From Felis catus (lineage: Eukaryota), in assembly GCF_018350175.1 (NCBI RefSeq), contig NC_058368.1:35528001-35592000 (forward strand): a stretch of 64,000 nucleotides of DNA, in the 5' to 3' direction. Position 1 is the first letter of the stretch; the number at the start of each line of letters is the position of its first letter. The notes beneath the pieces are model-generated. The model ran no database searches. It was not told the DNA's origin and worked only from the letters and a program-made list of their open reading frames with translations. Made by a program: the position numbers and the translations under genes. Positions 1 to 64,000 of the stretch are shown here, piece after piece.

Positions 1-1069
1 TAAACCATCGAGTCTGGCCTCCAGAACAATTCTGTGTATTCCTGCACCTTCTGCAAGCTGCTGATCCTTGGATGAGTATTACCACTACCGTTTTACATTT
101 TTCATCCTTCCGGAAAACAATAGCTAAACATCAGAGCATGAAATAATGTTTTGTTCAGGGGTCTGCCAAGCATGTCAGGTCAAATTCTCCTTTTTTTTGG
201 CCTTCAAATTGTTTTGTGAACTCCCATAATAGCATCGCATCACATTTGGTCTTCAGGAAAACAGACTTTGAAAACAAGAGTTGATGGACCCTGACAGCCA
301 GTTTCTTAGGTGTATCCTTCCAGCCACCCAAGCATGCCAGATAGTTACACTTTGACTTCAGGAGCCTTGACCCGCCTCCAAAGTCCTCCCATAGCACTAT
401 AAACTCAACAGCTTTCGGGAGTCCACTGTTCACTGGACGGACGTACCTTAAGTCTCAGTATTTGGGGAAGATGGCTAGCTCTCAGAAATCTTTACAATAC
501 TTTTCTTACTGTCCATTTCTTGTGGTGTGCATCTGGTGCACAAGGAAAAGCTCAGAGTGATAAAACTGAACACTAGAGCTACAGAATGAATAATGCTGAC
601 TCCAACCTCAGGTTGACAAGGTGGGAAAACCCCCACCCTAACCTGGCACCATTACTGATTGCAGCTGACAGCGAGAAGTCATTTGGAAAAAAGATGTTTC
701 TGTGATCAATAATCTTGGAATATCCTATTCAGAAATATCAGGCTTGGAACTCATCAAGAGAATCTTCGTGACAAAGCAAGGAGACTCCCCAATTGCTTCA
801 CAGATAGAGCTGTGTCATTCAACCCATCTGAAACTCTGGAGGAAAATCAGACAGTGCAGGTGGGAAGGACCAACTCACCCAGATTCTTTACCAGTCTTTG
901 TGTAAGGATCTGTGGTTGCTTTGGCCAAGTCATTGGATCTATTTCACATAGAAATGATATTAAATGCATACCCTGCCAGAATAGCTATTATCATTTCTAA
1001 TGCTGTATTCATTCTGCTAATATCCTTACAGGGTCTCCTCTTTCCTTTTGATGAGTTATCAGCCCTTCC

Positions 1070-1421
1070 ACCGATGTGTGCAAGGAAGCAAAGCAGACAG
1101 GTTTAAGGTGGAGGAAGAAGCTGAACAGGTATTGAATTGCTAAAGAGGCAGAACCTACAGGGAGCTCTGAGCTGGCATGACCCTTCAGAGTTTTCCCATA
1201 TTAAGGCAGGGAGGCAAAGCTTTAGACTGAAATTGACATGCTATTGGGTGATGGCTGCTCCAGGAAAGGGTCATGACCTTAGGGAATGCAGCTCCATAGG
1301 CAGAGGGCAATCCCTGGGAGGGCTCAACTGTAAGACCTCAGCAGTGACACCCCCAGAATCTGGGGAATGAGTGTCTTGGACTAGAAGGGGGGCATGGATG
1401 GTGCCACACAGATTTACCATA
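1070..1421 (-). mobile_element. ERVL LTR, LTR16A-like
   Basis: GGGAGCTCTGAGCTGGCATGACCCTTCAGAGTT...AGAGGGCAATCCCTGGGAG...TGGGGAATGAGTGTCTT resembles the reverse complement of the recalled LTR16A consensus. Confidence 0.7.
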
Positions 1422-2142
1422 CCCTCTCCAAAAATGTGAGGAGCAGCCCTTCCTAAATTCTGGTGGTGCGTTAGGGGACTGTTCCAACAGACTCCTGTTT
1501 CCACGCCTCCAAAAGTGTCTAAGGCAGGTCTTAGGCCAAGGGTCTTGTGATGTTCAGTTTGCAAAACTTAACGCAGTGCTTTGATAGGTTTAACTAGATT
1601 ATGTGGGTTTCTTTTTAAAGAAAGGGAATTTCTAATACTAGCCTCTAATTTTTCTTGCTAGCTTTTAATTGCAAATGCACAGTATTTCAGCTACATTTGG
1701 TTCCGATCGATTTTTGTCCACCATCCAAGAAGCCTTACAGCCATTGTTTCTAAGAGAAAATGTATATTGAGTTCCAAAAGCTCAAAAGAAGTCTTGGAAC
1801 AGTGCCCAGGTGGGGCCGGCCACACAGGTAATGGCTGCAATGAGCATGTTACAATTGTCAAACCCTTCAAACACACATAGGGAGAGCATTACAACATTAA
1901 AAGCAGAAGTTGCCTTTTAACTGTGCCTAGTGCAAACTGACGCTGGAGGGCAAAATACTGTTCTCATCAATTTGTCTCCAACAAATAAATCCAGTATCAC
2001 ACACTCCAAAACAAGGTAGGCTGTTTCCACAGATCACACATTTTAATGGAATCACACTTCATTTCTGGAACAAGCACATCTTGTCCAGGCAGCTCAGCTG
2101 TCATTACAAGCAGGATCTGGTCACCGCTCCTTCTATCCCTAG

Positions 2143-2262
2143 CATTATCCCTGTTTTACTGGGGAGGAAACTGGCAAGAGGCTTGGAAGTGACTTAGCCC
2201 CAAACGAGAGGTCAAGTCTGCAGCAGGCAGCTCATGAATTCAAGGCCTTCCCGAGCCTCCAG
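2143..2262 (-). mobile_element. MIR SINE fragment
   Basis: ATTATCCCTGTTTTACTGGGGAGGAAACTGG...GAAGTGACTTAGCCC is a reversed MIR core. Confidence 0.6.
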
Positions 2263-2399
2263 GCGGGTTTGGCTTCCTACCTCCGCCTGGACTCTCTCCC
2301 AGCTGAGGGGCCTGAAATGTCCCTATAACTCTCCTTGGCTCTTTTACCTGTGAAACAGGCTGGAAACAGCCATTCCCAGGAAGATTCAGTGTTCATTCA

Positions 2400-3000
2400 C
2401 TAATCAAAGAAGAAAAACCCGTTCTCAAGGGGGACACAGAATTGAGCACCGTTTCTGAGGAGTGTCTTATTTTCCTCCTGGGGGGGGGGGGTCAGAATTC
2501 TGAGGTTTGAGACCCTTTGGTTCCTCTGACAGCAATGTTAATAATCACGCCAGTTTTCCCCTGGCATGGTGGCACCACCGAGTAAAGCCCAGTGTAGGAG
2601 ATGTGCCCAGTGCAATAACGCCAGTTAAATAAGTACCGTTCATTGCTTCCCAACAGTCAAGGAGCTTAAAATCCTGTCAATTCATCCCACGTGAGGGAGA
2701 TTATGTGATTTACATGTTAAAGTGCCCCTGTGGTTTGATTTGCATAGCAAAGACTTTGGGGGCACGGAAACAAAGGATCAGTGTGCATGACAAGAGTGCT
2801 ATTAGCATAGAGCATTCCGATTTTCAGACAGCCCAGCCTGGCAAACAATCCGGCACCTTCACCACACCCCTTGAGTTTATAGGATTTGACAATTTCTCAA
2901 CGACAATAAGGAAAGGGGTTAGGGAGTTGGGGTGTGGAAAGAGGTTTACTAGAAAGGCTGTCTTCCTAAGCACAATAATTAGTCTTTCCCTAAAGGACTC
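2400..3000 (+). mobile_element. Fossil Penelope-like retroelement fragment (RT-EN linker, Cys motif, degenerate GIY-YIG endonuclease)
   Basis: Collinear peptides across frameshifts: LIKEEKPVLKGDTELSTVSEECLIF...*DPLV (from 2400), APPSKAQCRRCAQCNN (2572-2619), YVIYMLKCPCGLICIAKTLGARKQRISVH..KSAI...LEFIGFD...RKAVFLSTI (2702-2976), PKGL (2989-3000). These match the typical vertebrate PLE C-terminus as recalled. Confidence 0.8.
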
Positions 3001-3152
3001 CCCTTCTCCCATCACCTTCCCACCCGCCCCCCTCTGATATTCATTCCAAGGAAGAAATATGATGCCTAATAATAGTGGCAGAGATCAGCCACAACCATTT
3101 TGAACGCTGGATAACACAGCCAGTAGCTCTACCTTCATCAGCACAAAAGCGT

Positions 3153-3153
<1 letters not shown>

Positions 3154-3186
<33 letters not shown>
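3154..3186. repeat. (CA)n microsatellite
   Basis: Uninterrupted CA run. Confidence 0.95.
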
Positions 3187-3189
<3 letters not shown>

Positions 3190-3244
3190 GAAATGTATTT
3201 ATTTGTATCTTTGTTTCTTCATTTATTTCTGTACTATTGACCGA

Positions 3245-3415
3245 GCAGTACCTAACGTAAAGAACACTGGTTAGGAAGTTCAGGGCTTGGCTTTAAGTCC
3301 TGACTTTACCACATTCGTTATCTGGGCAAGTCACCTAATTCCTTCCTCTACAACTCAATTTTCTCCTAAAATGGAAGATGGACCAGAAAAGCTCTAAGAT
3401 CCCTTCCAGCACTAG
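3245..3415 (+). mobile_element. MIR3/MIRc-type SINE
   Basis: CTGGGCAAGTCACCTAA core and CTCTAAGATCCCTTCCAGC tail. Confidence 0.65.
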
Positions 3416-3729
3416 CATAAGAGAGGCAATCCAGTGCACAGTTTCGTTAGCCAAACTGAACCACAGGAACTGGGGGCCAAAGCCAAAATGAGTGCCCCAG
3501 AAATCCCACCTTAAAGTTGTCAACTGTCACTTCAAGAGTTTGTCACTTACCTGCCCCCAGCAAGTCTCTCAGTCTGAAAAGAAGATCAACAAATGTGTCT
3601 TGAGCTGTTGGGAGACTGAATATACTGCTCTAAGTGAAAAGCATTTTGCAAATTATATATGCAATACACTGTTACTATGTGTTAACTCCAATGAGACTGA
3701 AAACCCAAATATACTAATGGTAGGGAAAA

Positions 3730-4000
3730 ATCTTATAAGATGGCTGACAGGACTGATAGGGAATTTCCAGTCCCCGACTAAAAACTCCCCTTCCGGGTTC
3801 TTGTTCCTACCCCGCTTGCCAAGCCCGCCAAATTACTACTAATGCAGAATGCGGAAGTAACAGACTATAAAGTGTTGCCTCTGCTTGCGCCCGCCCGGGA
3901 CTCAGATCTCTGGAGAGTGATCTCTGATCCCTCCCTCCTGCCTTCCAATCCCAGGTGCCGCTTGGCTCTTCCGCTGGGTGATCCAGGCCAGGTTCCGTAA
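3730..4000. promoter_or_regulatory. Candidate promoter (locally CpG-retaining, motif-dense)
   Basis: AAGATGGC (YY1-like, 3737), GGGAATTTCC (NF-kB, 3759-3768), CTTCCGG and GCGGAAGT (ETS, 3790 and 3851), CCCGCCAAA (E2F, 3824-3832), TATAAA (3866-3871), GCCCGCCC (3889-3896). Confidence 0.45.
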
Positions 4001-4039
4001 CACTAACATCAGGATGTTGTGAAATAGTCGTTTAAACCT

Positions 4040-4250
4040 ATTGGTTTTCGGGTGGAGGATCGAGGGGTGGGGCAGGGAGTGATTCTGCACCCCCTAAGAT
4101 ATTTGGCAATGTCTGGAGAAATTTTTGATAGCTACAACTGGGAGCAGCGGCGGAGAAATGCTGCTGGTATCTACAGGAGAGTGGTCAGGGGTGCTGCTAA
4201 ATGTCCTGGAAGGCAGGACAAGTCTTAGGCAAAAAACAATTATCCTGCTA
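4040..4250 (+). mobile_element. MER20 (hAT-Charlie MITE), interrupted by a CAN-SINE
   Basis: ATTTGGCAATGTCTGGAGAAATTTTTG...ACAACTGGG...GGTGCTGCTAAATGTCCT...AATTATCC matches MER20. Confidence 0.8.
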
Positions 4251-4471
4251 GGGGCGCCTGGGCAGCTCAGTCAGTTAAGTGGCCGACCTCGGTGCAGGTC
4301 ATGACCTCATGATCTGTGAGTTCAAGCCCCGCCTGCGCTCTGTGCTGACAGCTCAGAGCCTGGAGCATGCTTTGGATTCTGTGTCTCTCCCCCGCTCCCC
4401 GCCCCTCCCCAACTCCTGCTCTGACTCTCAAAAATAAATAAATGTTAAGAAAAATTAAAAAAAAAAAAAAA
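4251..4471 (+). mobile_element. CAN-SINE (feline SINEC)
   Basis: GGGGCGCCTGGGCAGCTCAGTCAGTTAAG tRNA-like head, CT-rich linker, AATAAA and A tail; degenerate TSD AA(C/G)AATTATC(C/T)TGCT. Confidence 0.95.
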
Positions 4472-5046
4472 GAATTATCTTGCTCAATTGTAAGCCTAGT
4501 ACTCAAATATCCCCCTAAACAATAGCTGTCTGTTTTCCCAGGGAAGAAAACAGGTCTAGTCGGTATGAACAAATGATATTTAGATACCATGAATACCTAG
4601 ACTATGGCCCTGTGACAAAGCCCCAGACAAAAACAGGTTCCCTCTGAGATTTCATTATCAAGCTCTTGGCCACAGGGACTTGGATGGAGGCTGTCCTCTA
4701 ACCCAAAAGCCCCATAAATAGAAGTGCAGAAAGATTATAAGCACGCTAATAACTCTACAAAATGTGTGCTCTCTTTTTTATTTGGGGTGGAGGGAAGAAA
4801 ATCAAATCTCCAAAACACAGTTATTGTGTATAATTAAGTAATGGGAGTCGGGGAAAGAATGTATGAAGAATATATGATGCATCATTTATACTGAGGGCTG
4901 AACTCTGATTCTGCGTGTGTTTCATTTCCATGCAGTTAAGTACACAGTTCATTCTCTCTAGAAATCTACTGATCTAAAGATCTGCTCCGAACATACGATG
5001 TAAAGGAATAAAATATCTGCTATAATTGACATTCTTTTTAGTTACA

Positions 5047-5224
5047 CTTTTTAAAAAAATGTTTATTTTTGAAAGAGGGGCAGAAAGAGAGGGGGACAGA
5101 GGATCTGAAGTGAGCTCCTTACTGATAGCAGAGAGCCCGAGGTGGGGATCAAATGCACAGAGCCACGAGATCATGACCTGAGCCCAAGTTGGACACTCAA
5201 CCCACTACGCCACCCAGGCTCCCC
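5047..5224 (-). mobile_element. CAN-SINE (older, diverged)
   Basis: Reverse head ...GCCACCCAGGCTCCCC, GAGATCATGACCTGAGC and T-rich tail. Confidence 0.9.
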
Positions 5225-7128
5225 TCTTGTTAGTTTTTGTTTTTGTTTTTGTTTTTTTTTTTTTAGGCATTTAATCACTAGCTAGGTGTTACAGAGTTTG
5301 AAGCATGAACAGTTCTACTGGGTATCTGTTGAGCATTCTGGAATGCTTCTTCTTACTGCCCAGGCTGAACAGAGAACGTGATTCTGTAAGATCTTCAATG
5401 GGTTCATACTTTCATTCTCCAACATCTCCAACCTTAGATGGAGAAAAATAAATTATGAAACGCGAAACTCTTATTTCACATTTAAATGCCAACGTTTTGG
5501 TTTCAAAACAAAAAATAACTGTAAATGCATTTCTGTTATTTCTCATCATGTACCCATAAAGAGGGTGTTACAATAAATGGGGAAACAAAATTGTAAGGAA
5601 TAAGAAAGCTTTGAGGGTAGGATTAGAACTCAAAATCTTTAAGTTTTTTAAACTCATGCCAACAATTCTGTAAATGCAAGTTACCTTCTCTATACTTTGT
5701 CCTTCAACTCGACAGCCTCCTGTTCCATGTTATGCCAATGTGTTCCCTAAACGGCTTTTTGAATAACAGTGACTTGGGAAGCAAAAGTATTGCTACACTG
5801 GACCATTTCGTCTTGACTTGTCTTGTTCAAACCAGATTTCAGGCCTTGAGCCTGGTGTTAAGGTCTCTGAATCCTGACACCTCTGACCTGAGCTGACAGT
5901 TCTTTCCTTTACCCTCCTGAAATGTTAGTGGGGCACTGGCACTGACTCTCTCCACTGAGATAAGAGCCTGGCAGTGAAATAGCATAGTAGAGGTGAGACC
6001 CTTGTAAAACACAGAGCAAAGGCATAATAGTTTTAAGGTGAACCAAGGTCACTGCTCCTGAGAGCTCAGTGAAAAGGCATTGACAACACCTTCGGAAACC
6101 CTGGTTTTGTAGTGCATTGGTAATTGTAGTGTCTTTGAGAAGAAGTAACTGTTTAAAGTATATGCAGATAACATTCCAGATTTTTCCTGTGCCTGAGTAT
6201 AAACTTGGCACTTTTAAAAATGGCGTAAGATCTGTCAAGTCACCCGGGTGCCATTTTTGAAATTACTATTACAATGAACTAAGTGGTGCCTCTCAGGATT
6301 TACCCCATGTTCAAAAACTGTTCATATAATTAAAGGATAAAGCCATTTGATAAAACCCTAAGAATAATTTAGGTCCTAGAAGAATCCATCTATTTTGGGC
6401 CCGCTTTTGTCCATGTACTTCCCCTAGGACCTAAGTGAACTCTGAAATTTTCTAATTAACAGTTTATTGTACGGAATTCTTACAAGGTATTATTCTCTTT
6501 CCATCCCTGAACATGCACACACACACATACGCATTTCCTTTGTAGAGTTCACTTTTGAGGTTTCTGATGAAGGACAATCCCAGTTTCAGAAGGGGCTTTC
6601 TGGTCTGAGGCAGAGAGAGAGGAATGCAAAGGTGAACAGATCAGGAGGTGCTGTCTCAGAACCTATGGATTATTTTCATTTAGGATAGGTAGAGACAGAA
6701 ATAACTAAAGGCAGAAGGAAGGAGGGTTTATTTTCTACAGACTTGTATACGTTTAAACTTGAGGAGAAATTCTCAGCAGTGCCTGGATTGGTTGATCTTA
6801 AAGAAGTGGCCAAGGAACTTTCCCTGAGAAAACAGTAGTTATCCCGGCTAGGATTACCTAAAGTGGGTGGCATTGTTTGCATTCTGGGAAGGAAGAGCCT
6901 CAAAGCCAAGCTCCTGGGATATCCATCTCCTAGAATGACAAAGAGCCAAAGGGGAAAACGTCATCAGAGAAAAAAACAGTGCTTATTCAAAAATATTTCC
7001 AGAGGCCATGCATGCTCCAAGGAGTATAGACTAAACATTTTTTTCTTTCACATAAAGAGGAAATTGAGCCAGTCACACTGTTGGAAGAGCTGTGTGACAA
7101 AGGAAACTCACTAGGATGTGAGCAAGTA

Positions 7129-7560
7129 CAGCAGTCACCCTCATCAGAGGTTTCAGTTCCCCGCGAGGACCTTGACCCAGAAGCAGATGATCCTCCCTTT
7201 ACATAGCGTCAGAAGGTCAATAGTAGTGTAATGCTATGTCGGTCACAGTGCCTATGTCATTCCCCTCGTTTCATCTCATCACGTAGGCATTTTATCATTT
7301 CACATCATCACAAGAAGGGTGAGTACAGTACAGTAAGATATTTTGATCGAGAGGCCATATTCACATGGCTTTTATTACAGTAATTTTTATGATTGTTCTG
7401 TTTTCTTATTAGTTATTGTTAATCTCTTACGTGCCTAATTTGTAAATTAAACATTATAAGAGGTATGTATAGGAAAAAACATAGTACATATAGGATTGAG
7501 TACTATCGGCGGTTTCAGGCTGGAGGTCTTCGAACGTATCCCCCACGGATAAGGAGGGAA
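7129..7560 (+). mobile_element. Tigger2a-like TcMar-Tigger MITE
   Basis: Begins TA|CAG; internal CATCTCATCACGTAGGCATTTTATCAT...ACAAGAAGGGTGAGTACAGTAC; ends GAACGTATCCCCCACGGATAAGG. Confidence 0.85.
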
Positions 7561-9619
7561 AGCAGGACTTACAATATCCTCTGGCATAGTTTGTGATCTC
7601 TGTCAGAAAGTGAGGAGTTTGGGGAAAAGTGATGCAGCAAACATTCCGATGGTGTTTATCTCAGGACAGAAGAAAACGATGTGTCTGAGACCAGAGCGTC
7701 CGGGAATACACTGCCTCACCCTTACTTGGGTTTTACGTTGAAAATGATAAGCAATATGCCACTGGACACAAAAGCACTTGAAAATAGAATTAAGCAAACT
7801 TAATAAACATAAAAAGGTAAGATGGTATATCATTATTTCAGTTCCCTTTGCTAATAACTTATCCAATATGCTTCTCTTTGTTCCTCAAACCTATGACTTC
7901 CCCATGGATCAAAACAAAGTCTTCTTAAAAAAAAAAGAGAAAAAAACCCTAAAAAATTTGTTTAAACATAAAAATTCTGATATATGCTTGTTTAGTTGAC
8001 TCAGTCCCCATCCTGATATTAAGACTATGTTACACTTATGTTACACTTACACTCCCCTAGTGAAATGTTTAAGATAAACAATGGTTAATAAATTTTTCAG
8101 GCTTATCTGAGAATAGTCACCCTTTTCCCTCTGTCATTTCACTTACTGCATTTTTCCACGTAAGGAACACCATATCTGAACAATCCATTCTAAAAATAAA
8201 CAAAGCTCTGTGGGTGGCTGATCTGAGATTGTGCCTGAGATTTATCTTCCTATCAGCCCTAATCTGTGTTGCCTTCCAGTAGCATTTCTTCCCCAGCCTC
8301 GAATGGAAGGCACTCACCTAGGAAACGACAATCTATCTTTCAATTTTCCCAGAAGGCTCTTTCTCAACATGAATGTTTCCATGAGTTGTTTGTATCCCGT
8401 TGACCATAACCCTATTACCTCGACTGGGAACAGATGTTGGTATGTTGTGAGAAACTAATATTCATCTCAAAAATTTCATTTAGATCATTGTACATGAACA
8501 CCTAGAGATAAATGCAGGGCTAAGGTAATAGAATACAAGAACATGAAAAAAAATTCAGAAGTAGCTTATTCTTGCTATGCATTTTATCTTCTGAAAGTAG
8601 AAGCAACACACTTTGCCAAAAATTGATTGGGAATTAATTAGAAAATTCTCTGACCTAAATCAAATGATAAATTATGTGAAAATAGAATTTTTTCTACACT
8701 GCAAAATTGTACTTTCCTGGTGATATCTGTTTTATTATGTAGTGTTATATACATTTTTAATGATATTCTATACTAATCAACAGCATTTATTTTATATACA
8801 TGTTTAGTTCAATTTTACTTATAAGGACACTTAGGATTCCAAACATTCAGTTCTATGTAAAATTCTCATCTTCATGTGCTGCCCAGTAGTGACTGACAAT
8901 GTTAAATCTTTTCAGAAGTTAAACAAATAATGGTGAATTTTTTAGTTATGATTAAAGTGAATGGGAGTACCTAATACATATTGACCAACACAGGGAAATT
9001 TTTGGAAGGTTCAGTAACAAGTGCTGTGCTACCAGACTGTGGTCTTAGACATCTACCAAAGGACATTCATTATTCAAAGCCAGGAAAGATTAATAAGGCC
9101 ACAAAAGGAACAGCGTGTGACCATTACTCAAAAAGGATATTTGAATTTAAGTACCAAAAACTTGAATAGGACATCTGACAAGGGAAATTTTAAAGCAAGC
9201 TTTAGGATGAGAAAAATCCTAAGGAGAGGCCAAAGATTAATACTGGCCATCCTGGGTGGGAGTCATTTTTTCTAGCTCAGAGATTCATATTTCAAACTCA
9301 TCATTGGTAAGACTCCAGTTCATTTACCCCATCACTGTCCTGACTTTTGAGCTATTAAAAAGAGATTTTGAAACTTGGAATAAGTGAAAAAGCATCAAAG
9401 AAAAGCTCACAATCTCTTAGTAGGATTGTTTCAATTTAGCCATGCTGTTATCAGTATGGGGTAGTGATAACTCAAATAAAGACTGAAGGTGTTTTTCCTC
9501 ACCTGCACTTTATAGGGGCCTAGCTGGTAAAAATACTCATGAAGAACATAAGCATCAGAGTCATACTTAGGTGGCAGAGAATTATGTCATAGAAATTAAT
9601 TTTTTAGAATTATATCATA

Positions 9620-9870
9620 CAAGGGACCTGAGATATCTGATAAAACTCCCTTATTTTACAGGTGAAAAAAATCAAATTTGGAGAAGCGGACTTATTTTCT
9701 AAGTATACGTAGCAAGTCTATGGGAGGCTGTTAAGATTGAGGGTGAAGGGCTCGGGAATTGTACTGCTTGGTGGGCATCCTAGCTTCATCGCTTGGTGGT
9801 CATGTGACTAAATCACGTTCTTGGTTTTGGTTTCAATCTCTTCATCCGTAAAACTAACATGATAATAGGG
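9620..9870. mobile_element. Two divergently oriented MIR fragments
   Basis: CCCTTATTTTACAGGTGAAAAAA (minus) followed by CATGTGAC...TCTTCATCCGTAAAA...GATAATAG (plus). Confidence 0.55.
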
Positions 9871-9949
9871 TAGAAGCCCTCTTATTCAATGCAATAAAGA
9901 CAAGTGTATCAAAATGTCAGTATAAGCAGTGATTCACTATAAATATAAA

Positions 9950-10150
9950 CACTAAATTATGTATTTAATCTCATATTTGTATGTGTATGTATATATTTAA
10001 TCTAATATATGAATGCAAACCTAATATATATTATATTAATAAAATCATATTTTATGAATATATTTGTAAATATAATATATTTTTTATATGTTAGTATGTT
10101 GTATATTTTATTATTATATATTATATATACTATATGTGTATGTGTATTCA
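9950..10150. repeat. AT-rich low-complexity tract
   Basis: Degenerate (TA)/(TATG) sequence almost devoid of C. Confidence 0.8.
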
Positions 10151-11061
10151 TTTACTCATCTTCCATGTAGGACCAAGGTCTTTTCTTTGAGTATGGACCC
10201 TCTGATTGGGTGTCTAGTCATCCATAAAGCTTTCATTCCTTTAAAGGAGAGCAAAAATTTTAAAGATATTTATGAGTCAATCAAGCACAGGGTTCTTCTA
10301 GATTTTTACAGTTTCCAAATTTGTATTGGTCATCTCACCTATACCTAACTCAACAGCCTTGTTAAAAACACATCATATTGATTGAATCCTTCCAGTGCAT
10401 TCAACTTCGTTTTTAAAAAAAAAAATAACCTTTCATCAATTGAGATTCTTATTTCATTGAATTGTGTTGTATTTAATGAAAATATGCAAGTGCATTAACA
10501 GGTGCAACTGTTAGAGTCAGATGTGGTTCCATACACCACTGACTCTTGATAGCATACACCTCAACTTGAGGGAGCAATGGTGATCAGCTTCCTGGAGACG
10601 GGGGTACCCTGGAACTGTTGATGTGCCATCAGTGTGGCAGTGTGCTTTACAGACAGAATGCAGAAAGCCAAGTAGTCGTTTAAATGCAGGTTGTTAAGGA
10701 AGCTTTTACTGAAAGCTCACTGAACAGTGGCAACACACGTTAGCTATTAATATACAAGTTTAGAACTCGTTTTTCCTGACTTCTTGTCAGGAGACAGATT
10801 CCCGTATGTATTTTTTTTCTTCTACATATTTTTTTTTCCCCATTAACATTCAAAATTCACTTTTACTCTCTATTTGGCTGCACTAATAAAAATTAGCAGT
10901 GGAATAAGTGTTTGTTGCAACAGTAAAGACTGGTGATCAATTCTAGAGTTATGCTAAATATACTCCCAATGATATAAGACAATTATTTTTATGTTTTTAA
11001 TAGCTGGCTTCTACTTTTCTCACTATTAAGATGCATATAGTTTAAACATCAAATGGTGGAC

Positions 11062-11540
11062 AACACTGATTCTAATAAGCACTTTTTTTTTCATTTTAAT
11101 ATCTTTGAAATCTGGATGCCTTCGTACTGTCGGTGACATCTAATAATTACAGGGGACCAGGTGGCAGTCATAACACAGTGACACTGCCTGCATATTTACA
11201 CTCCTTAAAAGTACCAACGTCAAAATTCAAAAGTGACAGCAACTTGGAAGAGAATCACAGAATCAATAGATCAGTCTTTTGAGGAATGCTGCATCACCAG
11301 TGATCTCCATGGCATAAAGAACACTATTGCATGGAAAAATACAACTACCAACAACCTGAATTAAAGTAATTCAAAAGAACTTGAAATTTTAGGAATACTT
11401 TATCCAATGTCACTTACATTTTGTTGGTCATGTATGCAAATGAGTGATATATGATCATGTACGATGCATGATCAGTATGATTAAAAATATTATGTCAAAT
11501 AAATATACAAGAGCTTTTTCATTAATATTGTGCAAAGGTA
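11062..11540 (+). mobile_element. Kanga1-like TcMar-Tc2 DNA transposon relic
   Basis: 5' end GATTCTAA...CATTTTAATATCTTTGAAATCTGGATG; internal TCTTTTGAGGAATGCTGCATCACCAGTGATCTCCATGGC translates SFEECCITSDLHG, like the pogo/Tc2 DDE tail SFKKCCITNALDG. Confidence 0.7.
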
Positions 11541-11619
11541 ATTTCTGACAATGCTGGAGTAACTGGTAACAAAGGTAGCACTCCCATCATAAACAAGCAT
11601 AACACTGGGACAAACATAT

Positions 11620-11925
11620 GAGACAACTTCGTTCAGGCATTGGATCACAGCAGTGTGCAGCTGGGATCCCTGAGAAAAAGAACACACTATGCATGTCTTA
11701 TGATTACTCCGCTGTCCGATTGGGAACACATTTTTTGACTACAGTGCAGTGAGCTGGAGTCCAAGCAGCTCACAGCAGTTCATCTGAGCTGGAAAGACAG
11801 AGATAGGGTTGGGGCAGCCGAAGCTGTTGAAATCAACAGGGCCGAGACCCCAGAGGTGGATGCTGCACAGACAGAGGGCTCCACAGGGCTGAGATGGGCT
11901 TTCTCATGAGTCCTTGACCACTAGG
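11620..11925 (+). mobile_element. Old L1 (L1MD/L1M4-like) 5' region fragment
   Basis: GATCCCTGAGAAAAAG...ACTACAGTGCAG...GGAGTCCAAGCAG...ACAGAGATAGGG resembles old L1 5' UTR consensus. Confidence 0.45.
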
Positions 11926-11937
11926 TATCATTATGAA

Positions 11938-12158
11938 AAATCTGAATCTTGACCTCTGTCTCACACCATAAACACAAATTTATTTGATAGCAATCATACC
12001 TAAATTTAAAAGTGAAAACAATAAATCTCTTAGAAGAACATATAAAAGAAAATCTTTGTAAACTTGATTGGCAGAGATTTCTTAAACAGCACACAAAAAG
12101 CACTAACGATAAAAAGAAAATTGATAAATTGGACTTCATCAAAATTAAAAATCTCTGC
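11938..12158 (+). mobile_element. Old L1 ORF2 3' fragment
   Basis: Translates with disruptions to NLDLCLTP..LNLKVKTINLLEEHIKENL..RDFLNSTQKALTI..IDKLDFIKIKNLC. Confidence 0.85.
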
Positions 12159-12399
12159 CAGGGCTGGGATTAGGGCGAGGCAAGCAAAGCCAAGGCATGC
12201 AAGTTCAGAGTCAGATTCTGTCTTTATTTAAAAGTTTGATATTTTGTCCACTGTAATTTTTAATATTAATGCAGATGTTTAAAATAATGGATTAAAGTAT
12301 TATTTATCTCATTTATCTTGATTACTCAGTTTTGGGGCATTGCTCTAAATTTTGTGCTGAAGGCAAATGCTTAACTTTCCTCAACCTGTCCTGGCCCTG
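12159..12399 (-). mobile_element. MER96B-like hAT MITE
   Basis: Terminal inverted repeats CAGGGCTGGGA...TCCTGGCCCTG; internal TTTATCTTGATTACTCAGTTTTGGGGC. Confidence 0.7.
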
Positions 12400-12409
12400 A
12401 TCCTTCCTA

Positions 12410-12680
12410 AATTCTGAGCTGTGTATCCTGAAGTCAGTGGGACCTACACGCCCTGTTTTTGTTCTCCCTCCCTGCTCTTAGCCTGAAAACTCTTTCCAGC
12501 CAGTAAACTGGGACAATTATAGAAAACACCTCATTTGTTTTCCTTCTCTCAGGAGTCACTCTCATGTTCTGGGTGTGGTCGAATGCTTGACTCTCATTGT
12601 TTCATATATCTTATCCAGTAATCTAGTTGTTTAAGGAGGGAGGGCAATTAAGGTCCCTATAATCCATTATTGCTGGAAGC
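12410..12680 (-). mobile_element. Old L1ME-type 5' end fragment
   Basis: CAGTAAACTGGGACAATTATAG...CACCTCATTTGTTTTCCTTCTCTCAGG...TTGTTTCATATAT resembles reversed L1ME 5' end. Confidence 0.55.
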
Positions 12681-13291
12681 ACCAGTACTTGCAAGAGTTT
12701 TGCAGTGTATTTTTGTCTATAGCATTTGTACCTTTAAAGTTCAGTGACCGTGGCAAGCTCCTCACTCTACCCCAATTTTTACTGGTTTGGAAGAAGTTCA
12801 TCAAAATTTTTCTAAAATTATTATAATTTTAAATCTATGTTAACTTTTGACAATGGTCTGGTGTCCATTTATTTTAGCACACTGATGTATTTTTAAAGTC
12901 TAAAAATATTTGGTCATTACTTGTAAGAATGCTATGGGAAGTACACTGAAGTCATATACAAAGTGCAAGTGTGTGTCACATGACTGTAACGATTCATGAC
13001 GAAAGATACTGGGAATTGATGGGTTCCTTGAATGACAAAATATTGTTTCCATCTCCTTGGTTTGTAGAGGTATATTCTGTTTGCATGAGGGATGCTAGAC
13101 ATATGGAGAACTTTTAAGAGATTTAGTTTACTTTTCTCTGTTGCTACATGAACTTTAAAAGACGTTTTATGTTTACTTCCCAGTTCATGTATAAGGTATA
13201 TGTTCTGGAAGCCTGGACTCGACTCAGAGATGGAAGGTCAGTTGCTCTCAGACTGTGCATCACTAGGGTAGAATCAGAAGATGGGGTGGGA

Positions 13292-13510
13292 GGGACGCTT
13301 GGGTGGCTCAGTTGCTTGAGTATTGTATCCCCCTTCAGCTCAGGTCATGGTCTCACAGTTTGTGAGTTTGAGCCCCACGTCGGGCTCTGTGCTGACAATT
13401 CAGAGCCTGGAGCCTGATTCAGATTCTGTGTCTCATTCTCTCTCTGCCCCTCCCCTACTTGTTCTCAGTCTTTCTATTTACAAAATAAATAAATGTTAAA
13501 AAAAAAAAAA
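13292..13510 (+). mobile_element. CAN-SINE
   Basis: Head GGGACGCTTGGGTGGCTCAG, A tail, 16-bp TSD AGAAGA(T/G)GGGGTGGGA. Confidence 0.95.
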
Positions 13511-14711
13511 TAGAAGAGGGGGTGGGAATGATGAAGAGGAAGAATGAAAATTCATGTTCATGGCTCTGGGGTAGAGACCAGAGAAACCAGCCACAGGTAG
13601 AGGGTCTAGAGTAAACAGCAGGAGGACAGAGGCGGTGGCTGTGTATGAGAGTGGACAGGATACCTCTGCATTAGTGGGCACTTACTTTGTCCAGAGGGAC
13701 GGATCATTTTCATTCTGTTGTGATCAGCCACATGCACTTCCTAGGAGAGCAAGGTAATTGTATAACAAAAAATAATGAGTATTCATAAACTATCTCCCTA
13801 GAGGCATAAGACATTATTTAGATTAGTTTAGATTAAAAAAAAATTATCTACTTCTTTCCCCTATGACCAAACATAGAACAAGTGTTAGCATCTTCTAGCA
13901 TTGCTGCAACATGTGTTTATGGCAACACGGGTGTGAAAGAAAGTGCCGTGAGGCAAGGTATAAGCAGCCCATTCATTCTTAAAATGATTCTATGTTCTCT
14001 TCTCCCTGATGAGGCTGCCAGTCATCTGCCGATTGTGATGTATTTTACGATATGGACAGAGGAAGCTAGACAAAGATCACCAATTAATTTCCTTCCCAAC
14101 AAATGACAAAATAGATCATGAAGCAGAATCGCTTAAGCCAGTGACCACTGGGTCTTTGCTTATACCACAAAGGCTAGTCTCCCCTCTCTGACAACTGCTT
14201 TAAACTTGGAACAAACTCAGCACTTCTGTCCCTGTCTATGCCAGCTGTCTATGCCAGATCTGTAAACAGAGGGTTTCATGGTGGAATGTGGACTTCAGAA
14301 AAGACTGCAGAGCTTCTGATACAAGCCTCCCAACTTACAGATGAGTTAACCGAGGCCCATAGAAGCTATATGACTTGCACAGAATCAGCATTAGTCAAAG
14401 ATATGTTACTCACACATTTATTCAGTTATTATAGTCAGTGACACCTTTCTTACTGGCCTTATCCTGACTACACAGTTTAAGGATAAGTCTGTTTTTACCC
14501 AAATGGTGAAACTCGCCTGCAAATACGTGTTTAGGTTTCTTTACAACCAAATTTGAATTAATAAACAAATTGAATAAGAAAAAAAATCAAGGAAAGAGCA
14601 GGTAATAATTATATTAACAAACACTTGAATATTTATAACATATAAGGCCCTGAACTAAGTTCTGAGGAGGCTACTGGGGAAAATGCAAAGATGTTTAAGA
14701 CAATCTCCAGA

Positions 14712-15152
14712 ATCGGCTATATATTGTTGCCCAAATAAAACAAAACAAAAGTGAAATTGAGCAGATTAAGGCAACAATTTATTGTATCTCGGGATCTTGT
14801 GGGCAGACTGGGCATTCCTTGGGCTGGACTCTGTGGCTGCAGTAAGCTGGGGCTGGGCTGATGCCAGATGCTCTGAAGGTTAGGAGCTTAAGTGGGGAAG
14901 TCTGCTGTGACAGAGATGGCCAGCCCTCTCTCCAGTCTGACTTTCACCCCAGGCTTCTTCACACGATGGCAGAAGTGTTGCAGGGAAACAAAACCTGCAA
15001 GTCCTCTTGAGACTCTCACAGCATCAATTCCATAATATTCTTTTGGACAACAAGTGTCAAAGACCAGCCCAGATGCAAGTGATAGAGAAAAAGCATCTTC
15101 ATCACCTCATGGGAAGAACTGTGAAGAGTTTGTGATTATTTTGAACCCATTG
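14712..15152 (-). mobile_element. MaLR LTR (MLT1H/G-like) inserted in an L2 relic
   Basis: CAACAATTTATT...GGCTTCTTCACACGATGGCAG...AAGACCAGCCCAGATGCAAG...CTCATGGGAAGAACTG; L2 3'-end sequence on both sides. Confidence 0.65.
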
Positions 15153-15330
15153 CTTGCCCATATCTCAGGAACTTAGAATCTACTTGCAGAAAGTCATCGT
15201 TAATACAAATAGCCACAGGACTATTTGTCCTGTCAACATAGCATTGTTGAATGTTAGTATGTTAGTACCTAAAAGAGTCAGTAACTTGCCTAAGATCATG
15301 CAGTTTGTGGATACTGAAGCAGAATTCAGA

Positions 15331-15542
15331 GGGGCACCTGGGTGGCTCAGTCGGTTAAGCATCCGACTTCGGCTCAGGTCATGATCTTGCAGTTTGTGAG
15401 TTCAAGCCCTGCGTTGGGCTCTCTGCTGTCAGCACGGAGCCTACTTAGGATCCTCTGTCTGCCTCTCTCTGCCCCTCCCCTGCCTGCACTTTCTCTCTGT
15501 CTCTCTCAAAAATAGATAAACATTGAAAAAAAAAAAAAAAAA
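15331..15542 (+). mobile_element. CAN-SINE inserted in a MIR
   Basis: GGGGCACCTGGGTGGCTCAGTCGGTTAAGCATCCGACTTCGGCTCAGGTCATGATC head and A tail; reversed MIR core on the flanks. Confidence 0.95.
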
Positions 15543-15627
15543 CCCAAACAGATTTCTGGCCCAGTAGTCAAATTCTAAATCCCAATCTCTTGAACATTAC
15601 CCTTTTTGAAATACACAGTAAGGATGT

Positions 15628-16208
15628 TGTACTGATTTTCTATTGCTGTCATAGCACATTGCCACAAACCCAGTGGCTTAAAACAGCACAAATTTATTCT
15701 TTCACAGTACTGTTGGTCAGAAGCTGGGGTTGGCTTGGCTGGTTCCTCTGCCCCAGGGTTCACAAAGCTGAAATCAAGGCTGGATTTTATTGAGAAGTTC
15801 TGGGAAGAATCTTCTTCCTAGTATATCGAGGGTGTTGGCAGAATCCACCTCCTTGAAGCTGAAGGGCTGAGCTCTCAGTCTGTTGTTGGCTGTCAACTCC
15901 GGACCACCCATAGCTCCTAACTTCTTGGGAGAGCATTCTCCAATTCTTGCATGTGGACCTCTTCATTTCCAAAGTCAGCAGCAGCATCTCAAGTCCTTCT
16001 CACACTTAGAATCTATGTTTCCCTTCTATTATATCTCTCTGACTGCAGCCATCCCTGCTTTTAAGGGGTCGTGTGATTAGATTGAGATCATCTATATAAC
16101 CTCCGTGTTTTAAGGTCTGCAACTTTAATTACACCCACCAAGTCCCTATTGCTCTGTAAGGTAGTGTGTCACAGATTCCAGAGATTTGAGGTTATTCTGC
16201 CTACCACA
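15628..16208 (-). mobile_element. MaLR solo LTR (MLT1E-like)
   Basis: TG...CA termini, GTGGCTTAAAACAGCACAAATTTATT, perfect 5-bp TSD GATGT (15623-15627 and 16209-16213). Confidence 0.9.
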
Positions 16209-16289
16209 GATGTTAAGTACCACTGGATCCAGAGGAAAATGAGATCATGAGGGCTGGGAGGTTAGGAAGTATTCAGAAATATAAAATAT

Positions 16290-16578
16290 GAGGTGGCTTT
16301 TAAGAGATGTATAAGAGGTGCTCTTTGTGTTGGGAAGAAAGAAATAAAAGCCCATAGGGGAGGCTATTCCAGTAAGTAACAAGAATTGCAGGAGTAAGGA
16401 CACGTGGCAAAGTATAAGGCATTTGTGGTAAGTGATAATGACTAGAATGATGGATTCGTGGAAGCAATTGGTGGAGAGATATGTTAGTGTACAGGTTTTA
16501 AGGTCAGCTCGTGGAGAACCATAAATGTCACACAGAGGAATTTGGGTTTTATGCTCCAGGCAACAGGAAGTCGCTGTG

Positions 16579-16611
<33 letters not shown>

Positions 16612-16860
16612 CTTTGTGTCGTTAGTAAAGGAGTGAAAAATAAACTCATCTTCTGGAAAAGTGAATCCGAGTGCAAAAGCAAAGATAGAAGTGAGGAGAG
16701 CAAGAAGGTGACCAGGTGAATTAGGGAGCTGTGATAATCTTCCAGCCAGGTGATTATAAGGGGGAAGAGAAAGGAAGGGAAATTGGCAAGAGATCCAAGA
16801 AAGACAGGGCTCCTGTGGGATCGACTAAATGTTGCATGTAAAGGAAGGAAGTGTGATTTT
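16290..16860 (-). mobile_element. L2 LINE relic
   Basis: Purine-rich reversed L2 motifs (GGCTATTCCAG, GAGGAATTTGGGTTTTAT, CAACAGGAAGTCGCTG). Confidence 0.6.
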
Positions 16861-19544
16861 AGAAGAAGGGGAGGGATGGATCTACTGGAAAGAGGAAGCC
16901 TAAACCAGCTTACACCTTAAATGTGATTCCAGCCTGGGGAGAAGATTTCTGCCCTAACAGGGAATGGTTTGGACCTGCATCCTGCCCAGCCTTCCTGTCC
17001 CACCATCTTCCTACTTAGGGTAAAAAAAGGGCTCCTCAGTCTCCCTGACTTCAAAAGCCACATCTCCAGGCACAGAAGAGCAGATACATTTTTTCTCTCC
17101 TGAAAATTTCCTTTTAATATTTGGAGTTATTTTCCAAACAGTGGTTTAATTAGTGTTTTTAATTTTTTCACTTAATGAAAAATTTACAGCTCCATGGTTG
17201 CTTCTGAGGATTCTGTGTGTCAGTTGATGGTGTTTTCTTTTTTTTTCTCTTCCTGTTTTTCTAATAAGATTTTTATAGGCTCAAAATTTCTGAACTTTAA
17301 TCTTTGGGGGCATCTGTGCATCTCAGAATTGAGGTATATAATAATAATAAAAAAAATCCCCAACTGTACATGAGGACGGATTAAGAGATCACTCTTGAAG
17401 GCACTTCTTAATAAACATTCTTTGGCAGGCCTGAGATTTACAGGGGGCCATCATCAAAGTTGCCATGTAAATGGGGACATATTGACAACTTTTCCCCTTA
17501 AAGGCAGAGCAAAAAGGATTTATATGCTCCAACCACAGCTCCCTTGGGAACCCAACAAGGGACTTATTTTGTTTCTCTTTTAATAGCTCCTCTTGGGTAC
17601 TTTATGGACCAGTTCTCTCATCTCAAGTGTCTGATCCCAAGACATAAATTAATTTTAGATGCACCTTTTATCCATCTTGTCTGCTAAGGCAATATTCACT
17701 ATTTGTTTTGGTTGCTATGGAGATAATTGACTTCCTGCCGTGGCAGAAGTCTTGTTTGTGGGTATTAAAGGGGTTTGGGTCCAGGGATTCTTTAATTTTC
17801 ACACAGTAAGGAAAGTCATTTCATCAATGGACCATTTGTATACATCCCCCACTTATAATTGGAATGATTTTTTTATCACCTTGTGAAATTTCCCTTTTTA
17901 TTTTCCATCACTTCCTTTTTTAAGGTTTAACCTCTACTCTCCAAGGTGCTGACTAAAACCACAGCAAAGGGCAAACAGTCCATTTATTACTGTTTCATAG
18001 GATGGCTGGACACAGGCTCCCAGCAGAATATTATCTGAAAAAACAGCTGAAGAATCTGAGAAAATGGTGGATTATAGAACCCTATTCAGGTGGAGGAAGA
18101 GGCTACATTTTATCAGGGCAAGAAATACTTTGAATACCAATTCATAAAATCAATCTCCCAGTGACCAACTCGGCCTGCTAAAGATTGGGTCCCTCTGGAT
18201 TTTATGCACCAGTTCTGATATTTACAAAGGCGATTGTTGGATTTTGCTATAAACTGTTAACAGGCAAACTGAAAACCCTTTCCAAGTATAATGAGAAAAA
18301 TTAAGAAGAAAATAAGAGTTTTAAAAGACTCTCTTTAAGGTATACAAATGATAAAATATAATATCTTATACACAATCCCTCTTAGCTTCCACATTTTGAC
18401 TACTACTACAGATTATAAAAATTTCTGTAACAAATTATACAAAGACCTTTAAAGGCATTTTAAAACATAACTACCAGAAACATATCACATTTGTTGCACT
18501 CAACAAATTTGATTTTTGAGAATCATATGAATTATAACATATCTACACATACATTTACAACACCAAAAAATCCCATAGCAATTATCCACAGGGCTAATAT
18601 TTTTGCTAAAATAATTTTTTGTTGTAGTTCAAAAAGCTATTACCAAAAGAAAAAAAATTAAATCAATGATCAGAATGAGAATCCTTAGGAGCAATAATAC
18701 TGAACAAAACTCTAAGAACCTACTTCAGTTCTTTTAAGTGCACAGCACAAAATCAATTTGCAATGACCCTGAGAATCAGCCTTCCTCACCACATGACAAC
18801 AAAAGAAATGGGGGATGAAAACAAATTAAAGTAGGTTCTTAAAAGTCTTTTTTGCCTTCCAAAGATTTCAGGGTATCTTTGAGCTATGAAACTTTTAAAG
18901 GCAGCTCTTTGAATGTTTATCAATATTGTTATATATTCTTACAGTAATGGCTTTTAGGCTGACCCTACAAGTTCAAGATTCACTTTCTGATTCTGCTTTC
19001 ATTCTCATTATTTGTTTCTTCTACAAATGTTTTCTGCTGGCATATTGTGAACATAGCACTGGACTAGGCAATAGGGGGGAAAAATAATTGATATAACCTA
19101 GACATGCGCAAAGCAAGTATAACACAAGGTGGGTAATTGTGTGTCTGTGTGTCCAGAAGAAAAATAAATGCCAGGGAAATGCAAAATGAAGAGGATGGTT
19201 ACATGCTTTTCATACATTAGCTCATTTAACACAGGCAATACCCAAAAGGGAAGGCCTGGTAGTACATCCGGTTCACTAATGAAAAGACTACACTTTAAAA
19301 AGGAGTTGTTCATGTAGAATAAAGAATGGATTTGACCCCAGAACTCCCTGATTCCTACCCAAGCACTAAACCACTAACCTGTGATACTTCCTTAGTTCAA
19401 CTGTTACAGTTGGCTTTGATGATCATATTTGAGCTGGGCCAGGAAGGATTTTAATATGTGTATGGAGGGGAAAGGCATTCCAGAGGAGCAAGGAGGCCAA
19501 TGCATGAGTCCTGGGAGGATGTAAATAATGGCTAAATCTTTCAT

Positions 19545-19770
19545 GGCATTCACTTGGTGCCCAGCACCATTCTAAGTGCTTTCTGCGTATTAACTTTCTC
19601 ATCCTCACAAAGGCATCTTCATTCCAATGAGAAGGTGTACTATCATCATTCCAACTGTATAAGGGAGGAAACTAAGGCTCAGAGAGATCAAATAACTTGC
19701 CCAAAGTCAAGCAACTTGTAAATGGCAAATAGGACTCAGGCAGTCTGGCTCCCAGCCGGTGCTCCTAAGT
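19545..19770 (-). mobile_element. MIR (MIRb-like)
   Basis: GAGGAAACTAAGGCTCAGAGAGATCAAATAACTTGCCCAAAGTCA core. Confidence 0.85.
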
Positions 19771-19934
19771 TCCCCTGAAGCCAGGGTTTGCCTGCCTCCC
19801 TAGACACTGCATATGAGATGCAGAGGGTGGGATGGTGCTGACACTGAAGGCTGGAAAAGTAGCTTGCAGCCAGGCTGAGAAAGGGCCCTCAATTGCCATC
19901 CCTAGACCTTGGGGAGCTACTTTTTTTTTCTTTT

Positions 19935-19937
<3 letters not shown>

Positions 19938-19970
<33 letters not shown>
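19938..19970. repeat. (CT)n microsatellite
   Basis: Perfect CT run. Confidence 0.9.
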
Positions 19971-19974
<4 letters not shown>

Positions 19975-20094
19975 GCAGGGATGATTCAGCTTTGTGCTTT
20001 AGAAAGATAACCCTGAGCCAAGAGGAGCATGGATTAGGGGTTGGGGGCTAAAAACTGGAGGTACTTTCAGTAAAAACATGTTTACAAGTAATCC

Positions 20095-20440
20095 TCTACA
20101 CACTTACATATCACACACAAAACTTACATGTATTCACTGCACATAAGCACCCATACACCTCATACCCCTCACACACGAATACATATACCACACACATCAC
20201 ACACACACACATACCCACACATACACACATCGCAGACCCATATACCACACATACACATTCGCACATATATCATACACATCATACTCGACACACACATGTA
20301 CTACATACACTCATATATATACACACAAACATGCCACAAACTAGCATCACATACACACGTTGGCATACACACATATATACCGCGTGTATATCACACACAC
20401 ATTCACAACACATGCACTGTTACACACTCACATAAATACA
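20095..20440. repeat. Degenerate (CA/TA)-rich cryptic simple repeat
   Basis: About 350 bp of interrupted CACA/CATA units. Confidence 0.85.
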
Positions 20441-23044
20441 TTCATCCCCTGGACTCAATCATAAGGTTAAATGAGCTCGAAAAGACAATGCTCACTAAGA
20501 TTTCTTTACATTCTTTATTTTCTGCCTCTCTGAACACAAAGTGGACATTGTCAGGAATCCTGAACCTGCAGCAAAGGAATGGTGCAGATCTCCTTTCCCT
20601 TCCGTTTCTAATGACCTGACATTAGAAACACGCCTCATTCTCCAGATTAATTTGGATCTTTTCTAAGCTCAATAAGAGTGCCAGGAGGGCTATCTCAAAA
20701 GGCCTAAAAAGGGGCCTTGGGCAGCATTGTCCTTGGCGACTGCAGATGATGTCCTGATCACTTATGTCTTAAATTAAGAAAAACCAATAAATTTTGGTTT
20801 CCCCGGCTTCATCTGGTTTCCTATTTAGAAATTGCCCGTGTTAAGCCTGGACAAGGCCAGTGGACAGTGACTCCAGCCTGCCAGGGTCTCCCACAGAGCT
20901 ATACGTGGGTTTAATTATACAATTGTATTTTTGTCTAATATTCTACATTTTTTGATATTATAAACATACTAGTATAATTGTCATTATTTATGTGAATAAT
21001 ATATCTGTATCTAAAGAAAATAAAAACATTTATTCTTTAGTCAGAATAACTGCCACCCAGATGGTAAATTACATTCATATTGAGGTTCATACTTGTAAAT
21101 ATTTTTTAAGCCTTTAGGATATTCTGGAAAGAAAAACAACGTTTCTGAGCCCACACAATTTGAGTTTCACTTAGGGACCATGAAAAATACTCTTTTAGAA
21201 CACACATAGGACATTTACAGGAAATGTGGTCCATGAGATACAGATCCTCTGTTTGGTCTGAATGGAAGATCACATTTTCATATTTTAAGGTCGAATTACA
21301 TCAGTTTCCTTCCAGAAAAAAAAAAAAAAAAAAAAAAAGCATCATACTAGAATGTTAATATCTTCAAAACCTCTGAGACTCAATATTGTCATCTCTCAGG
21401 ATAATTTACCGGGGTGAGACTGATGAGCTGTAGCAGCTGTAAATACCCAGCGTTGTGCTTAGGAAAGAGAAGATTTCCAGGATAGACCATTTGAGGGGAA
21501 AATTCAATCTAGAATCCTTTATTTTGAGAACTTATGTCTAGGGTGGAAGAAAAAGACTCCTACATATAAACATAGGGTTTTCGTCCTTTAGTATAAGTAT
21601 GGATAGTTCAGATAGCTGTGAAAATTTAGGACCTTGACCGACACATGATGATATAAAATCATTTCATTGAAGGAGACAACCAACCATTTCTTTTCGTTTC
21701 TTCCCTCTCCTTCTTCCTGTATCTGTTATTGTGCAATATTGCTGTGTCCATAGAACTATATGCAGAATATATTCAGGAAGCATTTACTGAGTCCCCACTC
21801 TCTTAGGTGCAGAATGAGACATAAAATTGGAGGAAACTTCGTATTTGCCCTCAGTGAGCCTGAAGTCTGACAGCAGGAGAGATATGACCCTTCTGGGAAT
21901 ACCTAAAAACAAAGCACAGTTACAAGGATGAGAAGGAAATGCAGAACTGGAGTTGAGAATAGCCAGGCAGCAGGCTAAAGGAGACATATGCATAATTCCA
22001 ACAATGGGAGATGAAAGTCCAATTTCAGGGATATAAAGTTTAAATCTGTTGAGGGACATTTTGGCTGCAGCGGCAGATGTTTGAGACCTTGTGCTCGCAG
22101 TGGGGAGAGTTAATGACTACAGGTGGTTATCATACCAAAATGACAAACAACAATAACAAAAAATCCATAAAAACCTGAGTAGCTTTTGTTAGATGTGTTG
22201 GCATATTTTCAAACACTACAAAAGGTTGCTCATAAATTATCTTTCAAGTTGATTTCCTTTTTCTCTGTATGCTAGCAAAATGCTTTAATGAACATCCTCC
22301 CACCTCAGTGGAATTGGGAGTTAGTGCAGTTTGAGAAAAACACGTGAGGTTGTTGCTCAAGGATGTACTAAGTGTTTCTAAGTGATACAGCAGTGGATGC
22401 ACGAATCCCCTGTGGATTTGGGACAATCTCAACAACTATCAAAGCAAGAGGTGTTGTGTGTGTGTGTTGGGGGGGGGGGGGGGTTGTTGTTGTGGTGGTG
22501 GTGGTCATTGGGGAGTTTTCCAAGTGGGATTTTTTGGAAGACTCTATCAAAGAGTTCTCAAGCCTCTTTCTGAACATTCACACACACACTTTCTTCTCCC
22601 CTTGGCACCTGCAGCTAAATTTCTTGCACAGAATCACACCCACATCTGTAATGTGGAAGACTCAAATTAGATTAGAGGCATGACCTTGCTGCCTGAACCT
22701 GGGAGGAAAGGCTCCATTGTGAATATTTCTGCTGAAATCTGAGCAGCCTAAGGCCTGTAGATTAGGTAAATATATTGTCAAATTTGCCAGCCTACAGGGA
22801 AAATAGCAATCTCTGTCATTTGTAGAACACCTATCACATTCCAGAACCCTACATATATTTTTTCTCTGAATAATAATCTTGTAGGGTTTAGCGATTGTTA
22901 TTCCTTTTCATAGGTTTCAAACGACTAGACAGTTTTCCCAAGTCCATATATACAAGTAGTAAGACTTTCTGATCCCAGACCATTGCACTTCTCTGTTCTG
23001 GGATTGGAAATATAACCTACAAGTGAATTATAGAATTTAGTTTA

Positions 23045-23205
23045 GGGACACCTTGGTGGCTCAGTTGGTTAAATGTCCAACTCTTTGAGCTCAGGTCATA
23101 TCTCGCAGTTTGTGAGTTTGGGCCCCTCATCAGGCTCTGTGCTGACAGTGCGGAGCCTGCTTGGGATTGTTTCTCTCCCTCTCTCTCTGCCCTTCCCCCA
23201 CTTGT

Positions 23206-23240
<35 letters not shown>

Positions 23241-23274
23241 ATAAATAAATAAACTTAAAAAAATAAAATAAAAA
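23045..23274 (+). mobile_element. CAN-SINE with expanded (CT)n
   Basis: GGGACACCTTGGTGGCTCAGTTGGTTAA head, long CT run, AATAAA-rich tail. Confidence 0.93.
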
Positions 23275-24145
23275 GGTTTAAATTTTAGCATAAGCAGCAT
23301 AAAAAATAAGGTGACCAGATAGGTATAACTATATTGAACCAACCCTGAGAAAAATTAAACAAAACCCTTGGCAGCCCAGAACATACTATTCTAGGTTAGA
23401 CAAGATTAAAGAAGGGGCTCAGCCAGGGATATCATAACCTTATCCAAATAAGGATAAGAATATCCTGCCCCCAGGGATGAGGATTATGGAGCATTGCTCA
23501 CTCTCCCAAGAGACCATTACATCACAGGCATGGAAAACGAACACTCATCCACTCACACATAGTGCCTACTGAAGTGTACTGAATGAAAATCTGAACCCAA
23601 GCAGAATCTAAATCCATGACTTTTCCCTATGAGCAGTTAATCTAAAAGCAGAGATTTCAGAGAAAAACATGAACATTCAAAATTGCTGTGCTGTCCTTTC
23701 TGAATTAAATGTTACTTATTCAAAAATTACTGAAATCTCATAGACTTGAAATGGGCTGACACCAAGGTATAGGAATGAATAGAAATGAACGATGAAAAGA
23801 TCTGTCTTACTCTCCTATTACTTGTAACTTCAAATGAACTATATCCTAGATTAGGCAGATTTCCCAGCATCACCAATGCAACACCATTTCTTTTCTTTTC
23901 TTTCTTTTTTCTTTTTTTGTACCTTGCAAAAACAATCTCATTGATTGAATCTGATGCTTTGCCAACAAAGTACATACACATCGAACAAAAAAAAAATCAT
24001 ACATGAAAATAAACTACACACTTTCATTCCTCCTTTTCATTTCCCCCTTGCAGTGGTCTTCATGGAATGGTTGTATTCAGAGTAACATAGGTGTTGACGT
24101 TTCCTTGTGATGGAGTGAGATGAGGAAGCAATGAATTGTTTTACT

Positions 24146-24400
24146 CATTCATTTCACAAATATCTGAGCATTAGCTTTGTACACTCTGGGGAAATTATGA
24201 AGCAAAATAGTCAACAATCACTGCCCTTGTGGATCTCACATTCTAGTGAGGGGAGAGATGACAAAAAAAGATAAATAAGTAACATATATTGTGTTAAACA
24301 GTAAATGCTGAGGTGAAAAAAATTAGAGATAAGAAATGTCTCATGGTGCCATTTTAAATGAAGTGATCATTTAATGTGGGACCACATGGGATCCATGCAA
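24146..24400 (-). mobile_element. L2 3' end (L2a-like)
   Basis: TCATTCATTTCACAAATATCTGAGCA...CTGCCCTTGTGGATCTCACATTCTAGTGAGGGGAGA. Confidence 0.75.
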
Positions 24401-24456
24401 AGACTTTAAATTTGTGGAAATACCCTAACCCTGATGGAGTAGACCTAGTCGGTTGG

Positions 24457-24892
24457 TGTGTTAGTTTCCTGGAACTGCTGTAACAAAGTACCAAAACTGA
24501 GGTGCCTTTAAAAACAGACATGTATTGGTTCACACCTCTGGAGGCTAAAAAAACTGAAATCAAGGTGTCTACAGGGTTGGATCCCTCTAAAGGCTATGAT
24601 AAAGAATCTGTTCTGTGCTTCTCATCTTGTTCTGGTAGCCTCTCAGCTTGTAGATAGCATTCTCCCTGTGTCTTCACATCATCTTCTCTCTGTGCATGTC
24701 TGTCTCTGTGTTCAAATTTCCCCTTTCTATAAGGACACCAGTCATGTTGGATTATTGGATTAGGGCCCACCCTAATGGCTTCATCTTAACTTGATCATTA
24801 TAAAGATCCTATTTCCAAATAAGGCCACATTTACAGGTACTGGGGTTTAGGACTTCAACATCTTTGGGAGGAGACATGATTCAAACCATAAC
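24457..24892 (-). mobile_element. MaLR LTR (MLT1B-like)
   Basis: TGTGTTAGTTTCCT...CTGCTGTAACAAAGTACC...TATAAGGACACCAGTCAT...GGATTAGGGCCCACCCTAATG...TATTTCCAAATAAGG. Confidence 0.88.
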
Positions 24893-26437
24893 CTATAACC
24901 CATAAGAAATGCTTTAAAAAAATTAAAATTAAAAGTACTGACAATACTACTTTGAGAGAGGAATCATTAAAGGGATGGATTGCTTTCATCAGGGAACATG
25001 GATGATGTCTACTTCTATATTTAATAAAGTCTAATTTCAGCCCTTCAAACATTTATAATGAATTATTTAATGTAAGCTGACAAAAATACACCTATCAAAC
25101 ATAGATGTTGTCCTTGTTGCTATTGGATTTCGCTATAGCATAAGAAGGGAATTAGCGATCCCTCGGGGACCAGACCAGCCAGAAAACTGGACATGTAAAG
25201 GTCTCCTTAGCACCCCACAGCAACTCTGCACACACCAGGCTAGACCCTGTGCTAGTAGCAGCCCAGCATTGCCTCCCAGGTTCTTTAATAAGCATATTTT
25301 CTTTTCACAAAGGGTAGAAAATATTATCAAGCTAAATTTTTCCCTCTGCCAACAAGTTAGGGATAATGTGCACCATGTGGATCAAGCTGATCACATAAAT
25401 TAAGGCTTTAAAGCACAATATCTGAGCGTTTCCCAGCTGAACATTGCTTTTCTGTATAAATTAAAAATGTCTAAAAAGGGGGGTTTATTAGAAGGAGACT
25501 ATCAAAGCTTTTTATGAACATGCTTTCTCTTTTGATCTATATAATTTTCAAAAAGTGTTAGACATATCATGATTTCTAGCACAACTGGAATTTTAAATCT
25601 AAGAATCAGAAGGAAAAAAATGCAAATAGAAAAGACATGATTTTGAAGCCATGTCTATTTTGCCGCAATTAGTCATTAAGCAGAGGAAATGAATTTCGGT
25701 AAAAAGCCTGGGTTATCTAACACTTTACCAACCAGAAAGCACCAGAAAAAAAGAAAAAAAAGCATTTTTATACCCCCCCCCCCCCCACACACAAACACAC
25801 AAATCTTCAATCTATTAACCACAGGACTATAAGAAGGTTGTTATTTGCTTTCTTACTGGTTTGGGGAGGAGAGAGAAAATTACATCTTTGCATCAGTGAG
25901 CTTTCTCAAACAATGGTGATTTACATGTCAATCTCCTGATCATTAAGTATTATCTATGTGATTTTCAACCGCATCCAATAGAAAAAATAATTTTAATGGC
26001 AGATGATATTTTAAAAATACTAACTACTTTGAATTTATATAAAGCCTTGAAGAAGATCAACATCCTTTCAAGGTATATATACTTGTGGATCACTGAGCCA
26101 GAACAGATCTGAAGTGGTCATTTATTTCTGAGCCCTCTCTTCAAGCATGTCAATATTAAAATATCAAATATTGGGAGATTTTTCAGGTCCTACTCTTAAA
26201 GAACTCAATCCATGTGAGACAAAGTTAACAGTGCCCCCTGGAACTGGGAGACTGCCAAATAGTAAATACAGTGTTCATGATGTGTCCAGTTTAGTGACCA
26301 TGAGAGATGTTAGAAGAATAATTCAAGCACCTTTCCTTGTCTGAATGGGAATTAAGGAGATGTATGGTTCTTCTGTTTTGAAAGATTAGTCCATCAAATT
26401 ACTGAACCACAGAATATTCAAAAGATACAAAGGCAAG

Positions 26438-26868
26438 TATATTGGTTTTTGCTAGAACTGACATAACAAAATACCATAGACTGAGTGGATTTAAGAAGAA
26501 AAATGTATTTTCTCACACTTTTGGAGGCTGGAAGTCCAAGATCAAGGTGTCAGCAAGGTTGGTCTCCCCTGAAAGCCATCAGGTAACAGTCTATTCCAAG
26601 CCTCTACCCTTGGCTTGCTGATGGCCACCTTCTCACTGTGTCCTCACATGGTCTTTGTGCACACACACTCCTGATGTTTCTCTCTGAGTCCTAATCGTCT
26701 CTTTTTATAAGGACACTAGTTGGATTGAATAGGGCCCACCCTAACCCCCTCATTTTAACTTAATTACCACTTTAATGTGCTTTCTCCAAACACAGTCACA
26801 TTCTGAGACACTGGGGTTAGGACTTCAACATAGGAATTATGGTGGGGGAGAATAATTCTGGCATAACA
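26438..26868 (-). mobile_element. MaLR solo LTR (MLT1A/A0-like)
   Basis: TGGAGGCTGGAAGTCCAAGATCAAGGTG core; perfect 5-bp TSD GCAAG (26433-26437 and 26869-26873). Confidence 0.9.
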
Positions 26869-28929
26869 GCAAGCAAAGTGGGAATCATTTGTTAGTCTCA
26901 GAGATCATCACTCCCCTGTTTATTAAGTTTTCACATTCTTCCTGCTTGAAGGATAAATGTAGATGGCATCTAATTCAACTGTACAAGCTACAACTCTATG
27001 ATCCGCCTGAATGGAGGAAAAATTAGCAAAACATGGACTGCTAAGGCAGCATAACCTTCTTCAGTACTTGAAGGTTGCCAGCATCTCCCTTCTGTTCTTG
27101 AAATAAAAATGAAATGACTATATAAATCAATGCAGTATAGGTTATGAGAGTCAAAGCCTTTGAAATCTCAAACTAGAATATAGGACCTACTGGTAGATTT
27201 CAAAATCTTGACTAGCACAGTGTCTGGTACAGTTAGGAGCCACCTGAATAGTGTATCTCCAAGTAGATTGGCCACCATCATACTCCTTGTTTATACCTCT
27301 CACCAGAGACAACGCCACCCCCCTCCCCATATGAACAGAGATTTAGCACATTCATTAGATTTTCCCAATTCCTGGCATGGTGGTGGATACACAGCAATCA
27401 GTCAGTTAGAACCTACCGAATAAGTGAATATTTCCCCTCCTTTAGAGCCCACTCTAGAGCTAGCAACGTTGTAGGTGAGGCAAGTTGTGTGCTTTGAAAA
27501 TCACTGCCTTTGGTTTTTCTGAGTAATCTGATTCAGATTTTCTGCCCATTCTAGCTGGAAGAAGGCAGTTTGATTTTATCATAAATCATGGATATTTTAC
27601 TTTTTCCCCCATTTCTCTATACAGTCTACTTGCAACACTCTTATCTAGCCAAAGGAGACAACTCTAAACATGACTGACTCTCTATTGAGTGAATTTGCTT
27701 CTGTTTTGAGTCTTCTGAGTGCCAATCATGAAAGGGCCCTCACAAGATGGCAGCTGGCAGTAAGGGTACATGTGTTTTGTTTGTTTGTTTGTTTGTTTGT
27801 TTTATATAGTACAGGTAATTTTTGCTTCTTCTAATTAAATATCTGACAGTATCCATTTTAATAAATTTCTCAGGAAACTGACTCAAAGTACCCTTCTGAT
27901 TGGTGGGTGAACATGTGCTCACTTATACTGTGTGGCCATAAGGAGACTTTCCATGTGCATTTTTATTGTGGTCTATGAAAACATAAAGTCTGTGTACCTT
28001 CAGGGTCCTATTTCCTTGTGGAAGGACTCCTCTTCTCCCGTTGTTTGCCTAGATCCCCAGGAAAGAAGCATGAAACAAGTGTGAGAGACATCTCTCAACT
28101 ACAAGAAGGATCTCACTGTCAGCAATGATCCCTACCTTCCTCTCCTCTCCAGCTTCCTGGAGATGAAGATCACTTCTCTTTGCTAGGAGACCAAGGGCCC
28201 CTGACCTGTAGGGTAGCAGGAAAGAGAAGGCAGAATAAACAGCAAAATGAAAGATTGGATGCTGGTTCCAAAAGTTTCACTCTCGTTTCCAGATTATAGA
28301 TTATCTGAAAGAAAAAATTAACTCAATCAAAATATTCTTTCAGCTCTATGAAGTTGTGGATGTTATAAACTGTCTCTTTCCTAAAGAGCGCCAAACCTTG
28401 AATTCTTCCTGCTAGAGAGGAGCTGATCTTCACGGATACCTGTGTATTACTAGACATTAAGAAGGAAGGTGAATGCTGTCCTCCCCTCATAAAACACTTT
28501 TTTTGCCTTCCCTCTCCTCTTTCACTGAACTCACTGTGTTTACAAGTACAAGCTATGACTCTAGAGATGGAAAATCTGATACCGTCAGCACAAGTTAAAC
28601 AAAATGAAAAGGGAAAAAAACCTACACCCATCTGGACTTCCATATGCTCTGTAGCCAAGAGGCTAATATAATTCCTTGAATGTTGGTTATAAAGCAACGT
28701 GATATGGATAACTGCTATGCACTGAGCTTATTTAGACAAGTGTTCTTTCTACTCAATAAACCTTTGAAAGGATTAAAGTACCATCACTCCCAATTATCTG
28801 CCCATAAGTTCTTCCCTTCCTGTGAGTCTTGACCATACCCTACAACTGATCCCTATTTTTATCCCAGTCTGAGTCCCTGATCACTGGACCAAGTAAACTA
28901 GTGTAATGAGAACACAGGACATTGAGGGA

Positions 28930-29270
28930 ATGTTGAGAGGTCTAATATGACGAGGGTGCTAGGTGCATGGCCAGGTAGGGGGTTGCCAAGACAGAGCTGC
29001 CTAAAGAGATTGGAACCAGGTTGTGAATGGCCTTCCATGCTATGATGTGGATTTTATCTCTGAGCATCAGGAAACCTTTCAAGTAACATGATGATTTTTG
29101 TTTTAAAGAAATAATTCTGGTGACCGTATGGATAGTGTGCACGAGAGGAGAAAAAAAGATGAGGGGATGACTGATTCGGTGAGACTGCCATGGTCCAGCA
29201 GAGAACTGATGAACACCAAATGAAAGTGACTCCAGGAATGATAAAGAGAAAGGACCAGGTTAAATTCTGT
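28930..29270 (-). mobile_element. L2 relic
   Basis: CCAGGTTGTGAATGGCCTTCCATGC...TGGATTTTATCTCTGAGCATCAGGAA...TTTTAAAGAAATAATTCTGG. Confidence 0.6.
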
Positions 29271-29527
29271 GGTCAGATTTATATACTAGGAAAGCTTATT
29301 CCCCTCTCTTCAAAGAATCAATTCAAAAGGAAACTCTCTGAGGAGCCCTCGGGATTTTTGCAGCCCCTAATATATAAGAAACAGTATTAAGGAGACTTTT
29401 AGTGTGCTTGTTGGAGATTATTGTGAAAAAAGAGGAGGGGTCTTAAAATTATACACTTCTTTATCTTATGGGAGCAATCGTCATTAATGTTCTGATTTCT
29501 CATCTTAACATCTAAGTTGACTCATTA

Positions 29528-29737
29528 TTTTTTAAATTTTTTTAATGTTTATTTATTTTTGAGAGAGAGAGAGCACGAGCAGGGAGGGGCAGAGAGAGAG
29601 GGAGACAGAATCTGAAGCAGGTTCCAGGCTCTGAACTGCCAGCACAGAGCCCGACACGGGGCTCAAACCCACAAGCTGTGAGACCATGACCTAAGCCAAA
29701 GTCAGACGCTCAACCGACTGAAGCAGCCAGGCACCCC
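29528..29737 (-). mobile_element. CAN-SINE
   Basis: Reverse head ...CCAGGCACCCC, GA-rich linker, T tail; TCATTATTTTT repeated on both flanks. Confidence 0.95.
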
Positions 29738-31436
29738 AAGTCATTATTTTTAATAGTCAGTGGTTTTCCGTATCTGAGTGTTTTCTTTTGCACTGAATAT
29801 AAAAATGCCCTTGATTTTTGTTCCTTTTAATTTTTTCCTAACGATGCCTCAGATTTCCACCTCTGAAAGCTCTAGTAACAGCCTTGACCACTGGCCCTGT
29901 AGTACACTTCATAATGAAATTAAAACTAAATGGATTTCAACAATCTAGTTTAAATGTTTCTAAGTCCTCTTTTATAGACATCCTTTAAAGCTGGAGACCA
30001 CACAATGGCCTTCGTGCCAATTACTTTTTAAAAAAAGAAAAGGCGGGGGAGATTTTGCAAGATATTTTTTTCTAAAAATTTAGTCTGCGTACTCAAGTCG
30101 AGTCAAAACTATTGTTACATGAAAGAACTGAAAAGACCCATGACTCAGCATGCAGTATTAGTAAATGAATACTGTCCCAATATAACTTGCAAAGATTGCA
30201 GTATGCTAACTAAAACGCTCCATTGTCTACATTAGGAATAACTGTGTGTTCCAAAGATTTTTCACCTGTTCTAAAGGAGGGGCCAGCTTAGCTGAACACT
30301 GTTTTGTAGGTCAGCAGGTTCAAGGTCACCCTTTAGAAGCAGCTTCAGAAGAACCCCAGGGTGTGATGTGAATTAGATAACCATATTGCCCTCAGCAGAG
30401 CTTGGCACGCTGATGTTCAGGGACCCAGAGCTCGGGATACAGGAGAGTTGGAATCTCAGACATTAGAGGTAAGTGAGTAGAGTGGATTGTGCGTCATGTT
30501 TTAAAAGAATTAAAAGTTCCAAATAGGTGGAAGGAAATTGCCCAATATCCTCCCTGAAGCTTCTTGGGAAGGCTGGACACAAACTCGCTTCCTCAGAGAG
30601 GCAGACTTTCCGGGTTTCTAGTTGTTTCTTCTTTGTCATGAAAACGAACACAAGTTAAAAAAGAACTGTGTTTGGGGGGCCATGTTTTGGAGCACGTATC
30701 CCACTTGTGTGGGAGAGACGGCATCAGGAGCCCTCACCTGTTTTCATGATGGGCTGTGCAGAGAAACAAGCTCTCAGGAAGTAAACAAGCTTGTCAGTTC
30801 ACTAAGAAAGCAGCAGACCAGCTGTCACTCTATTACACAACACTTAGTTTTTAATTTTATCCCGAAGACATGAAAACAGGCATCCAATACCACCTCTCAT
30901 TTTTCTTAAGTAACACAATGGAACTGAGATTCTCCAAGTCACAGAGAAAAAATGTAATCAGAGTAACTGAAATAGGGAGGGAAAAAAATAATAAGGGAGA
31001 AGTATGCAACAGCCGGCTCACTCAGAGCCAGGTTTTCAATGGGCCTTCCTAATTGTGTCTGCAGTCTTTAACGGCAGCTTCCATTTTCACCAGTATAAGC
31101 CCACATTTCAAAAGCAAATTGGATACCTGCATGAACAAGCAGGCAGTTAGGCAGCTAATTACTGTTTGCAATTCAATTACCTAATTACTGTGGGCAAGTG
31201 TAGGGTGTTTGTGCAAGCAAACAGTCCCACCCACAAATATTGCAGATTTGATTAAGAAGGCTTAGGTGCAAAGATCCATGTTCACTGCTAGTGCATAATA
31301 GGCTCAATAATTTTCCCTCTGGGCCCAGGAAGGTCCTGGTTAAACACTCTTCTAGGAGTGGAGTGTGGAAGAGCCTGTGTAAGCAGACAGACCTTATGAG
31401 TGTCTCCGCAAGTCAAGCTGAGGCTAAGCCGGAACC

Positions 31437-31600
31437 TTGCTACTCAAAGTGTGGTCTGCAGATCGGCAACATTGGCATCTTCTGAGAGCTTGTCTGAAAG
31501 GCAGAATCTCAAGCCCCATCCCAGACATACTGAATTAGAATCTACAGTAGAACAAGATGCTCAGGTGATTCATATATACTTTTGTGTTTGAGAAGCACCT
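31437..31600. mobile_element. MER5A-family hAT-Charlie MITE
   Basis: CTACTCAAAGTGTGGTC...GCAGAATCTCAAGCCCCATCCCAGAC..ACTGAATTAGAATCT...CAGGTGATTCAT...GTTTGAGAAGCAC. Confidence 0.85.
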
Positions 31601-32299
31601 CTCTAGATGGCTGCTTAAGAAATAAGACTCTCTTTGGCTCCAAGTTCTGCAGAGCTAGGCCTGGGTAGGAGTTGTCCTTGAGAGCCTTTCCTTAAAGTGA
31701 TAGCAAGGCAGATACAAGGTGATGACCAAAGATTATTCAGCCACAATGAGCAAGTTTGATGCTGCAAGAGAAATTCTAAAAAGGCAATCCTTCAGAAAAA
31801 AGTTCCACAGATGCTAATACCAAAAGTACTCTGCATCTGCCCTGAGAGACAGCAAAGATGATGTGGCAAAGACTTCACAGGTAATAGCTTCCATACACCA
31901 TTCCATGAACATTCTCTACTCATCTAGGATCCATTTGACTGGTGATATTTATCTTCATCTGGGACTACGTGTTTGGCAGGAAAATCACTCTGTGAATACC
32001 CTCAACCAGGACTTTGAGTCCAATTAATCAGTAAGATCTGCTCCCACCAAAGAACAATAGAAGAGTGTGAATATTGCGTGTTCTCTGCCAATCTCTACAG
32101 AGACCAACCACACTGATGCATTTACCCAAACATTACTGACAGAATGGCTGTGCAGCCTCAGGGAGAGGCATTTTCTACTCCCAAATAGACTGCTTCAACC
32201 ACCTCATCAATCTCGCTCACTTTGCATGGTGCTGGAACCTGAGAGCCGTGCCATTTTAAGCAAAATTGTGTAGTTTGTCTTCATGATATAGAGGAAAGG

Positions 32300-32440
32300 C
32301 ACGGTGCAGGAATCAGGGACCTGACCCCAGCACTAACCAGCTGTATGACCTTGGGCAAGGCACGTAGGGCTCAGTCTCCTCATCCGTAAAATGAGGGGAT
32401 TGAATTGGCTGCTTGCCTAATTCCCTTCCAGTTCCTACAA
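32300..32440 (+). mobile_element. MIR3/MIRc-type SINE
   Basis: CACTAACCAGCTGTATGACCTTGGGCAAG...CTCAGTCTCCTCATCCGTAAAATGAGGGGATTG. Confidence 0.8.
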
Positions 32441-32957
32441 TAATTTGTCATCATCCTTCCACTCAGACTCACAGCTTCTAAGTCCACCTCTAGCTGGCAA
32501 GATACCCCATATAGCATATGATGCCTCTTGATTCCAGGCAATTCCCTGGTGCGGGGCTTTTCCACTATCTCCTACCTACACTTTCATTTTATGACTCTCA
32601 TCCAATGCAAAGCTTCTTCAGCTATTTAATTGGCAACCTTCCAAAAAGCTGTACTCTAAAGTATTAGTAGCTAATTTAAATGCATTAACTTTCTCATGAA
32701 GTATTTGGTTTCAAATGGAGAACTCTTACCTTAGCATAGAGGACTCAGTTTTTAGTGAGCGAGATTTTAAACATGTTTCCATAATAAGGAAGCTATGGCA
32801 TTTCTGGAAATAGACAAAGCACTGATCATGAGGCCAAGAAACCTACTCTATCCTTTTTTGTTTCAGCAACTGAGGCCTAGAGAGATTATCTCACTTGTTC
32901 AAGGAGATGATGCCAGGGTCAGAACTAATATTTCTTGAATCTCAACACTATAAACAG

Positions 32958-32962
32958 GTTGT

Positions 32963-32994
<32 letters not shown>
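32958..32994. repeat. (GTT)n microsatellite
   Basis: Tandem GTT. Confidence 0.9.
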
Positions 32995-33409
32995 ACAAAG
33001 GCAACTGCAGTTGAGCCAAGTGGTGACCAATCAGCATGATCATTAACTTTGTCTCCCAAAAGGTCAAGAATAGACTAGATCTTAGACAGGGAATGTATGT
33101 CATTTCAAGACTTCTTCTATAAAGGAAAAGAGAAAGCATCTTTCATAATAATGCTCTATCATAGTTGTCCAAGCCAAAGTTAGCAGGCTTTCAAAATCAA
33201 TCATTCAACAACCCAAAGGGAAAAGGCAGCATTGCTGAGAGCACAGAGATTGTTATAAGGAATGAAGGACCACAAAAGGAAAGAGGATGCAGTGAAATGT
33301 CAAGAGCTCTGCCCCTGTCATTCCTTTGGTTCAACAACTTTACAACTTCTGCTCGGATTGGACTGGACATCTCATTGTCTTAAGTATTTTTTTTAAAAAT
33401 GTAATAGGC

Positions 33410-34104
33410 GAGAATAATGAATCAAACCTAAAATTAAGTTTAGTAGGAATAAATGAAAGGTCTGATGTGTGGATCTATATAAACAACTGTACAAGAATAG
33501 GATGGAGTGAAGACATTGTTTAGCAGCTATGTGATTTTAAAAAATCACTGATGCCCATCAAATCTCATATGACTTTGAAAGGGTTAATTTGAGTTCAAGC
33601 AGCATAATACATGTTCATTTCAAATAGATTAAGGAAAATTATAGCCCTGTTCTGCTTTGTTAGATGACATCTAAAGTGTTGCATTCCCCTTTTGATACCA
33701 CATTTAAGAAGCATGTGGTCAATCAGAAGAAAGTTGCCAGGGTGAAGAGACTCTGAACTTTGTCATAAGAGGAATGATGGAAGGACACAGAATGTTTAGT
33801 CTGAGGGGGGAAAGAAAGGCTTACATGACCTGGTGGATACTTGAAGGGCTGTTGTTTTCATGAAGGGTTGGCACTATCCTGTGAAGTCCCAGGGAGCGGA
33901 GCCAGGGCCAGTGAGAAGGAGATGCAGAAAAGAGACCCTGAGCAGTCAGGGGCATCTAAAGGCAGAATGGGTGACCTCAGGAGGTCACTTGCCAGAGCAG
34001 TTCAAGCCCTTCTGTTTGTTCTTCTTTGGAAAAGATCCAAGCATCAGATGAGTGGATGAACAAGGTGACCATTTTACTATTCCTTTCCAACCAAGAGTCT
34101 ATGA
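33410..34104 (+). mobile_element. L3/CR1 LINE 3' relic
   Basis: Collinear CR1 motifs: TAGGAATAAATGAAAGGTC, CAACTGTACAAGAATAGGATGG, ACCACATTTAAGA, TGTCATAAGAGGAATG, ATGTTTAGTCTG, TTGAAGGGCTGT, and terminal TTCCAACCAAGAGTCTATGA. Confidence 0.8.
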
Positions 34105-36557
34105 AATAGAGAGAGAAGCTGGACAAAAGAAAAAGCAGAGATGAGCAAATGCCAGGTGTTTATTACTACTTTAAATGAAACCATCCTTGTCTAGGGAATA
34201 GCAATAAATCATTCATTTTCACAGGCGGATATTTTTAATCTATTTTGCTAACATACGTAGAAGGCATTTCTACAGAATTATGACAATTAAGACACTCTTG
34301 ATGTCACTGATATAACAAGGCTATCACCTATTGGTAAGCTTGTTTTTTGCTGATGAGATACAAATATCTTGGGTTTATAACTAGAACACTCATTTTTTTT
34401 CTGTATCTAATATGTGAATTCTCTCCATGTGCCTTACTTAAGGTTGTCATATCTCATTAGCAAATTTTATTTTTACCTGACCGGTTGAAAACGCATCATG
34501 TTATGGCAACTCTTATTACTAAACTACATGAGAAAGCATGATGGCTTCTCTTTGTATTCTTTTTTAGTTTCTTCATGACTACCAGTGTAACAATAATTTA
34601 TTAAGATGTGATTGTCTTCAGTAGTGTGACCATCTGGGTTATTAATACAAAAGGAAAACAAAATCTGTTCCCTTCATCTTATGTCTTCCACTGCCTCTCC
34701 CCTCCCCCAATCCAGAGATCATCTTATTTCGACTTGCCCAAGAGGCACGAACTGTTTCCTGCTTTTAAGAATCTCCATTTTAAGAGTGTTTGAAATTCAT
34801 TTTTTCTCTGTAGACACAAGAAAAAGCACTAAAACTCTGACAGTACACATCATAATCTAATGTGCAGATGTCCACAATTATTAATGAGCAAAGGTATTGA
34901 AATTATCAGAGAAAAACATTCTTCTGTGGTTTATATCACTATAGTCTGCTTTGAAATTTTGCTATTTTACCCCAGTAAAAGCCTGGAAACACAGGAAATA
35001 AAGACACCTTAATCTATTAAGCAGTGATCATCTTTCATAATTAAAACAATAAGCTACTAATTCTTTTTCTACTACTTGGGGAAAGGCAAACAGGAAGGAG
35101 TGATATTTGGACAGCTAAGGGCCAAAACGAGGCCCCTTGCATGCTACAAGTTCAGGGTAAAAGGCTGTAGGAATGTTGGAGAAAGTACATAGGGGGGATG
35201 TCGACACCAGAGACCATTTTCCTCTGCTTTTTAAAGTTTTCCCTGGGTTATCTTGAACCTAATTGCCAAAGAAAATGGTTATGCCAGCTCATACCTGAGG
35301 AGGAGAAAGAAGCAGCCGGCCTCAACTAAGAAGAATACTGGGCCATCTTGGACCAATAAGAATCTCTTCCTTCATAAAGTCTTCAAGGAAGAGCCCCACT
35401 GTCCCTTAGTAATCTCCAGAGCCTCCCAAGAAAGGTTTGTTGATTGTACCACTATTCTTAGGGAGTGCAGTCCATTAACTGACTTGGCATTTCAAACTCA
35501 TGTCTTCCTCTTGATCACCACTATTTTGACCAAGTATCTGACACAAGCCTGGAGAATGAACAGGAAAAGCCCACGACAAATAAACCACACACCAAAGTTC
35601 ATTCTTCTAAGTTTCAGAAGCTGCTGGCCTTCCTGGACCTCCTCCCTACCAATCATGGGTGGCAGAGGAATAGACTCTCAGTCTGGGTCAGCCCGTTTTA
35701 ACAGTCCATTGTCAGAGAGTTAGTGAGCCCTGAAGGTATGAGGAAAACATTATTCAAAATAGCTAGCATTGCTGTATGCTCTCTTGATGCGGAATGAAGT
35801 AGGGGGTGTTATCATTTTTATATTTCTTATTTCACTTGATTCTCAGAACATATATATGAGTTAGCAAGAGTGGATATAACAGTCACCAATTAGCAAATGA
35901 AGAAATCAAGGCAAGAGGAAATTGAGACTTCCCATACTTGTAGTGTCACTCAGCTCTGACCAGCCATTAAAGATAGTTTAAGGTCAAATGGAAATAAACA
36001 ATTGAGATTAGAACCCAGGAAGCCAAAGTCATAATTTAACGATGTTTGGCCAAGGTAATTGTTCTCTTTCCGATGCTATTCAATTCTCTTCAAAAAGAAA
36101 AGCTGTTGATTCCACATTGGCTCCAGGAACTATTCTAGGTTCTGATGAATCCATCAAGGCCACAAAAAACAAACAAACAAACAAAAAACAAAACAAAACA
36201 CAAAATTAAAAGTTAGATAAATCAATAATTACATGATTTGTACTGTGGATTATAGTAGAAGTTTATGAAAAGTCTATGGGGAACACAGTAGAAATAATTC
36301 CTCATTTTATGTGAGGATGTCAAAGGTAATAATGTTTGAGCTAGTTCTTAAAACCTAAATAATAGTACCCAAGGTAGAAAAGAGACAAGAAAATTAAGGT
36401 AAATAAAGTCACAGAAATATACAGGTAAATGGCATTCTAAAGAAATGGTCAGTGGTTTAGAGAGACTAAGTTGGGGCTAGATTGAGAATGGGCCTACATG
36501 CTAAGTTAATGAACTAGAGCTTTGCCCAATGGACCAAAAGGAGCTATGGAATGATTC

Positions 36558-36560
<3 letters not shown>

Positions 36561-36599
<39 letters not shown>

Positions 36600-36611
36600 A
36601 AGAAGAAGAAA

Positions 36612-36659
<48 letters not shown>
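36561..36659. repeat. A37 plus (GAA)/(GAAA)n homopurine tract
   Basis: 99 consecutive purines on the + strand. Confidence 0.95.
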
Positions 36660-37611
36660 CTGTTATCCATGACCTATGAGGTGCAAAATGCCAGGTTGCA
36701 GGCATCATTCTACTGGCATGCGAACTAAAATTGAGAATAGCAAGGCTTCTTTTGCTTATTCTAACCCATTTTCTCCCAAGATGACATCACCATTCACCTC
36801 CCTTTCTACTCTATCCAGGAGGCATCAAATGCAATTGAACATCCATAGCAAGTTCCATGTTTGCAGTGAATGGAGTCATTCATTCTGGCTACAGGATCTT
36901 CATTATAATTGCATGAAGCTTTCATTGTGGGCCATATTATGAGAGCATACTCAGTGCTGGCACAAGAAGAACTGCCTGGTAGAGCCAGCTGCAAATGTCA
37001 TGGCCAGCTTTTACGCACAAAGTGAATGGGAGCTTAAAAAAATGCAGCACCCATTATCATGATTCATCTTCCCATCAGCATCAGGATGTCTCTGATTACA
37101 TTGTGCGGCTTTCAGGGAAGAGATCTAGCACAAGGTTGAAGAGAAGGGGTTGTCGCTGCAGAGTCAGGGGCTCTCCTCTGAGGCTCCAGCTGCAGACAGC
37201 CACGCTCCATGCTGACAGTCGAGCCAAGGTCTTCCCGAATGATGGCTGAAAAAGCCATTATAAAACAGAATATGAACCCTGGAGCCTACTGCTCCCAGCA
37301 GGAGAAGAAGCAGGGAACAGTAGGAGCTGACTGTAATTTTCTTTTTCTCTGGTAGCAAAGCAAGGAGAAAAAAAAGTCACAAACATGAGGGAGAGGAAAT
37401 GGGGGATCTTTATGCTGAGCCACTAAATTTCCTATAGGCTGAGAGCTCCAAAAGGTAAGTTCACGTAAAACACTCTTTGGCATTTTACCTAGTATGTTCA
37501 AGAACCTCAGGTGCACAGATTTTTAAAATACAACCCTCTCATCTGTGGACAGGGAGTGATTATCTTGCCTGAAAGCTTGGGACTAAACTTTGGGGCACAG
37601 CGTGCCTATAT

Positions 37612-38124
37612 CTGTGAGGTCCCAATCAAAAAAGTAATGTATTATAAGGATTTGACTTTACAAAGTTGAGCTAGCTGGGAAATCATTTCTGCAAGGCTGT
37701 TGTCTTTGCATCTGATGCTGGAGCTTGATGACTGCAGGCCAGGCAGCTCAGAAGGGAAGAGAGGCCAAGCTAGAACCCATGTAGAGTCTCTCACAGTCTC
37801 CTGCAAGACAAATGGATCATTCCTCACAGGGTTAAACGTACTTGGCCTAGGAGTCAGAGAAGCTGAAGAAGCATCCAGGGGAAAGTAGAGCAGCTGTTGG
37901 CTGCTGCCCCACAGCCCTGTGTATGGGCTACAAGAGCACCAGGTGGCCCTGACCTAACCTTCTGAGCACAGAAACAATATGGCTACTGCTGTTTCAACTG
38001 CGACCCCCAAAACTTGTGCAAAGGTGTCTCATGTGACCCACCTTAACCAAAAACATATAGGGAAGAAAGAGAATTCTAGGGAATGCAGCCCAGCCTGGTC
38101 AAGTCACCATGCTGCAAAGCCACA
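37612..38124 (-). mobile_element. ERVL-type LTR (LTR41/LTR52-like)
   Basis: GGAGTCAGAGAAGCTGAAG...AACCAAAAACATATAGGGAAG..GAATTCTAGGGAATGCAG...GCAAAGCCACA resembles reversed ERVL LTR 5' ends. Confidence 0.5.
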
Positions 38125-38183
38125 ATGTGACTTTAGAACTAACCTCATGACTCTAACTGGAAGGCGGATGGCATATAGGTGTC

Positions 38184-38635
38184 AAGTTAGTTTCTTAGGG
38201 CTGCTGTAACAAAGCGTCACAAATTGGCTAGCATAAAGCAACAGAAATTTATTCTCTCATAATACTAGAGGCTAGGATTCCAAAATGTCAGGGCCATGCT
38301 TTCTCCAAAGGCCCTTCAGAGCCTAGGGAAGGATCCTTCCTAGCCTCTTCTAGCTTCTGGTGGTTGCCAGTAATTTTCAGTGTTCCTTGGCATTTGACAG
38401 CCTGACTCCAATCCCTGCCTCTGTCTTCACATGGCCTTCTTCCTTTGCCTCTGTGCATCTTTTCCTCTTCTTATAGGAGCACCAGTCATAATGAATTTAG
38501 GGCCCATCCTAATTCAGTATGATCTCGCTGTAATGCAACTATTATATCTGCAAAGATCTTGTTTCTAAATAAAGTCACACTCTGAGGTTCTGTGTGGATA
38601 TGAATTTTGTAGGGAACACTATTAAAGCCAGTACA
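38184..38635 (-). mobile_element. MaLR LTR (MLT1C-like)
   Basis: TTAGTTTCTTAGGGCTGCTGTAACAAAG...CAACAGAAATTTATTCTCTCA...CTTCTAGCTTCTGGTGGTTGCCAG...ends CAGTACA. Confidence 0.87.
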
Positions 38636-39049
38636 AGTATCATGAGGGAAAATCTAGATCAGGAAATGAATGGAAATCTTAGAACAGAGAATTTAACCAA
38701 CAAATGTGGCATTCATAAAAGAAACAACCTCATTCAGAGAATTGTGTCTTCAGGAATTTAGTTAGGATCTAAATCTCTTGACATCAGAATACAGGTATAT
38801 CTAGAAGACTGAAAGTCATGCACTTACTGCTTCCTCATTTATCTCATTTATTTCCTCAGTGAGCATACCATATTGTTATTCAAAAGAGAAAATCTAGGTT
38901 CAAAGAGATTACATAATATGCCCAAGGCTATACAATCATGAAACAGTGGGACTGGGATTTGAACTCAAGACTGTCAGCTTTCATAGGGAGACTTTTATTA
39001 ACCATTTTATGTAATAATAAATAATACTTGCTGAAGTGAATATTAATAA

Positions 39050-39310
39050 GCTTCCTCAGGCCGTCTCTTACGATCCTTCAATGCTTATATTAAATATTAT
39101 GTCTTTGAAGACTGCCCTAACTCACTCGGACAAAATTAGTTCTTCTGACTTCCCACATTTGGCTCACAATTCCACTATTGTAAGTCATTCCATTGCATTA
39201 TAGTTATCTATTTGCAAATCTGTCTCCTGTCTCATGTGAGGTACCATAACTTATCATCGCAGTATTCCTGTACCCAGCCTGGTGTCTGGCACATAATAGG
39301 AACTCAAATC
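39050..39310 (+). mobile_element. L2 3' end
   Basis: TGTCTCCT...CCCAGCCTGGTGTCTGGCACATAATAGGAACTCAA. Confidence 0.65.
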
Positions 39311-40098
39311 TTAATTGATTAAAGCTCTTCAGAAAAGAAGCATCACTTTCTAAAAATTTCTAAAAATGTTGTGTCTATATCCTCCCCCAATATACTATTT
39401 TCAGACTTTAGAGACTCTGAATTTCTCTCTTATGCCAAATGAAATACTTCTTCTTCAGTGCAGAAGTAATTCTACTTCAATTTTTATTTCTTTTCCCTTC
39501 TCTGAAAAGGTATAAAATAACTAGTCTCAAAGACTTTAGAAAAAGAAGCAGGTAATTTTATGTGTTCATTTTTATTTTCCTGCTTAATAATCTCAATTCC
39601 ATAACCTAATTTTATGATATTTTTTGAAACCCTGTTAACTATACTTATGAACACACATAAATGTTTTTCATTTCATTTTTGTTTTTAGGTCATTTCATCA
39701 TCTAAAAAAATTCACATTAACTCCAACCATGCTTTCTGTTCTATTTCTTCTCATACATCTTCATTTCCTGCTACTTCACTCATATTTCTAGGAACAATCA
39801 TCTGCTTTCATCAGACTCACTCAATAGCTTCCCGGGGAGACAGATCACCATGAAAACTACACCAAAGAGGGGGAAAAAAAAAAAAGCAAAGTGAGATTTA
39901 CCCAGGGCCACCACCTGATTCCCCTGGGCCTTTCAGCAACTAAATTGTATTCTTATTTATCTAGTCTCCTTCTATTTTCTCAATCCTGTGTTATCTACAA
40001 TAGAGGCTACAGAGTAAGAAAGCGCCAATTTATTTTAGCTCATGGCCAGCTCTCATTTCTTTACACGTTTCAATCCAGGACCAACGATGTCCTACATT

Positions 40099-40270
40099 TT
40101 GGCGACTCAAAGTGTGGTCCACAGAACAGCTGCAGGAGCATCACCCAGGAGAGCCTGTTAGAAATGCAGGCTCTCTGGCTCCTCCTCAGACCTACCGTAT
40201 CTGAATCTACATTTTGACAAATTTTCCAATTGATTTATAGGTACATTAATTTTGAGACACACATCCCTAG
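40099..40270. mobile_element. MER5A-family MITE
   Basis: ACTCAAAGTGTGGTCC...AGCATCACCCAGGAG...TGTTAGAAATGCAG...CAGACCTAC. Confidence 0.85.
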
Positions 40271-41599
40271 ATAATTAGAGGCAACCGTGAGTTAGAGGAA
40301 ATAGCCAGATTGACATAAAAAACCTAGGCTGGAATCCTGGCACTTCTATATGTCTAACCGTGTAAACTTTGAAAAATCACTTGGCATTTTCATTTTTATT
40401 TTCCTGGTTAAGAATCTGATCCTCAATTTCTTCAACTGTATATGAAAACTGTAAAGTAATCCAAGAACCACTTATATTAGATTCTTAAGTCATACAGAAT
40501 ACCTACTGAATCAGAATTTCTCAGAGAGTTACATTTTTAACAACCTTCCCAGATGACTCTTGGGCACATTTTAATTTCAGGGTCACTGTTGTCAATGCAC
40601 ATAGGAAACAATTTTTTCTATCTTGATATCAATGCTAATGACATGAAGGTCAAATCTAGTAACACAGAGGGCTGGCGATTTGAATAATTTTCTTATTAAG
40701 TTGGCTTCTGTACTGTATTTCGTCTTCCTTCTTTAATGTCCACCATAGGTGAAGAAGAGGTAATCTTCCCTTAAACTGAATCATTGCAAGAGGATTGCTT
40801 TATAGGAGAACTACAAAGACTGGCAATCTTTCCAAAACATTCTGCCAAGACAAAGGAACATGGTGCCTAGTGAGTTATTGTTATTACCAGTGGCTATTCA
40901 TTGCTCTTCTGATTTGTCTAAGAATATCAAAAAGGTTTCCAGGGAGATGTGGCTTCCCACTTTCTATTTCACAAGATATTTCTACACCTGGTAGTTAAAA
41001 AAAAATGCTTAAAACCAAATGCTTTCTTCTCACTGCTGTGTAAGCTTTCTAGATCAAAGAAATCCCTTCAGCAGTCCTATACAATTAATTTAGAGAACAA
41101 AATGATGGAAAGCAACATTTGGTGAGCCTCTTCTATATGCCAGGCACTGTTCTAGTTGTCCCATGGCTGCACATTCAGAAAATACCCCTACCATTCTAGG
41201 AACAAGGGATTTCTTTGTTGCATTTTACAGGTGATGATGAGAATGAGCACTGGACACATTATATACTGTTTTAACGTATAGTTTTATTCTGAGCTTTAGT
41301 CAGCACATTAAAAACTCAAAAAAAGAAAAACCACAAAAACTAAAGAGCTAATATTCTGAAAGTACTTAACTTACAGTTTACTTACAATCTAATCTCATTC
41401 ATGATTCTCAATTTTATAGTATCACTGAATTTATGAAATATTGCTTAGCGCTTGCTCTGTTCTCTTGGCTCCTGATACCCAGGGGGCAGGATTCCACAAG
41501 TACTAAAAGATGGCAATTTCCACAAAGTCTCCTGTACATCATGCTTTAGAATGGGGTTGATATTGCCTGAGATGGAATAAGAAGCATGCTGTCAAGAAA

Positions 41600-42140
41600 G
41601 GGATCTGAGAATTTCCAAAAAAAGGAGTACTGGCATCTGGCTTAGGGGGGTAGACAAGGCATGGAAAAGATCTTAACATGGCTGAGAGGAAGAGTTGAGG
41701 ATTGCAGGAGAAAGATTAAATACGCAAAGGTTGGGAAACCAAGGAAGTTCAGGGTCTGTTCAAGCAAACAGGAGTAGCCCATTTGGTTGCAACCCAATGG
41801 ATATGTGGGAGAGATCTGGGAAGCAAGGATGGTATCATGAAAATCTTTGAATGTCAAGCCAAAGAGTGTGTCATATATGCAGAAGGCTTTCAAACAGGGG
41901 AGTACTTGATGAGAGCTGCACTTTAAAGATCACTCTGGCAGCACTGTGTAAAATGTTTGGAGGAGAAAAAGAGACTGGGGGCAAGGAAGGGGGCTGTAAC
42001 CAAACCAACGGTCCTGGACAAGTGAAAGTGGAAAGGGGCAGCTGCTGTGAGAAGCTTCTGTGGAGCAGAATGTGGGCACCTTGCTGGGGCCTGAGCATCA
42101 CTAGCAAGGAGGGCAGCACACATATTAAAAATGAGAGGCA
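41600..42140 (-). mobile_element. L2 relic
   Basis: TCTTTGAATGTCAAGCCAAAGAGT...TGCACTTTAAAGATCACTCTGGCAGCACTGTG. Confidence 0.65.
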
Positions 42141-42354
42141 GCATTGAGAGGCCAACTGGAATCCTGGATATCACACTAAACCAGATTGGAATCTAGCTCA
42201 GTGCGTTACCTAACCTCTCTGAGTCTACAGCCATATTTGTAACAAAGGAAAAGTAACCTTACAGAGCTGTTATAAGAAGTGCCCGAGTGAACATGTAAGA
42301 TGTCTCATTTATAGTGGCTCTTATACTGTGGCTTCCCTCTTTCTCTGTGTCTTT

Positions 42355-42512
42355 GTTACTCTGAATACTGAGCGTGGACCAGCAGCAGTGACATAACTCA
42401 GAAACATATTAGAAATATAGACCCTCAATCTGTACCCTAACCGACTGAATCAGAATCTGAAATTTGACATGATCCCCAAAGATTTCAGTGCACATTTAAG
42501 TTTGAGAAGCAT
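42355..42512. mobile_element. MER5A-family MITE
   Basis: GTGGACCAGCAGCAG...ACTGAATCAGAATCTG...GATCCCC...TGCACATTTAAGTTTGAGAAGCA. Confidence 0.8.
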
Positions 42513-43548
42513 TACCCCATGGAGTCCTCCTGAGGTGTCCTCCATTCAGGTCCCCCATCTCCTCTTTGACTCCTTAGCCTTGACTCCCATTCTTTCTTCC
42601 ACTTCCCACCCTACAAAAAGAAATGGAGAAAAGAGAGGAAAAAATAATGAAGGGGGAAAAATACAGTAGAGCCTAGAAGAATGTCCTATGACTACAATAT
42701 AACAACACTAATTTTTTTTCTTTTGTGAAAACTGTCACTACAAGACATTTTAAAAACAGTTCTAAACAGTGAGTTTCAAAAATGTTTGAGGAAAAATGAC
42801 TTTCAAAGATAAATTCAGTTGGCAGTTTTTCTGCTATGTTTGTTGGGAGGTGGGGGCTGTCTCATTATTTTATTGGCACACTCATAGTCAAGCTTTTAGA
42901 ATGACTGATAAAAGGAAAAGACAGTTCTAGTGACAGTAGTAATCCAATTTTATAAGGCAACAAGCAGGACCTGTGGCTGAGAGGGGAATCTTTGATTTTG
43001 TGGATTAAGGATCAAACTCAGTCCTGAATGTCTATGTGTTTGGCCACCATTCAAGCCAAAGCTTTTAGGCTCTTGACATTGTAAAACAACAACACAGTAA
43101 AGGATCAAAGAATGGAGAATTCTTGCAAGTAAGAGTTAGGTCGGTCTGTGCCAGCTCAGGTTTCTGTATACAGCATCCACAAGCACGGGGAAGCTGCTAA
43201 GTTGGTGAGCCATTGGTTCAAGGTAGCAAAAACAGACATTCTGATTCTAAGCAGAAAGGACAGTATCATGACGTCTAAGGCCAGGCTTGCAAAGGTGCAT
43301 TCATAATGAGAAAAAGAGAGCCACAAAACAAACAGCCCTGGATCAATATCTCAGAAATTCATCCGACATGGACTCAGGCCTCCCCATGAGAACAGTCTTC
43401 AACATACTCTTCAAAATCTGCCTGGGAATACTTTCCTGAATCTCCAAACCCTGATAAGAATCTGCAACTGACAAAACATTGCATTGGCTGATTTTATTTC
43501 AGTATTTGTAAGTGAGGAATACATGGATTTAAAAGTATACACCGTTGA

Positions 43549-43771
43549 GGGGTGCCTGGGTGGCTTGGTCAGTTAAGCGTCCGACTTCGGCTCAGGTCAT
43601 GATTTCACGGTCCGTGAGTTCGAGCCCCGTGTCAGGCTCTGTGCTGACAGCTCAGAGCCTGGAGCCTGTTTCAGATTCTGTGTCTCCCTCTTTCTCTGCT
43701 CCTCCCCTGTTCATGCTCTGTCTCTCTCTGTCTCAAAAATAAATAAACGTTAAAAAAATTAAAAAAAAAAT
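43549..43771 (+). mobile_element. CAN-SINE (young feline type)
   Basis: Near-consensus body retaining CpGs; 18-bp TSD AAAAGTATACACC(G/A)TTGA at 43531-43548 and 43772-43789. Confidence 0.97.
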
Positions 43772-44322
43772 AAAAGTATACACCATTGATTAGATAGTCT
43801 ATCACATTTAGCATAATTTCACATTATTACTGAAAGCACCATTGTGATAAGGAACAAAGAACTAAGATGGCAATACTCTTTCTTACTTTCTAGCGAAGTT
43901 CTTAAGCAAGTTAAAAGCTACATCATCACCCCATGATATGTCAATAATGATAATAATTAATTTTCAATTATTAAGCAATCACTCTCTACTACAGACTGTT
44001 CTTACCAAATATTACTGTTAAGGATGGTAGATAATTCCCATCTTACAGATGTTGAAACTGAGGCAGAGAGAGGCTAATATCTTGTCAAAGGATAAAAAAA
44101 GATAAAAGATGAACATGACCCTCATATTTACATCTTTCCAACTCCAAAGTCCTATCTACTAATCCACATTACCTCTAATAATGCACTCTACCTTGTTGCT
44201 CCTCAGTTTCCTCAACTGTGAAATGAAGACTTCAGCAATATGGTCTCCCATGTCTTTTTCTGCCCTGACAATCTTTGATTCTCTCTGACATTAGGTTAGT
44301 CATTTTATATAATGTAGAATAT

Positions 44323-44713
44323 TCTGATGGTTAATTTTATGTGTCAACTTGGCTAGGCTATGGTGTACAATTATTTGGTCTAAACTAGATGATATGGTGA
44401 AGATAGTTTTAGATGTGATTAATATTAACAATAAGTTGACTTTAGTTAAAGATTATCCTCAATAATGTGAGTGGGTCTTATTCATTCATTTCAAGGCCTT
44501 AAAAGAAAAACTGAAGTTCCATAAAGAAAAAGTAATTTTCCTCAAGACTGTAATATAGAAACCCTGCCAGAGTTTTCAGCCTTCCAACCTACCCTACTAA
44601 TTTTGGACTCAAAATGGCAAAATCAGTTCTTACCTTAGTTTCCAGTATACCAGACTGCCCAGCAGATTTCAGACTTGCCAGATCCCATAGTCTTGTGAGG
44701 TAGATCCTTAAAA
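44323..44713 (+). mobile_element. ERVL LTR (MLT2D-like), 3'-truncated
   Basis: TGATGGTTAATTTTATGTGTCAACTTGGCTAGGCTATGGTG start; GATTTCAGACTTGCCAG near end. Confidence 0.85.
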
Positions 44714-44795
44714 AACTGTGAGAAATAAATTCCTGTTGTTTATTAGCCACCCAGTCTGTGATATTTTGTTATAGCAGCCTAAACAAACTAAGATA
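44714..44795 (+). mobile_element. MaLR MLT1 LTR 3' end
   Basis: AACTGTGAGAAATAAATTCCTGTTGTTTA..AGCCACCCAGTCTGTGATATTTTGTTATAGCAGCC...AACTAAGATA. Confidence 0.85.
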
Positions 44796-45447
44796 AGGGG
44801 CAAAAGAACTATAAGATAGACATAAAACAATTAACAAAATGGTAATAGTAAGTCCTTCTATATCAATAATTACTTTAAATATAAATGGATTAAATTCCCT
44901 AATAAAAAGACCTAGAGTGGTTGAATGAATTTTTTCAAAAATCTAATTACGTGGTGTCTACTAGGATTCATTATAGATTTAAAAACACATGTAGGCTGAT
45001 AGTGATAGGATAAAAAAACATTTATATGTGAATGGTAACCAAAAAGAGAGTAAAGAGTGGCCATAGTTATATCAGAAACAAACAAAAACAACAACAACAA
45101 AAAACAGACTTTTCTGTCTTATTTTTGACAAAACTGTCAAAAGAGACAAAGATAAGATATTATAATAAAAAAGGGTCAATTCACAAGAATATATAACAAT
45201 TATATACACACCCAACATCAGGGGTATCTGTAACTAAATACATAAAGCAAACATTGACAGAACTGAAGAGAGAAATAGACGGCAACACAATAATAGTAGG
45301 AGATGTCAATACTCTATTTTCAATAATAGAATATCCAAATAGAAGATCAATAAGGGAACAGAGGACTTGGACAATACTAAACACTAAGTGGATCTAATAG
45401 ACATGTAAAGAACATTTCACCCAACAGCAACAGAATATATATTCTTT

Positions 45448-45582
45448 TTTTTTTTACGTTTATATGAACATTTATTCAAATACAGGATATTGCTCTTGTG
45501 AGAACTAAAATTTATATATTTTTAAATATAATGATGTCATTGTCTTTTTAAGCAACAAAAACTATGTGAGATGTGGGTCTAT
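45448..45582 (-). pseudogene. Short polyadenylated orphan retro-insert (mRNA 3'-end retrocopy or orphan 3' transduction)
   Basis: 21-bp TSD GCAACAGA(A/C)TATATATTCTTT (45427-45447 and 45583-45603); minus-strand AATAAA 15 nt before the poly(A); sequence does not resemble L1 or SINE. Confidence 0.75.
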
Positions 45583-45677
45583 GCAACAGACTATATATTC
45601 TTTAAGCACACATGGAATATTTTCAGGATAGATCATATGTTAGGTCATAAAACACAAAGCAGGTGTTAACAAATTTA

Positions 45678-45900
45678 TTTTTTTTTAATTTTTTTTTTAA
45701 CGTTTTATTTATTTTTGAGACAAAGAGAGACAGAGCATGAACGAGGGAGGGGCAGAGAGAGAGGGAGACACAGAATCAGAAGCAGGCTCCAGGCTCTGAG
45801 CCATCAACACAGAGCCTGACGCGGGGCTCGAACTCACGGACCGCGAGATCGTGACCTGGCTGAAGTCGGACGCTTAACCGACTGAGCCACCCAGGCGCCC
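45678..45900 (-). mobile_element. CAN-SINE (very young feline subfamily) nested in L1
   Basis: CpG-rich body with GACCTGGCTGAAGTCGGACGC; perfect 16-bp TSD GGTGTTAACAAATTTA (45662-45677 and 45903-45918). Confidence 0.97.
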
Positions 45901-47532
45901 TGGGTGTTAACAAATTTAAAGAGACTAAAATTATATCAAGCATCTTTTCCAGCCACAATGGAATGAAACTAAAAACTAATTACAGAAGGAATACTGGAAA
46001 ATTCACAGTATGTGAAAATTAAACACACCTTGCACATCCAATAAGACAAAGAAGAAATCAAAAGGGGAGTTAGAACATACCTTGAGACAAATGAAAACAA
46101 AAATATAGCACACCAACAGGTATGGGATGCAGCAAAAGCAGTACTAAAAAAGTTTGTAGTGACAAGGCCTACATTAAAAAAAATTGTCTTAAGTAAACAA
46201 CCTAACTTTACAACTCAAAAAATTAAAAAAAAAAAAAAAAAAAAAGAACAAACTAAATGCAGGAGGAAAGTAATACCAAAGATTAGAGCAGAAATAGAGA
46301 AGAGAAAAATAATTTAAAAAGTTAACAAAACTAAGAGTTGTTTGTTTTTTTTTTTTAAAGATCAAAAAAGTTGACAAATCTTTAGCTGGACTCAGAAAAA
46401 GAGGAAAGACACACACACAAAAAAGACATTAATAACTAATGCCATAGAAATAAAAAGGATTATGAGACAACTATAACCAATTACAAACTAACAAATTGGA
46501 TAACTTTGAATAAATTGATAACTTCCTAGAAACACACAACTTACCAAGACTGACTCATGGAGAAATAGAAAATCTAATCTGTGACTAGTAAGGAGATTGA
46601 ATCAGTAATCAAAACCCTCCCCAAAAAAGACAAGCCCAAGAGCAGATGACGTCACTGGTAAATTTTACCAAACAGCTAAAGAATGTCAATTCTTCTCAAA
46701 TTCTTCCAAAAAATTGAAAACTCATTTTATGAGGCCAGCATTACCCTGATACCAAAGCCATAAAAGACCCTATAAGAAAAGAAAACTACAGGCCAATATC
46801 CCTGATGAATACAAGTTAAAAATATATACATATTAAGCCTCAACAAAATACTAACGAACAAAATTCAATACACCTTTAAAAAAACCCATCATATACCATG
46901 ACTAAGATTTATCCCTGCGATGCAAGTATGGTTCAACAAAGGAAAATTAGTTAATGTGACACATCATATTAACAGAGGAAAGAATAAAAATCACATAAAA
47001 TCAAAGAATAAAATTCACATTTGATAAAAAACAGAAAAAACACTTGATAAAATTTAGCACCCTTCATCTTAAAAACATTCAATAAGCTAGGAATATAGGG
47101 AGTGTACCTCTCCATAATAAAGGCCATGTATCAAAAGTGAATAGCTAACTTCATACCCAACAGTGAAAAACTCAAAGTTTTTTCTCTGTCCTATTCCTAT
47201 TGAGTTTGAGGAAAACTCAAAGTTTTCCTTGTCCTGAGATTAGGAATAGGACAAGGATGCCCACTCTCACTGCTTCTATGCAGTAAAGTACTGGAAGTTC
47301 TAAACCAGAGCAATGAAGCAAGAAAAACAAATATCATCCCAATCAGAAAGAAAGATGACATGATCTACACGTTAAAAAAAAAAAACAAAACCCTATAGAT
47401 TACACACACACAAAGTTAGAACTAATAAACGAATGCACCAAAGTTGTAAACTACAAAATTAACAAATAAAAATCTGTTGTGTTTTTATACTAACAATGAA
47501 CAACCCGAAAGGAAATTAAGAGAGCAATTACA

Positions 47533-47745
47533 GGAGGACCTGGGTGGCTCAAGTTAAGCATCTGACTTTAGCTCAGGTCATCATGTCACCACTTGTGAGT
47601 TCAAGCCTTCCATCAGGCTCTATGCTGACAGCTCAGTCTGGAGCCTACTAGGGATTCTGTGTCTCCCTCTCTCCCTGCCACTCCCCCACTCGCACTCTGT
47701 CTCTCTCTCCTCTCAAAAATAAGTAAACATTTAAAAATGTTTAAA
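47533..47745 (+). mobile_element. CAN-SINE nested in L1
   Basis: CCTGGGTGGCTCAAGTTAAGCATCTGACTTTAGCTCAGGTCAT head; degenerate TSD AAGA(G/A)AG(C/T)AA(T/C)TACA. Confidence 0.92.
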
Positions 47746-50045
47746 AAGAAAGTAACTACATTTACGGTAGCATCAGAATGAATGAAATACATAAGATTAA
47801 ACTTAACCAATCAGGAGAAAGACCTGTACACTAAATTTATAAAATATTGCTGAAAGAAATGAAATAAGATGTAAATAAATGGGAAGACATTCCATTTTTG
47901 TAGACTGAAAGGCAATATTGATAAAATGTCCCATAATACCCAAAGTGGTCTACAGATTGAATGCAATCTCTATAAAAATCCCAACAGTATTTTTTTTTTG
48001 CAGAAATAGAAAAAAGAAAAACAATCCTATAATTCATACAGAATCACAAAGGACTCTGAGTAGCCAAAATAATCTTGGGAAAGAACAAAGCTAAAGTTCT
48101 CACACTTCCTCATTTCTAAACATATTACGAAGCTACAATAAAATGAATTAAAACAGCATGGTAATGCATAAGGACAGATATATAGACCAATGGAACAGAA
48201 CAAAAAGCCCAGAAATAAACCCCTGTCTATATGGTCAACTGATCTTTGACAAGAGCACTAAAAATACACAATAGAGAATGAGTAATCTTGTCAACAAATG
48301 ATATTGAGCAAACTGTACATCCACAAGCAAAACAATGAAATTGGAACTTTGTACCATACACAAAAATCAACTCAAAATGGATTAAAGTCTTAAATGCAAG
48401 GAACCGAAACTATAAAACTTCTAGAAGAAAGCATAGGGTGAAATTTTATGACCTTGATCTTGACAATGATTTACTGGATATGACACCAAAAGCATAGGCA
48501 ACATAAGCAAAAATAAATAAGAAAGACTATATCAAATGAAAAATCTCTGTACAGTGAGGAAAACAACAGAGTAAAAAGGCAACTTACAGAATGGGAGAAA
48601 ATATTTGCAAAGTGTGGATCTCACAAGGGTTTCATGTCAAAATATTTGAAGAATTCTCGCAACTCAATAGCAGAAAACAAATAATATAAAAATGGGCAAA
48701 AGACTGAAATAGGTATTTCTCCAAAGAAGACATACAGAGGACCAACAGGTATGTGAAAAGACATTCAACATCACATCACTAATCATAAGAGAAATGCAAA
48801 TCAAACCCACAATAAGATATCACCTTATACCTATTAGACTGGCCGTATGAAAATAAGTAAATAAAATAGAAAATAATAAGTGTTGGTGAGGATGTCAAGA
48901 AATTGGAGCCTTAACATTGTTAGGAGTGTAAAATGGCACAGCCACTATGGAGAAGAGTATGGAGGATTAATTTTAAAAAGTAAAAATAGAACTATATGAT
49001 CCTGCCATCCCACTTCTGAGTATTTATCAAAAAAAAAAAAAAATGGAAATGAGGATCTCCAAGAGGTGCGTGCACTCCCATGTTTATTACAGCATTGCTT
49101 GTAATAGCCAAGAGGTGGAAGCAACCTCAGTGTCCATTGACTAATGAATAAATAATGTGATTTGTACACACCATGGAATATTATTCAGGCTTTAAAAAGT
49201 AAGGAAATATAGTCATATGCAGCAACAATGGATGAACCTGGAGGACATTGTGCTAACTAAAATAAGCAAGTTCCACAAGGATAAATACTGCATGATTCCA
49301 TTTATATGAGGTAACTAAGTAGTCAAACTCATCAAAACAGAAAGTAGAAGGGTGATTGCCAGGGGCTGGGAGGAGAGGAAAATTGGGAGTTGCTCTTTCA
49401 TGGGCCTAAAGTTTATCACGTAAGATGGAAAAATTCTAGCGAGCTTTGTGCTTATAGTTACCGATATTGTGATGCACACTTACAAGTTTGTAAGAAGACT
49501 GGTCTCATGCTTTTTACTATGATTTTTTTTAAGTAGATATGTTAAATTGGAAGTAAAATCAAATTAGCGGAAAGAATTACAAGAAGCATAGTTTTTGCTT
49601 CTAGACCTGTGGCCAGGTGCATAGTCAAAAACATTTTGGGGTTTGTTTTTCCAAATATATTCCACAATTTTTCATGGTAACTTCCTCCATTATCCTTAGG
49701 GAATTTTTCTTTAAAATGCTCCTAACTCTATCATGAGATATAGCATTTGTTTCTTGTCCTAAGTCTAAATGTTTGATTTGGTACTTGGCCATGCCCTTAG
49801 GATTCGTCATGTATCTTTTCTTCCCTGTACTATAAAATGTGTTAAATGGCTCTGAGACTTTATCATGCTATAAACTACTAAAATTCCTTGGTATTGACCA
49901 GCAGATTGATGATCCTTAAACTTCATTATAAAATAACCAATTCAGTCAGAGAGGTACTTATCTCATCAGATTTTATTCTCTTGGTTATACTTTTCATTTT
50001 GCCACCCAGTTCTTGCCTTTCAAAAGAACTGAAGTTCAGTTTAAT

Positions 50046-50243
50046 GTACCTGTGCTATTCACACATGGTACTTATATTTAAATTTAAATTAATTAAAATT
50101 ATATACAATTGAAAATTCAGTTTCCTCATCACACTAGCTGCCTTTAAGAGCTCAATAGCCACATGGGGCTAGTGACTACTGAAGTGAGTAGTCCAGATAT
50201 AGCTCATTTCTATTATTGCAGAAAGTTCTATTGGACAGTGCTG
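50046..50243 (-). mobile_element. MER3 hAT-Charlie MITE
   Basis: ATTTAAATTTAAATTAATTAAAATT...CTCAATAGCCACATGGGGCTAGTG...GCAGAAAGTTCTATTGGACAGTGCTG. Confidence 0.88.
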
Positions 50244-51508
50244 TCGTAGATCCTTCCCTCACCCTCCAAAGCCCCACCCCTAGTTGGCATATTAGCAGAA
50301 CACTTAGCTTCTAAATGAATTTCCCTTGTCTCATCTGAACAGTGAGAATAACGCTTTTCTGACTCAAGAAAAGGACTGACCCAGATTATCTTTGAAGTTC
50401 CTTACTAGTAGGATAGCCTCATTTCTGTGAATCCACTAAGACTTGACACTTGGTCAGGAAGATAAGTCCATTATAACGTTTCTCTGGAAAAAAATCAAAT
50501 TTGAATTACATCATCTCAACTTGCAGCCTCTTTGCCAAGAATATAACCTACTTAAATGCAGGAACTGCATTCCAACTTCACAAATTCCTTACTGGGTCCA
50601 ACATGGCAGGTGGTACTTAAACTGTGTTTTTTTACACCCCAAGAGGCCTTGAAAACACTGTGATAAGAGAACCAGCCTCTCTACTAAGGGTCACAGTATC
50701 CCTGTAGGAAGACATCTGGGAAGTAGAAAATTCACTTAAAAATGCAAACTACATAGTCCTGTAAGTAATTAATTAGGGAACATAAGTTGTATTTGAGCTA
50801 AAACGGAACCTTTGATTATACCTAATGTCTGGTAGATGATTAATGTATAAAGTGTTTGCTGTTTACTAAACAAGGGATTTGTCTTTTCTTTACCATCTGA
50901 AAAATCTTGTTTGAAACACTTAGTTTCAGAGATGTGATCATTTCTTTGGCACTTACTGGACTGTTAAATTGAATTCATGCTGTCCTTCCACGTTTCCCAA
51001 CCTACTCAGGAAGTATGAAAATGGGAACTGATGAGCAAGGCCTGGACATGTTTCCACATCCACTGTGTTAATGTTTATTAATGCAAGTCAGCTTGCACAC
51101 AGATCTACCACCTGGACCAAGATAAATGGTGAACAGTATACCTTGCTGCTTGGGCAACTTCCTTTCCATGGCTAAAACAGAAGAGGCTTTCTAACTTGGG
51201 ATATTCACTTTCATTGCAAACCTTTTTGATATCGTTGTTTTATATATATCAGAAACTTTTCATATCATATATGTTTGACAATAATTCTCAACAAGATATA
51301 ATAAAAAAGTTATCAGACCACCCCCTTCCCCACTTCAAGTAGCCATCTCTGTTCTAGGTTGTCCTGAGCAGGGAAAATGAATTGGGGGATGGTCGGGTGA
51401 TTTTTCCCTAAACTTCCTGGTCTTCTATTGTGCCAGTACAACTTTGTTATGCTATTCTTGGCTTCTTGCCTCATGAGGAACCAGAAGTTTATAAGCAGAT
51501 CCAGCAAC

Positions 51509-51657
51509 CAGTGGTTTTTATCCTGGGACTCATCAACCCCCAGAAGATAAAAGCAAAGGTACATGAATACATGCAATTTTTTTCTTAGGAGAAGGTTAAT
51601 AGCTTTCATGAGATTTTGAAATGAATCCATGATCCAGAGGAGATTAAAAAGTCCCAA
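51509..51657. mobile_element. hAT-Charlie MITE (MER112/MER113-like)
   Basis: CAGTGGTTTTTATCCTGGG start; ATAGCTTTCATGAGATTTTGAAA..TCCATGATCC near end. Confidence 0.55.
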
Positions 51658-52584
51658 TTTCAATTGACTTGGAATGTAATCAAGTCACCAATGACGTATT
51701 GCTTCTGCCACTAGAAAGGGCCTGTGATAGGGTACAACACAGTGTCCAGGAATCTATAAAAAGAAGAACTTGGATACTTAATTCAGGAGCCCCAGTCTCA
51801 TCCCCAACTTGTAATAGTTGAGATGTGTTCAGTAAACATGGATGAAGGGCTTTAAGCACTGATGATACAGTAGGAAGCTAATTATAAGAACACTCACCAG
51901 TATTTGTTGCATGCCTATGTACATAGCAATTGTTACATGTTCTTCCATTTAATATCAATAATTCCTCAGTTGAGTATAATTTACCCCATTATGAGATGAG
52001 AAAAATGAGGCTCAAATTGGCTAAATAATGTGTTTAGGACAGCAATGTTAACACACTGCAGTACCAAAATCGGAGCCCAGGTCACTCTGAAAGCTTATAG
52101 ATTAATATGCCCAGCTAGAAATGTCCTTCCAGACCGTAGGTATGGACCTTCAGTTCTCCAGTCATCCCACCTAAAAAACTGGAAAGGTAGCACATCTTAT
52201 GATTCCTCAGGCAGGGCAAAACAAGGCTAATTTTAGAAGTCTAATGAGAAAGGATTAAGATACTTCCTGTTAGACAGTCAACACAAGTGCCTCTCATTAG
52301 CAACAATAAAAAACCAGCTTGTATGGTTGGCAAAGGAAGCAGCCTCAGCTTTCTTTTGTGATTCTCAGCTGGATTGCCCCTTTAAGAAGCTTAGCCCACA
52401 TAGTCACATACACAGATCCTCTAAATCAAAACCTTTTCAAAAAACACCCAGGAGTGATCCCTAACTACCAAGGAGTAAGACATATCCTCTCAGGAAAGAA
52501 CAGTGAAGAGCTTTATCTGAATGCTGGTGAGGTTCAGCTATTCAAGAGAAAGCCATCTAGAGAAGTGATTTTACACAATTTGTG

Positions 52585-53340
52585 AATTTTATTCCATTCT
52601 AGCAAACTTTTATTGACACCTGTTCTCTGCAGGGATTGTGCAAAATGCTGCAGAAGAGGCTGAGATGTATAGAAATCGCTGGCCACTATGTTCATAGTTC
52701 ATTGGGAGAGACAGATACACAACCAATAAGGATAGTCTGGCAGACAGCAGTATGTTGGAAAATCAAATTTCAACCAAAATGCAAGAGGAGAGCAGGACAG
52801 TGAAAGAACAATCAGGGAGAGTCTGAAAAGGGCTTGTGGAAAATGTGGGCTCTTTGGATTAATAAAGGGAAGTAAGACATTGATAAGGACTAACATCTCA
52901 AAGCATAAAAGAAGGTATGGATATATCTGGAAAAACAATAGTAGCCCAGGAAGGTCCAGAGAGTAGAGTGGCTTTGGAGAGTCAAGAGAATACAGGTCAG
53001 TCAGCCTGGAAAGATGGTTGGAAAGTAAGTACACATTGCTGCCATTGCCAGGTCTATCCTGGAGACCCTTGCTAATCAGACTGTGGTTAAAGGAAAAGAA
53101 GCCTCAGGAACACCTGAAAACTTGTTAGACATGCAGAAGCCCAGGCCCCACCTTAGACCAACAGCATCAGAATCTGCATTTTTACATGATCACAGGTGAT
53201 TCATATGTGCATTATGGTTTGAGAAGCACTGCTGTGGACAATGGGGAGCCACTGATGGTTTCTAGGGGAGAAGAATAATCTGATCTTAGCTGTGCTTGGG
53301 AATTGCACCTTTGTAAAGTAGTATGGAGGACACAAAAAAT
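52585..53340 (-). mobile_element. L2 relic with nested MER5A (~53082-53232)
   Basis: TTTATTCCATTCTAGCAAACTTTTATTGACACCT L2 end; nested CTTGTTAGACATGCAGAAG...ATCAGAATCTGCATTTT...GTTTGAGAAGCACTG; L2 resumes with CAATGGGGAGCCACTGATGG. Confidence 0.75.
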
Positions 53341-54289
53341 GGCCGTGCAATAAGCAGTTATCCAGTGACTCTTTGCAAAAACATGAACAGTTGTCTTCTG
53401 GAATGATGATTATTGTATGATATTCCTATAGGCGTAGCTTCCTCACATTTGACTTTGAGGTAACTCAGATTAATTTTTTTAATGTAATTTATTCACTGGA
53501 TGGGAAGAGGAAGACGGGAAACCTGCTTGCTGTAAAAAATAGACATATTTTTCACTTTAATTCTTTATCCGGAATCTACATAACCGTGCTGTTTGATTTT
53601 AGATGGTTCAAATTTTTAATGCCACTTGAAATCTGATCACCAAGGACCCTGTAATATGAGATAAGATCAATCAGGCAGGCTCAGAGCCCTAATTCCAGAA
53701 TAGTCTATGGCAACTCTTCTACCCTCCTCCATCCCCCAAACACCCATTTTGAGATAGCCAGGATAATTTTCTTCATTTCCTGCCCAGACAGCTGTGGAGT
53801 GTTGTGATTCTTTGTTAGACAGCTGCAGCATTTCTCCTTAGAAAAGGATACATCTTGTCAAGGATGCGGTTATTCTCAAATTTTTAGCCTATTTTTTAAA
53901 CAGCGATGTACCCACCAGATGTAGAAATAGCTTAGCTTTAGAAACCGTAGAGCAAGGCCACAGCTAACATGCGCTTCCCTGCTTGGAGGTCAGCGCTACA
54001 AACACCCTCCGGAGGTTGCTTGTAATCTCCACTGCTTCCGCAAACAGTCCAACCCACCCCTGTTGGAAAATCCTCTGGACTCCTGAAAATAACTCCTTAC
54101 TGGCTGAGTAAACCTTAACCGTCTCCTACAAGCAGATAAGAAAATGCCACACATCTAGAAGGTGAGGAGTAGCCAATTTTAATCCTCAATTATCTCCTCC
54201 TTCCACATCCACAAAACAGCCCAGCTATCTTCTGATCTTTACTGTGAAACTGCAGAGAGGAGAGAAAGAGCTAAAAGAAGATAAAATCT

Positions 54290-54450
54290 CGTGGTGTGCG
54301 CGCACGCGCGTGCGTCCATGGGCAGTCATGTAGGAGGGAGACAGGCAACCACATAAAAATTGAAAATTACCTCAGATGACAGTAAGGGAGACAGGACTTG
54401 GAAGACCGCGGGAGCAGAGATGATTAGAGTGAGTAGGCACGTCGTCGGGT
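54290..54450. promoter_or_regulatory. Candidate regulatory element with NRF1-like CpG palindrome
   Basis: GTGTGCGCGCACGCGCGTGCGT (54294-54315) and further CpGs to ~54448 in a CpG-poor window. Confidence 0.3.
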
Positions 54451-55202
54451 GAGGGCTGAGAGGTTAGAATACTTAGATTACTTGGGAAATGTTGGACATT
54501 AGGTCAAGGGAGTTTTGTTACTGTGCCACGTCCTATAATTTAGATATCACGAGTCACAGATAGCACAGATATGAGGGAAGATTTTTTCCTCTTAAATGAC
54601 TTCTTCTGCTTTCAGAATAACCTCTTATTTGGTACTATTTTAATTTTTAAAGGCACTGGCAAAATGAAGCCAGAGGCAATTAAAAATCCTTGTAGTTTCT
54701 TTTGTGAAATTGGTGTTTGGGGGGAGTTTCTCCAAATAAAAATTCTGTTTGCCCCCTTTCTATTTCAGGATCTCTAATAATCATTAAATTTTGTTTGACA
54801 AGGAATGCCACAGGTTAAAGCGATTCCTAACTTTGTAAAATCAGTCACAAACTCTATTCCCCGAGGTAGAGAGGAGAGAGCCTTTGTCCGTTGGCACAGC
54901 CTGGAAGTGCTTGGAAACCACACAGCAAAGGTCAACTGGTCTCACGCCGTCAACAAACCTCTCTGCGTACCTACTGCAGATCAGGGGTTTTGCTAGGCAG
55001 AGGCTGTGAGAAGACAACTAAGGCATAAACCCTGTCTCACAAAACTTCTATATTACAAGAAAGACAACCAAGGAAAAGGGTACTTCAAATACAGGTTTAT
55101 CAATATAACAGGGACAGCTACCTACAGAGTATCAGGGAAAGCTTCCTGACCAAATGGAGGGAAAATCCCTCCAAAAGCTAGCTGTTCTTAGAAGTCCATT
55201 CT

Positions 55203-55625
55203 TTTTTTTTTTTTTTTTTTTTTTTTTTGTCAAATTGGCTTCCATACAACACCCAGTGCTCATCCCAACAAGTGTCCTCCTCAATGCCCATCACCCATTT
55301 TCCTTCTCCTCCACCCCCATACACCCTTAGTTTGTTCTCTGTATTTAAGAGTCTCTTGTGGTTTGCCTCCCTCCCTCTCTGTGACTGTGTTTTCCCCTTC
55401 CCTTCCCCCATGGTCTTCTGTTCAGTTTCTCAAGATCCACATATGAGTGATAACATATGATATCTGTCCTTCTATGACTGACTTCCAGAATAATACCAGC
55501 ATAATACCTTCCAGTTCCACCCACGTTGCTGCAAATGGCATGATTTCATTCTTTTTCATTGCCAAGTAGTATTCCGTTGAATATATAAACCACATCTTCT
55601 TTAGCCATTCATCTTGCACTGTTGG
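55203..55625 (-). mobile_element. 5'-truncated feline-type L1 (end of ORF2 plus 3' UTR)
   Basis: Long T tail, carnivore/feline 3' UTR (CAACACCCAGTGCTCATCCCAACAAGTG), ORF2 tail [31 protein letters not shown]; perfect 14-bp TSD TAGAAGTCCATTCT (55189-55202 and 55626-55639). Confidence 0.95.
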
Positions 55626-55890
55626 TAGAAGTCCATTCTGATGGAGCTTTTTGGTAATGTTGATGTTCAGGCAGGATTAACCAGTTCTCAGAGCTTGACT
55701 AAAGAGCTTAAAGTCATGGACGTGTACAAGATGAGTTATCCCAGCACCACATGCCAAATTCAGAAAGGGTTAAAACCTATAGACAAGGTGACCCCTGCAG
55801 CACTGGAGAAAGTTCTCATGAAGCAAGTATGTGGTAAGCAGTCTGTGGTGGGGTTAGCGGGAAAAACTAGTCAAGGGTGCATTGCCACCA

Positions 55891-56135
55891 AGCAGCTTAG
55901 AATGAGCAAGACTCCAGAGCTGGACTGCCTGGGTTTAAATCCCGGCTCTCCTGTTTACTAGATATTTGACCTTCAGCTCAACCTCTCTGTGCCATAGTTT
56001 CCTCATCTGGGAAATGGGGGATGATAAATTACACTATCTACTTCATAGGGTTGTTATGAGGAGCAAACGAGTTGATGTTTGGATCGTCTTTAGGATAATG
56101 CTTGGCCCTTAGAAAGTGTTTTGAAAGGGTTGTAT
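55891..56135 (+). mobile_element. MIR (near full length)
   Basis: GACTGCCTGGGTTTAAATCCCGGCTCT...AACCTCTCTGTGCCATAGTTTCCTCATCTG...TCATAGGGTTGTTATGAGGA. Confidence 0.88.
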
Positions 56136-58664
56136 TAAATAAAAGTCGGCATCATGATACACACATGCCCCCATTTAATGTCTATCAAGATAGGGTAGCT
56201 GAACCATAATTTGTTCCAGATAATATCTGTTTTCTATGGATGAGATGATCTTTCCATGAGGGAAAGGGACCACTTATCCCAAGCAGTCTCCCTCTCTGCC
56301 AAAAAAGATCCACTCAGATTACATTCAAGTAAAATAACTCCATGGTCCCCTTTCCCCCAATTATGGCATAATGAATGGAATACATTTTTCCAAGAGACTC
56401 TTGCCTTGGTGAAGCTCATCATCTCCCCTCTTTTTTAATTACATTGACTGGCTCTGTCTTACCTCCAATTATGAAATTAATTTTTATAAATCTCTTGCTT
56501 TTCCTATTGTTCTCCACAATAGTTAGCAAACAACCCTCATTCTCTAGGCCATTCATTAAAAAAAAAAAAAAAAAAAAAAAAAGATTATGCTTAGGCATAC
56601 ACATTACCCCTGAACTGACAGACTTCTACAAAACTAATTTCCCCATCCTCTTATCAGAGGTCTGTACTGAAGCAGCAGTTTCCACATGGAAACTATTTAT
56701 AAGCTGCACAGGGCAAGTAAATGCCAGGAAGCAAAATTGGCTGCCTTTAGGATTTTACACAGACATTCCAAGTCCCAGACCTATTTCTTTTTCAAAATTT
56801 TAATAATTAGTCATTTTCTTAAGCTGTGACCAAAAAAAAAAAAAAAAGTTTCCTAGGAGGACATTAGGATTGTATTAAGCCACTTTGTCAGGCAGCTTAA
56901 TAAGCGTCCCACTGAGCAGGTCAGGAGCCGCAGCCCCTCCCAGACTCGGTGCAGATAAAAACTCCACTGATATGTACTTGAGTCCCTGACCTGCAAGTTA
57001 ACACTCCCTGTTTTTCCAGACGGCCATTCTCCCGAGTGCAGGCTGACAATCATGTCACACGGGGCTAGGACCTGACCACCAGCCTCATTTTCAATTGTGA
57101 GTAAAATCAGGATTTGAAGCCAGGTCTCTGAAGATCAAGCGCGATGACATGAACTTGGTCCCCTAATAAATCACAGCTGAAGTTAGTGTTCAGGAGAGCA
57201 AATGCTATATGATGCTGCTGGCAAGATGAATTCTATTACAGTCTCACTTGCCCCCTTTTGCCTTGGCTTAAAACTTTCAAAGAAGTGTAATCAGAGTTTC
57301 CAAAACTCCATGTTTATCCTTTGTTTAAAAGCATTTTTTTGTGGTTGTTCTTTTGGGAAATCATCGTACAGATGGCCTCAGAGGAAAAATTATATATTTT
57401 ATATTTATTCTGAGGGCTGTGGGCTTTCACAAGGGCAAAGTTTAGAACAAAAATCATGTGTGGATCGAGGAATTCTGAGTGAAGAAAGAACAAAAATTAC
57501 ATACCAAGCCATTTTTGAAAGAGCAAAAAATTACATATCAAGTCGTTTTTGAAATATTTTTAACATTTTGTATTTTCTATCTAGAAATGCTGAAAATAAA
57601 TAATAATACCTGAAAATTATGATGTACCTTCTGAATTCAGCTTCAGTGGAGCAGGTGATACTTAAGGAAGCATCACCGGTAAATATCAAAACATCACAGA
57701 AATATTGATGTTTTACTGCTATGCTCTTCTTAGCAATTTTTTAAGGGGGCCAAATGGCATAAACTCAGCGTTTAAAACTACAAAGTACATTTTTTTTTCT
57801 GATTCTTAACGCAAAGATGTGTACTCACAAAGAAAAATCAATTTGTCAACCTTGTGTGTACATGACATTTTTCATTTCCCCACTTGCTGAGGAGAAACAC
57901 AGACAATGTGTGCTGCTGAATGAAGTGACATTTAAAGAATTGTGATTTGTTTTCATTTACCACCTTAGTTACATTTAAAATTTTAAATATTACATGAATA
58001 AGCCTTCTCTACATATTTGAAATCAAACCAGTAAAATTCCTTGCAAGGAAGCAAAATTTTCACCTACTCAACTCACCCTTTTATGTCTGTTGTCAAAATG
58101 ATGCATTTAATGGCATCAAAAGGCTGAACAAGTAGAAAATGCAGGCTCTTTTGGCAATATTTTACAAATTTATCCAAGTTTTCACTTGCCCTAAACTCAC
58201 TTCTTTTAACCCTAGACTCGTGCCTTCAGGATCTAGCCCATCCTTAGTTCCAGAACCACATTATTCTAACTGTTGAACCAGAAGTAATTTATAGTTTCAT
58301 ATCATAAAAGGATCAGGTTTACCTCTTCAAGAAGACGGTTGGTCATTGATGGTTATGTCTGCCATGCTTAGAATATTCTGTTTGCCATATTCCATAATTT
58401 GAAAAGTGGGTTTTGTGTAAATACATTGCCTGCCCTACTATTTTGCAAGCAGAACGCTTTTTCCTAAAGTAGCTTCATAATACCAAGTAAATCCATTGCT
58501 CGGTTCTCCTGATTCAGGATGACAGCAAATACCACAACCCATTCTGGCTTCAAGTGCCTTCTGTTCTGAGAAATGAGTCTTCTTCTACAACCAGACCCAT
58601 TTAGCATCCATGCCAGACTCTGTTTGGGACTTTATTTGTTTCTTGAAAACAAGCTCTACAGGAT

Positions 58665-59390
58665 TGGTCATCTTATGGCTATTTTGTAGTTGAAGAAACT
58701 GAGACTCAGAAGGGTTCAGAGGAGTTAAGCCCACTTAGCTGTCAGGAATTGGGATCTAAACTGTCTGCATCCAAAACCTGGATTTCAATAACTGAGCCAT
58801 CTTGTTTCTCTTTCTGGCCACAAGTGAAATATAATGGTCGAGATCTGAAGGCTGGGTTCAAATCCCACCTCTGCTCCTTCCCAGCTGTGGCACTTCGGAA
58901 AAGTGTCTGAACATTGAATGAAATGAAGCTAGCAAGGTACGTGTCCCATAAGACGTTCTCAAAGATTAGAATGGGTGTGGAAAGCCCTCTGCGCAGTGCT
59001 TCCCATGCAGCAAAGTGTTCAATATGAAAGGGGCTGTCAGAGTATGGGAAGTACCAACTCTAGATACTCCAAATCACAGTGTGTGTGTTCAAGGCATCTG
59101 TAGAGTTAAAATACAAAAGACTTAACCAGGTTTTTCATCATCCAGGACTTTCACAATCATGATTAATGAAAATGACTTTTATTAAAAGTTCACCACTGCC
59201 AGGTGCTGTGATGGGCACTTTGTATATACCATATCCATTGCTTCTCACAACCATGTGATGAACTAGAAATTAAACCTGTTTTGTAGTTTATGAGCACAGG
59301 ATTAACTGGTTATATATTCAACCAGCTACTTATATAGAGGAGTGAAGATGTGAACCCAGGCAAATATCACAACCTAAGCTTTTACTATAG
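58665..59390. mobile_element. Cluster of three MIR fragments (-, +, -)
   Basis: GAAGAAACTGAGACTCAGA; CTGGGTTCAAATCCCACCTCTGC; TGCCAGGTGCTGTG...TTCTCACAACCATGTGA. Confidence 0.65.
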
Positions 59391-59849
59391 TTGTGTGGAC
59401 TACTCTACTACTCCTTGATTATCTCTGTGGCAGGATATGTAATGACTTCTATAAATTCACTTGTTTTTGTTGTTCCTCTCTTTCTCTATACGTCAAAAAG
59501 ATGGAATGCAAACATTTTAACTCACTGCCTAGATAATTTGAGGATTGAGACCTCTCTGCTCTCCAAGAAAGGGAAAGTAGCTTATCAGTTGCTAACAATT
59601 TGGGTTCTAAGGGTGCTGAAGCCAACAGGAGCCCATATACTGTGCAAGAAAAGGAAACCAGGGTTTCAAGAGCGTTGAAGTCCCTCTAAGGGACGAGGAG
59701 GGTTTCCCCCAGAATGAAAGTCGGTCAGAAGGAAGTGACTTGAAAGAGGAGGTAAGAAAAGAGTCATGGGGACAGGAACCTCATCCCCAGAAGTCAGCTT
59801 CTAGAAGGACAACTCTAAAGGGCCTGGGTGGAAGACGATCAAACATCTG

Positions 59850-60070
59850 TAACTGAAACTAGCCTGCCTTGGATCAAACCCCAATTCTACTACTTGCTAG
59901 TTTTGTGACTTTTGACAAGTGGCTTAACCTTTATCCTGCTACCTCAGATTTCTCTTCTGTAAAATGGGGATAATGTTAGCATTCTACCTTATAGGGTTCT
60001 CAGGGTTAAATGATACCTGTTAAGCCATTAGAATAATATCTGGCCCAGAGGATGAGCTTAGTTATTATTT
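59850..60070 (+). mobile_element. MIR
   Basis: TGTGACTTTTGACAAGTGGCTTAACCT...CCTCAGATTTCTCTTCTGTAAAATGGGGATAAT. Confidence 0.85.
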
Positions 60071-63000
60071 ATACAATATTTGAGAGCTCTTGAGTTGGGT
60101 GGAGCTATGTCATCCTATGCCCAAAATGGAAGTCTATGTCATGGTCTGCACCCATGTCTGTGCTCGCATCAGCAGATCCTCCCGTTAGGGCTCAGAAATA
60201 GCTCATTCTGGAAGGATCCAATGATATGCTTGTGATTTCCCAGTGGGAGCATGTTGTGACTTTGCTACAACCCTTCTCTGCCATTTCCAAATGCAACACG
60301 GGGACCACTGTAAATCCAAAATAAGAAAGCCTGTTAAAGTCAGAACTTAAGTGATTAACAATGAAAACCCAATTCCCCTTTTTTCTATCTCCACTTCTAT
60401 TTTGCTCAGTTCCCACATGTGTAAAATAAAAATATCACCCACCTCACAGAATCATTATGAGTATTAAATGAGATAGCAAATAAAAATTGTCCAGCACTGT
60501 GCCTGACACATAATAGGTCATTAAAAAATATCTATTTGCTCTTTTCTTTCCTTAAGCTAAAGACAGCACTTATTAAACAGTGTTAGGGGACTAATGATTG
60601 AAGGTTAAAGGCCTCATGAGAAGCAGGGAATTGGTTCTATCATTAAGACACTGCTGTGTATACCATATCTACTGATTTAGTCCTTCCTCAAATGCTTGTT
60701 TTTCATAATGTAGATATGATAGAAAGAATGACTTCAACATAGGAATAAAATAAAGAAAATAATAATAATGATCATTAAAAATATCGAACTTCTGATATAT
60801 AAAAAAAAATGGCTTCTGTTTCTTTAATAGAAACGTCTATATTTTTCTGTTTTGGTCCCTAGAAAACCAAATCATCATTTATTCCTATGTGTTAGAAAGA
60901 GATCTGTTCTGCCATAGTTGTTAAATTCATGTATGCTCACACGACAGAAGGAGACGTTCTGGAGGGCCTTTTCCATCATTAAATGAGCACCTATGTAGTG
61001 CTGCCAGAAGTGAAAGGGATAAGGGCACTTTGAGGAATCAAAGAGAAAAGGCACTAACATAAAAATTAATCAGATGATGTGTATTAGTAGACAGAGCCCC
61101 ACAGTCTGTTTACTGCATCCTCTGTGTGACAACATAACAAAGATACTGAGGGAAACCACTAGAGAGGACACACCATTTCAAGATCAAAATACTAGAAACA
61201 AGGGCTTATTTGAAGTACTGTTAGGATGCCACACCTCACCCTCAGCAGGGCGGCTAATTTCTCACACCAATCAGTCCATTGCTAGAAATGCTGAGGAGGG
61301 AAAAAAATCCCTGCCGCGCACTTTCCTGTCTTTCGCCAGATTCTAAATCTTCGCACAGAAATAATTTGCAAGCACAGGCTTCTCTGGGATTCAATAAATT
61401 TTCCCAACCACCTCTCTTTGTTCCTTCAATCTTAGAGGGATGCTCCAAGCAGACAGGAAATGTGACCCAGAAGTGTGGCAGCACATTTGTGTCTTGTTTC
61501 AGGAAGATGAGTGTTTCTCAGTCTCGTGCAGTTGAACTCACACATTCCATCTCTGAGGAAAGTTTTGAAGTCTTGGCCCTTTGTTCTCAAGACCACTTTA
61601 AGAAACAGCCCTTGGGGACACAAAGACAATAAACTGCTTGGTGGAATGCTCTGTGCTCTGAATATATATCTTCAGGGATCAGGATATACTACTGATGTTT
61701 TACTATCATGGCTTTTCAGACACTATTCTTGTTGCCAAACAAGATGATCAGTCCTAGTCTAGGTTACACTTTAAGAATCTATCTCAATGATCACATGCTG
61801 GTTCATAGAGTGCATATAATATTTTCACATAGCCTTCAAATTAGTTCTAATTTTTCTCTGGAGTACAAAAATGTCATTGAAAGTATTCTTAAATAAATGG
61901 GAAATATGTGTATATTCTATACTAATATCTATATGTAGCTGGACTTTACCTAACCGAAGCTAGACATAGACAATTTATCTATATTAACCAATAATGACAG
62001 TCATTCATTTACTTTCTTATTGGGATGGGATTTAAAGACAGGGAATTCAGGGGTGGGTCTTGGGTTCAAGCACAAACATGCTCAGCATTGCCACTAGCCA
62101 AAGGAAAACGTGGATGCATCTCAACCCCAACCCCAAACAGGTGCAGCCCTATAGACCCACTTGTGTTGAGCAGAAGGGGAGGGGTGTGAATTTCAGACCC
62201 CACCTGAGACCTCAGCAGGGTACAGTACATTTCACAAACAGCACAGTGACAGGAAGCCCTTCATGTGCAATGAGGACATCAGTGGTGGGTTGTGAACACC
62301 TATCCCCAATACGAAAAGCTCTAGCACACCAAATACCCTGATACACGAGAAATTCATGTAGGGATCAAGTATAAAAAATGGGTGGTAATATTCATTATAC
62401 TTTACGAGAATTACTTTCGTTTATCACATTTAATATACAAATGGTTATAGTCTTTAAATACATAGGATACATTTTATATTTTCAAAATGAAAATTCCAAC
62501 ACATTACCCTTCATAAACACAACAAACAAAAAAGTCATCATCAGGAAAAAATTAGAACCCACCCAAGTAATTTCTTCTGAATCATCTCTCTATCTGCTCC
62601 ATTTCTCTTTTCCCCACCCTTCCATGGTCTGTTGTTGCCAGCAAGTCAACATAAATGCTGAAGGAAGAACAAAAGGAAAACAGAAACATATATTTATGTA
62701 AACTTGTATTGATTCAACTAGGAAGAAACCCCACAGCTTTCAAGGTCTGAGTCACAAATCATTATGATCAGAAATGCTGAAGTGCTAGGAATACACAAGT
62801 GCTTTGGCTTGTTATCATGGCTCGGGCCTGTTGCAGAGCCAGAGTGAAGTGGAAAAACATTAAATATAGTTTTAAGCCTCCGTTTATCAGGTGATAGTTC
62901 AGGAAAGGGAGGACACAGTGGCCCTAAGTCCAGGCTCGTCTATTCAGCACCACGCATCCTCACTGACACATCCGCATTTGGGAAAATCAGAGGGAGGTCG

Positions 63001-64000
63001 CGTCACCTTTCCAAACATGAGAAAACTCTGTTCTTCCCAAGATGACCCGAAATGTTCTAATTATTGGTTATTCCCTCTGGTTGGTGATGCAGCCAACAAG
63101 CACGTAGAGTTCAGTGAACCCACAAGCGCACAGCTGTTATCTTTGACTTGTGGCCAAAACAAAAATTGGAACAGAATTTACCCAGACAAGTGTAAAGGCT
63201 TCTGTTTAAAGCAGCTATTTTCTAAGCCAGATAAACAGCTTTGAAATGGAGAAGAAATGAATCCTTTTCTAGAATATCTGAATCAAAGTGAGGTCAATGT
63301 CTTAAAGACAAGATGTTAACATAGATTACCCACACAGACCGAGGAAGTCTTCCAAAGAGTGCGGCAGCCTCCAAGCCGCCTGTAGTTCTACCTGTTTATC
63401 AACTTGTTTTTGTGTTTTGGAAACAGCTTTGTGCATTCGGGAAAGGAGGCTGTGTTTATTTAGTTCATGATATAAAACATCAGAGGACTGCAAACTGCCG
63501 TACTGGAAGTTTTCACGAGCCAGCAGTTGTGTAGGCCAGTAGCCTCTTTGGCCGGCCGCATCAGCCACTCTTACTTGGCAGCAGGAGGGCAGAAAGAAAC
63601 AGAGTAGTTTCACTCTGGGACTGAGTCAGTGGTTCTGTCCTTTGGATTTCCACTAAGAAACGACATTAACAAATACTTTGCTTTTTATAGGAAGCAATGA
63701 GACTGGTAAGAAATAGCTGGTAGGCGAAGCAGGGAAAAATCACCCTCCCTGTTCCTTACGCAAACACTGTGCCTCTGCTAATCTGGCAATCCATCTTACA
63801 ATCACCAAACAGTACAGAGCAAGGAAGCAATTCACACCGCAATAGTACTCCTCAGAGCTTTTCATCGCTTGATGCCCATTGCGGCTGCTTGTACCAGCAG
63901 GTGGGTATAAAATAGCAGATTCGGAGACTACAGGAGTAGTGTCCCAGGGTGGAAGAGGAGATGATTTTTTTCCCCCAGTAGAGTGAATATGCATATCAGT

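Follow-up and report, generated by a model that had tools for sequence, protein, structure and literature searches.

Introduction

For Penelope-like elements (PLEs), Craig et al. (2021; PMC8557442) describe a CxxCxxC linker as a mark of Neptune and Nematis that is absent in Penelope/Poseidon, and an insertion bias toward microsatellites. Traces of these elements have also been reported from mammalian genomes. In Kojima (2018; PMC5753468), Penelope is counted among the clades that left traces in human, and the Repbase entry UCON13 is filed under Penelope. Frith (2022; PMC9004415) reports a total of 56 human Penelope protein fossils, i.e., two of pre-tetrapod and 54 of pre-amniote age, with 53 of the 54 pre-amniote fossils absent from RepeatMasker. 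The same study places the human fossils often in gene deserts or large introns and reads their conservation as exaptation.

Here, we describe a sequence in a stretch of 64,000 nucleotides of Felis catus DNA (the window in the following), which is an instance of this already published kind, the fossil PLEs of mammals. The segment at 2391-3045 on the plus strand very probably represents the 3′ part of one ancient, Neptune-like PLE insertion that is dead and was inherited. Penelope1_Vert is the name of a RepeatMasker family; this name is found in no paper of the literature searched.

Location and Layout of the Relic

The features discussed below are given with their window coordinates, their strand and the evidence by which they were placed.

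2391-3045, plus strand: PLE C-terminal relic (PLE profile, linker sub-profile, PKGL spacing)
2391-2522, plus strand: block 1, perhaps what is left of the PLE segment that precedes the linker (collinear, weak)
2572-2616, plus strand: block 2, linker with a CxxCxxC zinc-finger-like motif (frame +1, peptide APPS to CAQCN)
2593-2595, 2602-2604 and 2611-2613, plus strand: codons of the linker cysteines (frame +1)
2651-2935, plus strand: remnant of the GIY-YIG endonuclease domain (within the stop-free frame 2633-3034)
2708-2764, plus strand: slow-evolving core, residues 26-44 of the open reading frame (translated fragments)
2951-3000, plus strand: end of the nuclease domain, with R-K-A-V-F at 2951-2965, a frame slip of 1 nt and PKGL at 2989-3000
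3154-3185, no strand assigned: (CA)16 microsatellite (sequence reading)

An earlier note on this DNA had proposed four peptide blocks on the plus strand, and direct reading of the sequence located all of them where they had been placed. Block 1 lies in frame +2, which is open at 2316-2507 and is followed by a TGA at 2508-2510 and by DPLV at 2511-2522. A run of twelve G residues (G12) at 2480-2491 lies inside this block and is a likely site of indels blurring it. Block 3, next to the linker of block 2, is a stop-free frame of 134 codons at 2633-3034 on the plus strand with a GTG at 2705, and block 4 is the PKGL at 2989-3000 on the same strand, in a frame shifted relative to block 3. The genome from which the window derives comprises 2.43 Gb in 71 contigs and contains the relic stretch as a single copy; a search of this genome for a paralogue resulted in no similar sequence (best E 4.1).

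The window has the look of a gene desert or of a large intron. Within the 64 kb, none of the 400-bp segments has a GC content above 0.5 together with a CpG observed/expected ratio above 0.6, and none of 60 other long frames (at least 85 codons) contains a Pfam domain, both of which make the region look gene-poor. The idea that the relic acts as a cis-element for a promoter approximately 0.75 kb away is unsupported, as no segment resembling a CpG island is present.

Identity as a Penelope-Like Element

Evidence for the identity of the relic comes from a profile of PLE C-termini, which was built from 80 of the 88 relatives of the protein P0015 (fish and amphibian sequences) and was run on the 4455 six-frame pieces of the window. 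The frame 2633-3034 ranked first among the 4455 pieces with an E-value of 2.2e-11 (41.6 bits), profile positions 92-185 being aligned to residues 7-101 of the open reading frame. The second-best piece with the same profile was the linker piece at 2545-2625 (E 0.23), and with the linker sub-profile alone the piece of block 2 ranked first of 4455 (E 0.047).

P0015 itself, a protein of 427 amino acids, was the sole match in a search of longer proteins (database-wide E 0.24). It contains the YIDD box of a reverse transcriptase, a CxxCxxC linker and a GIY-YIG domain (22.5 bits with Pfam GIY-YIG). It is identical to the window in 21 of 31 residues at 2705-2797 and, by tblastn, in 8 of 15 residues at the linker (2572-2616). 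In a tblastn search of P0015 against the whole window these two segments were returned in the correct order with a summed E-value of 1e-8, compared to E 1.7 for the next-best place. Of 166 candidates, 88 qualified as its relatives (E up to 1e-5), and some of these are named proteins from fish and amphibians that carry RVT_1 and GIY-YIG domains. When phmmer was run exhaustively against 1.84 billion representative sequences (E up to 0.001), it returned 14 matches, i.e., 11 short open reading frame fragments that are 49-95% identical, two long repetitive proteins and P0014. The latter is a GIY-YIG piece of 57 residues, which matches the window frame with a database-wide E of 5.6e-4 and reaches 18.7 bits with Pfam GIY-YIG. 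On this database-wide scale, the direct matches to P0014 and P0015 are thus of modest strength. The two long repetitive proteins, P0012 and P0013, match in 5-7 short stretches and were discarded as unrelated.

Direct searches of Pfam and of PDB sequences were negative. Five frames of 2316-3069 were compared with Pfam, and no match with an E-value of 10 or below was obtained; the gathering cut-off of Pfam GIY-YIG (PF01541; 22.6 bits) is not reached by the window frame, nor by the intact relative P0015, which falls just below it. Likewise, no solved structure was matched in a PDB sequence search with the relic frame. These two negative results would fit with a chance resemblance to GIY-YIG motifs, but such a chance resemblance is refuted by the profile E-value of 2.2e-11 and by three blocks that are collinear and correctly ordered and spaced, so that we consider it virtually out of the question. 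The relic is thus read as the end of a fossil PLE with a GIY-YIG domain, as had been claimed before, and this claim is borne out by the PLE profile and by the collinear tblastn match to P0015.

Metagenome contigs were also scanned. The 10 loci obtained are PLE copies that belong to a different organism, and none of them is an orthologue of the relic. One of them (L006) carries at 1101-3548 an open PLE frame of 816 codons with reverse transcriptase, CxxCxxC linker and GIY-YIG domain, which runs off the end of the contig. It has nine sister loci in the same assembly; the contig belongs to a eukaryote, sampled within a metagenome, whose young PLE copies are numerous.

The four blocks differ in how far they exceed chance. 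Blocks 2 and 3 do so by rank, and block 4 does so by position, since it obtained no HMMER score of its own. The tetrapeptide PKGL occurs three times in the 127,996 six-frame positions of the window, and one of these occurrences is at 2989. In the profile, the proline of PKGL follows the arginine of R-E-A-F by 13 codons, which predicts a position of 2990 from the RKAVF at 2951, compared to the observed 2989. In the fragment P0010, K-G-L is in frame with RKAVF, which points to a slip of one base in the window at this site. For block 1 the claim of a match beyond chance did not stand: HMMER placed it at the collinear profile positions 10-33 at -0.3 bits, its scores range from -0.3 to 1.8 bits, and with the N-terminal sub-profile it ranked 73rd of 4455. 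Reading through the stop codon with an X resulted in rank 191 of 7169 and in an alignment that stops short of the TGA. The proposal that the TGA at 2508 is a former arginine codon was not recovered by the profile alignment. Block 1 may well belong to the PLE.

Truncation and State of the Nuclease

When a profile of the entire PLE was used (23 sequences, 694 positions), the match to the relic was confined to profile positions 547-664, and a search with this profile for remains of the reverse transcriptase upstream of the relic resulted in nothing below E 2. The missing reverse transcriptase reads as a 5′ truncation or, alternatively, as decay of this domain beyond the reach of the profile. An Rfam search of 1-8000 (E up to 5) revealed neither a hammerhead ribozyme nor a pseudo-LTR; its nine matches are weak, and all of them are far below the gathering score.

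At 2593-2613, the linker presents the spacing C-x2-C-x2-C and is collinear with the GIY-YIG core. As this linker is the mark of Neptune and Nematis in Craig et al. (2021; PMC8557442), the label "Neptune-like" appears fair, by linker rather than by a tree.

The remnant of the nuclease domain retains the GIY motif as V-I-Y, the two core cysteines (KCPCG at 2720-2734) and the histidine in R-I-S-V-H. These PLE-type core cysteines, which are part of a CCHH motif, lie within the match with E 2.2e-11; the first histidine of the motif is kept and the second is lost. The catalytic set (tyrosine of YIG, arginine, histidine, glutamate and asparagine) is no longer intact: YIG reads C-I-A, which removes the tyrosine, the arginine is replaced by glycine and the glutamate of the RE motif by lysine. 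The profile alignment and the comparison of the fragments thereby confirm the losses at YIG and RE from which the nuclease had been called dead. With the frame slips and the stop added, this sequence encodes a dead nuclease and, as judged from its reading frames, makes no protein. The lost catalytic residues are expected of a fossil; they rule out activity and not descent.

Downstream of the relic, the (CA)16 microsatellite begins some 110 bp after the point where the PLE frame should end. T-H-T-H is read at this position in the fragments P0008 and P0010 as well, which marks the repeat as old. It may be the mark of an old insertion target or insertion site, as PLEs are reported to favor microsatellite targets (Craig et al., 2021; PMC8557442), or it may be part of the 3′ untranslated tail. 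The segment 3009-3281, past the PLE frame, still aligns with P0104, P0008 and P0010 in shifted frames, and it is either the 3′ tail of the element or ordinary orthologous flank.

Relatives in Other Assemblies and Decay of the Reading Frame

The 11 fragments derive from other assemblies and share the dead motif, the tyrosine of YIG being replaced by cysteine or serine in all eight lineages that cover this site. From this shared loss we infer that the fragments are probably orthologous and descend from a single copy that had died before, and the presence of the same dead copy in other assemblies indicates that the insertion is old and was inherited. The relic stretch was also found in 24 DNA runs from three organisms, one of these organisms at a word share of 0.25. 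A DNA pattern encoding the core peptide had no match in prokaryote genome contigs.

The frame slips differ in their place. P0005 and P0006 switch the frame midway, P0003 and P0010 diverge by indels and other fragments end early. Frames broken at different places argue against a coding constraint, i.e., against selection for a protein. This bears on the alternative of a domesticated host gene or exon with a GIY-YIG-derived peptide as its present product, in favor of which the open frame of 134 codons and the open reading frames called here by gene callers in several assemblies could be brought forward. Against it stand the loss of the catalytic residues, the slips or stops at differing places in the frames of P0003 to P0011, the lack of a GT donor after the conserved block (as judged by eye) and the lack of RNA runs among the 24 listed with the stretch, the search having been directed at DNA. 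Taken together, a domesticated gene is very improbable, and the dead, inherited insertion remains the preferred reading. As a control, a frame of 116 codons in the flank (3492-3839) was searched in a collection of 5.8 billion proteins and had no match, not even in its own species; all that follows is that no gene had ever been called on this frame, and it is uninformative as a control.

Legibility and Other Relics of the Genome

The legibility of the relic and its open frame had been taken as signs of slow evolution. A frame of this length can be expected by chance, the window containing seven six-frame pieces of at least 134 codons. Moreover, the genome was searched with one full-length PLE protein (P0025) and eight candidates were scored (E up to 0.01), which resulted in at least four other PLE relics, all of them from the C-terminal part. 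They reach 48, 40, 31 + 25 and 17 + 15 + 12 bits with the same profile, which is comparable to the relic described here with its 41.6 bits. The argument from legibility to exaptation is therefore unsound. That PLE relics are rare, as had also been stated, agrees with the count of at least four others in this genome.

The four other relics lie on other contigs (L016, 1429-1819; L017, 1471-1938; L018, 1444-1701; L019, 1414-1835), and each of them is a dead PLE C-terminal relic with stops or frame slips. At the YIG site L018 retains Y-L-G, and in L019 the part preceding the linker is preserved (30.6 bits).

A Slow Core and the Question of Exaptation

Within the relic, one short segment evolves at a different pace. 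Counted as minimum changes in the translated fragments, with frame-shifted parts masked by eye and with the adjoining part of the relic as the reference, the core at 2708-2764 (57 bp) accumulated 11 changes in 19 columns vs. 97 changes in the 63 columns that follow it (binomial P 4e-4), i.e., it changes approximately 2.7-fold slower than the next 63 codons. This P-value applies to a block that was chosen after looking, to lineages that share history and are not independent, and to amino acids as a proxy for DNA. In P0003 and P0004 together, 1 of 38 positions in the core differs from the window vs. 28 of 92 over the following 46 codons (Fisher P 3e-4), and the close relatives P0001 and P0104 follow the same trend with a slower core. 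Binned identities past 3000 were left out of the comparison as unreliable, since a single gapped frame-2 alignment had run through frame-shifted sequence there. The core furthermore contains ATTTGCATAGCAAAG at 2738-2752, which we take to resemble an octamer/POU site abutting a SOX/TCF half-site. This composite pattern, a motif picked post hoc, occurs once in the window vs. 0.01 expected, while the plain octamer is found four times vs. 5.3 expected.

These observations bear on whether the relic was exapted, entirely or at the least in its core (2705-2820), as a non-coding regulatory element, with selection acting on the DNA and not on a protein. The rate difference of the core in both comparisons, the concordant trend in P0001 and P0104 and the single ATTTGCATAGCAAAG would fit with such an exaptation, and the conservation of such fossils is taken as exaptation by Frith (2022; PMC9004415). 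On the other hand, block and motif were selected post hoc, the plain octamer does not exceed its chance frequency, a CpG island is absent from the entire window, the segment 3009-3281 beyond the reading frame aligns as well in P0104, P0008 and P0010, and the four other relics are equally legible. We therefore hold exaptation to be possible but somewhat doubtful, with the slow core of 57 bp as one real but modest hint from the compared fragments.

The other possibility is that the relic is purely neutral and that its uneven conservation reflects chance or a locally low mutation rate. This would agree with the free breakage of the frames, with an open frame within chance, with the equal legibility of the other relics and with the distribution of CpG sites, as there is none in the core block and two in the next block. 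What speaks against neutrality is the 2.7-fold rate gap with P of approximately 4e-4, which is hard to obtain from two CpG sites. The case for a purely neutral relic appears evenly balanced.

For the core alone, the chance that the slow rate at 2708-2764 reflects a non-coding constraint may be put just short of even. A more specific proposal is that the core is a selected regulatory element derived from GIY-YIG coding sequence and kept in several mammal lineages, in which the substitutions that destroyed YIG (the site now reading I-C-I-A-K) would have created ATTTGCATAGCAAAG; this proposal is unlikely.

Proposed History

The history of the locus can be outlined as follows. By an inferred mode of insertion, a PLE would have copied itself by target-primed reverse transcription, with its C-terminal GIY-YIG nuclease nicking the target and its reverse transcriptase copying the RNA from the 3′ end. 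As the RNA is copied from this end, PLE copies are often shortened at the 5′ side, and here the last approximately 200 codons alone would have arrived or survived. The dead copy would then have been inherited, with most of the relic drifting freely and the 57-bp core changing at a slower rate.

Discussion and Comparison With Known Systems

The rarity, the conservation and the likely exaptation of mammalian PLE fossils are already in print (Kojima, 2018; Frith, 2022; PMC5753468, PMC9004415), and the locus matters little as it stands. It provides a clean worked example of a fossil PLE that can be recognized by eye, and it teaches that constraint is poorly indicated by an open frame or by legibility. 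If the 57-bp core is a bound regulatory site, it would add one more case of a transposable-element coding sequence that turned regulatory.

The closest intact systems are the canonical endonuclease-bearing (EN+) PLEs with a CX2-5CxxC linker of the Neptune/Nematis type, which are represented here by the fish and amphibian proteins P0015-P0102 (e.g., P0025, i.e., LOC129438772 of Misgurnus anguillicaudatus). In the relic as in these proteins, the CxxCxxC linker is followed by a GIY core with two cysteines, by R-x-A-F and by PKGL at equal spacing, with 21 of 31 residues identical in the core. Unlike these elements, the relic comprises the last approximately 200 of approximately 700 codons, without reverse transcriptase and without hammerhead; it also differs from them in lacking the catalytic tyrosine, arginine and glutamate and in its broken frame.

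Among fossils, the relic resembles the human pre-amniote Penelope fossils of Frith (2022; PMC9004415) in being a short, single-copy fossil in gene-poor DNA of a mammal, which is present in several species and is in part slow-evolving. As the coordinates of those fossils are human, the relic is likened to them by kind and is not matched to them by locus. Similarly, it is comparable to UCON13 (Kojima, 2018; PMC5753468) and to Penelope1_Vert, both of which are low-copy traces of PLEs in mammalian repeat libraries.
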